From: an uncultured Phaeodactylibacter sp.
GTDB lineage: Bacteria; Bacteroidota; Bacteroidia; Chitinophagales; Saprospiraceae
NCBI GenBank assembly: GCA_964572415.1
Contig: CAZNHN010000002.1
Coordinates: 2,381 to 66,380 of the forward strand
Reading direction: 5' to 3'
DNA: 64,000 nucleotides
Under the pieces are notes generated by a model. It searched no databases and was not told the origin of the DNA. It worked only from the letters and a program-made list of their open reading frames with translations. The position numbers were made by a program, and so were the translations under genes. This document shows, in pieces, positions 1-64,000 of this stretch; positions within the stretch are counted from its first letter, which is position 1, and the number at the start of each line of letters is the position of its first letter.

Positions 1-941
1 GCTCCCAGCGCCCGCACCGCCAGGACAGCCACCAAAGCCGAGTCTATCCCACCGGAAAGCCCAAGGATAGCCCGCTTAAAGCCCAGTTTCCGGAAGTAAT
101 CGCGGATACCCATCACCAAGGCATCGTGGATGAGAGGCATTTTTTCGCGGGGCTGCAGCTGCTCCCTGCCGCCTTTGGTTACTTCGTCCAGGTCATACAC
201 CCGCACGGCTTCTGTGAAGTAAGGCAACTCGTCAAAGATTTTGCCATCGGGGGAGGCGACCATAGAGCCTCCGTCGAAGAGGATTTCCGTTTGTGCACCG
301 CTGTGGTTGACGTAGAACATAGGAATGCCGTAGCGCTCCACATTGGCCCGGACGACTTTCGTGCGTGACGCGGCCTGCACATAGCTGAAAGGCGACGCGG
401 AAAGGTTGAGAATGAAGTCCGGCTTTTGTGGCATCAATTGATCCATAGGCGAGATAGTGTAGAGCGGATTCTCATTGGCGATGTTCCAGATATCCTCGCA
501 GACGGTGAGAGCAATGCGCTTGCCCTTAAATTCCACCACCTTCCACTCCGAAGCCGGCTCGAAGTAACGGTACTCATCGAAGATATCATAGGTAGGCAGG
601 AGGGTTTTGTGCTGCACCTGCTGCACTTTGCCGTTAGCCAGAAAGAAGGCGGTATTATAATGGTCTTTGCCCTCAACAACAGGGTTCTTGGTTGGAGAGC
701 CTACCACGATCGCAATGCCCTGTGCGGCTTTCGCCAGTTGCTCCACCGTGGCTTCCGCCAATTCAATGAAGTCCTCAAACTCCAGGAAGTCCCGCGGCGG
801 ATAGCCTACAGTTGCCAATTCACTGAAGCAGATGAGGTCGGCCTGTTGGGCTTTGGCTTCCGCAACCGCCTGCAGCATTTTTTGCAGGTTGCCTTCAAAA
901 TTGCCAATGTGGAAGTTGAGTTGTGCAATCGCTATCTTCAT
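1..941 (-). CDS. nadE: Glutamine-dependent NAD+ synthetase (partial, runs off left edge)
   Basis: Not in the ORF track (no stop in window). Manual minus-strand translation from ATG 941 gives MKIAIAQLNFHIGNFEGNLQKMLQAVAEAKAQQADLICFSELATVGYPPRDFLE (nitrilase/CN-hydrolase N-terminus). Near position 1 it reads GIRDYFRKLGFKRAILGLSGGIDSALVAVLA (SGGxDS PP-loop of the synthetase domain). Confidence 0.95.
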   Translation of the reverse strand, partial: MKIAIAQLNFHIGNFEGNLQKMLQAVAEAKAQQADLICFSELATVGYPPRDFLEFEDFIELAEATVEQLAKAAQGIAIVVGSPTKNPVVEGKDHYNTAFFLANGKVQQVQHKTLLPTYDIFDEYRYFEPASEWKVVEFKGKRIALTVCEDIWNIANENPLYTISPMDQLMPQKPDFILNLSASPFSYVQAASRTKVVRANVERYGIPMFYVNHSGAQTEILFDGGSMVASPDGKIFDELPYFTEAVRVYDLDEVTKGGREQLQPREKMPLIHDALVMGIRDYFRKLGFKRAILGLSGGIDSALVAVLAVRALG

Positions 942-963
942 GTATCTTCGTTTGAAATCTAAA

Positions 964-971
964 CAAAGGTA
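964..971 (-). promoter_or_regulatory. Bacteroidota primary-sigma -7 promoter element (TACCTTTG) for nadE
   Basis: Exact TAnnTTTG on the minus strand ~23 nt upstream of the nadE ATG; no clear -33 TTTG seen. Confidence 0.5.
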
Positions 972-1138
972 AGAAAGGATGGTTTTAATCTGAAAATGAC
1001 ACGCAGGAAATTAGAAAGGTATTCGTATAGGATGTTTTAGGATTTATTGAGATCATATCAGACCTTTGCCTTGCCCGGCTTCCGGCGTTTTTTATTGACT
1101 GGCTTCAAGGGCCTTAGTAAAAAAAGTACCATAGACTT

Positions 1139-1918
1139 ATGAGCAAGATAGAGATTCGAACCGTAGAAGTGGTACAGTACCTAAAGCCCCTTAGGGAAGG
1201 TGGCTCTCTGCCAGCCATTGTGGAAGCCGATGACGAGTTTCTGTACGTCCTGAAATTCCGGGGTGCCGGACAGGGCAAAAAAGCCCTGATTGCAGAGCTT
1301 ATCGGAGGGCTGCTGGCTAAGGAGATCGGGCTGAATGTACCGGAGCTGGTCTTCATGAACCTCGACGACTCTTTCAGCAAAACGGAGCCGGACGAAGAGA
1401 TACAGGACTTGCTAAAGTTTAGCGTCGGGCTGAACCTCGGGCTCCACTTCCTTTCCGGGGCCATCACCTACGACCCCCTGGTATCCGAAGCGGATTCTTA
1501 TTCCGCCTCCAAGGTGGTCTTGCTGGACAGCCTGATCAATAATATCGACCGGACCGCAAAAAATACCAACCTGCTCAATTGGAACAGGGAGCTGTGGCTG
1601 ATTGACCACGGTGCCAGCCTATACTTCCACCACAACTGGAAAAACTGGCGTGATTACCTCCTCCGGACTTTCCCCAAAGTGAAAGACCACGTCCTTTTGG
1701 CAAAAGCCAACCACCTTAATGAGGCTTCAGCGGATATCCGGGCAGCCATTGATGAAGCAAAAATCGCCGAAATCATTTCCGTCATCCCCGAAGAATGGCT
1801 GACGGAAGAAGATATGGAGCTCACGCCCGACGAAAAGCGGAACGCCTACCAGGAATTCCTGAACGCGAAGCTGGATAAAATTGATGTATTGGCCAAAGAA
1901 GCTTTAGATGCAAAATAA
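1139..1918 (+). CDS. HipA-like Ser/Thr kinase (HipA_2-type)
   Basis: Gly loop REGGSLP, YVLKF lysine, ALIAE glutamate, catalytic loop LDSLINNIDRTAKNTN, metal-binding LIDHG; 259 aa; overlaps the downstream gene by 11 nt. Confidence 0.85.
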   Translation: MSKIEIRTVEVVQYLKPLREGGSLPAIVEADDEFLYVLKFRGAGQGKKALIAELIGGLLAKEIGLNVPELVFMNLDDSFSKTEPDEEIQDLLKFSVGLNLGLHFLSGAITYDPLVSEADSYSASKVVLLDSLINNIDRTAKNTNLLNWNRELWLIDHGASLYFHHNWKNWRDYLLRTFPKVKDHVLLAKANHLNEASADIRAAIDEAKIAEIISVIPEEWLTEEDMELTPDEKRNAYQEFLNAKLDKIDVLAKEALDAK

Positions 1919-2291
1919 AGTAACCTTCGAATACGCAGTGGTCAGGCTGGTACCCAAAGTAGAGCGGGAGGAGTTCCTGAATATTGGGGTCATTTTGTTT
2001 TCCAAACGAAAGAAGTTCCTCGGTATCAGGTACCAGATCGATGAGGCCAAGGTTACAGCCTTCTCAAAGGAAGTTGACGTAGCTATGATCTATCGCTACC
2101 TGCACGCCTGGGAAGCGGTATGCGCCGGAGGGCGGCAGGGCGGTAAGATTGGCGAACTTGACATGGCCTCCCGTTTCCGGTGGCTGGTAGCCGCCAGAAG
2201 CACTATCATTCAGAGCTCCCCAACCCACCCCGGCTTGTGCAACGACCCCGAAGCCGTGCTCGAAAGACTGTACCAAAGATATGTGCTGTAG
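1908..2291 (+). CDS. DUF3037 domain-containing protein
   Basis: FEYAVVRLVPKVEREEFLNIGVILF and RFRWLVAARSTIIQSSPTHPGLC are typical of DUF3037; translationally coupled to the kinase. Confidence 0.85.
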   Translation: MQNKVTFEYAVVRLVPKVEREEFLNIGVILFSKRKKFLGIRYQIDEAKVTAFSKEVDVAMIYRYLHAWEAVCAGGRQGGKIGELDMASRFRWLVAARSTIIQSSPTHPGLCNDPEAVLERLYQRYVL

Positions 2292-2379
2292 CCCTGCCAG
2301 ATGCTCATTTTTCCATAAACCCGTTCCCGGTACCAACCTACCCCACTCTATTTTGTTAATTTGCCAAAAAATAAGATCA

Positions 2380-2724
2380 ATGAGAAAAGGATTGGTATTT
2401 ATAGCCATTGCAGCGCTAATTTATGCCTGTGGCGGCAGCAGTGCTCCTGCTGAAAGCAACTCCAGCACCGGTGCAAAAGCCGTAGCAGCTGCAGCCAAAC
2501 CAGATGGTGAGAAAATCTACAAGCAATACTGCGTCACCTGCCATGGCCTCTACGGCGATATGGGTGCAAGCGGTGCTTACAACCTGCAGGAATCGGCACT
2601 CACCCTGGAAGAGCGCATCAACGTCATTACCAACGGCCGCAAAGCCATGACCGCCTTCGAAGCACTGCTGGACGAGAAAGAAATCAAGGCAGTCGCCAAA
2701 TACACCATGAAGCTTGGGGAATAG
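2380..2724 (+). CDS. Mono-heme class I cytochrome c lipoprotein
   Basis: Start trimmed to MRKGLVFIAIAALIYAC (lipobox); heme motif CVTCH; distal Met in KAMTAF. Confidence 0.9.
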   Translation: MRKGLVFIAIAALIYACGGSSAPAESNSSTGAKAVAAAAKPDGEKIYKQYCVTCHGLYGDMGASGAYNLQESALTLEERINVITNGRKAMTAFEALLDEKEIKAVAKYTMKLGE

Positions 2725-3832
2725 GCACACCATACTCGGAATAATGTCCGGTAGTTCCCTGGATGGGCTGGATATGGCGCTTTGCACCTTTGAGTTCAAT
2801 GGCCAGGCACTTCAGCATTGGGAAGCCCTTGCATGTGAAGCCCGCCCTTTCCCGGAGAGCTGGGTTCGACGGCTCCGTGCGCTTCCCGCTGGCACTGCCC
2901 GGGAGTTAGCGGTAGCCCACGCCCAATTCGGGCAGTTCCTGGGAGAGCAGGCCAAGGCTTTTCTGGAGGCACAGGCTGTAGACGCTGATGCCATCGCGTC
3001 CCACGGGCACACGATTTTCCACTTCCCTGAATCCGGCGTTTCCACACAAATCGGGGACGGCGCGGCCATCGCGGCAATCACCGGGCGCCCCGCTATCGAC
3101 AACTTCCGCATGCAGGACGTTGCGCTTGGCGGTCAGGGTGCACCCATAGCTCCTGTTGCGGACCAGTACTTGTTTCCAGAGCAGACCTTCATGCTAAACC
3201 TGGGCGGCATAGCCAATATCAGCGCCCGAACGGAGCAAGGTTATGTGGCCTTTGATTGCAGCGGGGCGAATCAGGTGCTCAATGCCCTGGCACAGGAAGC
3301 CGGGCAACCTTACGACAAAGGAGGTTCCATAGCCCGAACAGGGAAACTGCTGCCTGACTTGCTGGACCAAGCGATGGCTTTGCCTTATCATCAGGCTGAC
3401 TTCCCAAAATCGCTGGGCAATGACTGGGTACAGGAACAACTGCTCCCCCTCTACATGGATTACCCGGCTTCTGTGGCAGACCGGCTGCACACCACCTGCT
3501 GGCAAATTGCACAAAGTGTTGACGATAGTATCAGCGCTATAGCGAAAAAAGCCAAACTGCCATCCGAGCCTCACTCCATGCTGCTTACCGGCGGGGGGGC
3601 GTTCAACACGTTTCTGGTGGAGTGCATCCGCGCGAAGTGCGAAAAAACCCGTTCCTTAGCTGTAGAAGTGCCTTCACCCCTAATTATCGAATATAAAGAA
3701 GCCATTTTGATGGCCCTCATGGGTGCCCTGCGCCTGAAAGGGCTGCCCAATACCCTGCCTACAGCTACTGGCAGCACTGCACCAAGCTGCGGTGGCGGGC
3801 TGCATACACCGCCCAAAACGCATAACCGCTAA
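2714..3832 (+). CDS. anmK: Anhydro-N-acetylmuramic acid kinase
   Basis: GIMSGSSLDGLD, ASHGHTIFH, DFR-like NFRMQDVALGGQGAPIAP, LNLGGIAN, LTGGGAFN; TTG start overlapping the cytochrome gene. Confidence 0.93.
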   Translation: MGNRHTILGIMSGSSLDGLDMALCTFEFNGQALQHWEALACEARPFPESWVRRLRALPAGTARELAVAHAQFGQFLGEQAKAFLEAQAVDADAIASHGHTIFHFPESGVSTQIGDGAAIAAITGRPAIDNFRMQDVALGGQGAPIAPVADQYLFPEQTFMLNLGGIANISARTEQGYVAFDCSGANQVLNALAQEAGQPYDKGGSIARTGKLLPDLLDQAMALPYHQADFPKSLGNDWVQEQLLPLYMDYPASVADRLHTTCWQIAQSVDDSISAIAKKAKLPSEPHSMLLTGGGAFNTFLVECIRAKCEKTRSLAVEVPSPLIIEYKEAILMALMGALRLKGLPNTLPTATGSTAPSCGGGLHTPPKTHNR

Positions 3833-4882
3833 ATGGATAAAAACAGCTCCATACTCATCACCGGTGCTACCGGGTTTATCGGTTCTCATCTGCTGCAGCA
3901 GCTCCTGGCGGATGGCTTTGACTGTATCCGGGCCTTCCGCCGGCCGGGCAGCCCGATGGACCTTGTGGCTGACCTGGCTGAGAAAGTAGAATGGGTTGAT
4001 GGCGATATCCTCGATATTTTCGCGCTGGAAGGAGCGATGGAGGGCTGTGACTATATTTTTCATTGTGCGGCCGTCGTCTCTTTTGATCCGGCTGATGCCC
4101 GGTATCTACGTATGGTCAATATCACTGGCACGGCCAATGTGGTGAATACAGCGCTTAAGCTGGGGATAAAGAAATTGCTTTACGTAAGCTCTATCGCGGC
4201 ACTGGGTCGGACCAAGCAGGGCATCACTATATCCGAAACCGCCAAGTGGGAGCGCAGCCCCTTCAACACCCGATACGCGGTCAGCAAATATCAGGGCGAG
4301 ATGGAGGTGTGGCGCGGCTTTGCCGAGGGCCTGGATTTTGCTGTAGTCAATCCTTCCATTGTGCTCGGAAGTGGTTTTTGGGAAAGCGGTCCGGCACATT
4401 TCTTCTCTATGGTCGACGAAGGCTTCCCTTTTTATCCTGTTGGCACGACTGGCCTGGTGGACGTACGCGATGTCGCCTGGTATATGGTCCGGCTGATGGA
4501 AAGCGATATCAAAAACGAGCGCTTCATCCTCAATGCGGAGCACTATCCCTACCGACAACTACTAACGGAGGTAGCGGAAGCATTAGGCGTAAAGCCACCT
4601 AAGTATAAGGTCGGAAAAATCCTGCGCGGTTTATCCTGGCGCCTGGCCTGGCTGCAAGCTAAACTGACCGGCAAGCGCCCGTTTCTTACCCGGGAGACCA
4701 CCCGTAATTCAAGCTGGATTTTCTACTATAACAATCAAAAATCGCTGCAGCACTTCGACTTTGCTTACACCCCCATCGCACAGACCATCCGGGATACGGC
4801 CGAAGCTTACCGGCAGGCAAAAGGCCAGCAAGCGGTGCGCCTTAGCCCCAACCGCCCTTCCATTTCTGAGCAATCCGCCTAG
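3833..4882 (+). CDS. NAD-dependent epimerase/dehydratase (extended SDR)
   Basis: ITGATGFIG Rossmann motif, HCAA, VSSIAA, catalytic YAVSK. Confidence 0.9.
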   Translation: MDKNSSILITGATGFIGSHLLQQLLADGFDCIRAFRRPGSPMDLVADLAEKVEWVDGDILDIFALEGAMEGCDYIFHCAAVVSFDPADARYLRMVNITGTANVVNTALKLGIKKLLYVSSIAALGRTKQGITISETAKWERSPFNTRYAVSKYQGEMEVWRGFAEGLDFAVVNPSIVLGSGFWESGPAHFFSMVDEGFPFYPVGTTGLVDVRDVAWYMVRLMESDIKNERFILNAEHYPYRQLLTEVAEALGVKPPKYKVGKILRGLSWRLAWLQAKLTGKRPFLTRETTRNSSWIFYYNNQKSLQHFDFAYTPIAQTIRDTAEAYRQAKGQQAVRLSPNRPSISEQSA

Positions 4883-5993
4883 CGGTTTCCAGCATATCGT
4901 CTTCCCAATGTTCGACGTTCCAGGCAGTCTCTGCCAGAGGCGAAGCGGACAATTGCGTGCGGGCCTCCCTCAGGCTTACTGCTTTTTCCAATATTCCTGA
5001 CAAGGCCTGCTGCTGTTGGTGCAGGGCTTCATCAGACCGGGGCGTAGCCGACAGGGTGAAAGCTGGTGGTTGGAAATCGTTGAGCGAGGTTGGCTTTCCT
5101 GCTAAATGATTAGGGTGTTGCAGTATGCGGTACATGGTGCGAAAGTCAGCTTGGAAAGCCCGCTGCTGTTCCGGGGTTTCCAGTGCCCCTCCTAGTTGTT
5201 CCAGAACGACATACTTCAAATTCGGGCACTTCGGCAGGGCTTTTTCTAACAAGTCAAATACGGCCTGAGGCACCGTTCCATCGTGGGTATCCCGCCGGAT
5301 TTGGCGATTGCGCTGCCCTGCTGCCGGTTCCCAACTGCCACCGGAAATGTGTATTTCACGCACCCGGTGCAGGGGCATCAGCCGGAGCAGTTCCTCCGCC
5401 GATTGACGGAAGTTGTGGAGCTGGCAGTACAAATTATGGAGATCTAAAATGATAAACCCATTAATTGGTTCCAGCAATTGCTCCAGGAAGTCGCCATGGT
5501 GCTTCACTTCATCGAGTGTATAGGCGAAAGCCAGGTTTTCCAACCCCACCGGACAGCCAGCTGCTGCACTGATGCGTTTGAGACGGTCCCGGCCAAGTTG
5601 CAGGGTTTGGGGTGTGAAAGGTATACCCAGGGGTGCCCCCTTGTGAAAATCAGCACCAGTCATGAAGCCAAAATGCTCCGTCACATGATCAAAACGATAC
5701 ACTTCAGAAAGCGCTTTCAGCCGGTCGAGCCATTGCTGCTGCTCCGCATTCCAACGACCGGAAAAGAGCGAGAAAAAGACCCCGTGGCCTACGAGCCGCC
5801 CCTCCCCACTGTAGGCCTGGATGAGGGCGGAAAACCAGTCCGGTATTTCCGGAAACGAAAAAAGGGCATCGAAGGACCACTCCAATGCCTCCACCTGCCC
5901 TGCTGCGAGCAAAGGGTGAGCGGCCCGCAGCAGGTTGGTGTCTAAATTACAAGCGAGGGTAGCGCGTGGGCGCTGTAAACCGGAATGCTCCAT
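4842..5993 (-). CDS. DUF692 multinuclear non-heme iron oxidative enzyme (MNIO; ChrH/MbnB/TglH family)
   Basis: Iron-ligand motifs TEHFGF, GLENL, LDLHNLY, EIHISGG, DTHD, VLE. Start placed at ATG 5993, 2 nt after the precursor stop (the ORF track starts at 6020, inside the precursor). Confidence 0.92.
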   Translation of the reverse strand: MEHSGLQRPRATLACNLDTNLLRAAHPLLAAGQVEALEWSFDALFSFPEIPDWFSALIQAYSGEGRLVGHGVFFSLFSGRWNAEQQQWLDRLKALSEVYRFDHVTEHFGFMTGADFHKGAPLGIPFTPQTLQLGRDRLKRISAAAGCPVGLENLAFAYTLDEVKHHGDFLEQLLEPINGFIILDLHNLYCQLHNFRQSAEELLRLMPLHRVREIHISGGSWEPAAGQRNRQIRRDTHDGTVPQAVFDLLEKALPKCPNLKYVVLEQLGGALETPEQQRAFQADFRTMYRILQHPNHLAGKPTSLNDFQPPAFTLSATPRSDEALHQQQQALSGILEKAVSLREARTQLSASPLAETAWNVEHWEDDMLETARRIAQKWKGGWG

Positions 5994-5995
5994 GC

Positions 5996-6190
5996 TTAGC
6001 CCATTCCGCAAGCCGGGCAATTGTACCAGGGCTTGTCGCCATCATCTGTTGGGCAGCGGTCATCTTCGGCTGCCTTTTCGGTGTCGGGCTTGACCTCATC
6101 GGAGTTGTCAAGTAGAGTGCAGGATGTGGCGCTGCCGCCCAGGGCAACCCCCAGCGCGATGGCTTGAAGCAGTGATTTGGATACTTTCAT
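5996..6190 (-). CDS. Chryseobasin (ChrA)-like RiPP precursor with lipoprotein-type signal and C-terminal CPACGMG
   Basis: MKVSKSLLQAIALGVALGGSATSC...PWYNCPACGMG; 64 aa; immediately upstream of the DUF692 gene on the same strand. Confidence 0.9.
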   Translation of the reverse strand: MKVSKSLLQAIALGVALGGSATSCTLLDNSDEVKPDTEKAAEDDRCPTDDGDKPWYNCPACGMG

Positions 6191-6336
6191 GGTCAGAAGG
6201 TTTTAAAAATTAAGTCAGGTGATTTCAGGGGAACGACCTGCTGTGGCAGGCTTCCGGGGTTAGAGATGTAGGAGAAGGGCAAAAGGGTTGGGTAAGAAAC
6301 CGGATTTTTTCAATTCATTCAAATTGTGCTTGATGG

Positions 6337-6921
6337 TCAGTATCCCACCTCACGGTACTCCGCCACTAACCGAAAGCCTGTCCAGGCATTAGGCTCATCA
6401 GCCCGGAACGAAACATACTGAGCAACATCAGCGGGCCTATGAAACCAACTTCCTCCCAGGGTGATACCCGGGGCAGCTGACCATTCTGCAACATTGCCGC
6501 TTAGGTGCCGGATATACTTGAGGCTATCCGGCAGAATCCCCGAGCCGGCGCTCGCCACAGGAAGCCTTATGACTCTCTCCTGTGTACAGGGATTTTGCCC
6601 GGCATTAACGGGCTCTTCACAATCCAGCTGGCATTCTTTCTGATAACGCCTCAGGACTTCTTCGTTGTAAGCTTTGGCTTTTTTCCGGTCTTCTTCGGAA
6701 GGGAGCCGGTAGTGAATGTAGCGGGCGAGCGTGGGGTGGGGCGCACACCAACGGTATTTTCCGGATAAATAGCGCTCTATCGTAAAATGATTGCGAGGCC
6801 CCGGATCCGGATGAAAAGGAATGACCTCAAAGTGGCGTAAAACCAGTTCCAGGATTCGGTCCGCCCGCCATTTTGCGTAAGCTATAGCCTGGGTACGGCT
6901 CACCCCAACTGTAAAAAACAT
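6337..6921 (-). CDS. FGE-sulfatase (SUMF1/GldJ-K-like) domain protein, apparently N-terminally truncated
   Basis: VGVSRTQAIAYAKWR, HLSGNVAEWS, LGGSW and TGFRLV are FGE-fold signatures. The ORF begins abruptly at the first of these motifs, with an in-frame TAA just upstream. Confidence 0.65.
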   Translation of the reverse strand: MFFTVGVSRTQAIAYAKWRADRILELVLRHFEVIPFHPDPGPRNHFTIERYLSGKYRWCAPHPTLARYIHYRLPSEEDRKKAKAYNEEVLRRYQKECQLDCEEPVNAGQNPCTQERVIRLPVASAGSGILPDSLKYIRHLSGNVAEWSAAPGITLGGSWFHRPADVAQYVSFRADEPNAWTGFRLVAEYREVGY

Positions 6922-7180
6922 CTGTTAATGTAGCTGTATCCATCTATCCGTTTTAACGGAATTTCCTCCTATAGAATATAATGGGCGGCAGCAACTGAAT
7001 TTCCGCAAATCGGTTGCTCCGTATTCCCCTCATCCCTGGGTGATCATGGAATAAGGGCAAGAACCATAAAAACTAATAGTATGAATCCCCCCTTATATCG
7101 CCCAAAGCCCCTCATTCTTCGAGTTTCCACATCCAAAGCCCCCTGTGACATGTTCACTAAAAGAATAAGCATTGCATACT

Positions 7181-9574
7181 ATGGAAGAAATCGACTTACC
7201 GGTAGAACCCCCAAAGACTCAACCACACGCCCGGCAGGCCGTTGTGGATGAAGAGTGGAACGTATTGAAGGAACTTGACATCGAAGAGATGCCTTTCCGG
7301 TTCAAGCTCAGCCTGGCCCCTTTGCTGGAGATGATCAAAGAAAAGGCAGAAAGCGACAACCCGGTGGAATCGGGTGTGGGGCAGTTCGTCATGGATCGGC
7401 TGAAGGATGCGCCGGAGTTATGGCAGCCCATTCGAGACCGCAGGCAACTGGAACAACATAAAGACATTATCGACCTGCTCATGCTGATGGTCATCCCTCC
7501 TGCCCTGCGCCGAAATCAGCTGATCAAGGTGTCAGCGCCGTTCGAAATGGCACCTATCTATATGACGCCTGCCCTGGAGGACCACATCCGGGCTAAAAAT
7601 TTCAAGTACGTCATCAACCACAAGCCAGGCTTCACCTTTTGCTCTATGGTGATCAGCGCCTGCAGTTTCATCCTGAATACCCACTACGGTACCGATCTTA
7701 AAATCGGATCGCCCCTGTCGATTTCTATTTCCAACCCGGAAACGGGCATGGAGCGGCATTACAAAACCCGCCTCGACACAGACTACATGAGGATAAAAAA
7801 GCTAAAGCCGCTGAAACCCCTCAACCAGGAACAAATCAATGAGCTGCTAAGCAATGTGTACGATGTAGACCTCTGGATGAAATATCTGCCCCCGGAGAAC
7901 TTCGAGTTCCAGGGCTTTACCATCGGTACGCTGATCGATATCACGGAGGAAGAGGCCTTGTCCAGGCTTAAGTTTTCCCTGCTGGAACGCAATGCTGTAG
8001 TACAGGAAGAGAAGGTTAGCCGACTGGAAGGCCTTGTTCGAACCTTCTTTGACATCCCTGGCTTGCAGATGGGCGTTACGGCCATTGACTATCCTAAAGA
8101 GTATCAAGTCGCCCATCAGTATAAAATCCGCTATGATTTCCTCGCCGAGGAGCAGGGAGACTTGCTGGCGGAGGACAACGCAGGCTCCATTTATGAGAAA
8201 GCCTGTAAATACCGGGAAATCGTGCTGGTAGAGGACCTGGAAAGGATAAAGCAAAAGACCCCGATCGAAGAGGGTCTGCTCAAAAAGGGGATCCGCAGTA
8301 TCATCGTTGCGCCTTTGCTGAATAAAAAAGAGCGCATTATTGGCCTGCTCGAAATCGGCTCGCCCAAGCCTTACGAACTACACAGCTTTGTAGAGCTTAA
8401 ATTCCGGGAACTAGTCAGTTTATTTAGTATGGCGGTGGAACGCAGCCGGGATGAGATCGATAATCAGATTGAGGCCATCATCCGGGAGCAATACACGGCC
8501 ATTCACCCGAGTGTGGAGTGGAAATTTATTGAAACCTCCTACAACCTGCTGGAAAAGCGGGAGGCAGAGGGTAAGAATGCCACCGCACCACCCATTGCCT
8601 TCCGGGATGTGCACCCGCTCTATGCACAGGCGGATATTGTAAGCTCCTCTGACCGGCGGAACCATGCCATACAGGCCGACCTTTCGGAAAACCTGCACCT
8701 GCTGCTGGACCTCCTTGATGTAGCAATTGGCATGGGCCGTTACCCTTTGCTCAACCAATACCGGGCGGCTGCAGAACGCAACCTCAGAGGCGTACTGGAG
8801 GACTTCAACTCTAACGACGAGTCCAGGATCGTTTCCTGGCTAAAGGACGAAATCCACCCGGTGCTTGAGGACATCAGAAGCCGGTACCCTGCTCTGCAAG
8901 CCAAGGTCCGGCACTATTTCAACTACATTGATGCAGACCTGGGCATTGTGTACCAGGAACGCAGAAAGTACGAGGACAGCGTATCCATGATCAACTCCAC
9001 TATAGCCCGCTACCTGGAGGATCAACAGGAAGCAGCCCAAAAAATTGTCCCCCACTACTTTGAGCGCTATAAGACAGATGGGGTGGAGTACGATATCTAC
9101 GCCGGGCAGTCCCTGCTCAAGTCCGGCACCTTCAAGCCTATGCACCTGCGTAATCTCCGGCTTTGGCAGTTTATTGACATGTGCGAAGTCACTCGTTTGG
9201 TAGAGGATCTGCAAACCGACTTGCCCGTACCCCTCTCCACCGCGCAGCTGATTTTCACCTACTCCAATCCCCTGTCGATCCGCTTCCGGATGGACGAAAA
9301 GCAGTTTGATGTGGATGGGGCCTACAATGTCCGCTACGAGATACTGAAGAAGCGCATTGACAAAGCGCTGATCGAAGGCACAGATGAGCGGCTTACTCAG
9401 GCTGGCAAAGTGGCGATTGTCTACCTTCAGGAAAAAGATAAGCAGGAGTACCTTGATTATGCGGACTACCTCATTTCCGAAGGGTATATTACCGAAGATA
9501 TTGAGGACCTTAAAATCGGCAAACTACAGGGTGTACAGGGGCTTCGGGCTCTCCGCTTTACAGTAAAGCACTAA
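7181..9574 (+). CDS. GAF domain-containing protein (~797 aa) with putative divergent class III nucleotide cyclase C-terminal region
   Basis: GAF: IVLVEDL...GIRSIIVAPLLNKKERIIGLLEIGS. C-terminal motifs LYAQADIVSS, ERYKTDGVEY, QFDVDGAYNVR. Start at ATG 7181 (ORF track uses TTG 7172). Confidence 0.8.
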   Translation: MEEIDLPVEPPKTQPHARQAVVDEEWNVLKELDIEEMPFRFKLSLAPLLEMIKEKAESDNPVESGVGQFVMDRLKDAPELWQPIRDRRQLEQHKDIIDLLMLMVIPPALRRNQLIKVSAPFEMAPIYMTPALEDHIRAKNFKYVINHKPGFTFCSMVISACSFILNTHYGTDLKIGSPLSISISNPETGMERHYKTRLDTDYMRIKKLKPLKPLNQEQINELLSNVYDVDLWMKYLPPENFEFQGFTIGTLIDITEEEALSRLKFSLLERNAVVQEEKVSRLEGLVRTFFDIPGLQMGVTAIDYPKEYQVAHQYKIRYDFLAEEQGDLLAEDNAGSIYEKACKYREIVLVEDLERIKQKTPIEEGLLKKGIRSIIVAPLLNKKERIIGLLEIGSPKPYELHSFVELKFRELVSLFSMAVERSRDEIDNQIEAIIREQYTAIHPSVEWKFIETSYNLLEKREAEGKNATAPPIAFRDVHPLYAQADIVSSSDRRNHAIQADLSENLHLLLDLLDVAIGMGRYPLLNQYRAAAERNLRGVLEDFNSNDESRIVSWLKDEIHPVLEDIRSRYPALQAKVRHYFNYIDADLGIVYQERRKYEDSVSMINSTIARYLEDQQEAAQKIVPHYFERYKTDGVEYDIYAGQSLLKSGTFKPMHLRNLRLWQFIDMCEVTRLVEDLQTDLPVPLSTAQLIFTYSNPLSIRFRMDEKQFDVDGAYNVRYEILKKRIDKALIEGTDERLTQAGKVAIVYLQEKDKQEYLDYADYLISEGYITEDIEDLKIGKLQGVQGLRALRFTVKH

Positions 9575-9806
9575 TACCAATAACAGATTTTAACACCTGA
9601 AAAGGAACTTTTAACCTGTACTTCTTTTTGTATAAACGGGTAAAAGAGTGCTTCTTTTGCCGGGAACTCAGCAGAAAACCTAATAATATTTCAGGCGTTC
9701 CTTTCGTTTGCTAGTGGATTGATTCGTAAACTTTGACAGCTAAAGGACATGCACCCAACAGGACTTAAGCATGAAAAAGCTATCAAATAATTCAGTCCGG
9801 TTGCAT

Positions 9807-9814
9807 TAGTTTTG
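9807..9814 (+). promoter_or_regulatory. Possible -7 promoter element (TAGTTTTG)
   Basis: TAnnTTTG match ~52 nt upstream of the ATG at 9866. Confidence 0.35.
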
Positions 9815-9865
9815 TTGTGACGATTCCCAAAAAAGCCGTCGAAAAGAAAATCAGACAGGTTTAGT

Positions 9866-10909
9866 ATGATCAAGTGTCGTTCTTTGATAGGGTTACTCAT
9901 ATTGATCTTTGCTGCTTCATGGCAAAGTACGTATGGGCAGTCCTTGTCTTTCACCGAAAAGGAAGACATTGACCTGACGAAAGATTGTACGGGTTTTTGC
10001 CGCCCCGGAGTGGTGAACAAGTCCCGCGGACGTGGCCTGCTCATTGAACGGACCATGGTAGGTGATCAAAACCTTGCGCCCCGCGCCGGCGGTATAGAAG
10101 GTGCCAATGCCAGCGAAATCGACTACATCGAGCAATTCCGTGCCAAGATCAAAATTCCTATTATCAACGCGCCCAGCCTAAAAGTACTCGCAGGCTACGA
10201 ATACCAACAGGAGTCCGTCCACTTTGACCGCATCGGCTACTTCAATCAGGAGCTTTTTCAGTCGCTAAACGGCAAGGCACTCCGTACCAATAAATATTCT
10301 GTCTACATCACCAAGTCTTTCAATGAGCGGGTTTACGGTGGCTTGCGGTTGCGTACTTCTTACCGGGGCGACTATGAGCAGATGATGAATTTCGACCCGC
10401 GCTATGCGACCTATAGTGGTCTTGCAGCCGTAGGCTTCAAGGAACGGGACGATTTGGAGTGGGGGCTCGGGCTGATGTTCGGGCGCAATTTTTTCAATAC
10501 GACTATTCTCCCCTTTGGTGTATTCAACCAAACATTTAACGATAAGTGGGGCATTGAGACGGTACTGCCGGTCCAAATCATGATGCGGTACAATTTTACA
10601 CCAACGAACCTGCTCCTATTCGGGGTAGAATACCAAAGCCGCTCTTACGCCCTTGATCTACTACAGCCGGAGACACAAGGTATGACGCCCTACTACTTCC
10701 GGCATGCCGAGATCGCTCTGAAAGCCACTTACGACAGAAAACTGTATTCCTGGATTTGGTTTACTGCGGAAACGGGCTACCTCATCCCAAGAAGGGCCCG
10801 CTTTGATAATACCGTTGATGCAACCTATAACTTCCGCGCCCGTACTTCGCCTCAACCCTACTTCCGGGTCGGCTTGTTCCTGTCTCCCCCTAGGGACATG
10901 ATCAAATAG
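9866..10909 (+). CDS. Outer-membrane beta-barrel protein (DUF6268-like)
   Basis: Sec signal peptide followed by alternating aromatic/hydrophobic beta-strand pattern (WGLGLMFG, YFRVGLF). Family name is from recall. Confidence 0.6.
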   Translation: MIKCRSLIGLLILIFAASWQSTYGQSLSFTEKEDIDLTKDCTGFCRPGVVNKSRGRGLLIERTMVGDQNLAPRAGGIEGANASEIDYIEQFRAKIKIPIINAPSLKVLAGYEYQQESVHFDRIGYFNQELFQSLNGKALRTNKYSVYITKSFNERVYGGLRLRTSYRGDYEQMMNFDPRYATYSGLAAVGFKERDDLEWGLGLMFGRNFFNTTILPFGVFNQTFNDKWGIETVLPVQIMMRYNFTPTNLLLFGVEYQSRSYALDLLQPETQGMTPYYFRHAEIALKATYDRKLYSWIWFTAETGYLIPRRARFDNTVDATYNFRARTSPQPYFRVGLFLSPPRDMIK

Positions 10910-12107
10910 CGGAGCTTATCCAAATCAGCAGCCCGTATGTCAGTACGGTAGTGATGATACCAATCATAAAAATAGTGTAGCAGATCCGAAGCAGTCGGTA
11001 CTTTCGGCCCAGCGACCGCCCCAGAAAGTATAAGTCACGCATAATTGAGCTGTCCAGTTTTTTATTGTCGGAAACAACCTCCAGCATGCCGGCCTCGTAA
11101 GTAGGGAAGTCCATTCTAAAAAAATTACCGAAAAAGAAAAGATTAGATGTGCCGCCTGAAATGGCTTCCGGACTCGTCTCTCCGCTCATCTTGATGGGTC
11201 GGGTGGCTAAGGTCGCAAATACCATAGAAGTCAGGCAAGTCACCAAAAGCACCAGCATTGGGATCACCAATTGAGGGTGCTCACTGACGTAGGAGCTGGC
11301 CAATGGCATGACGATAGTTACGATCAGTGCATTCACACTCAGCATGATGTTGGCCTTGTTGTCCGCCAGCGCACTAAGGTCGAGGTGGTTGCGCAGGCTG
11401 GTTTTGAACATGGTTTGCGCACTTTTACTATCGCTAATGGCCCCAGCCAGCTTGGCTTGCTCCGGCTTGGCCGGTTTGTCATTGCCCAGGGCCGGGCTGC
11501 GGTGCTCATCTCTGAGCTTTTTCAATTGCTTCCGGTTCGTATTCCATTGTTTGTCGTAAGCTTCTACAGCCGCAGCAGTATAAAAGCGGTGGTTTTTGAC
11601 AAATTTATAGTTGAGTCTGTACCAGGCTTCATCGGTGTACTCCTGGTTTAGAAAAGTCTTCCACTCGTGGCGCAGCGCCTGCAGGTACTCGAAGTAATGC
11701 GGGCTGCCCAGGTTGCTCAGGTCGGCATCGCACATGATTTTTTCGAGCTGCGTCTGCGGTACCTTTGGCGGGAACGTTACATCAATCAGATTGAGTACTT
11801 CCGCTTTGCGCTCCTCTTCATACGCCTGACCGGATAAGAACTGATCAGCCAGTTGCCGGCTTACGGCTTCATGCCCTTCGTAGGTTTCTGTAAAGCCAAG
11901 GTCATGAAAAAGGGCAGCGAGTTCCAGGATTTCCAATTGGTGGCTGGTAAGCCCTGCTGACTGCCCCAACTCCAGCACCGCTTTGCATACGCGTTCGGTA
12001 TGCCCCTGATTGTGGTATTGGTGGTCGGTGGTCAGACCAGCCTGAAAACGCTCCTGAGCATAGGCCCGGGCGGCTTCCAGTACTGACGTTGTCTTGTTGT
12101 TGTCCAT
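10902..12107 (-). CDS. HD-domain phosphohydrolase fused to Pycsar effector (DUF5706/PycTM-like) domain
   Basis: N-terminal YHNQGHT...ALFHDLGF...GHE...CDADL (HD). C-terminal RNHLDLSALADNKANIMLSVN, TM helices, NLFFFGNF, DLYFLGRSLGRKYRLLRICYTIF, final TM. Confidence 0.88.
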   Translation of the reverse strand: MDNNKTTSVLEAARAYAQERFQAGLTTDHQYHNQGHTERVCKAVLELGQSAGLTSHQLEILELAALFHDLGFTETYEGHEAVSRQLADQFLSGQAYEEERKAEVLNLIDVTFPPKVPQTQLEKIMCDADLSNLGSPHYFEYLQALRHEWKTFLNQEYTDEAWYRLNYKFVKNHRFYTAAAVEAYDKQWNTNRKQLKKLRDEHRSPALGNDKPAKPEQAKLAGAISDSKSAQTMFKTSLRNHLDLSALADNKANIMLSVNALIVTIVMPLASSYVSEHPQLVIPMLVLLVTCLTSMVFATLATRPIKMSGETSPEAISGGTSNLFFFGNFFRMDFPTYEAGMLEVVSDNKKLDSSIMRDLYFLGRSLGRKYRLLRICYTIFMIGIITTVLTYGLLIWISSAI

Positions 12108-12261
12108 GCAGCAGGAGTCTCAGGTTGTGAATGAAGCAGGCTCAAGCGAGATACCTGCTGTGTTTACAATAATACTTGATTTACACTGGTCTTGAAAATC
12201 CTTGCCCGGTTTCTTTTTTGATCGGCTGTCAAAAGCCTATCTTCAGGAACCATATTCTGAT

Positions 12262-13011
12262 ATGAGCCAGTCCTTATTTCTTATCGGCCAATTGATAACG
12301 CTGCTGCTGACCGCCGGATTACTGGGCAGCTTGTATACTGCGCTGCGCATTGGTATGAGCCGTTTGAAGCAGCCGCCTGCTCAGCGCAAAAAAGCGGGCC
12401 GGTTGGTTATTTTGTCGCTCAGCATTTGGCTCCTGATCAGTATCGGGATGGCCAGTAGTGCCCGGTACGGGACAGCCGAGCCGGTGCTTACCATGCTGAG
12501 CCTTTTCCTGTTGCCTTCCGTTTTCTTTCTGCTGCTGCTGGGCTTTCGGTTTTTCCGGCAAATCATTCTTATAACGCCCCCGCAGTGGATCGTCAAGGTG
12601 CAAGGGATCCGAATTGTCCTCAGTTTACTGCTGTGGATGGGCTACGCCGGAAGGTATGTACCTCCTCAGCTGACCTTCCTGTGGTTCAATTACGATATCG
12701 TAGTGGGCATTAGCGCGCTGATGGGTAGCTATGTGTTCTTCGCCCGGGGACAGTTCCGGAGGCCGGAGACGTTGCTGTGGAATACCTTTGGGCTTTTTTC
12801 CCTGCTTTATCTCGTGGCTATTGCCCTGGTTTCCCTTCCGCAGAGCCCGTACCAGCTTTTTGCCACCACGCCGGACGGCGCGTTTCTGACCCATCCGCTC
12901 TTTGTACCATTGATGAGCTTCATTTTTCCATTCTGTGCGGCCATGCACGTCTACAGTATCTGGCAGGCGCTGCGGCGGTCTGCCCGGCGTACTTTTCGCC
13001 TCAATAAGTAA
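12262..13011 (+). CDS. Hypothetical integral membrane protein (~7 TM)
   Basis: Multiple hydrophobic helices; QGIRIV, LTFLWFNYDIVVGISA. Start set at ATG 12262. Confidence 0.7.
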   Translation: MSQSLFLIGQLITLLLTAGLLGSLYTALRIGMSRLKQPPAQRKKAGRLVILSLSIWLLISIGMASSARYGTAEPVLTMLSLFLLPSVFFLLLLGFRFFRQIILITPPQWIVKVQGIRIVLSLLLWMGYAGRYVPPQLTFLWFNYDIVVGISALMGSYVFFARGQFRRPETLLWNTFGLFSLLYLVAIALVSLPQSPYQLFATTPDGAFLTHPLFVPLMSFIFPFCAAMHVYSIWQALRRSARRTFRLNK

Positions 13012-13091
13012 TGGCGAAGCTGGGGCAGAACGCCGGGGAAGGTACTGGCTTAAGCTCTGCGCCAGCAGCCGAGCCTCCTGGGCTTTTCCCC

Positions 13092-13135
13092 AAAAAAATA
13101 ATGCCGGGCTGAGCGCATAACCCAACCCGGCATTA
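13092..13135 (-). terminator. Intrinsic terminator between convergent genes
   Basis: TAATGCCGGG...CCCGGCATTA stem; the A7 at 13092-13098 reads as a U-tract after the stem on the minus strand. Confidence 0.7.
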
Positions 13136-13157
13136 CCTTCACCAAGAAAACTAACGC

Positions 13158-13520
13158 TTACCGTTTGGTGAGTGCACCCTCGGCTATAAAGTTGACCCGC
13201 AGGTTGTATTCCTGCGCTTTGTCGAGGCCAAAGCCTTCTACTTTGCGATGGTTGATGCTCTCCTTCACCTGTTCACAGATTTCGTCGGTCACGCCGAGTA
13301 CATTGAGGACAATGATCTCGTCATTTTCGTTCACCTTGAAATTAATGAATACAAAGGTTTCCTTCATGCCCAGCTGGTCCAGGTCTGGCGCTTCGATCAT
13401 TTTGGAAATCTCGCGGCGCAGGTCTTTGGCAGCAGTGGCGCTGTCGGGCGCAGAAGCAAAGGAAGCAGTGACGAATGCAGTAAGCAAAAGAGCTGAAAAA
13501 ACAATGCGAAAGGTTTTCAT
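13158..13520 (-). CDS. Small secreted hypothetical protein (TonB-C-like fold possible)
   Basis: Signal peptide MKTFRIVFSALLLTAFVTASFA; 120 aa; VFINFKVNENDEIIVLNV pattern. Confidence 0.65.
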   Translation of the reverse strand: MKTFRIVFSALLLTAFVTASFASAPDSATAAKDLRREISKMIEAPDLDQLGMKETFVFINFKVNENDEIIVLNVLGVTDEICEQVKESINHRKVEGFGLDKAQEYNLRVNFIAEGALTKR

Positions 13521-13847
13521 AACAAAACTGATTTTAGGTATAACAATCGGGATAAAAATCTAACAACCAGGCAATAAGGCACAACCTGACCTATGAGCAA
13601 ATTGCCCGGGCCAGCGGGTGCTTATCAACTAAATCGTTTATTGATGTCTTCGTTATCAAAGACGGTTATATAACGAGGAAGTTGCACGAAATGATCTTTG
13701 GAAATGGGTACCTTCTATAAACGGGCGGGAATATTCGATCAATGCAGCCTATTTTGTATACCAGCGAATATTATTTGGCTACAATCAAGGCGGATCGAAA
13801 AACAACCTGTAAATCAACTACTTACACACGCCATTAGCAATTAGCCT

Positions 13848-14540
13848 TTAAAACCGATAGAAGGCGGCAAGACTGATATAGTAGTTCCGCAGCTGCGTTA
13901 GCCCTCGTTCCTGTTCAATTTGCAGGACAGCCTGATCACTAAGGTCATCGGTATTGTAAACACGGGTAAGTGCGAAGCTGTAACGAATACGTGCGCCGAT
14001 ATGCTCTGTAAAGTGATGCCCCAGCCCAAGTAGCAGGCTCAGCTCATTCTTGTTAAAATCATCCTCCAGACCGCTGATGACCAAGCCATCCAGGACCATG
14101 TCAGGCTCATTAACCCTGGCCTCAATAAGCCGGGCAAAGGCGCCACCAAATTCAAAAAAAACACCGGGCGCTCCGCCCATACGATTGTAGCGATAGAAAA
14201 AAGGGATTTCCATATAATTCAAGTCCACCAACCGGTCTTTTCTATTTATCGTGCGACGGGGGTCCGATTCCGTTCGGGCTCCCTTGCTATGGTAGAGCAG
14301 CTCGACACCTACTTCTGAATAATGGTTGATGATGGCGGTACCACCGATACCAAATTGAGTGTTGAACTTGTCAAAGCCATTATAATTATCGCCATCCATC
14401 TGAGAAAGGTTGAAACCGGCGATCAGGGAGGCGCGGAAGCGCTGCTTGATACGCTTGCCCCGACGCTGCGCATCGGCATCCTGCGGCAGTACAAAGAGAA
14501 AAAGGCAGCACAGCGAAATGAACTTTAATGAGGTAGTCAT
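13848..14540 (-). CDS. Outer-membrane beta-barrel 'porin family' protein (OMP_b-brl_2/PorT-like)
   Basis: Signal peptide; AGFNLSQ, ELLYHSKG, YMEIP, RYSFAL; C-terminal aromatic ...AAFYRF. Confidence 0.8.
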   Translation of the reverse strand: MTTSLKFISLCCLFLFVLPQDADAQRRGKRIKQRFRASLIAGFNLSQMDGDNYNGFDKFNTQFGIGGTAIINHYSEVGVELLYHSKGARTESDPRRTINRKDRLVDLNYMEIPFFYRYNRMGGAPGVFFEFGGAFARLIEARVNEPDMVLDGLVISGLEDDFNKNELSLLLGLGHHFTEHIGARIRYSFALTRVYNTDDLSDQAVLQIEQERGLTQLRNYYISLAAFYRF

Positions 14541-14583
14541 GACAAAGCGATATCTAAAGGTTAAACCCTAAATGTAGCAGAGC

Positions 14584-14618
14584 GCTACACCTGACCCTGA
14601 TGTTTGTTCAGGTGCAGC
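14584..14618 (-). terminator. Stem-loop downstream of the VCBS operon
   Basis: GCTaCACCTGA...TCAGGTGcAGC inverted repeat in the intergenic space; weak U-tract. Confidence 0.4.
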
Positions 14619-14691
14619 CTATTAAGATTAGCTTTCACGCACCTGTTGGTACATTCAAGCAACCTTGAAAATCCATTTTTGTTGCAGCGTC

Positions 14692-17600
14692 CTAACGGCT
14701 ACTCAGTAAATAAGGGTAGTCGTTATTCGTAATCAACAATAACTTCCCCTCGCCTAATGGCAAAAGCGCCCGCGCCTGAACCCCGGTCGGCAGATTAAGT
14801 GATTGGACTGCTTTAAAGGAGGAGTCTGTAGTATCGTAGCCTACAAGTACGCCGCCCCGTGCGGATTGGCTGTTGCCATGTACGGCCATCAGCTCAGCAT
14901 TACTGCTGATGTAGTATAACTGCCGGGGCTCTTCTTCCCACCACATATCCTGTATTGTGCCCCACTGCGCCTGTGCAGGTAAAGGCTGCGCTTCATAGCC
15001 CCCATCAGCTGTGGATAGGAATAGCATAGACTGCAGGGTTTCCGCCTGCTTTTCTTCTACCAGGAATTCCTGTCCTTCCGGCAAAAGGGCTTCAAAGCTG
15101 GCTACCTCAGCATATTTCGAATAGGATATGAAATCCTTCTTCAGCCCGGGCAGTTGCGACAATAATTTATCTTTTGAGCCCAGCGGGACGTAACGGTCGT
15201 AGTACTGGAAAAAGATAAGAGGGTCTACAAAGCCATTCTCATCAAAATCGCCAAGATAGAGTTTGACAGGCGCCTCCGGACTCGCTTGCATCAGGCTGTT
15301 AGTGCCCAGGTTGCCTGCAAAAATATCAAGTTGCCCATCCTGATTAACATCTGCCACGGCAAGCTTCGTCCAGAATCCGGTCAGCGCAGGGCCGTTGGCT
15401 TCTTCCGGCAGGTACTCCAGCGCACCTTCACCATCGTTCTCCAGTATCGTCACTGGCATCCAGTCGCCACAGATGATGAGGTCCAGGTCATCATCCTGGT
15501 CAAAGTCAGCCCATTTCGCATCAGTGACCATACCGAAGCGGTGCTGATAGGCAATGTCCACGCCTCTGCCCTGCAAGTTAGTCAGGATGAAGCTGTAGGG
15601 AGAAAGCCCGTAAGACCCCGGAATTGAGCGGGCACCAACGAAAAGGTCTTCGTACCCATCCTTATTGAAGTCCGCAACTGCCACTACGCTACCGTTGGTG
15701 TGGGGCAGAGAAAGCTGCACGCGGCGGAAATCCATGTTGCCGTTGTTCAGGTACAGCCGGTCTTCCAGTGCCTTCTCCAGCTCTTTGGCAGCTCCTCCCC
15801 CGCTCACGGCATACAGGTCCAGGTCACCGTCTGCATCGAAATCAATAACCGCAAAATCAGCATCTTCGTAACCGGCATCTCGGGTAAAAGCCTCCACCTC
15901 CAGGTTCCGGAACGTCCCGTCTGCCTGCCCCTGCAGCAAGCGCATCGGATAGCCATGTGCCCCACCGATTATCAGGTCTTTGACACCATCTGCATTCAGG
16001 TCTTCGTACAAAACAGCCGGCCCTTCCTGCGAAAGCCGCTCGGGCATGAGTTTTTCTTTTTCATAGTCCTCATAGGGGTTCTCCTCGTGTTGCAGTGGAA
16101 ACACTTCAAAGGCCTGAGCTTCGACCGGATTGCCCGCTGTGGCTATTAGCACGTCAGGCGCCGGCCTTTCCACTTCCAAATGCTGATTGACGGACAGGCC
16201 GGAAAGAACCTGTATACCCTGCCCCGGCCAGATAATCCGAACAGAGTCGACCTGACTGGCATCGCCCAGCCCAAAGTGCAAACGGTGAGAAACCGAGGAC
16301 TGATAGCCTTTGACCACTTGCAGTTCCTGATAAAGGGTGCGCCCGCCGGCGTAGACATAGGCTTTGGTACCCAGCGTAGTTTTTCCGGTTTTGTTTTTTA
16401 AGTGCAGACTGAGGTAATTGCCGCCCACTGCACGGTCTTTCCAGGTCAGTATTTGAGCAGGCTCGTTGATGTTGTTCACGATGGCCTCCAGATAACCATC
16501 TTTGTCCAAATCGGCATAAGCTACCCCATTAGAGAAGGTCGGAGTCCCCACTTTAGAGCTTTCCAGATCGGTAAATTCCAGTTCGGACTGCTGCAAAAAG
16601 AGAATATTGTGCAACTTTTCGGAGGGCAGCTTCTCAATCAGCTTACGGGTGCGCTCCGGGTCATCTTCATCAAGCTTTGCTATAGATTCACTGTTGAGGT
16701 AGTTGATATAATCCAGGTCGTTGGGCCGCTTCACGATACCATTGGTAATGAAAATATCCTTCCAGCCGTTGTTGTCGAAGTCCTGCAGCAGCACGCCCCA
16801 GCTCCAGTCGGTGGCGAAGGTGCGGGTCTGTAGGGCCAGATCGGTGAAGTAAGCTTTACCAGAATTGAGCTGCAGGTGGTTGCGGGCATACTGCTCCTCG
16901 TACCCCAAATCTTCCTTTATCCGTTTGAGCTGATCGGTATCCTCGCCTCCGGATTTAAGGTAGATCTCCTCGTCGAAGGGAAGCATATCCGTGCTGAAAA
17001 TATCCGGCAACTGATCGTTGTTGAGGTCAGCGATATCAACGCCCATGCTGAACTGTGTGGTGTGATCAGTCCAGTCTTTGATCGCCTCCCGGAAGGTTTT
17101 ATCGCCGTTATTGAGATAAATGTAGTCGTTCTCGTGAAAGTCGTTGCCTATGTAGATATCGGTATATCCATCACCGTTGAGATCAGTGGCAGCAACAGCC
17201 AGTCCGTAGCCCAGAGGGCTGTTGTAAATGCCTGTAGCCTCTGTTACATCCACGAATTGCCCTTCTGCTTCGTTGAGGCGGTTTTCCAGGAATCGGTCGC
17301 CCGCCCAGGGGTCGGTTTCCTTGCGCTTCTTGATCGTGCCATAACTTCGAACCGAGTGGACATTATGATTGAGCAGGTACATATCGAGATCGTAGTCCAG
17401 GAAGCAAGCCTGTGTGGAGAAGGCTTGAATATTCAACCCCAGGTCTTTGGAGCTTTCCTTAAAGGTGCCGTCCTGCTGATTCAGGTACAAAAGATTGTGC
17501 GCAGCCGGCATAATGCCCACACCCACTTTACAAACGTGGATATCCACGTAGCCATCGTTGTTGATGTCCACCATCGACACCCCGGTCGACCAGGCATCGT

Positions 17601-17949
17601 CGGCCAAAATGCCCGCCTGCGCTGTGATGTCTTCAAACTGAAGGTTGCCCTTGTTCAGGTAGAGCTTGTCGGGTTGCTCGTTGGCGGTGAAGAAGAGGTC
17701 TTCCAGTCCATCGTTATTGATGTCACCCACCGCAACGCCGCCGCCGTTGTAGTAATACAGGTACTCAATGATGTTGCGGTCCAGGTCATCAGACAACTGA
17801 TTGACAAAGCTAATGCCTGTTTCCTCAGGCCCGAGCGTACGCATAGTACCGGGGGCCACCTCACCTGCAGACGAGGGGTCTCCCCCGCAGGCACTTAATG
17901 ACCATAACAGCAATACAGCAAACCCCTGAAAAACCCCAACTTTATTCAT
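14692..17949 (-). CDS. FG-GAP/VCBS repeat + ASPIC/UnbV domain lipoprotein (CRTAC1-like), copy 3
   Basis: YYNGGGVAVGDINNDG, repeated DxNxDG motifs, GYQSSVSHRLHFGLG (ASPIC). Start at ATG 17949 (MNKVG...SAC lipobox), overlapping the upstream stop in ATGAATAA. Confidence 0.9.
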   Translation of the reverse strand: MNKVGVFQGFAVLLLWSLSACGGDPSSAGEVAPGTMRTLGPEETGISFVNQLSDDLDRNIIEYLYYYNGGGVAVGDINNDGLEDLFFTANEQPDKLYLNKGNLQFEDITAQAGILADDAWSTGVSMVDINNDGYVDIHVCKVGVGIMPAAHNLLYLNQQDGTFKESSKDLGLNIQAFSTQACFLDYDLDMYLLNHNVHSVRSYGTIKKRKETDPWAGDRFLENRLNEAEGQFVDVTEATGIYNSPLGYGLAVAATDLNGDGYTDIYIGNDFHENDYIYLNNGDKTFREAIKDWTDHTTQFSMGVDIADLNNDQLPDIFSTDMLPFDEEIYLKSGGEDTDQLKRIKEDLGYEEQYARNHLQLNSGKAYFTDLALQTRTFATDWSWGVLLQDFDNNGWKDIFITNGIVKRPNDLDYINYLNSESIAKLDEDDPERTRKLIEKLPSEKLHNILFLQQSELEFTDLESSKVGTPTFSNGVAYADLDKDGYLEAIVNNINEPAQILTWKDRAVGGNYLSLHLKNKTGKTTLGTKAYVYAGGRTLYQELQVVKGYQSSVSHRLHFGLGDASQVDSVRIIWPGQGIQVLSGLSVNQHLEVERPAPDVLIATAGNPVEAQAFEVFPLQHEENPYEDYEKEKLMPERLSQEGPAVLYEDLNADGVKDLIIGGAHGYPMRLLQGQADGTFRNLEVEAFTRDAGYEDADFAVIDFDADGDLDLYAVSGGGAAKELEKALEDRLYLNNGNMDFRRVQLSLPHTNGSVVAVADFNKDGYEDLFVGARSIPGSYGLSPYSFILTNLQGRGVDIAYQHRFGMVTDAKWADFDQDDDLDLIICGDWMPVTILENDGEGALEYLPEEANGPALTGFWTKLAVADVNQDGQLDIFAGNLGTNSLMQASPEAPVKLYLGDFDENGFVDPLIFFQYYDRYVPLGSKDKLLSQLPGLKKDFISYSKYAEVASFEALLPEGQEFLVEEKQAETLQSMLFLSTADGGYEAQPLPAQAQWGTIQDMWWEEEPRQLYYISSNAELMAVHGNSQSARGGVLVGYDTTDSSFKAVQSLNLPTGVQARALLPLGEGKLLLITNNDYPYLLSSR

Positions 17950-20900
17950 AGTTAATCTGATATGTCTTGATCTCATCATCATTCCGAAAAATATAAACCA
18001 ACTCGTTGATGAGCTGAATGTCACGAATTTCGCCTTTAACGCCAAATCCAAGTTCGACAGCGCGGTCGGTAAATTGCCCTTTTCCATCGTTGATCAGGCA
18101 ATTCCCGTAGGAGGCGTCATAAATACCTATTTCAGGCTGTACTTTATACAGGTTGCCGCCGAGCAGTAAATCCGGCTTGCCATCTTTATTTACATCTGCC
18201 GCTTCAATGGCGTAGACCGGGCTGAACTGCACCGTTACCGGAAGGACCTGCTTTTCGAATTGCCCCCCGCCGAGGTTGCGCAGCACTACAGACCGCAGTT
18301 CATTGGCTTCCAGCACCGCTGTATTTTCCAGTTGTTGCTCACTAAAAATCTGGGTGATATCCGCCTCCTTGAAAGACTGGAAATCCGGGTATTGCTTTTT
18401 GAGGTACGGCATCTGCTTGGTAAGGTTGTGCCGCAGGGCGTAGGGATAGTCTTTCCCGTTGTCTGCGTTGAATGTCAGAATGCTTTCCGGGAAGTTATTG
18501 TTGTCAAAATCGTTGTAGTACAGGCGCAGCGGGTGTTCGGCAGTGCCGCGGATACGGCTGTTGGTGCCCAGGTTGCCGAGTACCAGGTCTTCATTGCCAT
18601 CGCCATCCAAATCGGCCACCTCCAGTGCTGTCCAAAGCCCGGCATTGGGAAACGACAGCGGCTGCCTGCGCAGGCTTGAGCCTTCGTTTATCAAAATGTG
18701 TACTTCCATAAATTCTCCGGCCACCACCAGATCGGGGCGTTCATCCTTATTCAGATCGCACCACCGGGCGCTTGTGATCATACCTATATTGGACAGTTCG
18801 GGATAATATTGTTCGGTCACATCACGGAAGTTGCCTGTTCCATCGTTTTCCAGGATGAAGCCTGAGCATTTGGCACCATACTTCCCGACTTTGATCCGCT
18901 CTCCGACAAAGAGGTCCAGGTCACCATCGCCGTCGATGTCCCGGGAGTCTACTGCGAGGGTGCTCATTTTTTGATCGTTGGGGAAGACCTGCCGGTGCTC
19001 CGTAAACTGCCCGGTGCCGTCATTGAACCAAATCTCATCGTGCAACAGGTTGGAGTATTCCGTGATCTCTACACCTCCGCTTACAAGGTAGAGGTCGAGA
19101 TCGCCGTCGCCATCTGCATCAAAAAGGTGAGCCGTGAGGTGTTCTGCCCCGGCGTCGATCTGCTCCAGCACGGTTTTGGAAAAGCGCCCATCTGCCTGCC
19201 CGAAATAAGCCACACAGGGGGCACCTTTGGGCCCAGGTATTACGATATCGGTATAGCCATCGCCGTTCAGGTCACCCTGCCCTGCCCGGGGGCCTTCGGT
19301 GCTATGCCCGTGGTAGAGCAGGCGCTCCCGGTTGAAGTCCACATAATTGTTCTCTTCGTGCGTGTAGTCAATGGGAGAGACTACAGGCTCGAACACCTTG
19401 CCAGAGGCGGTATTTTCGGAAGCCATAGAAGCAGTAGCCTGCCCGCTGGAAGAAGCCACCGTCAAAGTCTGATTCGCCTCGACTGTACCAAGTTGCGTCA
19501 CTTTTCCGTCCGGCCAGGTGATGGTCACCTCAGCCTGCGCCGCCTTGCCGATACCGACCACTACCGCCGGGTCTACGCTCGACTGAAAGCCCCGTGTGGG
19601 CTGATTTTCCACCCGCCAGGTCTGATCACCTGCCCGAATTTCCACTTTGCTGCCAATGGCGAAGGTGTTCTGCCCTTCGCCCCGCAGGTGAAACTTCAGG
19701 TAGTTGCCGCCCGCGCCCTGGTTTTCGTAGACAAAACAGGGCATGCTCACATTATTGACCACAAGGTCGAGATCGCCATCGTTGTCCAGGTCGCCGTAGG
19801 CAGAGCCATTGGAAAAGCTGGGCGTTTGCAGCCCGCTTGCTTCGTATGCCTCGAAGGAAAGCCCGCCCAGGTTTTTAAAGGCGTGGTTAGGCACCTTGTT
19901 GGAGGGGATGATGTCGATCAGCTCCTTGTAGTTGACTCCTTTGTCAGAAATGATGGACTGTATGACCGATTCATTGGCGATGTACTGCAGGTAGTCCTGA
20001 TCAGTGAGGTCTTTGTAAATGCCGTTGGCGATGAAAAGGTCTTCGTACCCATCGTTGTCCATATCGAAGAACAGAGCGCCCCAGCTCCAGTCGGAAGCTT
20101 CCACGCCTGCCAGCCGGGAGATTTCGCTGAAGGTGTTGTTGCCCCGGTTGAGGTGCAGCACGTTGCGGGTGAACTGATGATGATAGCCGTTGGTGACGTT
20201 GTACTGGTACTTATCCCAACCCTCAAAGGTGGTAACCGATTTGAGGCGGCTGTAGTCAGAAGGCAACATTTCCGTCACGAAAATATCCTGATAGCCATCG
20301 TTATCAATATCGGCCATATCGGCTCCCATAGAAGCTCCACTAATAGAATTAATCTGATTGACCAGATCCTCTTTGAACGTGCCGTCCTGCTGATTGATAT
20401 AAAGATAATCGCGCTCGAAGAAGTCATTGGAGATGAAGAGGTCTTCCCAGTTGTCGTTATTGACATCGCCCACGGTTACGCCCAGCCCAAAGCCAATCAC
20501 ACTGCCGTAAATGCCGGCCTCTTCGCTCACATCTACGAACCGGCCTCCTTCGTTGCGCATCAACTTATCCCCTCCGAGTTCATCGCGTTTCGGGCGTTCG
20601 TTTTTGCGCAGGTTGAAGCTGCCAATGGCCTGGAAGGAATTATTGAGAATGTACACATCGAGGTCACCGTCCTTATCGTAATCGAAGAAACTCGCATGGG
20701 TGGAATACCCTTTGTCATTCAGGTTGTAGGCCTCCGCCTGTTCCTCAAAACGCAGATCGCCCTGATTGATGAACAGCTCGTTTTCTTTGTTGTCTCCTTC
20801 CACATCGCCGGAATTGCAAACATAAATATCGAGCAGGCCATCGCCATTAACGTCTACCATAGTGACACCGGTGGACCAGGCACGCTGCCCGCCTACGCCC

Positions 20901-21229
20901 GCCTGTTCCGAGATGTCTTCAAACTGCCAGTTGCCTTTGTTCAGGAACAGTTTATTGCTGGTTTGATTGGCGGTCAGGTAGATATCAACCAGCCCGTCGT
21001 TGTTGATATCCCCGATCGCCACACCACCGCCGTTGTAGAAGTTGCGGTATTTATAGACGTTGAAGTCTTTGGTGTAAGTGAGGTCATTGCTAAAGTTGAT
21101 CCCCACCTCAGCATTATCCCTCAGCGTAAATAGCGGAGCGGAAGAGGACTGAGGGCCGGAACCTTCCGGCTCACAGCTCAGGAGGAACAAAAGGGGAACG
21201 ATCCAAAATGCAGTAGGTGCTTTCATCAT
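17942..21229 (-). CDS. FG-GAP/VCBS repeat + ASPIC/UnbV domain lipoprotein, copy 2
   Basis: Lipobox LLSC; FYNGGGVAIGDINNDG; SDWSWG; RGFQSSVDPAVVVGIG. Confidence 0.92.
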   Translation of the reverse strand: MMKAPTAFWIVPLLFLLSCEPEGSGPQSSSAPLFTLRDNAEVGINFSNDLTYTKDFNVYKYRNFYNGGGVAIGDINNDGLVDIYLTANQTSNKLFLNKGNWQFEDISEQAGVGGQRAWSTGVTMVDVNGDGLLDIYVCNSGDVEGDNKENELFINQGDLRFEEQAEAYNLNDKGYSTHASFFDYDKDGDLDVYILNNSFQAIGSFNLRKNERPKRDELGGDKLMRNEGGRFVDVSEEAGIYGSVIGFGLGVTVGDVNNDNWEDLFISNDFFERDYLYINQQDGTFKEDLVNQINSISGASMGADMADIDNDGYQDIFVTEMLPSDYSRLKSVTTFEGWDKYQYNVTNGYHHQFTRNVLHLNRGNNTFSEISRLAGVEASDWSWGALFFDMDNDGYEDLFIANGIYKDLTDQDYLQYIANESVIQSIISDKGVNYKELIDIIPSNKVPNHAFKNLGGLSFEAYEASGLQTPSFSNGSAYGDLDNDGDLDLVVNNVSMPCFVYENQGAGGNYLKFHLRGEGQNTFAIGSKVEIRAGDQTWRVENQPTRGFQSSVDPAVVVGIGKAAQAEVTITWPDGKVTQLGTVEANQTLTVASSSGQATASMASENTASGKVFEPVVSPIDYTHEENNYVDFNRERLLYHGHSTEGPRAGQGDLNGDGYTDIVIPGPKGAPCVAYFGQADGRFSKTVLEQIDAGAEHLTAHLFDADGDGDLDLYLVSGGVEITEYSNLLHDEIWFNDGTGQFTEHRQVFPNDQKMSTLAVDSRDIDGDGDLDLFVGERIKVGKYGAKCSGFILENDGTGNFRDVTEQYYPELSNIGMITSARWCDLNKDERPDLVVAGEFMEVHILINEGSSLRRQPLSFPNAGLWTALEVADLDGDGNEDLVLGNLGTNSRIRGTAEHPLRLYYNDFDNNNFPESILTFNADNGKDYPYALRHNLTKQMPYLKKQYPDFQSFKEADITQIFSEQQLENTAVLEANELRSVVLRNLGGGQFEKQVLPVTVQFSPVYAIEAADVNKDGKPDLLLGGNLYKVQPEIGIYDASYGNCLINDGKGQFTDRAVELGFGVKGEIRDIQLINELVYIFRNDDEIKTYQINYE

Positions 21230-21855
21230 TTGTCAAACTTATAGCGTAAGTCTTCAATACGGACTTTTACATCCTTCTTATTTACAGGGTACATGAGTAT
21301 TTGACGATTCCCGTCAATTTTGACCAGAGCCGGCGCCTTGAGCCCCTCTACCTCCAGCTTAATAAAGTCATTGCCAGGGTAACCCTGTAAATACTGCTCA
21401 CGGAGATGGTTCATGAGGGTATCAGCGTACCGGTCCCGGTTCCAGGGCGCCCAGGTCTGATAGGCATACTTCATATCCATGCCGCGCATCACGTCATCCT
21501 CATCAAAAATACCGTAGAACAGCATGTCCTTGGCTCTTGACAAATCGCCGGTGATGGTATCCGCATCCACCACACATTTAGCGTACTGATTACCGGTGCC
21601 TGACGTAATAAGTTTTTGCTTGTTCAGCTCCCAGCAAATGGCATAAAATTCTTTCTTGGTCTGGCCCATTCGCATCCCCAAGATGAGGCTGTCCCGAATT
21701 TCCCCGGTACCTAATTCCCGGTCTACATACTGATGATACTCTGACTTACAGCTCTGAAAGGCCACCACCAGCACTCCAAAAAGTAAAAGGCGTTTGGTAG
21801 TGGAACAAAACCCGTTGTGGATTTTCTTTTTCGAGAAGCCCTTAATCCAACTCAT
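21226..21855 (-). CDS. Hypothetical lipoprotein
   Basis: Hydrophobic stretch and lipobox LLLFGVLVVAFQSC; overlaps both neighbours (operonic). Start uncertain (21855 or 21873). Confidence 0.7.
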   Translation of the reverse strand: MSWIKGFSKKKIHNGFCSTTKRLLLFGVLVVAFQSCKSEYHQYVDRELGTGEIRDSLILGMRMGQTKKEFYAICWELNKQKLITSGTGNQYAKCVVDADTITGDLSRAKDMLFYGIFDEDDVMRGMDMKYAYQTWAPWNRDRYADTLMNHLREQYLQGYPGNDFIKLEVEGLKAPALVKIDGNRQILMYPVNKKDVKVRIEDLRYKFDK

Positions 21856-24800
21856 ACCACTGAATTTTATCATCGTTTAAGCCAATAATAATTTGATTTT
21901 CGTTGATGCCTGAAAAATTTCTCACCTGACCATTGAGGCTCAGCATCCGACATTCTTCAAAGACAATGGCCTCTCCTGTCCTGCGCCCTTTGCAAAGGCA
22001 GCCTTTGGAGGCATCCTGACGGCCAAACTGCGGCTTAACCCGGTAGTCGTTACCACCGAGCAATACATCCGGGGCGCCGTCCTCATCCACATCTCTGATC
22101 AATATGGCATGTACACTGCTGTATTGCGCTTCGGCTGGTAATGGCTGAAGGCGGAGTTGCCCGTTGTCATTCCACAGTACGGCACTTCGCCGTTCTTTCA
22201 GTTGTAGCTTCCGCGCTTCAGCAAGCTTTTCCTCCGGGATCAGGGCTTGCAGTGGAGCCTTTGAGAAAGCTTCGTAGCGGCGGTACTTTTTCCTGAGGAC
22301 CGGCATTTGCATGTAAAGCTCGTCAATTGCCTGAATGGGATAATGCCCGTCCTCCCTTTTGGTGCAGGCAATCTGCTCGGGCGTTCCGTTTTGGTCGAAA
22401 TCGGCCACAAACACCATATGCCCTTCTCGGAAAAAGTTGTTGGTTCCAAGGTTGCCCAGGACAAAGTCAGGGTCGCCATCTTCGTCCAGATCTGCCAATT
22501 CTATTGCCTGCCACCATCCGTCCGTATCCGATAGCACTTCTTTTCGAAAGGCCCCTTCTTCATTGTACAAGACAGTTAATGGCATATAAGCCCCGGCCAG
22601 CAGCACATCCACCCATCCATTGCCATCAATATCGGCGGTAGACAGGGCTGTGATCATACCTAAATCCTGACCAGCTTCTGTATTCAGTAATTCAAACTGA
22701 TTATCTCCCCGGTTGCGCCAAATCAGGCAACTGCCCGGCAGACCGTGCACATTGGTCTTCATGGCTTCTGCCACTACGATATCGGGCAGCCCGTCCTGAT
22801 CAAAATCAGCTATACCTACGGCCCCGGTGGAGAGCGGGTAGGGAAAGTCAAGTGCGCCTTCTGCCTGTTTAAAGCGGCCCGTGCCATCATTAAGATAAAG
22901 GGCGTCGTGCAATTCCGGGGAATACTCCGAAAAGGCTTTGCCCCCATGCCCTATGTACAGGTCAAGATCACCATCCAAATCGCTGTCGAAAAAGACGGCA
23001 TCTGTCACCTCGGACCGGCGAGAATCACCCAACGAGGCTTGTGCCAAAAAGCCGTTCGCTGTCGCCAGGTATAATACCGACTCCTGATTCTTTCCACCCC
23101 CGGCAAAAAAGTCCTGCCGGCCATCACCATTCACATCTGCACATGCCAGGACGGGCCCCTTGCCTCCGGGCATCGTGAGCAACATACGCTCCCGGCCGAA
23201 GAAATTGAGGTTCACTTCTTCGTGTTCAAAATGGACAGGGGGCTCTATGGCTTTCCAAACCGGCTTGGGCGGGGCCCACAGAATGGGCTGCTCTCCTGTA
23301 ACTTCGACCGCATCGTAGCTAATGTCATGAATCTGATCGGCCGGTAAATCCGTGCGGATACTCACCTCCCCGTTTGGCCAGATCACGTAAAGGCTGTCAA
23401 CTGCTGTCTTTTGCCCCAGCCCAAAGAATACCGGCACAGCGGAGCTACTCTGAAAGCCTTTAGTGGGATAATACTCAAAGAGGCTGCGCAGGCTATCCGC
23501 CACGATCAGCACTTTGGTGCCGATACCCTGCCGGTTGCCTCCGGTGAACTCCAGCCGGAAGGCGATGCTGTGGGCCTGACTGCGCGGGGTATTGTTGCGG
23601 TAAATCGTTGCCGGCTGATCGATATTGTTGACGACCAGGTCCAGGTCGCCGTCGTTATCCAGGTCGCCGTAGGCGCTGCCGTTGCTGAACGTTGGGGTTT
23701 CAAAGCCCCAGTTTTGGCTTTGGTAGGAAAACTGCAGGTTGCCTTCATTGCGGAAGAGGGCGTTGCGGACCGGCGAGGAGGGCATAATGTCGATCAGCTT
23801 TTTCAGTACCTCTTCATCTTCGTTGATCATGGCGCGCACGTGGGTTTCATTGGCCATGTAGTTGAGGTAGTCTTTATCGAGCAGGTCAGAACGGATGCCA
23901 TTGCTGACGAAGATGTCCCGCAGCCCATCGGCATCATAATCCTGCATCAGGGCAGACCAGCTCCAGTCGGTGCTTTCCACACCAGCAGCTCTGCCTAATT
24001 CGATGAACTCCTGTCCGTTTAGGTTTTTATGCAGGACGTTGCGGGCAAACTGATGGTGATAGCCTTTCTTTACACTAAGCTGGTATTTGTCCCACTCTTC
24101 GTAGACGGTCTTGGTCTTCTTACGATCGTCATCGCGGGGGAGCATTTCGGTGACAAAAATTTCGGAGAGCAGATCGTTGTCCAGGTCGCAGGCATCAGCC
24201 CCCATAGACCCCATAGACAGGGACATAAAGCTGGAGTCTGAAGTTTCGGTAAAGGTACCATCCTGATTATTGAAGTAGAGGTAGTCTTTCTCGAAAAAGT
24301 CATTGGACAGGAAAATATCCGGCCAGCCATCCTGATTGAAATCGGCCAGGGTGATGCCCAGCCCATAACCGATGCGGCTGGCATAAATCCCGGCTTCCCG
24401 GGTCACATCGACAAAGGTGCCGTTCCGGTTTTCCAGCAATTTATTGCCTTCCGGGTCGTAAACATCGCGCAGCCCTTCCTGCATATCAAAGCCGCCTACG
24501 GAACGCAGGGAATTGTTAAGCAGGTAGCAATCAAGGTCACCATCGAGGTCATAATCAAAGAAAGCGGACTGAATAGACAGACCGGTAAAGTCCAGGCCAT
24601 ACTTTTTGGACTCCTCGGTAAAGGTAAGGTCGCCCTGATTGATAAACAGCTCATTATGGCGTTTGGGGCCACCGGGTTTACCGGCTTTACAGACATAGAT
24701 ATCGAGCCAGCCATCGCCGTTGATATCGACAAAGTTGACGCCGGATGTCCAAACACCAGCACAGGCGATGCCTGCCTTTTCAGTAATATCTTCAAATTGC

Positions 24801-25252
24801 AGCCCGCCTTTATTGAGGTATAATTTGTTGGGTACCAGATTACCGGCGAAGTAGAGGTCTTGTAACCCGTCATTATTGATGTCGCCGATGGCTACGCCGC
24901 CACCATTGTAAAAATTCCGGTAGGTATAAGGATTGTAGTCTTCGGTATAATGCAAATCGTTGGAAAAGAGGATGCCCGTATCTTCCGGGCTTAGGGCAGA
25001 GAAAACTTTCTTCGGTTGCCTGTTACAACTGAAGCAAACACAGAAAAGAAGTAGAGCAGGGATTCCTTTCAGGAAAGGCTTATTGACAGAAGCCCCACGA
25101 GGTAGTTGGGCAAAAATGAAATGCACAACTTTCGAAGAGCTTTTGCCCCAACATCCCTCAAAATCCGTCCTCTGCTTGGTTTTTCGCGCCGCAGGAACAA
25201 AACCAGTTACGCGTTTTATTTTTCGGGAAGCCCTAAGAAAAAAATCGTGCAT
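21842..25252 (-). CDS. FG-GAP/VCBS repeat + ASPIC/UnbV domain lipoprotein, copy 1
   Basis: Lipobox CFSC; FYNGGGVAIGDINNDG; TDWSWS; KGFQSSSAVPVFFGLG. The true start is probably downstream of 25252 (e.g. GTG 25126). Confidence 0.9.
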   Translation of the reverse strand: MHDFFLRASRKIKRVTGFVPAARKTKQRTDFEGCWGKSSSKVVHFIFAQLPRGASVNKPFLKGIPALLLFCVCFSCNRQPKKVFSALSPEDTGILFSNDLHYTEDYNPYTYRNFYNGGGVAIGDINNDGLQDLYFAGNLVPNKLYLNKGGLQFEDITEKAGIACAGVWTSGVNFVDINGDGWLDIYVCKAGKPGGPKRHNELFINQGDLTFTEESKKYGLDFTGLSIQSAFFDYDLDGDLDCYLLNNSLRSVGGFDMQEGLRDVYDPEGNKLLENRNGTFVDVTREAGIYASRIGYGLGITLADFNQDGWPDIFLSNDFFEKDYLYFNNQDGTFTETSDSSFMSLSMGSMGADACDLDNDLLSEIFVTEMLPRDDDRKKTKTVYEEWDKYQLSVKKGYHHQFARNVLHKNLNGQEFIELGRAAGVESTDWSWSALMQDYDADGLRDIFVSNGIRSDLLDKDYLNYMANETHVRAMINEDEEVLKKLIDIMPSSPVRNALFRNEGNLQFSYQSQNWGFETPTFSNGSAYGDLDNDGDLDLVVNNIDQPATIYRNNTPRSQAHSIAFRLEFTGGNRQGIGTKVLIVADSLRSLFEYYPTKGFQSSSAVPVFFGLGQKTAVDSLYVIWPNGEVSIRTDLPADQIHDISYDAVEVTGEQPILWAPPKPVWKAIEPPVHFEHEEVNLNFFGRERMLLTMPGGKGPVLACADVNGDGRQDFFAGGGKNQESVLYLATANGFLAQASLGDSRRSEVTDAVFFDSDLDGDLDLYIGHGGKAFSEYSPELHDALYLNDGTGRFKQAEGALDFPYPLSTGAVGIADFDQDGLPDIVVAEAMKTNVHGLPGSCLIWRNRGDNQFELLNTEAGQDLGMITALSTADIDGNGWVDVLLAGAYMPLTVLYNEEGAFRKEVLSDTDGWWQAIELADLDEDGDPDFVLGNLGTNNFFREGHMVFVADFDQNGTPEQIACTKREDGHYPIQAIDELYMQMPVLRKKYRRYEAFSKAPLQALIPEEKLAEARKLQLKERRSAVLWNDNGQLRLQPLPAEAQYSSVHAILIRDVDEDGAPDVLLGGNDYRVKPQFGRQDASKGCLCKGRRTGEAIVFEECRMLSLNGQVRNFSGINENQIIIGLNDDKIQWYELD

Positions 25253-25280
25253 AGAGCAGAATGGTTAGGGTATCAATAAG

Positions 25281-25313
25281 TATCCCGGACCCCTGTAAGA
25301 GGAGCCCGGGATA
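25281..25313 (-). terminator. Stem-loop between susD and the first VCBS gene
   Basis: Minus-strand RNA UAUCCCGGGCUCCU-cuuac-AGGGGUCCGGGAUA pairs fully, with two G-U wobbles, only on the transcribed strand. Confidence 0.6.
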
Positions 25314-25337
25314 ACATCATTATCTATAAATCAGGGA

Positions 25338-26939
25338 TTAGTACCCTGGGTTCTGTGTCAATCCGCCACCAGCATTAATTTGCTCCTGTGGGATTGGGAA
25401 GATATTTACAAACGGTTCGGAAGCAGGCTTCTCCCACCACTCGTCGTTGTACTTACCAAAGCGGATCAGGTCAGTACGGCGAGCCGTTTCCACAAACATC
25501 TCACGACCACGCTCTGCGAGGAATTCCTCCTCTGTCAGGTTACCGTTGTATTCATCAACACCGGCACGGGCACGCAATACGTTTACATCAGCTTCGGCTG
25601 CAGACCAGTTACCTGCCTGGCGGGCAACTGCCTCAGCACGGATCAGGTAAACTTCACCCAAACGGACGATTGGAAAGTCGTTATCCATCTCTGCACGACC
25701 AAACTGCTTGTAGCTAAACTTAGCTGCACGTGCACCAGCTTCACGCAGTGAGTTTGGCGTCAGTTCGTTGATTTCCGGTGTATAATCCAGCTGAATATTA
25801 TCATCATCGGCTGCGTAGTCAAGCAAAGGCTGACCACTGAAGTCCAACTGCGGACCAACGATGAAGTTATTCTCCTTACGGAGGTCTCTGTCATCGTAAG
25901 AGTTGTAGAACTCCTCGAGGGTCGCATAACCATTCCATGGCTGCTCCTGGAAGTTCCAGGTAAACTGGCTGGAGTAGTGCAAATTCATTTGACCGAAGTT
26001 CATTCCAGCACCTGTTGCTTCATCGTAGCGTACAGAAAAGATGTGCTCAGGGTTGCCCTCGTTGTTGGGAGCGAATACGGCTGCATAGCCCTCCAACGTC
26101 TCAGGATCCTCAGCGACGCGTGGACGCTTGCCCAGGTTAGGGACGGAGCAGCCTTCGCCACAAAGGACGTACTGACCGCTATCAATAATGAAAGACGCTG
26201 CTATTTCAGCTTTGTCATACATAGCAGTACCTGTGTATACTTCAGCATTGAGGTATAGCTTTGCCAGTATACCAAGCGCACCATAACGGTTCATGGTATA
26301 AGCGGATCCGCCATCAGCCAACAGGCTGCTGCTCAGATCCATAGACTCGCTTACTTCATCAATTCCCAAAGCAGTGAGGAGTTCACTCTCTACGAAATTG
26401 AACACTTCCTGACGGGAAGCCTGGGGTGGATCAGGGTTTTCTTCCGTTACCAGCTTTACCCGACCATAAGAATCGAGCAATCGCCAATAGAAATAAGCCC
26501 GTATCGCACGTGCCTGAGCGGTTTCAGCCTCCGTCAGATTACCACTACCCAAATTGTCATTCGCTGTTGCAATAGCATTATAGGTAGCAACCCATGCTCC
26601 GTTAATAAATGGATGGTTGGCCGTGTAAGTATGCCGATGCAGACGAATCAGGTCACCACCGTCAAACCAGTCACCGCCTTTAGCGCCGATAAACTGCTCG
26701 TCAGTCGTAATTTCCTGAATGGAATAATAGCCACCGTGGTTGGCAGTACCGGAGCTGCGTAACTCACCATACAGAGCAGTCAGTGCTCCTTCACTGGATC
26801 CGCCGCCGCCTATGTTGATGCCTTCAACGACGACATCTTCAGTGATATCGCCTACCAGTTCTTCCTCCAGGTCGGTACAAGCCGCCATCGAAAGACCCAG
26901 GCACGCAATTAAAGAATATTTAAAAAGTTTTTTCATCAC
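25338..26939 (-). CDS. RagB/SusD family nutrient-binding outer-membrane lipoprotein
   Basis: Lipobox MAAC; ARAIRAYFYWRLLDSYG; IVRLGEVYLIRAEA; ERGREMFVETARRTDLIRFG; PIPQEQI...QNPGY. Confidence 0.95.
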   Translation of the reverse strand: MMKKLFKYSLIACLGLSMAACTDLEEELVGDITEDVVVEGINIGGGGSSEGALTALYGELRSSGTANHGGYYSIQEITTDEQFIGAKGGDWFDGGDLIRLHRHTYTANHPFINGAWVATYNAIATANDNLGSGNLTEAETAQARAIRAYFYWRLLDSYGRVKLVTEENPDPPQASRQEVFNFVESELLTALGIDEVSESMDLSSSLLADGGSAYTMNRYGALGILAKLYLNAEVYTGTAMYDKAEIAASFIIDSGQYVLCGEGCSVPNLGKRPRVAEDPETLEGYAAVFAPNNEGNPEHIFSVRYDEATGAGMNFGQMNLHYSSQFTWNFQEQPWNGYATLEEFYNSYDDRDLRKENNFIVGPQLDFSGQPLLDYAADDDNIQLDYTPEINELTPNSLREAGARAAKFSYKQFGRAEMDNDFPIVRLGEVYLIRAEAVARQAGNWSAAEADVNVLRARAGVDEYNGNLTEEEFLAERGREMFVETARRTDLIRFGKYNDEWWEKPASEPFVNIFPIPQEQINAGGGLTQNPGY

Positions 26940-26954
26940 TTTTTAGTTTTCAAG

Positions 26955-29948
26955 TTAGAAATTAAGATTTACGCCCAGTGTGAATGTCCGCGAAGCAAAG
27001 TAGCTGTAGCGGCGATCAATACCCGGGCTAAGTACATCAGGATTCGAGAAGTCTACTTCTCCACCATTATCTGATGAACCATAGTCTACTAATGATGGTT
27101 CAGGGTCGGTACCGGTGTAGTTTGTCAATACAAACAGGTTTTGTCCGGTTAGCGACACTGTAAGGCCCCGAATAGCGCTTCCTTTCTCAAAGCTGAACCT
27201 TCTTGAGATCGTCAGGTTATCCAGCTTGAAGAAGTCAGCCTCCTCTACATAAAGTGAGCTAAACTGAGCAGAAGTCAATCCTGGCTGTGCCAATTCGGTA
27301 TTTACAAAGTTATAAGAACTCTGCGAAGAAATGCGGGGCTCATAGAATGCACGGAAAGTATTTACAAGGCTATGGCCCAATGCCCCACGGAAGAAAGCAT
27401 TTACCGACCAATCACCAAAGGAAAGTTGGTTAGTCCAGCCAAACTCCAAATCGGGGATACCATTACCCAATGTGGTGAAGTCAGCATCGGGGTTCAAAGC
27501 GTTACCCTGATCACCAATAACTTCACCGTCGCCATTGAGGTCTGCGAGAATAGGAGCGCCATCTGCACCCACGCCTTCAAAGACAGGGCCCCAAATCTGG
27601 CCGATCTCCTCTCCTTCACGGATAACAACCATGTTAGTACCGTTCTGGCCAGGTGCACCGAGGTTAGCGCGTTGCTCTTCCGGTACTACGTAGCGTTCCA
27701 GTGTAGTTTTGTAGGTACTCAGGATTAATCCTGTGTTCCATATCATATTATCCTTGCGAACTACGTCATACCCCATGGTCAACTCCGCTCCCTGCGTGGT
27801 CAGCAGGCCTGCGTTTTCAAACCGGCGGTCTACACCAAATTCTGCTGCATCAACCGTACGCTCCAGGATGAAGTCCTCAATATTACGGTCATACAGGTCT
27901 AAAGTAGCATTGAAGCGGCCCATGGTGAATTCCACACCGAGGTTCAACTCGCCTTTTTCTTCCCACTTTAACTCAGGGTTAGCAGCACGGATCAATTCTG
28001 TGGAGACACTTCCGTCGTCTCCGTTTACAACTTGGCGGATGGGCTGAGATAGTCCGTTTGGTCCAGGCAGGGCACCGGTTACACCGTAACCTACCCGTAC
28101 TTTCAGGAGGTCAACATTATTAAGGTCAATGTAACGGTTGACGTCAACACCAACACCAAAAGCAGGGAAAATACCCCAGCGGTTGTCGGCACCAAGCTTA
28201 GTGGAACCTTCACGGCGAACGGATGCGTTCAGGAATATCGCATCGTCAATGGTCATATTCGCACGGGCGAAGAAGGCGATGATCTTCTCATCCGGAGAAA
28301 CAGCACTGTTGGCCTGAATAAAGCCAGCGTTCTGCAGGTCCTGAGAAGTTTGGATCAGGTTGCCAAAGTCCAGTGAGTTATCCGGGAAGTCACCCAGGCT
28401 AAGGAACTTGGATTCAAAGTTGTTCTGCTGGTAAGAGTAACCAGCCGTTACGCGGAGGTTAGACTTTCGTCCAACATCGCCAACATAGGTTGCATAACCT
28501 TCGAACAACTGGAAGCTGGTAATTTCGTCGTAAAACTCAGCAAGACCTTTCCGGGTCGGGCTGGTCGCATTACCACGGAACAGCGACGTAGTTGGGTAGT
28601 ACTCTTCGTTAGCCACTGTTGTCTTCTGATTTGCAACACGTGCAGCAACTTCCAAATTGGGGGTAATATCATAAGCAACGCGGGCACCATAAGTTACTTC
28701 GGTGCGCTGCCCCTGATTACGGTTTTGCTCAATGATTGAAACCGGATTGAAGCTGTCAAACAGGCCCAGTGTTTCAAAGAAGCCACCGTACTGCTCGCTT
28801 GCAAATGGGAATGGGGCATTGTCGCCCAAAACCGGAGCAGTCGGGTTGTACAGTACGCCATAGCGCAACGCTTCATTGAATCCGAACTCAGAGTTCCGGT
28901 TGGTGAATGAAGAGTTGAAATCAATGCTCACTTTATCATTGAAAGCTTTGGTAGACAAATTTACCCGGCCATTGAACTGCTCGAAACCAGAGTTCTGCAA
29001 AATACCATCTACATTACGATAGTTACCGGAAATACGGTAAGTCGTGTTGCCAGATCCGCCGGAAGCAGATAGGCTATGTACGTTGGTGATACCAGCACGG
29101 GTAACCTCGTCAATCCAATCCGTTTGGCTGCCCAGGTCCGTACCACCTGCGGCAATAAACTCATCCGGGCTCATTACCGGAACGCTGTTGAACGCAGTGG
29201 AAACTGCGGCCTGCCCGTTGTAGGAGAATTCTACGCCCTTACCCTGGCTACCAGAGCGGGTTGTGACCAGAATTACCCCCGAAGAACCACGCGAACCATA
29301 GATTGCAGCAGCGGAACCATCCTTCAGAACAGTGACATTTTCAATATCATTAGGGTCCACGTTGTCTAGTGATGCACCAATGATACCATCGACTACAACC
29401 AACGGCTCTGTGTTGGCACCAACGGTAGAGATACCGCGCAGGCGGATAACACTCTGCCCGTTGGGGTCACCACCACGGTTGTAGACCTGAAGGCCAGCCA
29501 CCTTACCCTGTAATAACTGGGAGGGGTCAGTGATTGGTCCCTGGTTAAAGTCTTCTGCACTTACTGAAGTTACCGATGAAGTAATCTCTTTTTCTCTCTG
29601 AGAACCGTAACCAACTACAACTACTTCCTCGAGTTCCTGACCCGCGGAAAGCGTTACATCGATAGTGGTTTGGCTTCCGATTTCAACACGCTGAGAGCTG
29701 TATCCTGTGTAAGAGAATTCCAGTTCCTTAGCGCCTTCTGAAATGTTGAGGGAATAGGCTCCGTCAAAATCTGTGATTGTACCTGTACTGGAACCAACAA
29801 CGAGGATGTTGGCTCCGATCAGGGGTTCGCCCGTCTCGGCATCCGTTACTGTACCAGTTATAGTACGCTGTGCGAAAGTGAAATTGCACAACAGGAGCGC
29901 CAAAACGAGGAGGAGTCCCCTCGTCATGGAGTTGATGTTAAGTTTCAT
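26955..29948 (-). CDS. SusC/RagA TonB-dependent outer-membrane transporter
   Basis: Carboxypeptidase-reg-like N-domain (GEPLIGANI), plug with DIENVTVLKDGSAAAIYGSRGSSGVILVTT, C-terminal RTFTLGVNLNF. Confidence 0.96.
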   Translation of the reverse strand: MKLNINSMTRGLLLVLALLLCNFTFAQRTITGTVTDAETGEPLIGANILVVGSSTGTITDFDGAYSLNISEGAKELEFSYTGYSSQRVEIGSQTTIDVTLSAGQELEEVVVVGYGSQREKEITSSVTSVSAEDFNQGPITDPSQLLQGKVAGLQVYNRGGDPNGQSVIRLRGISTVGANTEPLVVVDGIIGASLDNVDPNDIENVTVLKDGSAAAIYGSRGSSGVILVTTRSGSQGKGVEFSYNGQAAVSTAFNSVPVMSPDEFIAAGGTDLGSQTDWIDEVTRAGITNVHSLSASGGSGNTTYRISGNYRNVDGILQNSGFEQFNGRVNLSTKAFNDKVSIDFNSSFTNRNSEFGFNEALRYGVLYNPTAPVLGDNAPFPFASEQYGGFFETLGLFDSFNPVSIIEQNRNQGQRTEVTYGARVAYDITPNLEVAARVANQKTTVANEEYYPTTSLFRGNATSPTRKGLAEFYDEITSFQLFEGYATYVGDVGRKSNLRVTAGYSYQQNNFESKFLSLGDFPDNSLDFGNLIQTSQDLQNAGFIQANSAVSPDEKIIAFFARANMTIDDAIFLNASVRREGSTKLGADNRWGIFPAFGVGVDVNRYIDLNNVDLLKVRVGYGVTGALPGPNGLSQPIRQVVNGDDGSVSTELIRAANPELKWEEKGELNLGVEFTMGRFNATLDLYDRNIEDFILERTVDAAEFGVDRRFENAGLLTTQGAELTMGYDVVRKDNMIWNTGLILSTYKTTLERYVVPEEQRANLGAPGQNGTNMVVIREGEEIGQIWGPVFEGVGADGAPILADLNGDGEVIGDQGNALNPDADFTTLGNGIPDLEFGWTNQLSFGDWSVNAFFRGALGHSLVNTFRAFYEPRISSQSSYNFVNTELAQPGLTSAQFSSLYVEEADFFKLDNLTISRRFSFEKGSAIRGLTVSLTGQNLFVLTNYTGTDPEPSLVDYGSSDNGGEVDFSNPDVLSPGIDRRYSYFASRTFTLGVNLNF

Positions 29949-30368
29949 ACACTACTTTGGTTTAGTTAGTAAAAACTATGTCTGATTAATAAATCCTGTT
30001 TCAGTGAACCAAACCTCCTAAGTCGAAGGCAAAGCTCACATTTTCTTTGTCAAAGCATTTAGCTTTTTGTTCAATGGGATAGACAAACCGGGTTCAGACT
30101 TACAGACAAATTGTGTCTGACTTACACTAACTAGTTCGTAAAAGTCTCAATTTAGCAGGAAAAAACAAAGATCAGCAAACAGTTTTTTCCAAATAGCTTG
30201 CAAACCAAATTAAATTACGTTGTTAAATTAACGTTAAGGGCTTGATCCTGCAAGTAAAACGGAGCAAATTTATTTTTCGCTGCCTGGTTCTTTTCAGAAA
30301 GCAATTTGACTCCTTAATACCTAAATCGACAAAACCTCCACGGGAGAATACTGTTTTGATACGTAGAC

Positions 30369-31655
30369 GTGACTACTTCACACCTGCCAAAAACCAACAA
30401 TTTGTTTGCAAGATTTTTCTACCGGGGCTTCCTCCTTCTGCTGCCTTTGTTAACAACGAGTAGCATACCAGGCTTGCATGCCCAGTATCAGGATTTGGAA
30501 ATCGTTGGCAACAAAACTAAAATTGACCTCCCTTTCCGGTACACCAACGGGTTTATTATCGTCCCGGTGGTCTTTGAAAACTGGTTCCCCCTGAACTTTA
30601 TTTTTGATACGGGCGCCGAGCACACCATCCTGAGCCAGCGGGAAATCACAGACCTGCTGCAACTGGAATACCGCAGGCGCTTCACCCTCATTGGATCTGA
30701 CCTCAGCCGGGAGTTCTACGCCTATCTGGTTTCTGGTATCAACCTCAAAGCGGGTGCTGTTCTTGCAAAAAACCGGTCCATACTCGTCCTGGAAGAGGAT
30801 TATCTGAGATTTGAGGATTACACAGGAGTAGAGATTCACGGCATCCTTGGCGCAGATTTCTTCCGGCGGTTTGTTGTTCAAATTGACTATCGAAAGCAGG
30901 TTATTTCCCTGTATGACCCCCGCGGCTATGAAAAGCCACAAAAGGGCTTTACCACGGTTGATGCCACATTCCGAAAAAGCAAACCTTATGTTTTTCCGGA
31001 TGTCGCCCTGCGTCAGGGGGATACGAGCAGGCTGAAGTTGCTGCTCGATACAGGAGCTGCACTTCCTTTGCTGATCAATATAGACAGCGACCCCGGCCTG
31101 GTACTGCCGGAGCAGGTGATCCCAAGTAATCTGGGCGCGGGACTGGGCGGCTTTCTGAGGGGCTACAAAGGCAAAGTCTCTGGTTTGACCCTGCCACCGT
31201 ATCATTTTTCAAGCGTGGTGACCAACTATCAGGAGATACAACTGGGCATAATCGATAGTACAAACCTGGATCAGCGTAACGGTATCCTGGGCAATGAGAT
31301 ACTTAGGCGTTTTACGGTGGTTTTGGATTACGTCCGGGAAGAAGTATACCTGGAGCCTAACAAAAACTACGATGATGAATTTAAAGTAGACCGCAGCGGT
31401 ATGCTGATCATTGCCACAGGTCCGGGCTTACGCGACTTTCTGATCTATAGTGTGCTGCCAGATTCTCCCGCTGAAGAAGCAGGCCTGAGGCCAGGTGATG
31501 AAATCAGGCGAATCAACTGGGTCCCGGTTTCCTTCCTTACGCTAAGCAGCATCATAAACCGGCTGCAAAAGCCTCCCGGAAAAAGGATCAGGCTTGTGGT
31601 TAAAAGAGACAGCGAGCGAGTCAAAGTCTCTTTCCTCCTACGCGATTTAATATGA
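30369..31655 (+). CDS. Aspartyl protease with two retropepsin-like domains and a C-terminal PDZ domain
   Basis: Two DTGA motifs (FIFDTGA, LLLDTGA), GILGADF / GILGNEIL, PDZ (DSPAEEAGLRPGDEI). Confidence 0.88.
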   Translation: MTTSHLPKTNNLFARFFYRGFLLLLPLLTTSSIPGLHAQYQDLEIVGNKTKIDLPFRYTNGFIIVPVVFENWFPLNFIFDTGAEHTILSQREITDLLQLEYRRRFTLIGSDLSREFYAYLVSGINLKAGAVLAKNRSILVLEEDYLRFEDYTGVEIHGILGADFFRRFVVQIDYRKQVISLYDPRGYEKPQKGFTTVDATFRKSKPYVFPDVALRQGDTSRLKLLLDTGAALPLLINIDSDPGLVLPEQVIPSNLGAGLGGFLRGYKGKVSGLTLPPYHFSSVVTNYQEIQLGIIDSTNLDQRNGILGNEILRRFTVVLDYVREEVYLEPNKNYDDEFKVDRSGMLIIATGPGLRDFLIYSVLPDSPAEEAGLRPGDEIRRINWVPVSFLTLSSIINRLQKPPGKRIRLVVKRDSERVKVSFLLRDLI

Positions 31656-31955
31656 GGCATAGCCCGTATCCCATACCCTGAAATAACGCCCCCTGAAAAG
31701 CTTGAAGCCCAGCACAGTTTACTGATTCCAATGCCGCCTGACTCCAAACCTGCCCTTTGAAAAAGCCCTTAATTGTCTCTGTTTTTTATCTCCAAGCCAT
31801 ATTTTCTTATATTCCGCGGTCTGCAACGCCCCACTCAACCTCGGGGTGCAGATGACGTTCTGTAAATGATGCGTGGGTTGAGAAAATGCATCTTTTGCCA
31901 CAATGGCAGCCCTTTCATCACAGGGTCTTTTAATAAAAAACACTTCAAATTACTT

Positions 31956-32396
31956 ATGGATATCAAGGTCTACACTCCTTTTGAACCGGCTACCCTTTCT
32001 GAAAAAGGGCACATCATCAATTTTCTTTTTGAACATCTTGATCAGTACGGTGATGCCCGGGAAGACATAAAAAAAGCGATTCAGTACGCATTGAAAGAAA
32101 CCGCTTCACATGGAGGCTTTGTTATCACTGGCAAAATTGATGGTAAAATTGTTGGCACGGTTGTCATCAACCGCACAGGCATGGAAGGGTATATCCCTGA
32201 AAATATCCTGGTCTATATCGCTGTTGACGGTAGTCAGCGCGGCAAGGGAATTGGCAAAACCCTGATGCAAAAAGCCATAGACCTGGCACAGGGAGATATT
32301 GCCCTCCACGTAGAACCCGATAACCCGGCCCGCCACCTGTACGAAAAGCTTGGGTTCACCAATAAATACCTGGAAATGCGTCTGAAAAACAAGTAA
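31956..32396 (+). CDS. GNAT family N-acetyltransferase
   Basis: LVYIAVDGSQRGKGIGKTLM (acetyl-CoA motif A), NPARHLYEKLGF. Start trimmed to ATG 31956. Confidence 0.92.
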   Translation: MDIKVYTPFEPATLSEKGHIINFLFEHLDQYGDAREDIKKAIQYALKETASHGGFVITGKIDGKIVGTVVINRTGMEGYIPENILVYIAVDGSQRGKGIGKTLMQKAIDLAQGDIALHVEPDNPARHLYEKLGFTNKYLEMRLKNK

Positions 32397-32405
32397 AACC
32401 TTTTT

Positions 32406-33881
32406 ATGCATTGGATTGATATTGTGATTTTCATCGTCTATTTCCTGGCGATGCTGGGGATAGGCTTTTTCTTTTTTAAGCAAAATAAAAACTCAGACGA
32501 TTACTACGTAGGTGGCCGGGATATGGGCAGCCTGCACATTGGCCTGTCGGTAGTAGCCACTGATGTAGGTGGGGGATTCTCCATCGGCCTGGGTGGGCTG
32601 GGCTTCCTGATGGGAATTTCCGGTTCATGGATGCTGTTTACCGGGCTCATTGGGGCCTGGCTGAGTGCTGTGTTTCTGATTCCAAAAGTCAACCGGCTGT
32701 CCAAAAAAGTAAACCTGCTCACTTTTCCACAACTCTTTGAGTTTCTCTTTAGCCCAAGAGTAGCATTATTGGCAGGCATCATTTCTGCCATCGGCTACCT
32801 GGGTTTTACCAGTTCGCAACTGCTGGCCGGTGCCAAGCTGGCTTCAGCAACCTTCACTGCCCTTAGCCTGAAACAAGCCCTGATTATCATGGGCGTTATC
32901 GCGGTAGTATACACAGTTGCCGGCGGGCTGAAAGCCGTCATTTATACAGACACCGTACAATGGATAATACTCATGGCAGGCCTGGTTTTCATTGGCATTC
33001 CACTGGGGTACTTCGCAGTTGGTGGCATGGAGGGCATCCGGGAGGTGGTGCGGCCGGAGTTCCTGCAGCTAACGAATGTATCCTGGTCGCAGTTGGTCAA
33101 CTGGGGGGTAACCATTATCCCCATTTGGTTTGTGGGCATGACACTCTATCAACGTATTTATGCCTGTCGGGATGAGCAGACCGCTCGCAGGGCCTGGTAT
33201 ACGGCTGGATTGTTTGAATACCCTATCATGGCCTTTATGGGCGTACTGCTGGGGCTGTTTGCCCGGGTTGGTGCCGATCAGGGGATGTTTGTGGACCTTG
33301 GGTACAGCGATCCGGCGGCAATGGATGCCGAAATGGGGCTCCCTCTCCTGCTGCGCACGGTCCTGCCTGCCGGGCTTACCGGACTCATGCTGTCTGCTTA
33401 TTTCTCTGCGATCATGTCTACTGCAGACAGTTGCCTGATGGCTGCTTCCGGTAATGTGGTCACGGATATCCTGGAGCGTTTCTTGCCACTGAAGGGAGAC
33501 GAAAAGAAAATCCTGCGTTATTCTCAAATAGCTACTTTCGTTATTGGTGCCATTGCACTGCTGATCGCGATGAGTATGCAGAATGTCCTGGAACTGATGC
33601 TGTTGTCTTACGCATTTATGGTGTCCGGGCTCTTTGTACCCGTCATTGGCGGCATGTATTGGAACCGCGCCACGCCTGCTGCCGCTTTTTGGGCGATGCT
33701 ACTGGGCGGAGGTACGACCCTGCTGCTTATTCTAACTCAATGGCAACTGCCCTACGATTTGGATGCAAATATTGCAGGGATTTCCATTTCTGCGCTGTCC
33801 TTCATAATATTGAGCTACGTAACCACACCGCCGGAAATACCGGCAGCAGTGAAACTATCTGACACAACGCGAACCTTATGA
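32406..33881 (+). CDS. Sodium:solute symporter (SSS/SLC5) family protein
   Basis: DYYVGGRDMG, GGLKAVIYTDTVQ, SAIMSTADS; ~13 TM helices. Confidence 0.93.
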   Translation: MHWIDIVIFIVYFLAMLGIGFFFFKQNKNSDDYYVGGRDMGSLHIGLSVVATDVGGGFSIGLGGLGFLMGISGSWMLFTGLIGAWLSAVFLIPKVNRLSKKVNLLTFPQLFEFLFSPRVALLAGIISAIGYLGFTSSQLLAGAKLASATFTALSLKQALIIMGVIAVVYTVAGGLKAVIYTDTVQWIILMAGLVFIGIPLGYFAVGGMEGIREVVRPEFLQLTNVSWSQLVNWGVTIIPIWFVGMTLYQRIYACRDEQTARRAWYTAGLFEYPIMAFMGVLLGLFARVGADQGMFVDLGYSDPAAMDAEMGLPLLLRTVLPAGLTGLMLSAYFSAIMSTADSCLMAASGNVVTDILERFLPLKGDEKKILRYSQIATFVIGAIALLIAMSMQNVLELMLLSYAFMVSGLFVPVIGGMYWNRATPAAAFWAMLLGGGTTLLLILTQWQLPYDLDANIAGISISALSFIILSYVTTPPEIPAAVKLSDTTRTL

Positions 33882-35041
33882 CGAAAACCAAGCCTTCCTG
33901 GATGAGCGACATTGATCAGCTGCGGCGCTACCTGCATCAGTACCCTGAGCTAAGTGGCGAGGAGCATGAAACAGCTGCTTTTCTGGCCCGGTCACTCCGA
34001 AAACTAGAACCCACCCAACTTATAGAAGGCATCGGTGGCTGTGGCCTGGTTGCCATTTTTGATAGCGGTAAACCAGGCCCATCTGTCCTTTTCCGGACCG
34101 AGCTCGATGCCCTTCCAATTCAGGAGGTCAATGACTTCGACTATCGGTCTACAAAAGAAAATATCTCTCACAAATGCGGGCACGACGGGCACATGGCTGT
34201 CATGATGGGGTTTGCCCGTGCCCTGTACCATAGCCCACCCCAAAAAGGACGAGCACTCCTCCTTTTTCAGCCGGCGGAAGAGGTAGGCGCCGGTGCAGAG
34301 TGGATGCTGAAAGACGAAACTTTCGATCAGGTATTGCCCATTGATTACGCGGTGGCTTTCCATAATCTGCCGGGTTTTCCACCAGGCACTATCGTTTGTA
34401 AGGAAGGCCCGTTCAGTGCTTCGGTCCAAAGCCTTATCATCCGCCTCAATGGTAAGACGTCCCACGCCGGAGAACCGGAGAACGGTATCAATCCAGCTAT
34501 GGCTATCTCTGAGATTATCAAAGAAGCGGACATCGCCTGCTAGCCCAATATTGAGGAAGAGGGTTTTGCCATTCTTACTCCGGTGCATATCCACATGGGC
34601 GAAGTAGCCTATGGGGTATCCGCTGGTTATGGGGAAATTCACCTGACCATCCGGACACGCACGGAACGGGAAATGCAGGCTTTAAGCGACCGGCTGTTGA
34701 GTTACGCCGGGCGGGTTTCCCAAAAGTATGGGCTGGAGCTCGATACGGAGTGGACCAACGTATTCCGGACGACCCGGAATGACCCGGAAGTGGCTGGCAT
34801 CATTCAGCAAGCAGCCGCAGATAACGGGTTCGGGTACCATGCCAAAGACTGGGCATTCAAGTGGGGGGAAGACTTTGGAGCATTCACCCAGCAATTCAAA
34901 GGGGCCATGTTTGGCATTGGGGCCGGCGAAGACCACCCGGCACTGCACAACCCCGATTACGATTTCCCCGATGCCATCACCCCGGTGGGCATTGATATGT
35001 ACCAGAGCATTCTGGAACACCTCTTGGAGCAAAAAGGCTGA
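33878..35041 (+). pseudogene. M20D family amidohydrolase interrupted by an in-frame TAG at 34541-34543
   Basis: LHQYPELSGEE, RTELDALP, HKCGHDGH, FQPAEE, then GEDF and LHNPDYDFPD. ORFs 33878..34543 and 34583..35041 share a frame and are separated by a single TAG. Confidence 0.85.
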
Positions 35042-35196
35042 TCAGAAATTGAACAGATCCATTGCCTTGGAAAACAAATAAGTCTTCTGCGCACACACAG
35101 GTAAGCTTGAACGTCAGAAATAAGCACAAAATGAGGCGTGTTCCGCTGCTGTAAAACTCATGCAAGTTCCTTAATTTACGCTCAAGAACTCTGCCC

Positions 35197-36351
35197 ATGT
35201 TAGCGACATCAAAAATTACCATTAGCCGTAAGGCACTGGAAAGCAATTATCGTTTTGTAAGAAAGCAAATTAGCCATGATACAAGAATCTCATGGGTAGT
35301 TAAAGGTAATGCCTATGGGCATGGTATAGAAGAGTTTGTGCCGCTCGCCCATGCCTGTGGTGCTGATCATTTTAGCGTATTCGATGCCAGTGAAGCCTAC
35401 CGGGTCTGGAAAAGCCTGAAAGATAAACAGGTGCAGATTATGATCATGGGCATGATAGAGGATCAGCACCTTGAATGGGCAATTGAGCATGACATTGAGT
35501 TCTACGTTTTTGAGCCGGAGCGTCTGGAAGCGGCAGTGAGGGCAGCCCGGAAGGTGGGGAAAAAAGCTAAAGTCCACGTGGAAGCAGAAACCGGAATGAA
35601 CCGGATTGGCTATGAAGCCCATGAACTGCCCGGTGTGGCAACCTTACTTAAAGACAACCCTGATGTTTTGGATTTCCAGGGGCTTTGCACTCATTTTGCA
35701 GGGGCCGAGAGTATTGCCAATTATGTCCGGGTAACGCAGCAGCGGAAAACCTATAAGCGTATTCTAAACTGGTTTGCCAATCAGGGGCTGGAGCCCAAAA
35801 TCAAGCATATTGCCTGTTCAGCCGCCGCCATACGCTATCCGCCTACCCGGCTGGATATGGTTCGGATCGGCATCTTGCAATATGGATTTTGGCCCAGCCG
35901 GGAAACCCTCATTGAGCACAACAGTAAAGTCAACCGGCAGGACAACCCGCTGGAACGCCTGATTTCCTGGAAGAGCCAGGTGATGGATACCAAAACGGTT
36001 AAAACCGGAGAGTACGTTGGCTATGGCACCTCTTACATGGCTACACAGGAAATGAAAGTAGCGACGATCCCGATCGGGTATGGCCATGGTTTTACCCGTT
36101 CCCTGAGCAATGCCGGCCGGGTATTGATCCGGGGCAAGCGGGTCGGTGTCATTGGAATGGTCAACATGAATGCCATAACTGTTGATATTTCTCAGGTGGA
36201 GCATGTGGAAAGAGGCGATGAAGTCGTTATCATTGGCAATCAGGGCGATTTAGAGCTTGGTGTTTCTGCTTTTGGAGAGTTTTCCCAGCAAGTCAACTAC
36301 GAATTGCTTACCCGTTTGCCAATGGATATTCCCCGGGAAATTGTAGATTAG
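35197..36351 (+). CDS. alr: Alanine racemase (fold-type III PLP)
   Basis: VVKGNAYGHG PLP lysine, ETGMNRIG, THFA, VRIGILQYG, GYGTSY, IGYGHG, YELLTRL. Confidence 0.9.
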   Translation: MLATSKITISRKALESNYRFVRKQISHDTRISWVVKGNAYGHGIEEFVPLAHACGADHFSVFDASEAYRVWKSLKDKQVQIMIMGMIEDQHLEWAIEHDIEFYVFEPERLEAAVRAARKVGKKAKVHVEAETGMNRIGYEAHELPGVATLLKDNPDVLDFQGLCTHFAGAESIANYVRVTQQRKTYKRILNWFANQGLEPKIKHIACSAAAIRYPPTRLDMVRIGILQYGFWPSRETLIEHNSKVNRQDNPLERLISWKSQVMDTKTVKTGEYVGYGTSYMATQEMKVATIPIGYGHGFTRSLSNAGRVLIRGKRVGVIGMVNMNAITVDISQVEHVERGDEVVIIGNQGDLELGVSAFGEFSQQVNYELLTRLPMDIPREIVD

Positions 36352-36580
36352 AGTAAGTTGATTAAACCTAGCTAACCCACGTTTGTTTACCAACTTGAAG
36401 ATGAAAAGCAATCTTTAAATTAAGCCTTACAGCAATCGAAGCTTCTTACAACACGCTGTCCATTCCGTTTTCCGCCCAGCGGGAGTACTGTTTCTTTGCT
36501 TTTTCCGGAAATTCTGCTTTAACGCCAGGCCACTGCGCCTCCCGTTAGAGCCACTCACTTTATAACTTCACCAAATCACC

Positions 36581-37654
36581 ATGGCTTATCTTACGCTTAA
36601 AAAAAGTCACCTACAGCACAATTATGAGTACCTGGACAATATTTTCAAAAAGCACAATATTGACTGGGCCATCGTTACCAAGCTCTTGTGTGGCAACGAG
36701 GACTTCCTGAAAGAAGTCGTCAACCTGGGCATCAAAGAGGTCTGTGACAGCCGGATTTTCAACCTTGCCAAAATCAAGAAGGTTGCTCCGGATATGCAAA
36801 CAGTGTATATCAAACCGCCGGCTATGGGCGAAGTGGAAGATGTGATCCGCTACGCAGATGTAAGCTTCAACTCAGAAAGCGCGACAATCAAGTTGTTGTC
36901 TGAAGAGGCACAGCGGCAGGGGAAAGTGCACCGCGTGACTATCATGATTGAACTAGGTGACCTCAGAGAAGGTATCATGGGCGAAAACCTGATTGAGTTT
37001 TATGAGAAAATCTTCGAGCTGCCCAATATTGAAATCGTCGCTATTGGTTCTAACCTAAACTGCCTGCACGGTGTTATGCCCTCGGAAGACAAGCTGATAC
37101 AGCTGAGCCTTTACAAACAGCTCGTGGAAGCCAAGTTCAATAAGAAAATTCAGTGGATTACAGGAGGAACTTCGGTGGTGCTGCCTCTGTTGTTCCGCCA
37201 GCAAATACCTTCGGGCATCAATCACTTCCGCATCGGCGAAACGCTCTACTTTGGGGTAGACCTCTTTGAGGAAAAGCCCATCAAAGCCATGAAGCCTGAT
37301 GTCCTTCGGCTGTTCACGCAAATCATAGAGATCACGAAAAAGCCAAAAGTGCCAATCGGTCAGCTCGCGGCTAATCCATCCGGTGATGTTTTTGAAGTGA
37401 ATGAGGAAGACTATGGCAAAGAATCCTACCGGGCCATTCTTGATATCGGAACCCTGGATATTTCTGTGGAGTACCTCATCCCGGATGATGAAAACATTAA
37501 CATCGTCAATGCCAGCTCTGACATGCTGGTGGTGGACCTTGGCGACAAAAGCCCGGATTACAAAGTAGGCGACGAGATATCCTTTCAGCTTAAATACATG
37601 GGTGCCCTCAGCCTCCTAAACTCTGATTATATCGAAAAGCGGGTCATTGAGTAG
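36581..37654 (+). CDS. Alanine/ornithine racemase-family PLP enzyme (Orr-like)
   Basis: VTKLLCG lysine, DSRIFNL, ELGDLREG, GGTS, HFRIGETL, ASSDMLVVD. Confidence 0.85.
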   Translation: MAYLTLKKSHLQHNYEYLDNIFKKHNIDWAIVTKLLCGNEDFLKEVVNLGIKEVCDSRIFNLAKIKKVAPDMQTVYIKPPAMGEVEDVIRYADVSFNSESATIKLLSEEAQRQGKVHRVTIMIELGDLREGIMGENLIEFYEKIFELPNIEIVAIGSNLNCLHGVMPSEDKLIQLSLYKQLVEAKFNKKIQWITGGTSVVLPLLFRQQIPSGINHFRIGETLYFGVDLFEEKPIKAMKPDVLRLFTQIIEITKKPKVPIGQLAANPSGDVFEVNEEDYGKESYRAILDIGTLDISVEYLIPDDENINIVNASSDMLVVDLGDKSPDYKVGDEISFQLKYMGALSLLNSDYIEKRVIE

Positions 37655-37663
37655 GATAAAGCG

Positions 37664-38623
37664 CTACTCGTAGGCAATATGGAACAGGGCATCGCCCTGA
37701 TTTACCACAGCAGCATTACTGTGTCCAATAATGTAGCCGGTATGAGAAGCCTTTACCGCTTTGCTGTCTTTACTGCCATAAGGGTCATTGATCCAGCCTA
37801 TCTCCTCCCCTTTTTCAACCTGATTACCGGATGACTTTTCCCACAGGAAGAGCCCGGCTCTGGGAGAACGCACCCAGCTTTGGTGGCTGAAGTGCTGCCG
37901 CAGATAGGGCTGCCCGGATGCCTCCCCGGGAACCATATCCAGGTAGCTCAGTAGGCGGTCAAGCCCCGCAAGGCCGTACTCAATGGAGGCAGCGTCGTAG
38001 CGCTGACTCTCTCCACCTTCGAAGATCAGGGCAGGCTTGCCATGCTCCAATGCGATTTTCCGAAAAGATTTCTGAATGGGAGCTTTTGCTACACTAAAGG
38101 GAGCTCCGAAGACTTTAGCCAGTTCTTCGCTACGCTCATCCCCTTTGCTGTAGCGAATTTGCGGGTGATTGTAAAGGCTGCCTCCGCCCGTATGATAATC
38201 CAAAATGATATCCACACCGGGCAATACCTTCTTCGCCAAAGCATTAGCCAGGCGGGAAGCCAGAGAGCCCCGGCTGCTGCCCGGAAAAGAGCGGTTGATG
38301 TCCTTGCCATCCGGCACTTCGCGCGACCGGTTCACAAATCCGTACACATTGACCAGGGGGATGGCAACCACGCTTCCTTTTTGTAGATTAGCGAAGCGCC
38401 CGTTTTGGAGTGCCCGGCGCACGATTTCCACGCCGTTGACCTCATCCCCATGAATACCGGCCATCACCAGTAGCGCCGGACCGGGGGCCTCCGCACGAAA
38501 AACATGCGCCTCAATCCGGATAGGGTTACCGGAAGGCAGTTGGCCTACCGGAATCTTGACCACTTCCTCCTCCCCCGGGGCAATACTCGATTTGTGGATT
38601 TCCAATGGCAAAGATTCACTCAT
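37664..38623 (-). CDS. Succinylglutamate desuccinylase/aspartoacylase (M14-like) family protein
   Basis: AGIHGDEVNG, DINRSFPG, DYHTGG, FEGGE, C-terminal biotinyl-lipoyl-like segment. Confidence 0.92.
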   Translation of the reverse strand: MSESLPLEIHKSSIAPGEEEVVKIPVGQLPSGNPIRIEAHVFRAEAPGPALLVMAGIHGDEVNGVEIVRRALQNGRFANLQKGSVVAIPLVNVYGFVNRSREVPDGKDINRSFPGSSRGSLASRLANALAKKVLPGVDIILDYHTGGGSLYNHPQIRYSKGDERSEELAKVFGAPFSVAKAPIQKSFRKIALEHGKPALIFEGGESQRYDAASIEYGLAGLDRLLSYLDMVPGEASGQPYLRQHFSHQSWVRSPRAGLFLWEKSSGNQVEKGEEIGWINDPYGSKDSKAVKASHTGYIIGHSNAAVVNQGDALFHIAYE

Positions 38624-38629
38624 ACTGGA

Positions 38630-39514
38630 CTAAAGATTATTTGCTTTGGCCTGTTCAATAAATTGGATGATTCTTTTAGCAACATTTATACCAGTGACGG
38701 TCTCTATGCCCTCCAGGCCCGGTGAGGCGTTGACTTCCATAATCAGTGGGCCACGCTCTGAGCGCAGAAAGTCCACGCCTCCCACATGCAGCCCCATGAT
38801 TTGCACCACCCTGATGGCCAGTTCCCGCTCTTCCGGAGTAAGCTTCACCTGCCGGGCAGAGCCCCCCCGGTGCAGGTTCGACCGGAACTCCCCGGGCCGG
38901 GCCTGCCGTTCCATTGCAGCAACGACCTGATCATTGACGACCAGCACCCGGATATCGCGGCCCTTTGACTCCCGGATGAACTCCTGCAGCATTACACGCT
39001 TATTCAGGCGCTGAAAGGCCTCCACCGTGGACTCTACGGTACGAAAAGTCTCCGCAAGTATGACCCCTATGCCGTGGGTGCCTTCCAGGAGTTTCACTAT
39101 GATTGGAAGCCCGCCAAGCTGGCTGACTGCCGCCTGCATATTTTGTCCGGAGGCCACGAAAAGCGTTTTGGGGATTTGAACCCCATGCTGTGCCAACCGG
39201 TGAAGACAGCGCAGCTTATCTCTGGCTTCAATAAGGGCAGCGGCTTTGGCAGTCACAAAAACGTTCATGTTTTCAAACTGACTGATGACCGATGCACCGA
39301 TGGAGGTCACCGAAGCACCAATCCGTGGGATCACGGCATCGAAGTGCTCCAGTCTATGGCCCTGATAGAGTATTCGGGGACAGTCCCGCTCCAGTACAAG
39401 GGAACAGCGGGTGTGATCTACCACATGCATTTCGTGCCCTTTCCGGGTGCCTGCCCGGATCAGGCTTTGAGTGGAATACAACTGTGGGCCACGGGAAAGA
39501 ATCGCGATTTTCAT
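38630..39514 (-). CDS. rimK: RimK family alpha-L-glutamate ligase (ATP-grasp)
   Basis: DAVIPRIGASVT, ARDKLR, KLLEGTHGIGV, QEFI, FRSNLHRGG, EVNASPGLEGIE. Confidence 0.93.
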   Translation of the reverse strand: MKIAILSRGPQLYSTQSLIRAGTRKGHEMHVVDHTRCSLVLERDCPRILYQGHRLEHFDAVIPRIGASVTSIGASVISQFENMNVFVTAKAAALIEARDKLRCLHRLAQHGVQIPKTLFVASGQNMQAAVSQLGGLPIIVKLLEGTHGIGVILAETFRTVESTVEAFQRLNKRVMLQEFIRESKGRDIRVLVVNDQVVAAMERQARPGEFRSNLHRGGSARQVKLTPEERELAIRVVQIMGLHVGGVDFLRSERGPLIMEVNASPGLEGIETVTGINVAKRIIQFIEQAKANNL

Positions 39515-39549
39515 AATTCCGAATGGTTATTCGTAATTTACGCTCTGTT

Positions 39550-39557
39550 CAAAGGTA
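39550..39557 (-). promoter_or_regulatory. -7 promoter element (TACCTTTG) for rimK
   Basis: Exact TAnnTTTG ~36 nt upstream of the rimK ATG; same octamer as upstream of nadE. Confidence 0.5.
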
Positions 39558-39587
39558 ATCTAATTTTCTTCACGCTTACCACTTCTC

Positions 39588-40892
39588 ATGGCTTCATCTT
39601 CCGCAGGGTTCCCGATTAACGATAAACGCATTATCAATGGCTGGGCCATTTTTGACTGGGCCAACTCCGCTTTTGCGCTGGTGATAACCGCAGCGATTTT
39701 CCCCGCCTACTTTGTGGCGGTGACGGATGAGGAACTCTCCGTTTTTGGGATGGAAATGTCCAACAGTTCCTTATATACCTTTGCTATTTCAGCTTCGTAC
39801 TTCATTATTGCCCTCTTCTCTCCTTTACTATCGGGTATAGCTGACTACGGAGGGCGAAGGAAATTTTTCCTTAAGTTTTTCACCATCCTGGGGTCTGTAT
39901 CCTGCCTGTCGCTTTTCTTTTTCAAAGGCATGGGGCAGCTTGAACTGGGGACGATTGGCTTTATGCTGTCAATGATCGGTTTTGCCGGTGGGCTGGTATT
40001 TTACAATGCCTTTCTGCCCGTGATTGTAACGGAAGATCTCTACGACAGGGTGAGTGCCAGGGGGTTCTCCTTTGGCTATATCGGGAGTGTCATTTTGCTT
40101 ATCATCAACCTGGTGATGGTGCAATTCTGGGGAGATTTTGGTTTCCCGGATCAGGGGACGGCTACCCGGTACGCCTTTCTTTCCGTGGGGCTGTGGTGGA
40201 TTGGCTTTGCGCTCATCCCATTCCGGCGGCTGCCTTCGGATGAAAAGCAGAAGGCCTCTCCTGAAATGCTGCGCAAAGGGTTTCAGGAGTTAAAGAAGGT
40301 CTGGCGCGCGGTGAAGGAGGAGCAAAATATCCGTTCCTTCCTATTCTCTTTTTTCTTTTACAGCGCCGGGGTTCAGACTGTACTTTTCCTGGCCAGCACT
40401 TTTGCCAGTAAGGAGCTCAATTTTGGCACCTCCGAACTCATTGTCATCATTCTCCTGCTTCAGATTGTCGCTATTCTGGGCGCATTCAGCTTCGCCCGCC
40501 TGTCGGAGTGGAAAGGCAACAAAGTGTCCCTGATTGTGATGCTGCTGATTTGGACGGCTATCTGTGTAGTAGGATATCTGGTGCAGGAAAAAACCCAATT
40601 TTACGCGATCGCGGCATCCGTTGGGCTGGTCATGGGCGGCATACAGTCTTTGTCCCGGTCTACCTATTCCAAGCTGATTCCGGAAAACTCAGACGATACG
40701 ACCTCCTACTTCAGTTTTTACGATGTCTTGGAGAAGGTAGCCATTATTGTTGGCACGTTCACCTTTGGGTTTATGGAGCAGGTGACGGGCAGCATGCGGC
40801 TGAGTATGCTGGTGCTGAGCGGGTTCTTTTTGGTTGGGCTGCTTTTGCTGCTCAGGGTGAAGGTTCGGTCTACCGCTGCGCCAAATAATTAA
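39588..40892 (+). CDS. MFS transporter, UMF1/Atg22-like
   Basis: GWAIFDWANSAF, VFYNAFLP, SARGFSFGYIGS, GGIQSLSRS; 12 TM. Confidence 0.92.
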   Translation: MASSSAGFPINDKRIINGWAIFDWANSAFALVITAAIFPAYFVAVTDEELSVFGMEMSNSSLYTFAISASYFIIALFSPLLSGIADYGGRRKFFLKFFTILGSVSCLSLFFFKGMGQLELGTIGFMLSMIGFAGGLVFYNAFLPVIVTEDLYDRVSARGFSFGYIGSVILLIINLVMVQFWGDFGFPDQGTATRYAFLSVGLWWIGFALIPFRRLPSDEKQKASPEMLRKGFQELKKVWRAVKEEQNIRSFLFSFFFYSAGVQTVLFLASTFASKELNFGTSELIVIILLLQIVAILGAFSFARLSEWKGNKVSLIVMLLIWTAICVVGYLVQEKTQFYAIAASVGLVMGGIQSLSRSTYSKLIPENSDDTTSYFSFYDVLEKVAIIVGTFTFGFMEQVTGSMRLSMLVLSGFFLVGLLLLLRVKVRSTAAPNN

Positions 40893-40916
40893 GCTTTCAG
40901 AACCCTTCGGGGCATA

Positions 40917-40964
40917 AAAGAGCCCCGCCCGGCGCGCTGCAAGAGCGGTCGGGCGGGGCTTTTC
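40917..40964. terminator. Bidirectional intrinsic terminator
   Basis: AGCCCCGCCCGG...TCGGGCGGGGCT stem with A-rich and T-rich flanks, between convergent genes. Confidence 0.8.
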
Positions 40965-41015
40965 TATTTCGTCGATGAGTAGCTGAATATAAGGTTCAGC
41001 GTACCCAAAGGCTTC

Positions 41016-44000
41016 TTACTGAATCACAACGGACTGCGTAAACTGCGCCTGTCCGTCAACCACCTGCAGCATGTAAGTGCCGGCAGCGAGGTTGCGTACA
41101 TCAAGCTCGATGTTGTCGCTCTGCAGCGTACCAAGATCACGGCTCAGTACCACCTGACCTAATGCGTTAATCAGGCGGATATTGAGGCGATTCGCCACTT
41201 CCGGAAGGTCGATCTGTACATTCAGTACATCCTTCGCAGGGTTAGGGAATACCGCAACACCTTGCTCAAGCGCTAAGTCGCTCACGTCAACCGTCTGACA
41301 AGGTACACAGTAGGCGAAGCATACCGGGTCAACTACCAGTGGAGCATCCCCAACCTCGATAACACGGTTGCCAAATTCACCCGTTGCACAGTTCTCATCA
41401 CCAATGCTGGTATCAACTGTTTCCCAGCCATCAGGACCGTTCTTGAACTTATACTCAGCAGAAGAGTTTTCAGGGATCTGCACGGTAGCAGTATAGATAT
41501 TGTCCCCGTCCAGGTCAGACATTTGAACGTTGTTGAAATCGCTGAAGCTACCGGCCAGGAATACACCATCTGCGCTCAGCTCACCTGCATCTATGAGCAG
41601 GGATACGTCAACAGCCAACTGTACGTTCACAGTTGGTGGCGGAGGCAGCATGAAAGTCAGCTCCCATTCAAATTCAACATTATCCCAAAGATCAATCCAC
41701 TCAATGTAGTAAGTGGTGCCTGCAGTTACCTCAAGCTCCTGAATATTTGAAGAGAACCCTGTACCACAACCGTCTTCATCATCGCTGAAAGTAACAGCTT
41801 CCAATGAATTGACATTGTCGCAAGTACCGGTATAAACAATGACATAGGTATCTTCCCCACTATCGCAGGAAGTGATACCTACCAAGCCATCCTCTTCCGG
41901 AGTGAAGGAGTACCATGCCGAACCTACGTACATTTGAGGTGCAAAAATAGCGGAAGTCGGGCTGGAAGAAGCTCCCAGTGTTCCAAAGGCAACACTAGCT
42001 TCACCAAACTCGCTGGTGGTATAAGTTCCAGGCTCCACAGCTAGTGCAGAAGCACAGAAATTGGATTCTGGCAGTTCACCCTCAGTAAAGGTTAGCTCGA
42101 AGTCAAATCCATTAGAACTCCAATAGTCATCCCACACAATATAGTAAGTTTCGCCGGCAGTAACCGGAGCCTCTGCCAGTGTTGCCCAGGGATTACCATT
42201 AGCCATCTCACAGCGATCATCGTTGGCGCCAAGAATAGCCAGGTCATCGCAGCTACCGCCCAGGATGTAGGCCCGCGTATCCTCTGGATTACCACAGGAA
42301 CTAATGGTTATATAGCCGTCCGCTGCAGCGGTATAGCTGAACCAACGTGACTGCAGCCCTGTGCCGTCACCCTGCCGGTAAAAGAAACCACCTCCAAAGC
42401 AATCCAGTGAATCAACCGTGACGGTACCTGCCTCCACCGGAGTAGCAGACTGACAGTACAGCCCCTCTGCCGGATCAGGAATCAGCGCGAAGAGGAAATC
42501 ATCAATGAAGAAACGGTAGGTTTCATCAATCGGGAAGAAGTTCACGCTACCGATAGACTGTAGTCCATCAGTGGCAAAAGTGGCAAAAGTCAGTGGCCAT
42601 GAGGAAACAAAAGTTCCGTTAACATGTACCCGGGCCAGGTTGTTATCAACGTCAATAACATTTACAACCTGGAACCATTCGCCTTCCGGGTAAGTGAAAC
42701 GCGCTCTCGGCTCAGCCGAGCTTGGGCTACCTGCCTCGAGCCGCCCTGTTCCGTCACCATCAAAGTGCAGCTGGAAGCCCCACTCTACAGCGGTCATAAC
42801 GTCTTTCTGGAAGTTATAGTAGGCACCATTACCTTCTGGTATGTACATATTCCACTGGGCGACATAGTGGCCCTCAGTAATATTCGTACTGTTGAGCAGG
42901 TAAATAGGGTCATCATCACCACCTACCCCATTGATTTCATGGGAAAGAGAACCACTGAATGCAAATTCATCGCTAATCACAGCTGTGGTCCAGTCTGCAC
43001 TCCAGGGCTGGATAAAGGCTGCACCTGGAGCCTCACCGGCAGTATCTCCCTCAAAGTCCTCAGAGAGGATTACGGTTGGATTGTCGCAAGTTGCCTCTAC
43101 AAGTGGGCAGGGACCGCAAGCGCCGAAGCAAACTGCCCCTACACTTGCCGGCTCAATAGCCGTATTGATAAACGGACGGACATTGAAGCCGAAACCACTT
43201 GGTACGACAAAGCAGGAATCCGGGATCATTTCCACATTTGCAGGATCCACACCGCCGTTTACGAAAGCGTAGCCGATAGTGTCCAACGTTGTCACAGGAA
43301 CGATTGCCGAGTAGATGCCATCGCCATCATCATCAGTCATTGCAAAAATGCCCACATCTGCAACATCATCGACGCCAGGGCCGCCAACGACCATATTGAC
43401 ACCGTCTGCCGAAACGACCTCGTTTTGCATATCAACATTGAAAGTAATATCTACTTCAGTGAATGCACCTTGTGTCAATGTGAAGTCAAAGCCATCTGAA
43501 GACAGAGGGTTATCCCAAACCAGGTAATAGTCAGAGCCTTCTTCTACAATAATGTCGAGTACAGAACCATCACTATCAGGGCAACCACCAACAGCGACAT
43601 CATAAATGTTGAGGTCAGCTGCACATCCGTTCGGGTGAACAGTAACAATAAGGCGCGTGGCCGTTGGGCTTGCGCAGGAGCTGATATTTAGCACACCGTC
43701 TGCGGGAGCGGTGTACTTGTACCACAGTTCGCCGGTAGCGTTCGTAAAGGTATTCCCATTTGTAGGGATTGAGTCTACGGTGTAGGTACCTTCGGTAACC
43801 TCAATGGCTGTTTCGAAGTCCCAGCCATCAGGTGCGGGTGGTGGAGGGTCAGCCTGTACATAAGTAACTGTTACTCCTGTCTCCATACGGATAGTCTGAC
43901 AGTCATTGAAGCTTAACATCACTGTTGGGATGGTCGCCAGACAAGCATCAGACCCTCCGAGCGTGATGACCGTATCGGGGTTGACCATGTCATTATTACA

Positions 44001-44330
44001 AATGATTACACCAGCTGCGCCGGCAGCCTGTGCTGCCAGTGTCTTGTTGACAAATCCGCATCCACCACGGTCGATCAGTGCAATAGAACCGGAAAGGTCA
44101 TCGGTAATCTCAACACAGGCAGTGGTCTCACCGGCCGAATCGGTAACTTCGACAACGGGACCGGAGAAGCTACTACCAAACAGAGGGCCATAGACTGTAC
44201 CTCCAAAAGTGTACTCACCAGCTATACTTGCCGGTGCATCTACAGTAAACGTCTGTGCCTGCAAGGCAGTCATCGCGAAAGCCATGACTGCTACCAGTGC
44301 AAGCAGCTTGTTCATGTAAGTTTTTTTCAT
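41016..44330 (-). CDS. T9SS type A sorting domain protein: PA domain, repeated beta-sandwich modules, two E-set/CBM-like domains, jelly-roll domain
   Basis: PA: IALIDRGGCGFVNKTLAAQAAGAAGVIICN. E-set-like: GSFSDFNNVQMSDLDGDNIYTATV...YKFKNG. CTD: VFPNPAKDVLNV...GTYMLQV. Confidence 0.88.
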   Translation of the reverse strand: MKKTYMNKLLALVAVMAFAMTALQAQTFTVDAPASIAGEYTFGGTVYGPLFGSSFSGPVVEVTDSAGETTACVEITDDLSGSIALIDRGGCGFVNKTLAAQAAGAAGVIICNNDMVNPDTVITLGGSDACLATIPTVMLSFNDCQTIRMETGVTVTYVQADPPPPAPDGWDFETAIEVTEGTYTVDSIPTNGNTFTNATGELWYKYTAPADGVLNISSCASPTATRLIVTVHPNGCAADLNIYDVAVGGCPDSDGSVLDIIVEEGSDYYLVWDNPLSSDGFDFTLTQGAFTEVDITFNVDMQNEVVSADGVNMVVGGPGVDDVADVGIFAMTDDDGDGIYSAIVPVTTLDTIGYAFVNGGVDPANVEMIPDSCFVVPSGFGFNVRPFINTAIEPASVGAVCFGACGPCPLVEATCDNPTVILSEDFEGDTAGEAPGAAFIQPWSADWTTAVISDEFAFSGSLSHEINGVGGDDDPIYLLNSTNITEGHYVAQWNMYIPEGNGAYYNFQKDVMTAVEWGFQLHFDGDGTGRLEAGSPSSAEPRARFTYPEGEWFQVVNVIDVDNNLARVHVNGTFVSSWPLTFATFATDGLQSIGSVNFFPIDETYRFFIDDFLFALIPDPAEGLYCQSATPVEAGTVTVDSLDCFGGGFFYRQGDGTGLQSRWFSYTAAADGYITISSCGNPEDTRAYILGGSCDDLAILGANDDRCEMANGNPWATLAEAPVTAGETYYIVWDDYWSSNGFDFELTFTEGELPESNFCASALAVEPGTYTTSEFGEASVAFGTLGASSSPTSAIFAPQMYVGSAWYSFTPEEDGLVGITSCDSGEDTYVIVYTGTCDNVNSLEAVTFSDDEDGCGTGFSSNIQELEVTAGTTYYIEWIDLWDNVEFEWELTFMLPPPPTVNVQLAVDVSLLIDAGELSADGVFLAGSFSDFNNVQMSDLDGDNIYTATVQIPENSSAEYKFKNGPDGWETVDTSIGDENCATGEFGNRVIEVGDAPLVVDPVCFAYCVPCQTVDVSDLALEQGVAVFPNPAKDVLNVQIDLPEVANRLNIRLINALGQVVLSRDLGTLQSDNIELDVRNLAAGTYMLQVVDGQAQFTQSVVIQ

Positions 44331-44473
44331 ACGAAACGTATTGAATTGAGTGAATAGAATAAAAAGTTAACAATTGGTTGAACAGCGAAAACAGCAAGCG
44401 TAAGCAGCTTCTGATTCTGCTGTTTATCTTGAAAGCCACGACACCTGATGTACATACGCCGGGCTTTGTTTTA

Positions 44474-46246
44474 TCATTGAATAAATATCGTTTGGGTGGC
44501 TTGCCGGTTGCCCATTAGTATACGTACCTGATAAGTCCCTGAGGGCAGGCCCTGCACAGGCAACTGAAAAAGCGTTTCTCCTTTGCCTGACTGCCTTTCC
44601 ACAAGTGGTTGCCCCAGCATATTCAGCAGGGTTACTTGTACGCGCTCTGTGGTTTGACCGGGCTCCAGCCGGATATTCAATACATCCGAAGCCGGATTAG
44701 GAAAAACCGTAAAGCTTTGCTTTAGGGCATCGTCCTGTCTCACGCTTACAAACGAATCAAAACCAAGTTCCCAGATATAGATTTCATCGGTAGGCCCATC
44801 CATCCAGCGGTCAATCCACTCGATGTAGTAGGTTTCTCCCGCAACAACTTCAATGCTATCCAAGCTTGAGGTCAGGAGCCCTTCTCCGCAACCATTATCA
44901 TTTTGAGCCACCAGGCTAAGCCCTTCAAAGGTGGAGCAGTCACCGGTATACACAAAAAAGTGGGTATCACTTACCGCCAAGTCACAAGCAGAAATGCTCA
45001 TATAACCATCTGAATCCGGCGTAAACTGATACCATTTGGATTGAGCATAGTTGGTAGTTGAGCTAGTTGTATTGTTAATGTTTGGTCCAGCCACAGCTGA
45101 TTCGCCATTAATGGTGCCTACTTCGTACTCGCCAGGCTCGATATCTTGGGCAGATTCGCAGAACTGCCCCTCTGCAGGTGCTTCTTCTACCAAGGCCAGT
45201 TCAAAGCCAAATTCACCATTATCCCAAGCATCATCAAACATAATAAAATAGGTATCTCCCGCTGTAACGACCGCTTCCCGGTAGGAAGCATAGTCATTAC
45301 CATTTCCGGTATCACAGCGGTCGTCATTAACACCGACAATACCCAAATTCTCGCAGTCCGCCCCTTTGAAAATCCAGAGGCGGGTATCCTCTCCTCCTCC
45401 ACAACTCGCCACCGACATAATACCATCTGTAGCTGGAGTGTACATGTACCAGTAGGCGCTGAAGCCACTACCGCCGCCCCCCTGATCATAACTGCCGCCG
45501 TAGCAGTTCAACCCTGGAACTTCATAAAAGCCCGGCTCCTCCAAGGTTTCTGCTGTGTAGCAATACTGCCCGGCTTCCGCTGCCGGGATTTCCAGCAGGC
45601 TGATATCATCTATAAAATAGGAATGCCCGGTGGTCTGCGGGTAGAAATTTATGCTGTGCATCTGGCTGGACTCCATGCTGCCGCTGCTAAACGGCCAGGT
45701 ATCCACTGTTCTTTCATTAACGACGAGGCGGGCGTAGTCGCTGTCTATGTCTATAAAAAGATACACCGGAAACCACGTGCCGGAGGGGTAAGAAAAAGAG
45801 GCATCATCGCTGCCATCATATTTTTCAAGTGTTCCTGTTCCGCCTTCGAAGAGCACGTCAAACGCCCAGAACCCATCTGTATCAGTTGGAGCTTCGTGCT
45901 GCAGGTTGAAATAGGCGCTGGTGCTGTCGTATACAAACATAGACCAGGACAGGACGTAGTGCCCGCTTTCCTGCCCGCCGAGTAGCAACAGGGCATCCTG
46001 CCCGTCGATGTTTCCGTCTATTTTGATCGAATTATCGCCCGTATTGGCTTGCTCAGTGGAGACTTCTGCTCCGGCTGTAGCGCCTGGCCAGGTATCCCAA
46101 TCCTCTGACTGGAAGGTAATATCGCCGGTGGCATAAGCTGAGAGGTCATCCATCAACAAAACTCCTGGCTCATCACATGTGACCTGTGCGTTAAGGGCTG
46201 AACTAAATAATCCTAATAAGAGAACAAAAGTGTAGCGTTTTTTCAT
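44474..46246 (-). CDS. T9SS type A sorting domain protein, shorter paralogue of 41016..44330
   Basis: Shares the jelly-roll and WYxYT..DG..SC..DT repeat modules; CTD VFPNPASDVLNI...GTYQVRI. Confidence 0.88.
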   Translation of the reverse strand: MKKRYTFVLLLGLFSSALNAQVTCDEPGVLLMDDLSAYATGDITFQSEDWDTWPGATAGAEVSTEQANTGDNSIKIDGNIDGQDALLLLGGQESGHYVLSWSMFVYDSTSAYFNLQHEAPTDTDGFWAFDVLFEGGTGTLEKYDGSDDASFSYPSGTWFPVYLFIDIDSDYARLVVNERTVDTWPFSSGSMESSQMHSINFYPQTTGHSYFIDDISLLEIPAAEAGQYCYTAETLEEPGFYEVPGLNCYGGSYDQGGGGSGFSAYWYMYTPATDGIMSVASCGGGEDTRLWIFKGADCENLGIVGVNDDRCDTGNGNDYASYREAVVTAGDTYFIMFDDAWDNGEFGFELALVEEAPAEGQFCESAQDIEPGEYEVGTINGESAVAGPNINNTTSSTTNYAQSKWYQFTPDSDGYMSISACDLAVSDTHFFVYTGDCSTFEGLSLVAQNDNGCGEGLLTSSLDSIEVVAGETYYIEWIDRWMDGPTDEIYIWELGFDSFVSVRQDDALKQSFTVFPNPASDVLNIRLEPGQTTERVQVTLLNMLGQPLVERQSGKGETLFQLPVQGLPSGTYQVRILMGNRQATQTIFIQ

Positions 46247-46270
46247 ACTAATGTTTGTGCTTTATATGCC

Positions 46271-46290
46271 TCAGGCTTCCTGAAGCCTGA
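46271..46290 (-). terminator. Short hairpin downstream of the Gfo/Idh/MocA gene
   Basis: TCAGGCTT-cctg-AAGCCTGA perfect 8-bp stem; no strong U-tract. Confidence 0.45.
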
Positions 46291-46329
46291 AATAATCGGT
46301 TTATAGTTTAATGGCTCTGATCTTTCCTT

Positions 46330-47481
46330 CTAAAAATCCAGCCATTTTTGATCACTCGCAGAGGACTCAATAACGCGGTCAATGAATTGCATGCCGCGCA
46401 CCCCATCCTCAACAGTTGGGAAATCTTCATATACCGGATTCACCTCCTTTCCTGATAGCCTGGCGCGCAGGCAATGGGCAAAGTTCCGGTAAATATTCGC
46501 AAAAGCCTCGAGGTAGCCTTCGGGGTGCCCCGCCGGGATGCGCGCGGCAGACTGAGCTGCAGAATGAAGGTCTCCTACGCCAGTACGAAGCAGTTGTTCA
46601 GGCTTATCCAGCCAGCGCACTTTCAGGTCATTGGGATACATCTGGTGCCACTCCAGCCCGCCTTTTTCTCCGTATACCCGAATGTGCAGCGCGTTTTCTT
46701 CCCCGGCTGCCACCTGTGTCGCGTAAAGGATGCCCCGGGCACCATTATCAAAACGGAGCAGCACGCTTCCGTCATCATCCAGCTGCCGCCCTTCCACGAA
46801 AGTGTGGAGGTCGGCACACAGCTTCGTGATCCGGAGCCCGGTAATGTATTCCGCCAGGTTCTCGGCATGAGTACCTATATCGCCCATTGCACCTGCTGCA
46901 CCGGATCGCTTAGGATCGGTACGCCAGGAAGCTTGCTTTTGATTGGTCGCTTCCAGCCGTGTGGAAAGCCATCCCTGCGGATAGCCGACAATGACTTTGC
47001 GGATAGCCCCAAGCTCACCGTTACGGACCATTGCCCGCGCCTGTTTGACCATGGGATACCCGGTATAATTGTGGGTCAGTGCAAATAACAACCCGGTCGA
47101 CTCTACGAGTTGTTGCAGTTCTTTTGCTTCAGCAGTATTAAAGGAAAGCGGTTTGTCGCATACAACAGAGAAGCCATTTTCCAGCGCCATTTTTGCCGGC
47201 GGGAAATGGACATGGTTGGGTGTGACGATAGATACGAAATCCATGCGCTCACTTTCTGGCAGGTCTTTTTCCTCCAGGATCATTTCCCGAAAGCTGCCAT
47301 ATACCCGATGAGGCGGCAGGTACAAATCAGCTCCGGAGGCTTTGGATTTCTCCGGATCACTACTGAAAGCACCGCATACCAGCTCAATTTCACCATCCAG
47401 GGTAGCAGCCATTCTGTGCACAGCACCAATAAAGGCGCCGCGACCGCCGCCTACCATTCCCATACGGATTTTTCGGCTCAT
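46330..47481 (-). CDS. Gfo/Idh/MocA family oxidoreductase
   Basis: GMVGGGRGAFIG, IVTPNHVH, CDKPL, GDIGTH, GHPEGYLEAFANIY. Confidence 0.93.
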   Translation of the reverse strand: MSRKIRMGMVGGGRGAFIGAVHRMAATLDGEIELVCGAFSSDPEKSKASGADLYLPPHRVYGSFREMILEEKDLPESERMDFVSIVTPNHVHFPPAKMALENGFSVVCDKPLSFNTAEAKELQQLVESTGLLFALTHNYTGYPMVKQARAMVRNGELGAIRKVIVGYPQGWLSTRLEATNQKQASWRTDPKRSGAAGAMGDIGTHAENLAEYITGLRITKLCADLHTFVEGRQLDDDGSVLLRFDNGARGILYATQVAAGEENALHIRVYGEKGGLEWHQMYPNDLKVRWLDKPEQLLRTGVGDLHSAAQSAARIPAGHPEGYLEAFANIYRNFAHCLRARLSGKEVNPVYEDFPTVEDGVRGMQFIDRVIESSASDQKWLDF

Positions 47482-47522
47482 ATAGATAGTCTGCTAATTA
47501 TAATCTCTCTTTAGTCAGGATT

Positions 47523-47530
47523 CAAATCTA
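47523..47530 (-). promoter_or_regulatory. -7 promoter element (TAGATTTG) for the oxidoreductase
   Basis: TAnnTTTG ~42 nt upstream of ATG 47481. Confidence 0.45.
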
Positions 47531-47804
47531 AGGTTTTGCCCGCTATATGACCATAATAATACGCATATTTTTTCAAAAAGGCTAAAATTTGATTGGGCAA
47601 GCTTTTCCAAAAAAGTAATGAATACAAGATATCTGAGGCTTTCGCCTGAGAAAAAAGGGCAAAGACCATACCTCTTAAAATTGCAAGTCATTTTGGAAAA
47701 AAGTAATTAAACCTCCGTTATGCTGCTACTGTTCTCACATAGCTGCCGGGGATATTCTGCCATCCCTGACTGCTAAATTCATCACAAAAGGCCCAAACTG
47801 CTTT

Positions 47805-48224
47805 ATGCCCAAAACGATTGTGTACGCACTGGAAGAGGTCGATAAAACTGCCAAAAGGCTACTTGAGGCAGCAGGGCCGGAACGGACGATCTGGACCTTT
47901 ACCGGAGAAATTGGTGCAGGCAAAACAACACTTATCAAAGCGATATGCCGTACATTAGGCTTTGAAGGATCAGTAAGCAGCCCTACCTTTTCCCTCGTCA
48001 ATGAATACGAAGATCAGTTGGGCGATACCTTCTACCATATGGATCTTTACCGCTTAAATGATACAGAAGAAGCGCTGGATATCGGGATTGAAGAATACCT
48101 CGACAGCGGCCGGCGTTGTCTGATTGAGTGGCCGGGTATGATTGAGTATTTGCTCCCGGAGGATACTTTCCGAATAAAGCTGGAGATAGCGTCTGATTCC
48201 AGCCGGAAAATTATATTTTTGTAA
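47805..48224 (+). CDS. tsaE: tRNA threonylcarbamoyladenosine biosynthesis ATPase TsaE
   Basis: GEIGAGKTT, VSSPTFSLVNEY, HMDLYRL, LIEWP. Confidence 0.96.
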   Translation: MPKTIVYALEEVDKTAKRLLEAAGPERTIWTFTGEIGAGKTTLIKAICRTLGFEGSVSSPTFSLVNEYEDQLGDTFYHMDLYRLNDTEEALDIGIEEYLDSGRRCLIEWPGMIEYLLPEDTFRIKLEIASDSSRKIIFL

Positions 48225-48249
48225 GTTACCAGGAAAGCCATACCTTAAT

Positions 48250-49482
48250 ATGAGCGATAAACAGAAAAAGAAGATACCCATTCCTAAAGAGTTTACCGAA
48301 CAGCAATTCGTTCCACAGACCGAAATGCTGCAGGTCAGCAAAAAGCCCAGTAAACTTTACATTGGTATTCCCAAGGAAATCACCATGCAGGAGAACCGGG
48401 TAGCGCTTGTCCCTTCTTCGGTTGCAACGCTCATTGGTCATGGCCATCGCGTGGTGGTAGAATCCGGTGCAGGCGAAGAGTCCAGTTATTCTGACCATGA
48501 CTACTCTGAAACGGGAGCAGATATTGCCTACAGTGCAGAGCAGGTCTATAAAGCGGATGTGATCATTAAAGTGGCACCGCCTACACAGGCGGAGATCGAG
48601 CTGATGCACCCGAACCAAATTCTGATTTCTCCTTTACAGCTGCCAATCATCAATGCAGACTACATCAATAAACTGCGGCAGAAGCGGGTTATCGCCCTGG
48701 CTATGGAGTACATCAAGGATGAATCTGACACTTTCCCGATCGTACGCATCATGAGTGAGATGGCCGGCATCAGCGCAATGCTAACGGCAGCAGAGCTAAT
48801 GGCGACAACGAGTGGCGGGAAAGGAGTTTTGCTGGGCGGTATTTCCGGTGTGCCCAGTGCTAAGGTGGTTATCCTGGGTGCAGGCATAGTTGCTGAATAC
48901 GCTACACGTACTGCCCTTGGCCTTGGTGCAGAAGTCCGCATTTTTGATAACAATATTTACAAACTTAAACGCCTGCAGAATCAGGTGGGCCGGCCGCTGT
49001 ATACCTCCGCTATCAACCCTCACTATTTGGAAGCGGAACTCATTTACGCTGACGTGGCTATCGGCGCCATGCACTCCAAATCAGGGCGTACGCCTGTCGT
49101 TGTGAGTGAGGAAATGGTCATGAATATGAAGCCGGGCGCTGTTATTATTGATGTGAGTATTGACCAGGGCGGGTGCTTTGCTACTTCCGAGGTAACTACC
49201 TTTGATCATCCGACCTTTACCAAGCACGAGGTTATTCACTACTGCGTACCCAATATTGCTTCCAGGGTAGCCCGTACAGCATCAGTTGCGGTCAGCAATA
49301 TTCTTACGCCTATCTTGCTTAAAGCGGGCAGCACAGGCAGCATTGAACATCTGCTATTCAATAATCACGGGCTGCGCCATGGAGTATACACCTACAAGGG
49401 CTGCCTGACGAATAACTACCTGGGGGAACGGTTCTCTATCAAATCCACAGACCTTGACTTGCTAATCACTTCAAATCTTTAG
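48250..49482 (+). CDS. Alanine dehydrogenase/transhydrogenase-dI family protein (Bacteroidota type)
   Basis: IPKEITMQENRVAL, ILGAGIVA, IIDVSIDQGGCF, HYCVPNI. The canonical catalytic Lys and His positions look substituted (KVAPP, SPLQL). Confidence 0.8.
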   Translation: MSDKQKKKIPIPKEFTEQQFVPQTEMLQVSKKPSKLYIGIPKEITMQENRVALVPSSVATLIGHGHRVVVESGAGEESSYSDHDYSETGADIAYSAEQVYKADVIIKVAPPTQAEIELMHPNQILISPLQLPIINADYINKLRQKRVIALAMEYIKDESDTFPIVRIMSEMAGISAMLTAAELMATTSGGKGVLLGGISGVPSAKVVILGAGIVAEYATRTALGLGAEVRIFDNNIYKLKRLQNQVGRPLYTSAINPHYLEAELIYADVAIGAMHSKSGRTPVVVSEEMVMNMKPGAVIIDVSIDQGGCFATSEVTTFDHPTFTKHEVIHYCVPNIASRVARTASVAVSNILTPILLKAGSTGSIEHLLFNNHGLRHGVYTYKGCLTNNYLGERFSIKSTDLDLLITSNL

Positions 49483-49492
49483 CTCCCGATTT

Positions 49493-50504
49493 TTATTCCA
49501 TATAATGGGCTTTTACCCATCCGATCACTGAACCGTACGACACCATCCACCATTCGGGAGTCGTATACTCAATCACCTGTAGTTCCTGCCCTTTGGACAA
49601 CCGGGCAATTGAATGCTTCTGCTGATCTCCTGTTAGCCCTGCGACCATATTGGCAGGTGTATGAAGCCGTGCACGGCGTGGCGCAGGTGGCAGCTCCGCC
49701 TCAGCAACATACTGCAGCATTCCCGGGTGTCCGGGTCCTCCTGCTTCTGCAGAAATTCCAACCGTAGCGACTATTTCAGGGTATGGTCTGCCGGCAGCCT
49801 GTATGCTTAATTCATAAATCGCTGCCCCGTAGTCAAATGGGGGCAACGGCTCTGTTTCTTCTATAAAAACCGGCGTAATTCGCTCTACTGGTATTGGAGG
49901 CGGCGCAGCGTAGGCAACGGCTTTTGCCGGCGTGGTCATTTCAGGGGCACCTCCAAAGTGAGTTGGCAGATCATCTTCCTTGAATGCAATATTCACCAGT
50001 TCAATCCGTGCTTTGGGATATGCCGGCACCGGAGGCACTACTACGTTAGTATCACCCCAAACTACCAATAAGCCGGAGGGCTCAGATTCAATAATGATGG
50101 GGTCAATTTTGACATTTGGAAGCCCGGGCACCACGGGAGCTCTGCTTGTGACAGGTGGGGAAGCCCCCCGTTCTGATGGCACTACAAAGTCCTGCTTCAA
50201 TGCGAACCAAGTAAGGTGGATGATCAAGCATCTGAATTAAAACTTCGTGCTCAGAGCCTGCCTCAAGGTATAAATGATAGTCCGGACCGGAAAAGCGGCT
50301 CAGCCTTACCAACTGCCGCTGGCCATCCGCTGTGATTTTATAGGCATCAAGGTGGAATGGAATGGCTTCAGCACCAGGCAGGCTGCTCAGGATTTGGCCC
50401 TGTAGCCGAACGTAGCGCCCCTGCCCTTCGGCTGTGCTGTGCGTCAGCATTAGCAAAAGATATACCAATGCCGTTAGTTGTTGTATTTTTTTTCTCATAG
50501 TCAT
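49493..50504 (-). pseudogene. Secreted protein with Pro-rich linker and C-terminal SH3b-like domain, apparently split by a frameshift at the C6 run 50164-50169
   Basis: The N-part (ORF 50103..50636, from MTMRKKIQQ) has a signal peptide; the C-part (ORF 49493..50227) ends LSKGQELQVIEYTTPEWWMVSYGSVIGWVKAHY (SH3). Removing one base from the homopolymer fuses them. Confidence 0.55.
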
Positions 50505-50717
50505 ACCGGGATCATGGGGGGGTAAACAGCCGCAATCATTTTTCAATCTGGCTATCCCATGAGCCTTTTCAGACCTGGCGAAAGACAGACCGACGCCGCT
50601 TACCCGGCATTTTGCGCACCTTCTCAAGCTGACCAAAGAGTCAGGCTTTAAGCGCTCTTAGTTTTACGCCTGTATGAGCAGGAAGGTTGCAATTCGAACA
50701 GCAGGATTTGCAGCCCC

Positions 50718-51932
50718 CTACCATTGCTTGGCCTTATAGGGATACCTGATCATGTATTGCTCATGGACCATTTGCTGCAGCTTCTTCCTTAGATCATCAA
50801 TATTTTCTTTAGTTGCTGCAGAAACAAACATACATTCCTGATCGAACATATGACGAAGGTTGCCAAGTAAGCCCTCCTCAATTTCCTGTTTGCCTTCTTC
50901 CGTCAATAAATCATCGTAGTTGCGCTCACGGTACAAATCAATCTTATTGAAGACCAGTAAAGTTGGCTTATCAATGGCTTCCAGGTCCCTGAGCGTGCTG
51001 TTCACGGTACGCACATGGTCTTCGTGCAGCGGGTGCGCCACATCCACTACGTGAAGGAGGATATCGCTCTCCCGCACTTCATCAAGGGTTGACTTAAAGC
51101 TTTCCACAAGGTGGTGCGGCAATTTCCGGATAAACCCGACTGTATCAGAAAGCAGGAAAGGCATGCGGTCAATGACGACTTTCCGAACAGTGGTATCCAG
51201 CGTAGCGAAGAGTTTGTTCTCAGCGAACACCTCTGACTTGCTAAGCAGGTTCATTAGCGTCGACTTGCCAACGTTCGTATAGCCAACCAGGGCTACCCTG
51301 ATCATATTACCACGTTGCTTGCGCTGCGTCTGATTCTGCTGATCTATTTTTTCGAGCTTCTTCTTAAGCAAAGAGATTTTATCCCGCACAATTCGGCGGT
51401 CCGTCTCAATCTCCTTCTCACCCGGGCCACGCATACCGATACCACCGCGCTGCCGCTCCAGGTGGGTCCAGAGCCCCCGCAACCGGGGCAGGAGGTACTG
51501 AAGTTGTGCCAGCTCCACCTGTGTCTTGGCCTGAGCCGTTTGTGCCCGGCTGGCGAAAATATCCAGGATAAGGGTACTGCGGTCGATGATTTTTAGCTTG
51601 AGAAACTCCTCAAGGATATTAACCTGCTTGCCCGAAAGGTCATCGTCAAAAATGACCATACTGATCTCCTCGCGGGCATCAACGTATTCCTTGATTTCCT
51701 CTAATTTCCCCTTGCCAACGAAAGTACGTTTATCCGGATGGTTGAGCTTCTGAATAAATCGCTTCCGGGTTTTTGCACCAGCAGTAAGGGCCAGGAATTC
51801 CAGCTCGTCCAGGTACTCTTCCACCTCCTCCTCTGTCTGAAGCTGACCGACTACGCCTACCAGAATGGCATACTCTTTCTTTTGCTTTAAACCCTTCTTG
51901 TCTTTTGTACCTATTGTCCAGTCGTGTGCCAT
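50718..51932 (-). CDS. hflX: GTPase HflX
   Basis: GKGKLEEI, IDRSTLILDIF, GPGEKEIETDRR, GYTNVGKST, DTVGF, NKID. Confidence 0.97.
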   Translation of the reverse strand: MAHDWTIGTKDKKGLKQKKEYAILVGVVGQLQTEEEVEEYLDELEFLALTAGAKTRKRFIQKLNHPDKRTFVGKGKLEEIKEYVDAREEISMVIFDDDLSGKQVNILEEFLKLKIIDRSTLILDIFASRAQTAQAKTQVELAQLQYLLPRLRGLWTHLERQRGGIGMRGPGEKEIETDRRIVRDKISLLKKKLEKIDQQNQTQRKQRGNMIRVALVGYTNVGKSTLMNLLSKSEVFAENKLFATLDTTVRKVVIDRMPFLLSDTVGFIRKLPHHLVESFKSTLDEVRESDILLHVVDVAHPLHEDHVRTVNSTLRDLEAIDKPTLLVFNKIDLYRERNYDDLLTEEGKQEIEEGLLGNLRHMFDQECMFVSAATKENIDDLRKKLQQMVHEQYMIRYPYKAKQW

Positions 51933-51978
51933 AAATGCTTTGTAGTGAATAATTTGCGTAAGACCGACTCACGCTATT

Positions 51979-53256
51979 TTATCTTACCGGGCTTCCCAGC
52001 CAAATTTCAGGATTGAGCTTCTGGGTACCTTTCCAGATTTCAAAATGTACGGTATTCCCGGAAGCCGCCAACCGGCCAATAGGCTGATTGGGCGCAACCG
52101 GCTGACCTTTTTCCACAAATACCTCCTCTATGCGGTAATATAAGGTAAAAAAATCGCCATGGTTGACCAGCACAGCATTTTGGTATACCGGTACAAAGGT
52201 GATGTGCGTAACCTCTCCTTCGCAGACCGGAAAAACGTCTGCCCCGTTTTGGGTTTGTATTTCAATACCATTGTTCGGCAGCTTCAACCCTGTATCTTCC
52301 ATAACAATTGCATTGCCAAAGGACTTACTTACCTGCCCGGAACGCACCGGCCAGGGCAGCTGCCCCCGCTGACTGCTAAAATTGCTGGAAAGCACCCTGC
52401 CAGCTTCCACTTTGGCACCGGGAGCTTCGGGTTGTGCCGGGTTCTCCGATGGCACCCGTTCGCGGGCTTCCCGGCGTTTGCGGGACATTTCCGCCACGAT
52501 GATATCCTCGATGGCCTGGTTCAGTCCCTCATGAGCCGCCTGTTGTTCATCCAGCTTTGCCATTAACTGTTTCTCGCTGGTATTAAGTTTCTTCAACAGG
52601 CGGTTTTTTTCCTGAAATTCTTCCTGAAGGAGATCAGTTTGGCGCTTTTGGGCCAAAAGCAATTCTTGCTGCTCAGCCCGGCGTAGCTCAAGCTGTGCCG
52701 TACGCTCCGTGAGCATTTCCTGAGTTTCGATTATGTTGACAGCTTGTTTCTTACGGAAGCGATCATACTGCCGGATGTACTGCCAGCGGCTAAAAGCATC
52801 ATTAAAGCTTTCGGCGGAAAACAGGAAGACCAGCATGCTCTGACTTAGTTTGTGCCGGTAAGCCACCCGCATGGTGTGGGCGTACTCTTCCTTAAGGCGC
52901 TTGATATCTCCCTGAAGCGCAGCAAGCACTACCTCGGAACGCCGGATACTGGCATCTACCTGCCTGAGTTCTTCTTCTAAGGTACGGATAAGTTCCTGAC
53001 GGTTCCGGATTTGGGTGCGCAGCGCAATGTATTGTTCGAGGGTTGCTTCCTTATCTTTTTGAGTATCATTCAGAGCGGCCTCTGTGACTTGTATTTCTTT
53101 CAGCAGCCTTTCCCGTTTGCGTTCAAGGTCTTCCCTGTTTTGTCCGCTGAGCAACAAGGGTAAACACAAAGCGCCCAGGAAAAACAAGACTGTCAAACCA
53201 AGCCGGGCAAGGGCCAGTGGTCTATTTGGCTCGTGTATATCTGGATGGGATATCAA
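51979..53256 (-). CDS. envC: Murein hydrolase activator EnvC family (coiled coil + M23)
   Basis: Long coiled coil, RGQLPWPV, NNGIEI, degenerate M23 motif, HFEIW. Confidence 0.85.
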   Translation of the reverse strand: MISHPDIHEPNRPLALARLGLTVLFFLGALCLPLLLSGQNREDLERKRERLLKEIQVTEAALNDTQKDKEATLEQYIALRTQIRNRQELIRTLEEELRQVDASIRRSEVVLAALQGDIKRLKEEYAHTMRVAYRHKLSQSMLVFLFSAESFNDAFSRWQYIRQYDRFRKKQAVNIIETQEMLTERTAQLELRRAEQQELLLAQKRQTDLLQEEFQEKNRLLKKLNTSEKQLMAKLDEQQAAHEGLNQAIEDIIVAEMSRKRREARERVPSENPAQPEAPGAKVEAGRVLSSNFSSQRGQLPWPVRSGQVSKSFGNAIVMEDTGLKLPNNGIEIQTQNGADVFPVCEGEVTHITFVPVYQNAVLVNHGDFFTLYYRIEEVFVEKGQPVAPNQPIGRLAASGNTVHFEIWKGTQKLNPEIWLGSPVR

Positions 53257-53992
53257 ATTTTACTGGTTTTGGGACATTCAGTGTTACGTTGCTGAACTGC
53301 AGCGTAACGTTTGCCTGACCGGAATACTTACTTTCCAGCATAAGGTTACGAATATAGGAAAATTTCTGCTCTCCTTCCAGATCCTGGTAGTCTTCAAGTA
53401 AGGCACTCATTTCCTGATCGTTAAGCAGATCTTTGAATGCCATTTTTTTCAGTAGAAAGTCCGAGGTGCCAATTAGGTATTCTGCCGACACTTTTTCGCT
53501 GCCTGCCTTCAGACGGTAGGTAGGGCCAAGGGGCTCTATCTCCATATCTCTGCTCCCCAGAAAGACTGGGTTGCCAAGTATGAAATCCTGAAGTTCTGCA
53601 AGGCTACCTGCCGGTAAGCCATAGGACTCTGCCAGATAAGCCAAACCTTCAACGGTATATTCTTTATTGAAACGGTCGACCACGTAGACGGAATCCCGCG
53701 TCACCTGTGCCCGGGCAATTTCAAAGCCCAGCTTCTTCACACTCAGCCACAGCAAGCTATCCTTTTTCATGCGGATCGTAGCCGTAGCAGACACTGACAT
53801 ATCATTATCGGCATAGTCAATACGCAAACGGCTGTCAAACCAGTCTGGCGACAGGCGTTGCTTGTCCATACGTTTCAGCAGGCTCGAAGCCGTCATCCCT
53901 TTATCAGCGACACCTTTGGACTTGCGGATGGTGGAACAACTATTCAGTGAAAGGACCGCCAGGAGCAGCAGAAAAAAAGAAGTGTACTTCAT
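53222..53992 (-). CDS. DUF4292 domain lipoprotein
   Basis: Lipobox LNSC; IRMKKDSLLWLSV..LGFE; typical position between the TPR gene and envC. Confidence 0.85.
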   Translation of the reverse strand: MKYTSFFLLLLAVLSLNSCSTIRKSKGVADKGMTASSLLKRMDKQRLSPDWFDSRLRIDYADNDMSVSATATIRMKKDSLLWLSVKKLGFEIARAQVTRDSVYVVDRFNKEYTVEGLAYLAESYGLPAGSLAELQDFILGNPVFLGSRDMEIEPLGPTYRLKAGSEKVSAEYLIGTSDFLLKKMAFKDLLNDQEMSALLEDYQDLEGEQKFSYIRNLMLESKYSGQANVTLQFSNVTLNVPKPVKFDIPSRYTRAK

Positions 53993-54062
53993 GGTAGCAT
54001 TTGTTAGTAAATAAAGCCAGCGCATGGCTTCATGAAAACAGACGGGACTCAGTCGGCTTTGG

Positions 54063-55817
54063 TTACTCGATCAGCTTGCGTTGCTCGATTTTTTGCTCCA
54101 GCATGGAAGACCCGGAACCTGCAGTACGCGCTTTCTTCCAGTACCCTACAGCTTCCTCTACTTTTCCAAGCTGAAAAACGGCATCCCCGAGGTGCTCCAA
54201 AATAACCGGGCTGTTGCTGCCTCCATTGTCCAGAGCACGTTGTAACCAGGCACGTGCTTTCTGGTAATCCCCCTTTTGATAAAGTACCCATCCCAGCTGC
54301 ATCTGATATTCGGCCTGCCCGGGTAATAGTTCATTTGCTTTTTGTGCCATCTGTTCAGCCTCTTTGAGTCGTTCTCCGCGCAGGGCTAATGCGTAAGCAT
54401 ACCTGGCGAGGGCAGGTGGCGCCGTGTCATCAGTGGCCAAAGCTTTTGCGAAAGCTTCGCCGGCGGCATCAGTATTACCGGCTTCCTCATGCAACAACCC
54501 CTCTAACGACTGAATAAGAACGAGAGCCCGGACATTCCCTCCCGCCATGAAACCTGCCTGCTGCAGAGAGGCAAGTGCGGTATCAGGATTGCCCAGATGG
54601 TAGTCTGCCAAAGCATTCATGTAATAGACCATAGGCTGGTTAGGATAATAATCCATGGCCCGCTCACTAAAATCCCTGAGCGCCTTAAACTGAAACGTCT
54701 CTTCGTAAAGCTGCATGATTTGCTCCCAAACCATGAAGTTAGCATTGTCTTCTTCGATTGATTTCAGATACTTAGGCAGGGCTTCCACTTTACGCCCCGA
54801 ATGATAAAGCAGGTCACCGGCCGCAGAAGGAACCTTTGCACTACCAGGGTGGACGTCTTCCAGGATAGCCGTCAATTCCAGCACGGCATCAGCCAGTTTT
54901 TGATCGCCGGTATCAGCTACTTTTTGAATAAAGGGCAGAATGGCTTTTATTTTGGTGTCGATATCTGTATCCGGACTGGCGAAAGGCTCCTTTAAGTTAT
55001 TCAGGTACCGAATTTCATCGCTTTCCATGCCCGACTGCCCGGCAAGGGCCATTTTTGCCTTAGCATTATCCGGATCAATTTCGAGAATGCCGTTATAAAC
55101 CATTTGCGCTTTTTGATCTTCCCCGATTTGTTCATAAAAACCCGCCAGCAGATGCCGGTAGGTTATATTATCCGGGAAGGCATCGATTAGCCGAAGTAGC
55201 TCCCCGGCTGCTTTTTTATCCTGGCGCTGACTCAGGTACAAGGTGTGCTTGCGGCGGATAACTTCTTCATTTAGCCCCAGGCGATCCTCGAGTTCATCAT
55301 AGACCTTTAAGGCGTCCTTAACTTCATTTGCTTTGACTAAAAGGAAGGCAAGGCGATAGTAGCTTTGCTCATCGTTAGGCTCCAGCTCCACAATACGTTC
55401 ATAAATCTCTGCGGCTTCCTTGTACTGACCAGCCTGCTGCTGCAGGTCAGCAAGGAATTTCTGGTACCACAGGTTATGCTCTTCCCACTCTGCTGCGTCT
55501 TTGGCATACTTCAGGCTTTTCTCCTGCTCGTTCTGGGCCTCATATATCCGGGCCATTTCAAAAGCGGCGGTCGCGTTCTGGCGATCTTTGCGCAGAATAC
55601 TTTCAAGAATATCAATTGCCTCTTCGTAGTTGCCCAACAGTTTTTCCCGGCTGGCATCAATGAAAAGCTCCTGAATTTTAACTACTTCCTCATCTATCCG
55701 GTCTACCTGAGCGTACAGACCGGGGGCTGTGTTGAATAACATCAGGACAACCAGCCCGAAAAGGCTGATGAATCCTGATGTGTTTATAGCCCAATCCTTT
55801 CGGAGTTCTTTCCTCAT
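54063..55817 (-). CDS. Tetratricopeptide repeat protein
   Basis: Many TPR-like helices; C-terminal ILEHLGDAVFQLG...AVGYWKKA. Confidence 0.9.
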   Translation of the reverse strand: MRKELRKDWAINTSGFISLFGLVVLMLFNTAPGLYAQVDRIDEEVVKIQELFIDASREKLLGNYEEAIDILESILRKDRQNATAAFEMARIYEAQNEQEKSLKYAKDAAEWEEHNLWYQKFLADLQQQAGQYKEAAEIYERIVELEPNDEQSYYRLAFLLVKANEVKDALKVYDELEDRLGLNEEVIRRKHTLYLSQRQDKKAAGELLRLIDAFPDNITYRHLLAGFYEQIGEDQKAQMVYNGILEIDPDNAKAKMALAGQSGMESDEIRYLNNLKEPFASPDTDIDTKIKAILPFIQKVADTGDQKLADAVLELTAILEDVHPGSAKVPSAAGDLLYHSGRKVEALPKYLKSIEEDNANFMVWEQIMQLYEETFQFKALRDFSERAMDYYPNQPMVYYMNALADYHLGNPDTALASLQQAGFMAGGNVRALVLIQSLEGLLHEEAGNTDAAGEAFAKALATDDTAPPALARYAYALALRGERLKEAEQMAQKANELLPGQAEYQMQLGWVLYQKGDYQKARAWLQRALDNGGSNSPVILEHLGDAVFQLGKVEEAVGYWKKARTAGSGSSMLEQKIEQRKLIE

Positions 55818-55824
55818 AAACTTT

Positions 55825-56829
55825 TTACTTGTATTCGGAGTAGTCGCCGATACTGATTTCCGACTTATTCCCTTCGTAGTCGACCTTGTTGCCCAGCATG
55901 GAATGGCTGAGGTTGGCGTGGCGGACTACGGTGTCATTTTGTATGACCGCATCACTGATAACGGATTGTTCCACTGTTGAATTGTGGCCCAAAGATACAT
56001 GAGGCCCGACAACGCTGTTGCGGATGACGGTATTTTCTCCAATAAAACAGGGAGGAATGATCACCGCATTATCCAAGGTAACACTGTCCGATACGAGTTG
56101 TTCCTTTTCCTGCTTGAGCTGCAACATGCGACGGTTGGTAGCGACCACGTTGTCCTTATTGCCACAGTCCAGCCATTCCTCAATCTGAGCCGAACGGAAC
56201 TTCACGCCGTTGTTTTTAAGGAGCTCCAGAGCAGTGGTAATCTGAAATTCGCCTTTATCCCGAATGTCATTGTCCACCATGTGCTGTAGGGTGTCCCGAA
56301 GGCGCTCCCCGTCCCTTACATAATAAAGTCCGACGATTGCCAAATCAGATACAAAGGTAGGCGACTTTTCCACGAAGTCTGTAATGACGTTATTTTCATC
56401 CGTCTTTACGACCCCGAAGGAGGAAGGGTCGTCGACTTTCTGGCACCAAATGATGCCATCTTCCTTAGGGTCAAAGGTGAAGTTGGCCTTAAAAAGGGTA
56501 TCCGCAAAAGCAACGATACAATTGCCGCTCAGGCTGGGCTTGGCACACAGAATCGCATGGCCCGGTCCGTGGGGGATATCCTGAGTGTAAATAGAGCACC
56601 TGGCTCCTACTTTGGCGGCAATTTCCTGCAATTGCGCCTCCGCTTCTGCTCCGAAATCGCCAATAACAAATGCCACTTCTTCTACTGGTTCATCCAGTGC
56701 TTCGGCGAGATCCTCTACAATGCGCTGCACGATAGGTTTCCCACTAACCGGCAAGAGAGGCTTGGGAATAGTTAGGGTGTGAGGGCGAAGGCGGGATCCC
56801 CGGCCTGCCATGGGGATGATAATCTTCAT
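55825..56829 (-). CDS. Sugar-phosphate nucleotidyltransferase
   Basis: IIPMAGRGSRLRPHTLTIPKPL, FVEKS, WLDCG, C-terminal hexapeptide-like repeats. Confidence 0.92.
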   Translation of the reverse strand: MKIIIPMAGRGSRLRPHTLTIPKPLLPVSGKPIVQRIVEDLAEALDEPVEEVAFVIGDFGAEAEAQLQEIAAKVGARCSIYTQDIPHGPGHAILCAKPSLSGNCIVAFADTLFKANFTFDPKEDGIIWCQKVDDPSSFGVVKTDENNVITDFVEKSPTFVSDLAIVGLYYVRDGERLRDTLQHMVDNDIRDKGEFQITTALELLKNNGVKFRSAQIEEWLDCGNKDNVVATNRRMLQLKQEKEQLVSDSVTLDNAVIIPPCFIGENTVIRNSVVGPHVSLGHNSTVEQSVISDAVIQNDTVVRHANLSHSMLGNKVDYEGNKSEISIGDYSEYK

Positions 56830-57100
56830 GGTTTGAATTGGTTTAGTTCTTAAATTTAGGGATACACCGTGGCTTTTCCAATTGTGCGTGTTTGGTTTCC
56901 GGTTGTCCCCTAATAAAAGGCATAGAAGGCGCGGATAGTTTGAATCACTACTTTCTATTGTTTACTTAAATTAGCGGCGGGGTACAATATAAGGGCCTGT
57001 GCAACGTCCCTTCTTGTAGTCTTTCTTGCTTTTTTAATACAAAGAAGCATTCCCCCGCCCGGTTTGCGGGGAGCAATGCCGAATAACCGTAAACGTCAAT

Positions 57101-59423
57101 ATGATGCGCCAGTTTCTACTGTGGGCTTTTGGTCTTTTTTTATTTTGCAGTTCCGCCAGTAGCCAAAACCCCATGCCTATCGGTCAGTGGAGAAGCCATT
57201 TGCCCTATCAGTCCGGTCACTCAAAGTGCAGAGAAGGTCTACTTTTCCACTGAATTATCAGTACTCTCAGTAGACAAAACAGATTTTGCAGTAGATTTCA
57301 TTTCCACCGTTGATGGATTAAGCAACACTGGTGTGGAATTTATCCGCTACAACCCCTTCAGCAACATCCTCATCATCATTTACCAGAACGCGGTTATTGA
57401 CCTCGTTTACGAAGACGGGGAGGTCATTACCCTCAACCAGATTCGAAACTTCCAAAGTTTTGCAGGTGAGAAACGCATCAATGACATGCATATCCTCAAC
57501 GATAGCATCGTCTACCTCGCTGCGACGTATGGCGTTTCTGAGTTGGATATTTTGAATACGGAGTTTCGGTCAACTACCCTGACCGGCGTGGAAGTCGAAA
57601 GTGTGCACGTATTTGATGGTGACCTTTACGCTGCTACCGGGGAGGGTATCTACCGTATCGCCGCTGATAATGTCAACCAGGATGACTTTGGCAACGGCCC
57701 CCCGGAAGGGTTCCCCGCAGACTACAGTGCCCGTGGATTTGAGACGTTTGATGGGGCTTTATACGTTGGGGTCAATGATACAGCCTTCCGCTACGAAAAT
57801 GAGCAACTGGAATACTTTTACGCCGAAGAGGGCAGTACGCTGCAGTTCATGTCTCACGAAGGCACCCTGCTGCTTGTGGGTTTTCGGCCCGGCCGGGTGG
57901 TCTACCTGCACCCGGATGGCAGGACAGGAGCGTTGCCATTCAACTGTATTTTCACGCCTAATTACGCGATAGAGGATGAAGGGGGCAGGCTGTGGTATGG
58001 CAACGAGGCCGTCCGTTCTGACTTCAGGTACGAAGCATCCTTTGAACAGGGCTTTTGTGAATCGCTGACCTTCAACTCTCCCTGGTCTGAAGCCGTGTGG
58101 AATATGTCCATCGCCAACGGGCAACTGTGGATGGCTTCGGGCGGGCTGGATCAAACCCTTAGCCCCTCTTTTATCTCTGACGGCTTTGCATCCTTCACAA
58201 ACGGGCAATGGACGGTGTATAACCGGGACCTCCGCGATGAACTCAAGGGAGATGACCTCAACAGCTCCGATGATGATATTCAGGTTTTCGTGACTTCCGC
58301 TATTCATCCGGAAAACGGCAAAGTCTATATGGGCAGCTACATCGAAGGTTTGGTGGAAATCAACCCTGTTACCGATGAAATTACGGCTTACAATACTGAT
58401 AACTCAACCTTACAGATTGCCCAACAGGACATTCGTGTACGTGTGGGCGGGCTTGCATTTGATGAAGATAACAACCTGTGGGTAGCCAATAACGCTGCCC
58501 CTGCCCCACTTTCTGTGCTCATGCCGGGAGGAGAATGGCGAAGCTTTCGGCCTGTCTGCCCCCAGAATGCCTTGCTTGATATTGCAGTAGATGGAAGTGG
58601 CTATAAATGGTCGCGCATAGGCACAAGCAGTGCAGGCTTACTGCTATTTGATGAAGGGGAAATGGACGACCCCAATGACGACCGCTGCCGGGTTTTCACG
58701 GCCAACAACAGTGAGTTACCTAATAATGATGTCAATTGCGTGACTGCCGATTTGGACGGGGATATCTGGGTGGGCACCACAGAGGGCGTGGTCATTTTTG
58801 AATGCGGCAGCAGTGCCTTTGATGAATCCTGCATCGGTACACGGCGCATCGTGGAGCAGGATGGCTTTGGAGCCCGGCTTTTGGAAACCGAGAATGTAAT
58901 CGCTATTGCCGTAGATGGTGCTAACCGGAAATGGATCGGCACCCAGAATGGTGTGTTTCTGCTTTCCCCCAGCGGGGAAGAACAGATAGACCGGTTCACC
59001 GCTGCTAACAGCCCCTTGTTTGATAATGCTATCGTGGATATTGCCGTAGACCAGCAAACCGGAGAAGTTTTTTTGGGAACAGCCAAAGGCATTATTTCTT
59101 ATCAAAGTGATGCAGTAGCAGGTGGGCGTGTGCACCGTTCTGACATATTGGTGTACCCCAATCCCGTTCGGGAAGATTATGAAGGCCCGATTGCTATCAA
59201 TGGGCTGGCGCGTGATGCAGTCGTTAAAATTACCGATGTAACCGGCAAGCTCGTGTTCGAGACCAATGCCCTGGGCGGACAAGCCATCTGGAATGGCCGG
59301 GACTATAACGGGCGGAGGGTACAAACCGGAGTATACCTGGTCTTCAGCAGCAGCAATGCCAGAAATACGAGCCTGAATGCCCGCCCGGATGCTGCAGTGG
59401 CTAAGATTATGGTCATTAACTAA
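57101..59423 (+). pseudogene. porZ: T9SS component PorZ (beta-propellers + CTD) with a frameshift near 57212-57218
   Basis: Frame from ATG 57101: MMRQFLLWAFGLFLFCSSASSQNPMPIGQWRSHLPYQSG, stop at 57251-57253. The body (VTQSAEKVYFST...VDGANRKWIGT...VYPNPVRE...WNGRDYNGRRVQTGVYLV) is in the +1 frame. Confidence 0.8.
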
Positions 59424-59446
59424 GGTTGTACGGCAAAAATACCTGC

Positions 59447-60580
59447 TTAATAAACTGCAGTCTTGACGATCTCCTCATAGTAGGCTTCATACTCGGGCAG
59501 GATATTGTGGATATCAAAACGCTTGGCCTGAGCCAGTGCATGGCGCCGGAAGGTTTGCAGCTTTTTATCGTCTTTAAGAATACTCAGCGCATTACGGGCC
59601 ATATCCTCAACGTCACCGACCGGGCTGAGGTACCCGGTTTTACCGTGGATATTCACTTCCGGTAATCCGCCCACATCAGAAGAGATCACGGGGACTTCGC
59701 AAGCCATTGCTTCCAGTGCTGCCAGGCCGAAGCTCTCACTGCCGGAAGGCATAACGAAGAGGTCAGCAATAGCCAGCAGCTCTTCCACCGCATCCTGTTT
59801 GCCGAGAAAACGGGTTTCGTGGCACAGTTCCATTTTGCGGCAAAGCTCCTCCAGATTGTGCCGCTCCGGACCATCCCCGATCAGCAAAAGCTTGGAAGGC
59901 ACTTCTTTATATATCTTTGCGAACACCTTCAGGACGTCATCCACACGCTTCACTTTCCGGAAATTGGAAACATGCACGATAATGCGCTCTCCGTTTGGCG
60001 CAATTGCTTTTTTAAAATGGTCTTTGTTGATTTTTCTGAAGCGCTCAAAGTCAATGAAATTATTGATTACTCTGATATCATTATGGATATCGAAATACTC
60101 GTAAGTTTGTTGCTTGAGGCTTTCCGATACAGCCGTAACGCCATCTGACTTATTGATAGAAAAGGCGACAACGGGTGCGAATGCGTTGTTATTTCCAACC
60201 AGGGTGATATCTGTACCGTGCAAGGTGGTAATCACAGGGATGTATTTGCCCTCGGTGAGCAGTATTTTCTTGGCCATATAGGCTACTGCTGCGTGCGGAA
60301 TAGCATAATGTACGTGCAGTAAGTCCAATTGAGCAAACTTCACCACATCGACGAGCTTGCTGGCCAGTGAAGTATCATAAGGAGTGTACTCAAACAGCGG
60401 ATAGTCTTCGGTAGCTACCTCGTGAAATACCACATTTTCATGGAATGCCGACAGGCGTGCAGGACGTTTGTAGGTGATAAAGTGGACTTCGTGCCCCTTA
60501 CGGGCTAATCCAAGGCCAAGTTCTGTAGCGACAACGCCACTTCCTCCGTAGGTGGGGTAACAGACAATCCCTATTTTCAT
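59447..60580 (-). CDS. bshA: N-acetyl-alpha-D-glucosaminyl L-malate synthase (bacillithiol biosynthesis)
   Basis: MKIGIVCYPTYGGSGVVATELG, LHVHYAIPHA, TTLHGTDITLVG, HVSNFRKVKR, ESFGLAALEAM. Confidence 0.95.
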   Translation of the reverse strand: MKIGIVCYPTYGGSGVVATELGLGLARKGHEVHFITYKRPARLSAFHENVVFHEVATEDYPLFEYTPYDTSLASKLVDVVKFAQLDLLHVHYAIPHAAVAYMAKKILLTEGKYIPVITTLHGTDITLVGNNNAFAPVVAFSINKSDGVTAVSESLKQQTYEYFDIHNDIRVINNFIDFERFRKINKDHFKKAIAPNGERIIVHVSNFRKVKRVDDVLKVFAKIYKEVPSKLLLIGDGPERHNLEELCRKMELCHETRFLGKQDAVEELLAIADLFVMPSGSESFGLAALEAMACEVPVISSDVGGLPEVNIHGKTGYLSPVGDVEDMARNALSILKDDKKLQTFRRHALAQAKRFDIHNILPEYEAYYEEIVKTAVY

Positions 60581-60750
60581 AAGCGGTGACATGCCCTGCT
60601 GCAAATAGTAGCAGGTTGAAGTTTTGGTTTGCTTAGGATTGATACGTTTGGGGGCATAAATAGTTTATTTTTTAACAACAACGGGGCGCCCCTGCCATTC
60701 GCAGAAACGCCCCGCTTCGGGCTGTCGCCCACAGGCAACGCAGACTACCG

Positions 60751-63612
60751 CTACAGACCGGCTTTAATTAATTTAGCCGTTTTGACCTGCCCGTCTGCAA
60801 AAATGCGAATCAGGTACATGCCACTATCGTACCGGCTGAGGTCAACAGGATAGGTCCCTTCTGTAACCTGCTGGTCCATGGTTTCAAACAGGAGCTGCCC
60901 CATGGTATTAAGCACCTGTATGCGGGCATCCACTGGCTGCTTGAAAGCCACAGTCAGCGTACTCTGCCCGGACGTTGGGTTAGGAGCCAGGTTTACGCTC
61001 CCTATGTTGTCCAGCTCGATCGTTCCTACCATTACATCTACTGTAAATGTTTTGACATCCTGGCAGCCGAAGCCATCCGTAATAGTAACGGTGTACTCAC
61101 CAACTCCGAGACCGGAAATCACCCGGGTAGAGTCATTGGTACTCCATACGTAAGTGAAAGGCCCTTCGGAATCTACCGGCAATACCTCAATACTGCCATC
61201 TGCCATGTCCATGCCACTTGCACCGGTGACAGTTGAGTCAATTGTGATGCCATTACAACGGCGGACATTAATATTGTCAATATCCAGCCAGTAATCGCCT
61301 TCGCCCCAGATGCCTTCAAAGCGAACACGGATGTACTCTCCCTCAAATTCGTCCAGCGGTAGTTCAACCGTTGTCATCTCGGCTGATGGAATATGGTTTG
61401 CACCTGTAATATTGAAGACATCAGTATAGGTTTCTCCACAATCAATGGAGATGCTCGTCTTCAAGCTGTCCGTGTCTGACAGCACTGCTGCTTCTGTACT
61501 TGGGAAGAAGTTGACATAGCGGTAATCAAACCGCAGTGTGTCTCCGGTTTCGACAGGCCCCAGCACCGGCATGTCCATACCGATAGAATCATTGAATGAC
61601 CATATATTGGCATGTATAGCAAAGGATACATTGTTGTGCCCGTTTGAAACCGCGACACTTGGGCTAACGTCCCAGCCTTCCGGTACTCCGCCCGCTTCAA
61701 AGTCTTCCCGATAGGGTAAATCTCCGGCAGTCTGGAAACGGAACACCGTAGTGTCATTGGCTTCAAAAGCATCTCCGTCCAGCATGGCCCAGGCACGAAC
61801 CTCATAAGCTCCTGGTACGGAGGAATCAAATGTTTGTTCAAACGTGTAAACGATTTCATCGCCCGGAAAAACAATCGGCAAACCGGTCGTTTCCATTACT
61901 ACCGGACCTCCATTGACGGAGTAAGCCACTGGAATATCTTGTTGTGGGTCATCACCAACGTTACGAACAGTGAACGTCACCTGGTCGTCAGGGCTGCCGC
62001 AGGCTACATCTTCCAGCGTGGAAATACCAGAAGCAGCCATATCATCGGCAACAGTTGGCCCAATTAGTATATTGTCAATTCCAATTCCTTCCCGGGAGAC
62101 AGAACCATCAGATGAAAACACAAAGCGTACTTTCACGTCCGTGGAATCTGCCGTGTTAGGCAGAATATTCTGTACGTAGGCCCAGCCTTCAAACCCACCG
62201 GTTCCATCCCACCAGTCGTTGAAACCATCATTGTACCAGTTCACGCCAGTCTCAGCTTCGCCAACCTTTGACCAGTTTTCCCCATCATCAGTTGACACTT
62301 CCAGCCAAAGCTCATCACAGCAGGATTCTGACTCGAAATTCATAAAGAAAGCGATTCGGGGGTCTTCATCCAGCTCACTGAAATCTAGGCAGGGCGAGAC
62401 TAAATAGGAGATTTCACTATTGTTGTAATCTCCATCCAGGTTGGTGACCCAGGCATTTTCACCACTCACAGCACTGTTGATCAGCGTACCGGCCGGCACA
62501 CCGTATTCCCAGGTAGCTTCGCCGTTGCCGTTTTGCTCAACGGTCCAGCCACCTCCCCACTCTTCAAAAGTCTGATAGTAAGGATAAGTGGTTACTTCGG
62601 GGATATTGACCACTAGTACACGAGTAGTATCGTTCATCCGGACACTATCGCTCTCCAGATCTGTCCAAACTTCAAAGAGGTATTCTCCGGGCTCGGAAAG
62701 GTCGTAAGGAACATCAAACCGAGCAATATCAGTGCTATCCGTACCGATGACGCCAGTGAAGAGCCCGTCTGTAGGCATATTCACGCCACCGGGAATGCCA
62801 TTGACTGCAAAATTATAAGGGATAAGCGATTGAGGCAACCCACCGAAATTGGAGATGGCAAGCGTGATGCTGTCCGCCACACCCAGGTTGCATGCCGTTA
62901 CCGGGTTCAGCAAATCTAAAACGCCAACATCATTGGCAAAAGGCGTGGCAAAATCAAAGGGCCCTACAGTAATACTTGTATCACCGTTGGAACAAGCCGC
63001 GGCAAGGTATATTTCGTACCCGGTATTTTCTGAAAGATTGAAGAGGGTTGTGGAAGCCCCGGGGATTGTCTTTAAGGTACCCGTACCCGGCATAAACCCT
63101 GTTTCTCCCAGCTCAATGATCGTCGCTCCCTCAGGATCGGAAGGCACCAACGATACATCTGCACGAAAAGCACGAATATTTTCAATGTCTACCGAACCGG
63201 CAGGTGGCGGCGGACAGGAAGGGCAAACCGCACTGGTGGAAAAAGCAACACCTGACTGAGGAGTGCCAAGCAGGCCATCTTCAAAGATGATGGTGAATTC
63301 AGGGTTGGTTAGGTTATAGGAAACCTCTGAGCCAAACCCTCCAACTGTAAAATCCAGGATTATCGTATCTCCTTCTGTCACGGTAAGCGCAAAGGAATTG
63401 AAACTTCCATCATCATTTATATTGTCCAGTGTGTAGGTGGTGGTCGTACTCCCAATCGTCACTTCCAGAAAACCGCCATTCCAACCATCACCAAAGCTAT
63501 CGAATAGATTGAGCGTGTATTCGCAGGATGTCTGGGCGTTCAGGGTACTGCCGCCTAACAAAACCGGCAGCAAGATGAACCAAAGGGGGCGCAGGGTAAA
63601 ACTCCGCTTCAT
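60751..63612 (-). CDS. T9SS type A sorting domain adhesin-like protein (CARDB-like, MAM/cleaved-adhesin-like, SprB repeat)
   Basis: Signal peptide; DSFGDGWNGG module; NDVGV / DDMAASGI CARDB-like starts; SYLVSPCLDFS; DGSIEV...YVWS...SGLGVGEYTVTITDGFGC (SprB); CTD LAPNPTSG...SGMYLIRI. Confidence 0.85.
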   Translation of the reverse strand: MKRSFTLRPLWFILLPVLLGGSTLNAQTSCEYTLNLFDSFGDGWNGGFLEVTIGSTTTTYTLDNINDDGSFNSFALTVTEGDTIILDFTVGGFGSEVSYNLTNPEFTIIFEDGLLGTPQSGVAFSTSAVCPSCPPPPAGSVDIENIRAFRADVSLVPSDPEGATIIELGETGFMPGTGTLKTIPGASTTLFNLSENTGYEIYLAAACSNGDTSITVGPFDFATPFANDVGVLDLLNPVTACNLGVADSITLAISNFGGLPQSLIPYNFAVNGIPGGVNMPTDGLFTGVIGTDSTDIARFDVPYDLSEPGEYLFEVWTDLESDSVRMNDTTRVLVVNIPEVTTYPYYQTFEEWGGGWTVEQNGNGEATWEYGVPAGTLINSAVSGENAWVTNLDGDYNNSEISYLVSPCLDFSELDEDPRIAFFMNFESESCCDELWLEVSTDDGENWSKVGEAETGVNWYNDGFNDWWDGTGGFEGWAYVQNILPNTADSTDVKVRFVFSSDGSVSREGIGIDNILIGPTVADDMAASGISTLEDVACGSPDDQVTFTVRNVGDDPQQDIPVAYSVNGGPVVMETTGLPIVFPGDEIVYTFEQTFDSSVPGAYEVRAWAMLDGDAFEANDTTVFRFQTAGDLPYREDFEAGGVPEGWDVSPSVAVSNGHNNVSFAIHANIWSFNDSIGMDMPVLGPVETGDTLRFDYRYVNFFPSTEAAVLSDTDSLKTSISIDCGETYTDVFNITGANHIPSAEMTTVELPLDEFEGEYIRVRFEGIWGEGDYWLDIDNINVRRCNGITIDSTVTGASGMDMADGSIEVLPVDSEGPFTYVWSTNDSTRVISGLGVGEYTVTITDGFGCQDVKTFTVDVMVGTIELDNIGSVNLAPNPTSGQSTLTVAFKQPVDARIQVLNTMGQLLFETMDQQVTEGTYPVDLSRYDSGMYLIRIFADGQVKTAKLIKAGL

Positions 63613-63907
63613 ATAATTTTCTTTTTTACTTTTGATAAGTCTACAGCAGCTATTTTAGCATGTTTTTTGGATAGCTTATGTTGTGCCATTGATTACCATA
63701 AACATGCCCTGTATTAAGCGTGCTAAAATTAAGGAAAAAATCTAATACCCTTCAGCCTCCTTCACGTCACCTGGCTGCCAAACCAGCCAGAATCTACCAA
63801 AAGTGATTTTATTTAAACCTTTTAACCCTTTCGATGTTAAAATTTCGACCTTACAGGAGCCCAATGCCTGGACTCACATAACATACTGATTTAAAAGCAA
63901 TTAAAGC

Positions 63908-64000
63908 GTGGCCGTTTACTCCATAAAGGACTTAGAAAAGCTTTCGGGCATCAAGGCACATACCCTTCGGGTGTGGGAGCAGCGGTATGATATTATTAAG
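63908..64000 (+). CDS. MerR family transcriptional regulator (CarH/LitR-like N-terminus), partial
   Basis: Not in the ORF track. From GTG 63908: MAVYSIKDLEKLSGIKAHTLRVWEQRYDIIK, a MerR HTH; runs off the right edge. Confidence 0.85.
   Translation, partial: MAVYSIKDLEKLSGIKAHTLRVWEQRYDIIK

Follow-up and report, generated by a model that had tools for sequence, protein, structure and literature searches.

Organization of the locus

The window, by which we mean the whole stretch of 64,000 nucleotides that was analysed, carries on its minus strand a short precursor gene directly followed by the gene for an enzyme of the MNIO (DUF692) family (Table 1). The open reading frame at 5996..6190 (-) translates as MKVSKSLLQAIALGVALGGSATSCTLLDNSDEVKPDTEKAAEDDRCPTDDGDKPWYNCPACGMG (64 aa), and its start is unambiguous, as only four codons lie between the ATG and the upstream in-frame stop. 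The peptide ends in WYNCPACGMG with the stop directly after, which places a CPxCGxG motif at the very C-terminus. The stop codon TAA (5996-5998) is followed by a gap of 2 nt and then by the ATG of the MNIO gene at 5993. A first reading made from the letters of this DNA (the sequence-only reading) had described a 64-aa precursor with an ATS-C24 box, an acidic linker, an additional Cys46 and a CPACGMG end, 2 nt upstream of a DUF692 gene; all of these details, the spacing included, are confirmed.

Table 1. Features of the precursor-MNIO locus, in window coordinates
Feature	Position	Strand	Description or basis
Precursor gene, 64 aa + stop	5996..6190	(-)	DybA-like 'chryseobasin-related' MNIO RiPP peptide
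Signal peptide, residues 1-23, MKVSKSLLQAIALGVALGGSATS	6122..6190	(-)	n-region K2/K5, then uncharged h-region
Cys24, lipobox cysteine of A-T-S-C	6119..6121	(-)	invariant in alignment A1; role from DybA experiments
Acidic linker, residues 25-57, Cys46 included	6020..6118	(-)	composition, conservation
Cys46 codon	6053-6055	(-)	within acidic linker
Core motif CPACGMG, residues 58-64	5999..6019	(-)	predicted MNIO substrate
MNIO (DUF692) enzyme, 383 aa, DybH orthologue	4842..5993	(-)	Pfam, DybH identity, model
TIM-barrel catalytic domain, ~residues 10-292	5118..5966	(-)	putative iron ligands, homologue alignment
C-terminal three-helix bundle, ~residues 322-379	4857..5030	(-)	AlphaFold2 model, DybH conservation
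Upstream intergenic region	6191..6336	(-)	apparent transcript 5' end near 6247-6251

The precursor matches over its full length the NCBIfam model NF050125, a curated equivalog named 'chryseobasin-related MNIO class RiPP peptide' (64.6 bits against a cut-off of 40, E=1e-17). Eight homologues were found in a set of 5.8 billion proteins, and 348 representative clusters are precursor-like at E<=0.001. The gene is kept in five Phaeodactylibacter genomes, and comparisons among these give synonymous to non-synonymous codon changes of 6:2, 5:1, 13:4 and 13:6. The model match, the conservation with its synonymous excess and the overlap with RNA-seq contigs of a close relative show that the reading frame is not there by chance. 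Core residues C58, P59, A60, C61, G62 and G64 are invariant in the alignment of close homologues (A1), and the exact CPACGMG occurs in 95 of 150 representative precursors.

The two genes and their transcription

Across 80 related loci (in Saprospiraceae, Dyadobacter, Chitinophaga, Hymenobacter, Fibrella, Fluviicola and others) the only conserved genes are those for the precursor and the MNIO. When the 936 ORFs that flank the pair in 81 loci were clustered all against all, no accessory gene proved to be conserved, whether for a partner, a protease, a transporter, a regulator, Dsb or metal handling; none recurred in more than 7 of the 81. The second-largest cluster of flanking ORFs is a spurious antisense ORF within the MNIO gene. 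The neighbours in the window encode an NAD-epimerase, AnmK, an FGE-like fragment, a GAF-like 800-aa protein and a DUF6268 protein, none of them conserved with the pair. The FGE-sulfatase-like ORF at 6337-6921, which covers its Pfam profile partially, was considered as a cluster member and rejected: it stands beside the precursor in two of the five Phaeodactylibacter loci and in no other locus. A role in metal or oxidative stress, as suggested earlier from the sequence, finds no support in these neighbourhoods, where the pair has no regulator, transporter or metal gene as a conserved companion.

The cassette is transcribed in a close relative. The RNA evidence consists of assembled contigs of this related strain (95-99% identical), which carry no strand information. 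In all four runs the contigs end at 6247-6251, and depth is zero from 6257 to 7300; the apparent transcript 5' end thus lies 57-61 nt before the precursor ATG. A single contig, 4412-6251, covers both genes. A scan for sigma-70-type promoters returned none on the coding strand ahead of the precursor gene, as expected of a host in the Bacteroidota, and no clear Bacteroidota -7 box (TAnnTTTG) was seen by eye near the apparent transcript start. A terminator-like hairpin at 5889-5865 was considered as an attenuator and rejected. The hairpin falls within the MNIO coding sequence, where the invariant EWSFD motif is encoded, and the attenuator reading is unsupported because the break in RNA depth lies elsewhere (5481-5495). 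An Rfam scan of the whole 64-kb window gave no RNA family.

The MNIO enzyme

The enzyme matches Pfam PF05114, MbnB_TglH_ChrH (the former DUF692), with E=1.9e-29. It is 93% identical to the enzyme of P. xiamenensis KD52 and 58% identical to DybH of D. crusticola over residues 11-382, C-terminal domain included. The proposal of an MNIO RiPP pair with a CPACGMG precursor as its substrate is supported.

The AlphaFold2 model of the enzyme (pLDDT 86.3, pTM 0.88) finds its best Foldseek matches in TglH and MbnB. The putative iron ligands H70, H107, E152, D184, N187, H215, D235, H237 and E265 are all invariant in 18 homologues. The seven from E152 to E265 map by alignment onto E151, D184, N187, H216, D229, H231 and E258 of TglH (ligand positions from PMC10880893). 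As the TglH alignment begins only at residue 124, H70 and H107 were matched to H71 and H107 of TglH from motif and spacing only. Beyond a linker of lower model confidence (residues 293-321), the C-terminal helices are modeled at 322-337, 341-349 and 365-379. This bundle matched no Pfam family. A C-terminal bundle of ~7.8 kDa marks out the ChrH/DybH subfamily, and MelHc, its separately encoded form, was shown to be required (PMC13056109).

Predicted lipidation and location of the product

The N-terminus of the precursor conforms to the PROSITE PS00013-type lipobox rule, with K2/K5, 10 uncharged positions before the box, A-T-S-C and the cysteine at position 24. The call of an SPII-type signal is made from this type of pattern rule and from conservation only. 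Signal-peptide residues M1, K2, S4, K5, S6, L7, L8, Q9, A10, I11 and A12 are invariant in close homologues. The sequence-only reading had proposed a lipoprotein signal and had named conservation of Cys24 as a check; the check was run, and with Cys24 kept in 9/9 close homologues the proposal gains support. More widely, a lipobox cysteine is present in 74 of 90 genome-derived precursors by a strict rule, with a lipobox-like cysteine in most of the others, and in 145 of 150 representative precursors by a looser rule (131 by the strict one).

The signal peptide aligns with that of DybA, for which cleavage and lipidation in E. coli have been shown (PMC13056109). DybA is triacylated at its lipobox cysteine, and lipo-DybAH was recovered from membranes and outer-membrane vesicles of E. 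coli (PMC13056109); an N-acyl-S-diacylglyceryl lipobox cysteine was shown in E. coli for both DybA and NedA (PMC13056109). By analogy, Cys24 is predicted to receive the diacylglyceryl group and to be N-acylated, and would be the first residue of a mature 41-aa peptide. Since the homologous DybA is triacylated at this cysteine, the product is best read as anchored by lipid and not as freely diffusible. The sequence-only reading had favoured the same, an idea that is by now published (PMC13056109).

Its further suggestion, that the product is displayed on the cell surface, is unsupported. The canonical export signal of Bacteroidota lipoproteins, C-X-K-(D/E)2-X or S-D-D-D-D / S-D-D-F-E directly after the +1 cysteine (PMC5080379), is absent from the precursor, whose sequence after the lipobox is C-T-L-L-D-N-S-D-E. 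Acidic residues stand at +5, +8 and +9, with no Lys at +3 and nothing acidic at +3/+4. The consensus may, however, not be the one used by the genus: the sole SusD-family lipoprotein of the window has C-T-D-L-E-E-E-L after its lipobox, and the export signal of Phaeodactylibacter may thus differ from the canonical one. The product would be located in a membrane, most likely in the outer membrane or in vesicles derived from it.

Comparison with characterized MNIO systems

The founding DAG-RiPP is the pair DybA/DybH of Dyadobacter crusticola DSM 16708 (Chen, Zhu, Zhang, Berthold, van der Donk, PNAS 2026, PMC13056109; preprint PMC12636315). We conclude with high confidence that the window pair, from a Phaeodactylibacter species (Saprospiraceae, Bacteroidota), is a DybA/DybH-type cassette of two genes that encodes a DAG-RiPP (RiPP-lipoprotein). 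All of the chemistry is transferred here by homology. As in DybA/DybH, the cassette consists of two genes with the precursor immediately 5' of the MNIO; the precursor combines an SPII-type signal, an invariant lipobox cysteine, a short linker and a C-terminal CPACGMG; and the same helical bundle is fused to the C-terminus of the enzyme, which has no partner protein. Both precursors pass NF050125 (DybA itself at 61.1 bits), and both enzymes stay under the ChrH cut-off.

The two peptides differ between their ends: they are 33% identical overall, with low identity outside the signal and the core. The mature window peptide would have 41 residues and DybA has 28 (13 fewer). With 11 acidic and 4 basic residues the former has a net charge of -7, to which the uncharged lipobox cysteine and core add nothing, and a pI of 4.05, whereas DybA is slightly basic (+1, pI 7.9). 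The lipobox is followed by T-L-L-D-N in the window and by A-D-M-D-I in DybA, and the window peptide adds Cys46 and an aromatic W-Y-N ahead of the core. The Saprospiraceae are not named in the main text of PMC13056109.

The pair falls in the same Bacteroidota clade as HymA/HymH (Hymenobacter gelipurpurascens) and ChsA/ChsH (Chitinophaga sancti), and the window MNIO is ~60% identical to enzymes of Hymenobacter and Chitinophaga species other than these two. The HymAH and ChsAH products are likewise unmethylated (-4 Da), but the linkers of HymA and ChsA are basic or neutral and have no cysteine. Lipidated bufferins and oxazolins, such as NedA/NedBC of Neisseria dentiae, are also MNIO-modified, carry an SPII signal and become triacylated. 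The window MNIO belongs to a different clade, with 85.3 bits against the BufB model (cut-off 310) and 74.1 bits against the HvfB model (cut-off 360). Those systems need a DUF2063-type partner, for which there is no gene at the window locus; their cysteines are converted to thiooxazole or oxazolone-thioamide copper ligands, and their precursors are of the DUF2282, 6-Cys or EGKCG type, the EGKCG core motif being missing from the window precursor.

Alternative readings of the pair

The CPACGMG core and the enzyme subfamily with its C-terminal bundle are shared with chryseobasin, made by ChrA/ChrH(I) in Chryseobacterium (Ayikpoe et al., ACS Cent Sci 2023, PMC10214503), and by analogy the macrocycle and imidazolidinedione chemistry would be shared as well. 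The sequence-only reading had called the pair chryseobasin-type and SAM-dependent. We consider it very unlikely that this is a true chryseobasin pathway, with a ChrH-type SAM-dependent enzyme, an S-methylated (+10 Da) macrocycle and a secreted peptide. In comparisons with the curated NCBIfam models, the precursor scores 10.5 bits against ChrA (NF050124, cut-off 50), through its last 10 residues only, and the enzyme 360.8 bits against the equivalog MNIO_ChrH (NF050165, cut-off 600, with DybH at 384.9). ChrA is longer and has an SPI signal without a lipobox cysteine, whereas the window peptide has the lipobox. The chr operon adds ChrI (a DUF1772 membrane protein), ChrE and ChrP (an M42 peptidase), which were not found beside the window pair; neither DUF1772, ribulose-phosphate epimerase nor M42 peptidase was seen nearby. 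Chryseobasin is S-methylated from SAM (+10 Da), whereas all three of the non-Chryseobacterium Bacteroidota enzymes tested gave the -4 Da product only: DybAH, ChsAH and HymAH make an unmethylated macrocycle with a hydantoin and need no partner protein (PMC13056109). Because every characterized enzyme of the DybH clade behaves in this way, SAM dependence should not be carried over to the window enzyme. Methylation is not strictly a matter of one clade, as the myxobacterial ArlAH yielded methylated and unmethylated product side by side, and this much speaks for the chryseobasin reading. SPI signals do occur within the enzyme subfamily, in ChrA and MelA1, and the hydrophobic N-terminus could in principle be an ordinary Sec/SPI signal or a membrane anchor, with an unlipidated peptide released to the periplasm or medium. 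This is very improbable. Hundreds of diverse homologues keep the cysteine that closes the h-region, whereas the residues downstream of it vary freely, a pattern that marks a lipobox rather than an SPI site; in addition, the A-T-S-C box satisfies the PROSITE rule, and DybA, with its homologous signal, is triacylated in E. coli.

A different question is whether the linker of a DybA/DybH-type lipopeptide has a function of its own. Cys46 occurs in all five Phaeodactylibacter loci, including the one with diverged flanks (L005). The extra cysteine pointed out by the sequence-only reading is thus real and conserved in the genus, but it is not peculiar to this locus: among the 145 representative precursors nearest to the window precursor, 113 have linker cysteines (1-5), often arranged as CxxxC[DE]xDH or CxxxCxxxC. 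Cysteine-bearing linkers are also more acidic, with a median net charge of -6 to -7 against -3 for those without. None of the Dyadobacter, Chitinophaga, Hymenobacter and Fibrella precursors examined has a linker cysteine. A cysteine in an acidic linker is typical of a large, Saprospiraceae-centred subfamily and missing from the characterized members. The acidic, cysteine-bearing linker may then be a second functional site, in which Cys46 and the free thiohemiaminal thiol that the MNIO creates form either an intramolecular disulfide, capping a reactive thiol, or a two-thiolate soft-metal site, giving a mature product chemically and functionally unlike lipo-DybAH. Besides the spread of linker cysteines, this draws on the position of Cys46, held in the five precursors despite divergence of its neighbours, and on the one free thiol that DybH-type products retain. 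We regard it as doubtful, though worth weighing, and wholly inferential. Linker cysteines vary in number (0-5) and in distance from the core (3 to 21 residues) with no parity rule, and no single pairing scheme was found that fits the whole family. The window peptide itself has no His and only one linker cysteine, and the cassette has no redox or metal gene linked to it. The dipeptide Cys46-Pro47, a 'CP' like that of CPACGMG, was considered as a second MNIO site and rejected, as Pro47 is Thr or Gly in close relatives.

Proposed pathway

For the DybA/DybH-type cassette the following route can be proposed. The 64-aa precursor and the MNIO would be co-transcribed, in keeping with the transcription seen in the close relative. 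In the cytoplasm, the tri-iron MNIO would use O2 to oxidize the C-terminal CPACGMG by four electrons. The sulfur of Cys58 would be cross-linked into a small macrocycle and the backbone converted to a hydantoin (imidazolidinedione), with the former Cys61 sulfur left as a free thiohemiaminal thiol, for a net change of -4 Da and no methylation; the fused C-terminal helical bundle would substitute for a separate partner protein. This step is modeled on the 58%-identical DybH together with ChsH and HymH. From the lipobox and the DybA experiments in E. coli, we infer that the N-terminal signal would then route the modified peptide via Sec to Lgt, LspA and Lnt, with attachment of diacylglycerol to Cys24, removal of residues 1-23 and N-acylation of Cys24. 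The resulting triacylated lipopeptide would have 41 residues and a strongly acidic character; it would be anchored in a membrane and carry the modified ring at the free C-terminus. Cys46 would add a second thiol, which the characterized members lack. A disulfide between Cys46 and the new thiol, or with a substrate cysteine before modification, could change this outcome.

Discussion

The locus is an ordinary member of an already published family with an existing NCBIfam model. The DAG-RiPP family was described in 2025-26, and the idea of a lipid-anchored RiPP is thus not new here; the only less-charted feature of the locus is Cys46. The cassette places the RiPP-lipoprotein (DAG-RiPP) strategy in marine, alga-associated Saprospiraceae, where it is transcribed.

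The characterized DybA, ChsA and HymA cover only the cysteine-free, basic-linker half of the family, and the large acidic subfamily with 1-5 linker cysteines is its less-charted part. Tentatively, and with the odds against it, the acidic Cys-linker precursors of the Saprospiraceae and their relatives may form a distinct DAG-RiPP subfamily, in which linker thiols cooperate with the free thiohemiaminal thiol. These thiols (Cys46 here, CxxxC[DE]xDH or CxxxCxxxC in relatives) could provide a disulfide cap or a membrane-tethered soft-metal or redox site. If true, such cooperation would be the first functional clue for the family. With its obvious extra chemical handle, the Cys-linker subfamily is a reasonable place to seek the function of DAG-RiPPs.

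A DybA/DybH-type cassette

The small ORF and the adjacent MNIO gene are a real, expressed gene pair. In the precursor, the hydrophobic N-terminus, the A-T-S-C24 motif, the acidic linker, Cys46 and the terminal WYNCPACGMG all lie where the sequence-only reading had placed them, as does the 2-nt spacing to the enzyme gene. Over its full length the precursor matches the NCBIfam equivalog NF050125, "chryseobasin-related MNIO class RiPP peptide" (64.6 bits against a cut-off of 40, E=1e-17), and close homologues exist in public data, where a library of 1.84 billion proteins contains 348 representative clusters at E<=0.001. Synonymous codon changes exceed non-synonymous ones in four of the five Phaeodactylibacter loci (6:2, 5:1, 13:4 and 13:6); in the most distant one, L005, they are equal (23:23). 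In a mechanical ORF list the enzyme begins farther upstream, at a TTG (6020). As homologues, and DybH of Dyadobacter crusticola, align from about residue 10 on, the ATG is the sensible start. The enzyme is 93% identical to its counterpart in Phaeodactylibacter xiamenensis KD52, and between that genome and the DNA at 1139-6910 the identity is 92.4%; judged by these identities, the source is probably a different species of Phaeodactylibacter (Saprospiraceae, Bacteroidota) near P. xiamenensis.

Features of the precursor–MNIO locus and lipoprotein genes elsewhere in the window
Feature	Position	Strand	Description
Precursor	5996-6190	-	64 aa, MKVSKSLLQAIALGVALGGSATSCTLLDNSDEVKPDTEKAAEDDRCPTDDGDKPWYNCPACGMG, stop TAA
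MNIO enzyme	4842-5993	-	383 aa; ATG at 5993, two bases past the precursor TAA
NAD-dependent epimerase gene	3833-4882	+	convergent to MNIO gene
Antisense ORF in MNIO gene	5478-5945	+	155 aa; counterparts in 17 related loci
FGE-sulfatase-like ORF	6337-6921	-	194 aa; weak partial domain, 26 bits, profile 94-224 of 255; faint GldJ/GldK-like matches
800-aa protein	7172-9574	+	divergent from cassette; sub-threshold GAF match only; no NCBIfam family
Two tandem lipoproteins, ~1095 aa	14692-17982, 17942-21229	-	FG-GAP repeats, ASPIC/UnbV domain
SusD/RagB-family lipoprotein	25338-26936	-	the window's only one; C-T-D-L-E-E-E-L at its lipobox Cys

Exactly this architecture was described by Chen et al. (PNAS 2026, PMC13056109; preprint November 2025), who distinguish two clusters among the relatives of the chryseobasin enzyme ChrH, one from Chryseobacterium and one from other Bacteroidota. 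In the latter, precursors are shorter and carry an extra, fully conserved cysteine, that of the lipobox, and gene clusters usually consist of precursor and MNIO alone. A fused C-terminal helical bundle of ~7.8 kDa occurs in all members, and as a separate protein (MelHc) it is needed for activity. DybH, ChsH (Chitinophaga sancti) and HymH (Hymenobacter gelipurpurascens) convert CPxCGxG, without a partner protein, into an unmethylated macrocycle and a hydantoin with one free thiol, at -4 Da (PMC13056109).

Comparison with both groups provides the family assignment. DybH, whose locus we recovered from the D. crusticola genome (L056), is 58% identical to the window enzyme over residues 11-382, C-terminal bundle included, and its precursor DybA also passes NF050125 (61.1 bits). 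The ChrH model (cut-off 600) gives 384.9 for DybH and 360.8 for the window enzyme, both well below, and the model for the chryseobasin precursor ChrA gives the window precursor 10.5 bits against a cut-off of 50. By these sequence comparisons the pair is a DybA/DybH-type DAG-RiPP (RiPP-lipoprotein) cassette, chryseobasin-related and not chryseobasin. The proposed MNIO RiPP pair therefore stands, on NF050125, Pfam PF05114 and the DybH identity, while its description as chryseobasin-type and SAM-dependent is not supported. SAM-dependent methylation is established for ChrH (PMC10214503) and should not be assumed here.

The enzyme model and its putative iron ligands

Residues 62-265 of the enzyme match PF05114 (MbnB_TglH_ChrH, formerly DUF692; E=1.9e-29), and the C-terminal ~110 residues lie outside any assignment. 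A confident AlphaFold2 model built on an 18-sequence alignment (pLDDT 86.3, pTM 0.88) presents a TIM barrel (~10-292) connected by a lower-confidence linker to a three-helix bundle (322-379). In Foldseek searches of the PDB its best matches are TglH (8hci, 8hi7) and MbnB (7fc0, 7tcr, 7dz9), followed by xylose-isomerase-like barrels. The iron ligands of TglH are H71, H107, E151, D184, N187, H216, D229, H231 and E258 (PMC10880893). A phmmer alignment, which begins at residue 124, pairs the last seven with E152, D184, N187, H215, D235, H237 and E265 of the enzyme; for the first two, the counterparts H70 and H107 are assigned by motif and spacing only. Across 18 homologues none of the nine putative positions varies. 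Together with the barrel fold, they argue that the modelled enzyme is equipped with everything an active tri-iron MNIO needs.

Genomic context and transcription

Searched by tblastn against 80 related MNIO loci from GTDB genomes, the window neighbours recur only as precursor and MNIO. When all flanking ORFs with a minimum length of 120 aa were clustered, no further family reached more than 7 of the 81 loci, and no ChrI (DUF1772), ChrE (ribulose-phosphate epimerase), ChrP (M42 peptidase), DUF2063-type partner, protease, regulator or metal-related gene was linked in the 80-81 loci compared. The suggested role in metal or oxidative stress thus finds no support at the locus; the function of DybA/DybH-type products is given as unknown (PMC13056109). 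Synteny with the convergent NAD-epimerase, AnmK and cytochrome c genes is confined to Phaeodactylibacter. There, the MNIO and epimerase genes overlap at their 3' ends by 41 nt (4842-4882), an arrangement kept in the five loci.

The FGE-sulfatase-like ORF just upstream of the precursor was ruled out as a member of the system because only two of the five Phaeodactylibacter loci have it; it may be a truncated or decaying gene. Where it occurs (92.7% and 73% identity), it separates the precursor from the divergent 800-aa gene, whose product is 83-95% conserved in two Phaeodactylibacter loci. The antisense ORF is most likely not a gene, and its recurrence follows from conservation of the MNIO sequence. 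The window holds a single precursor. In many relatives two or three tandem precursors, located upstream of locus position 6001 or of the match start, precede one MNIO (L006, L007, L012, L013, L021, L024, L044, L048, L052, L055 and L063), and in Fluviicola loci a Cys-containing precursor accompanies a basic, Cys-free one.

The pair is covered by RNA-seq contigs in four runs from an organism with a 95-99% identical copy. In all four the contigs end at 6247-6251, with zero mapping between 6257 and 7300, and a single contig (4412-6251) spans both genes. Although these are assembled contigs of a relative's RNA without strand information, their common end and the spanning contig point to co-transcription of precursor and MNIO from a 5' end lying ~57-61 nt before the precursor ATG. 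A hairpin (CCTGC-CACA-GCAGG, 6237-6250, minus strand) lies exactly at this apparent 5' end, and may serve as a stabilising stem there or as a terminator for the ORF upstream. Depth is ~5x lower distally (48-73 near the precursor, 7-12 in the distal MNIO part), with a contig break at 5481-5495 in three of the four runs; the drop could reflect a 5' bias in transcript stability, or be an artefact of assembly or strain. The MNIO ORF itself contains a terminator-like hairpin with a T-run (5889-5865, minus strand), which does not coincide with this break.

Lipobox and location of the product

We applied a PROSITE PS00013-type rule: an early K/R, six uncharged positions before the box, [LIVMFWSTAG]2-[LIVMFYSTAGCQ]-[AGS]-C, and the cysteine at position 15-35. 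The window precursor passes it, as do 74 of the 90 precursors extracted beside the 80 related MNIO genes; most of the others have near-lipoboxes such as T-S-P-A-C or Q-T-T-G-C. The K/R, the uncharged stretch and the cysteine are all present in 145 of the 150 best representatives of an exhaustive profile search, and 131 of the 150 pass the strict rule. In the close alignment Cys24 is invariant and the residues after it are variable, so that its conservation among homologues is borne out. In E. coli, DybA with a free N-terminus is triacylated (C16:1, C16:0, C16:0) and present in outer-membrane vesicles (PMC13056109). In its essentials, lipid anchoring by way of a lipoprotein signal, the earlier proposal is correct; anchoring of the window precursor is predicted by orthology to DybA/DybH.

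Retention in the E. coli inner membrane follows from Asp at +2 (PMC13056109), where the window peptide has Thr. Experiments have defined the surface-export signal of C. canimorsus as C-X-K-(D/E)2-X, with strict positional dependence; in B. fragilis and F. johnsoniae the consensus is SDDDD or SDDFE (PMC5080379). The window peptide continues C-T-L-L-D-N-S-D-E, acidic but not at +3/+4; C-[STGN]-L-[LFV]-[DE]-[DN] is common to many Saprospiraceae-type relatives. The start of the SusD/RagB-family lipoprotein suggests that the lineage may have a signal variant of its own. Display of the product at the surface or on vesicles is plausible.

An acidic linker with additional cysteines

The mature peptide (C24-G64) has 41 residues, 11 acidic and 4 basic, and a pI of 4.05, whereas mature DybA has 28 residues and is slightly basic (pI 7.9). 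Cys46 is a fourth cysteine, which the characterised DybA-type members lack. This position is kept in all five Phaeodactylibacter precursors, including that of L005, in which nearly all neighbouring residues have changed. In the genome sample, linker cysteines are absent from named Dyadobacter, Chitinophaga, Hymenobacter, Fibrella, Taibaiella, Rhabdobacter, Larkinella and Pontibacter genomes, and one to three occur in 36 precursors, mostly of Saprospiraceae and Fluviicola. Of the 145 scorable representatives closest to the window peptide, 113 have one to five, a few counts being inflated by cores without Pro; median linker net charge is -6 to -7 with cysteine versus -3 without. Core variants with Pro replaced or moved (CGPCGMG, CAACGMG, CLACGLG, CMACGMG) occur in Saprospiraceae-type precursors. 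Linker motifs recurring in such precursors are CxxxC[DE]xDH and CxxxCxxxC (P0129-P0277; e.g. L008, L035, L062, L066, L067, L075, L037, L041). By its distribution in these sequences, a linker cysteine of the Cys46 type is a subfamily trait and not a one-off.

Since DybH-type products keep one free thiol, the linker thiol could form a disulfide with the thiol left by the MNIO, or a two-thiolate metal site. The representatives scored show no preference for even or odd numbers of linker cysteines, which lie 3 to ~21 residues from the core; such irregularity argues against a single fixed structure. The PNAS main text makes no mention of Saprospiraceae, a fourth cysteine or disulfides (PMC13056109). 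The lipid-anchored MNIO RiPP is already demonstrated and published for the orthologous DybA/DybH, and an NCBIfam model exists. Within this known kind, the locus belongs to an uncharacterised subfamily with an acidic, Cys-bearing linker.
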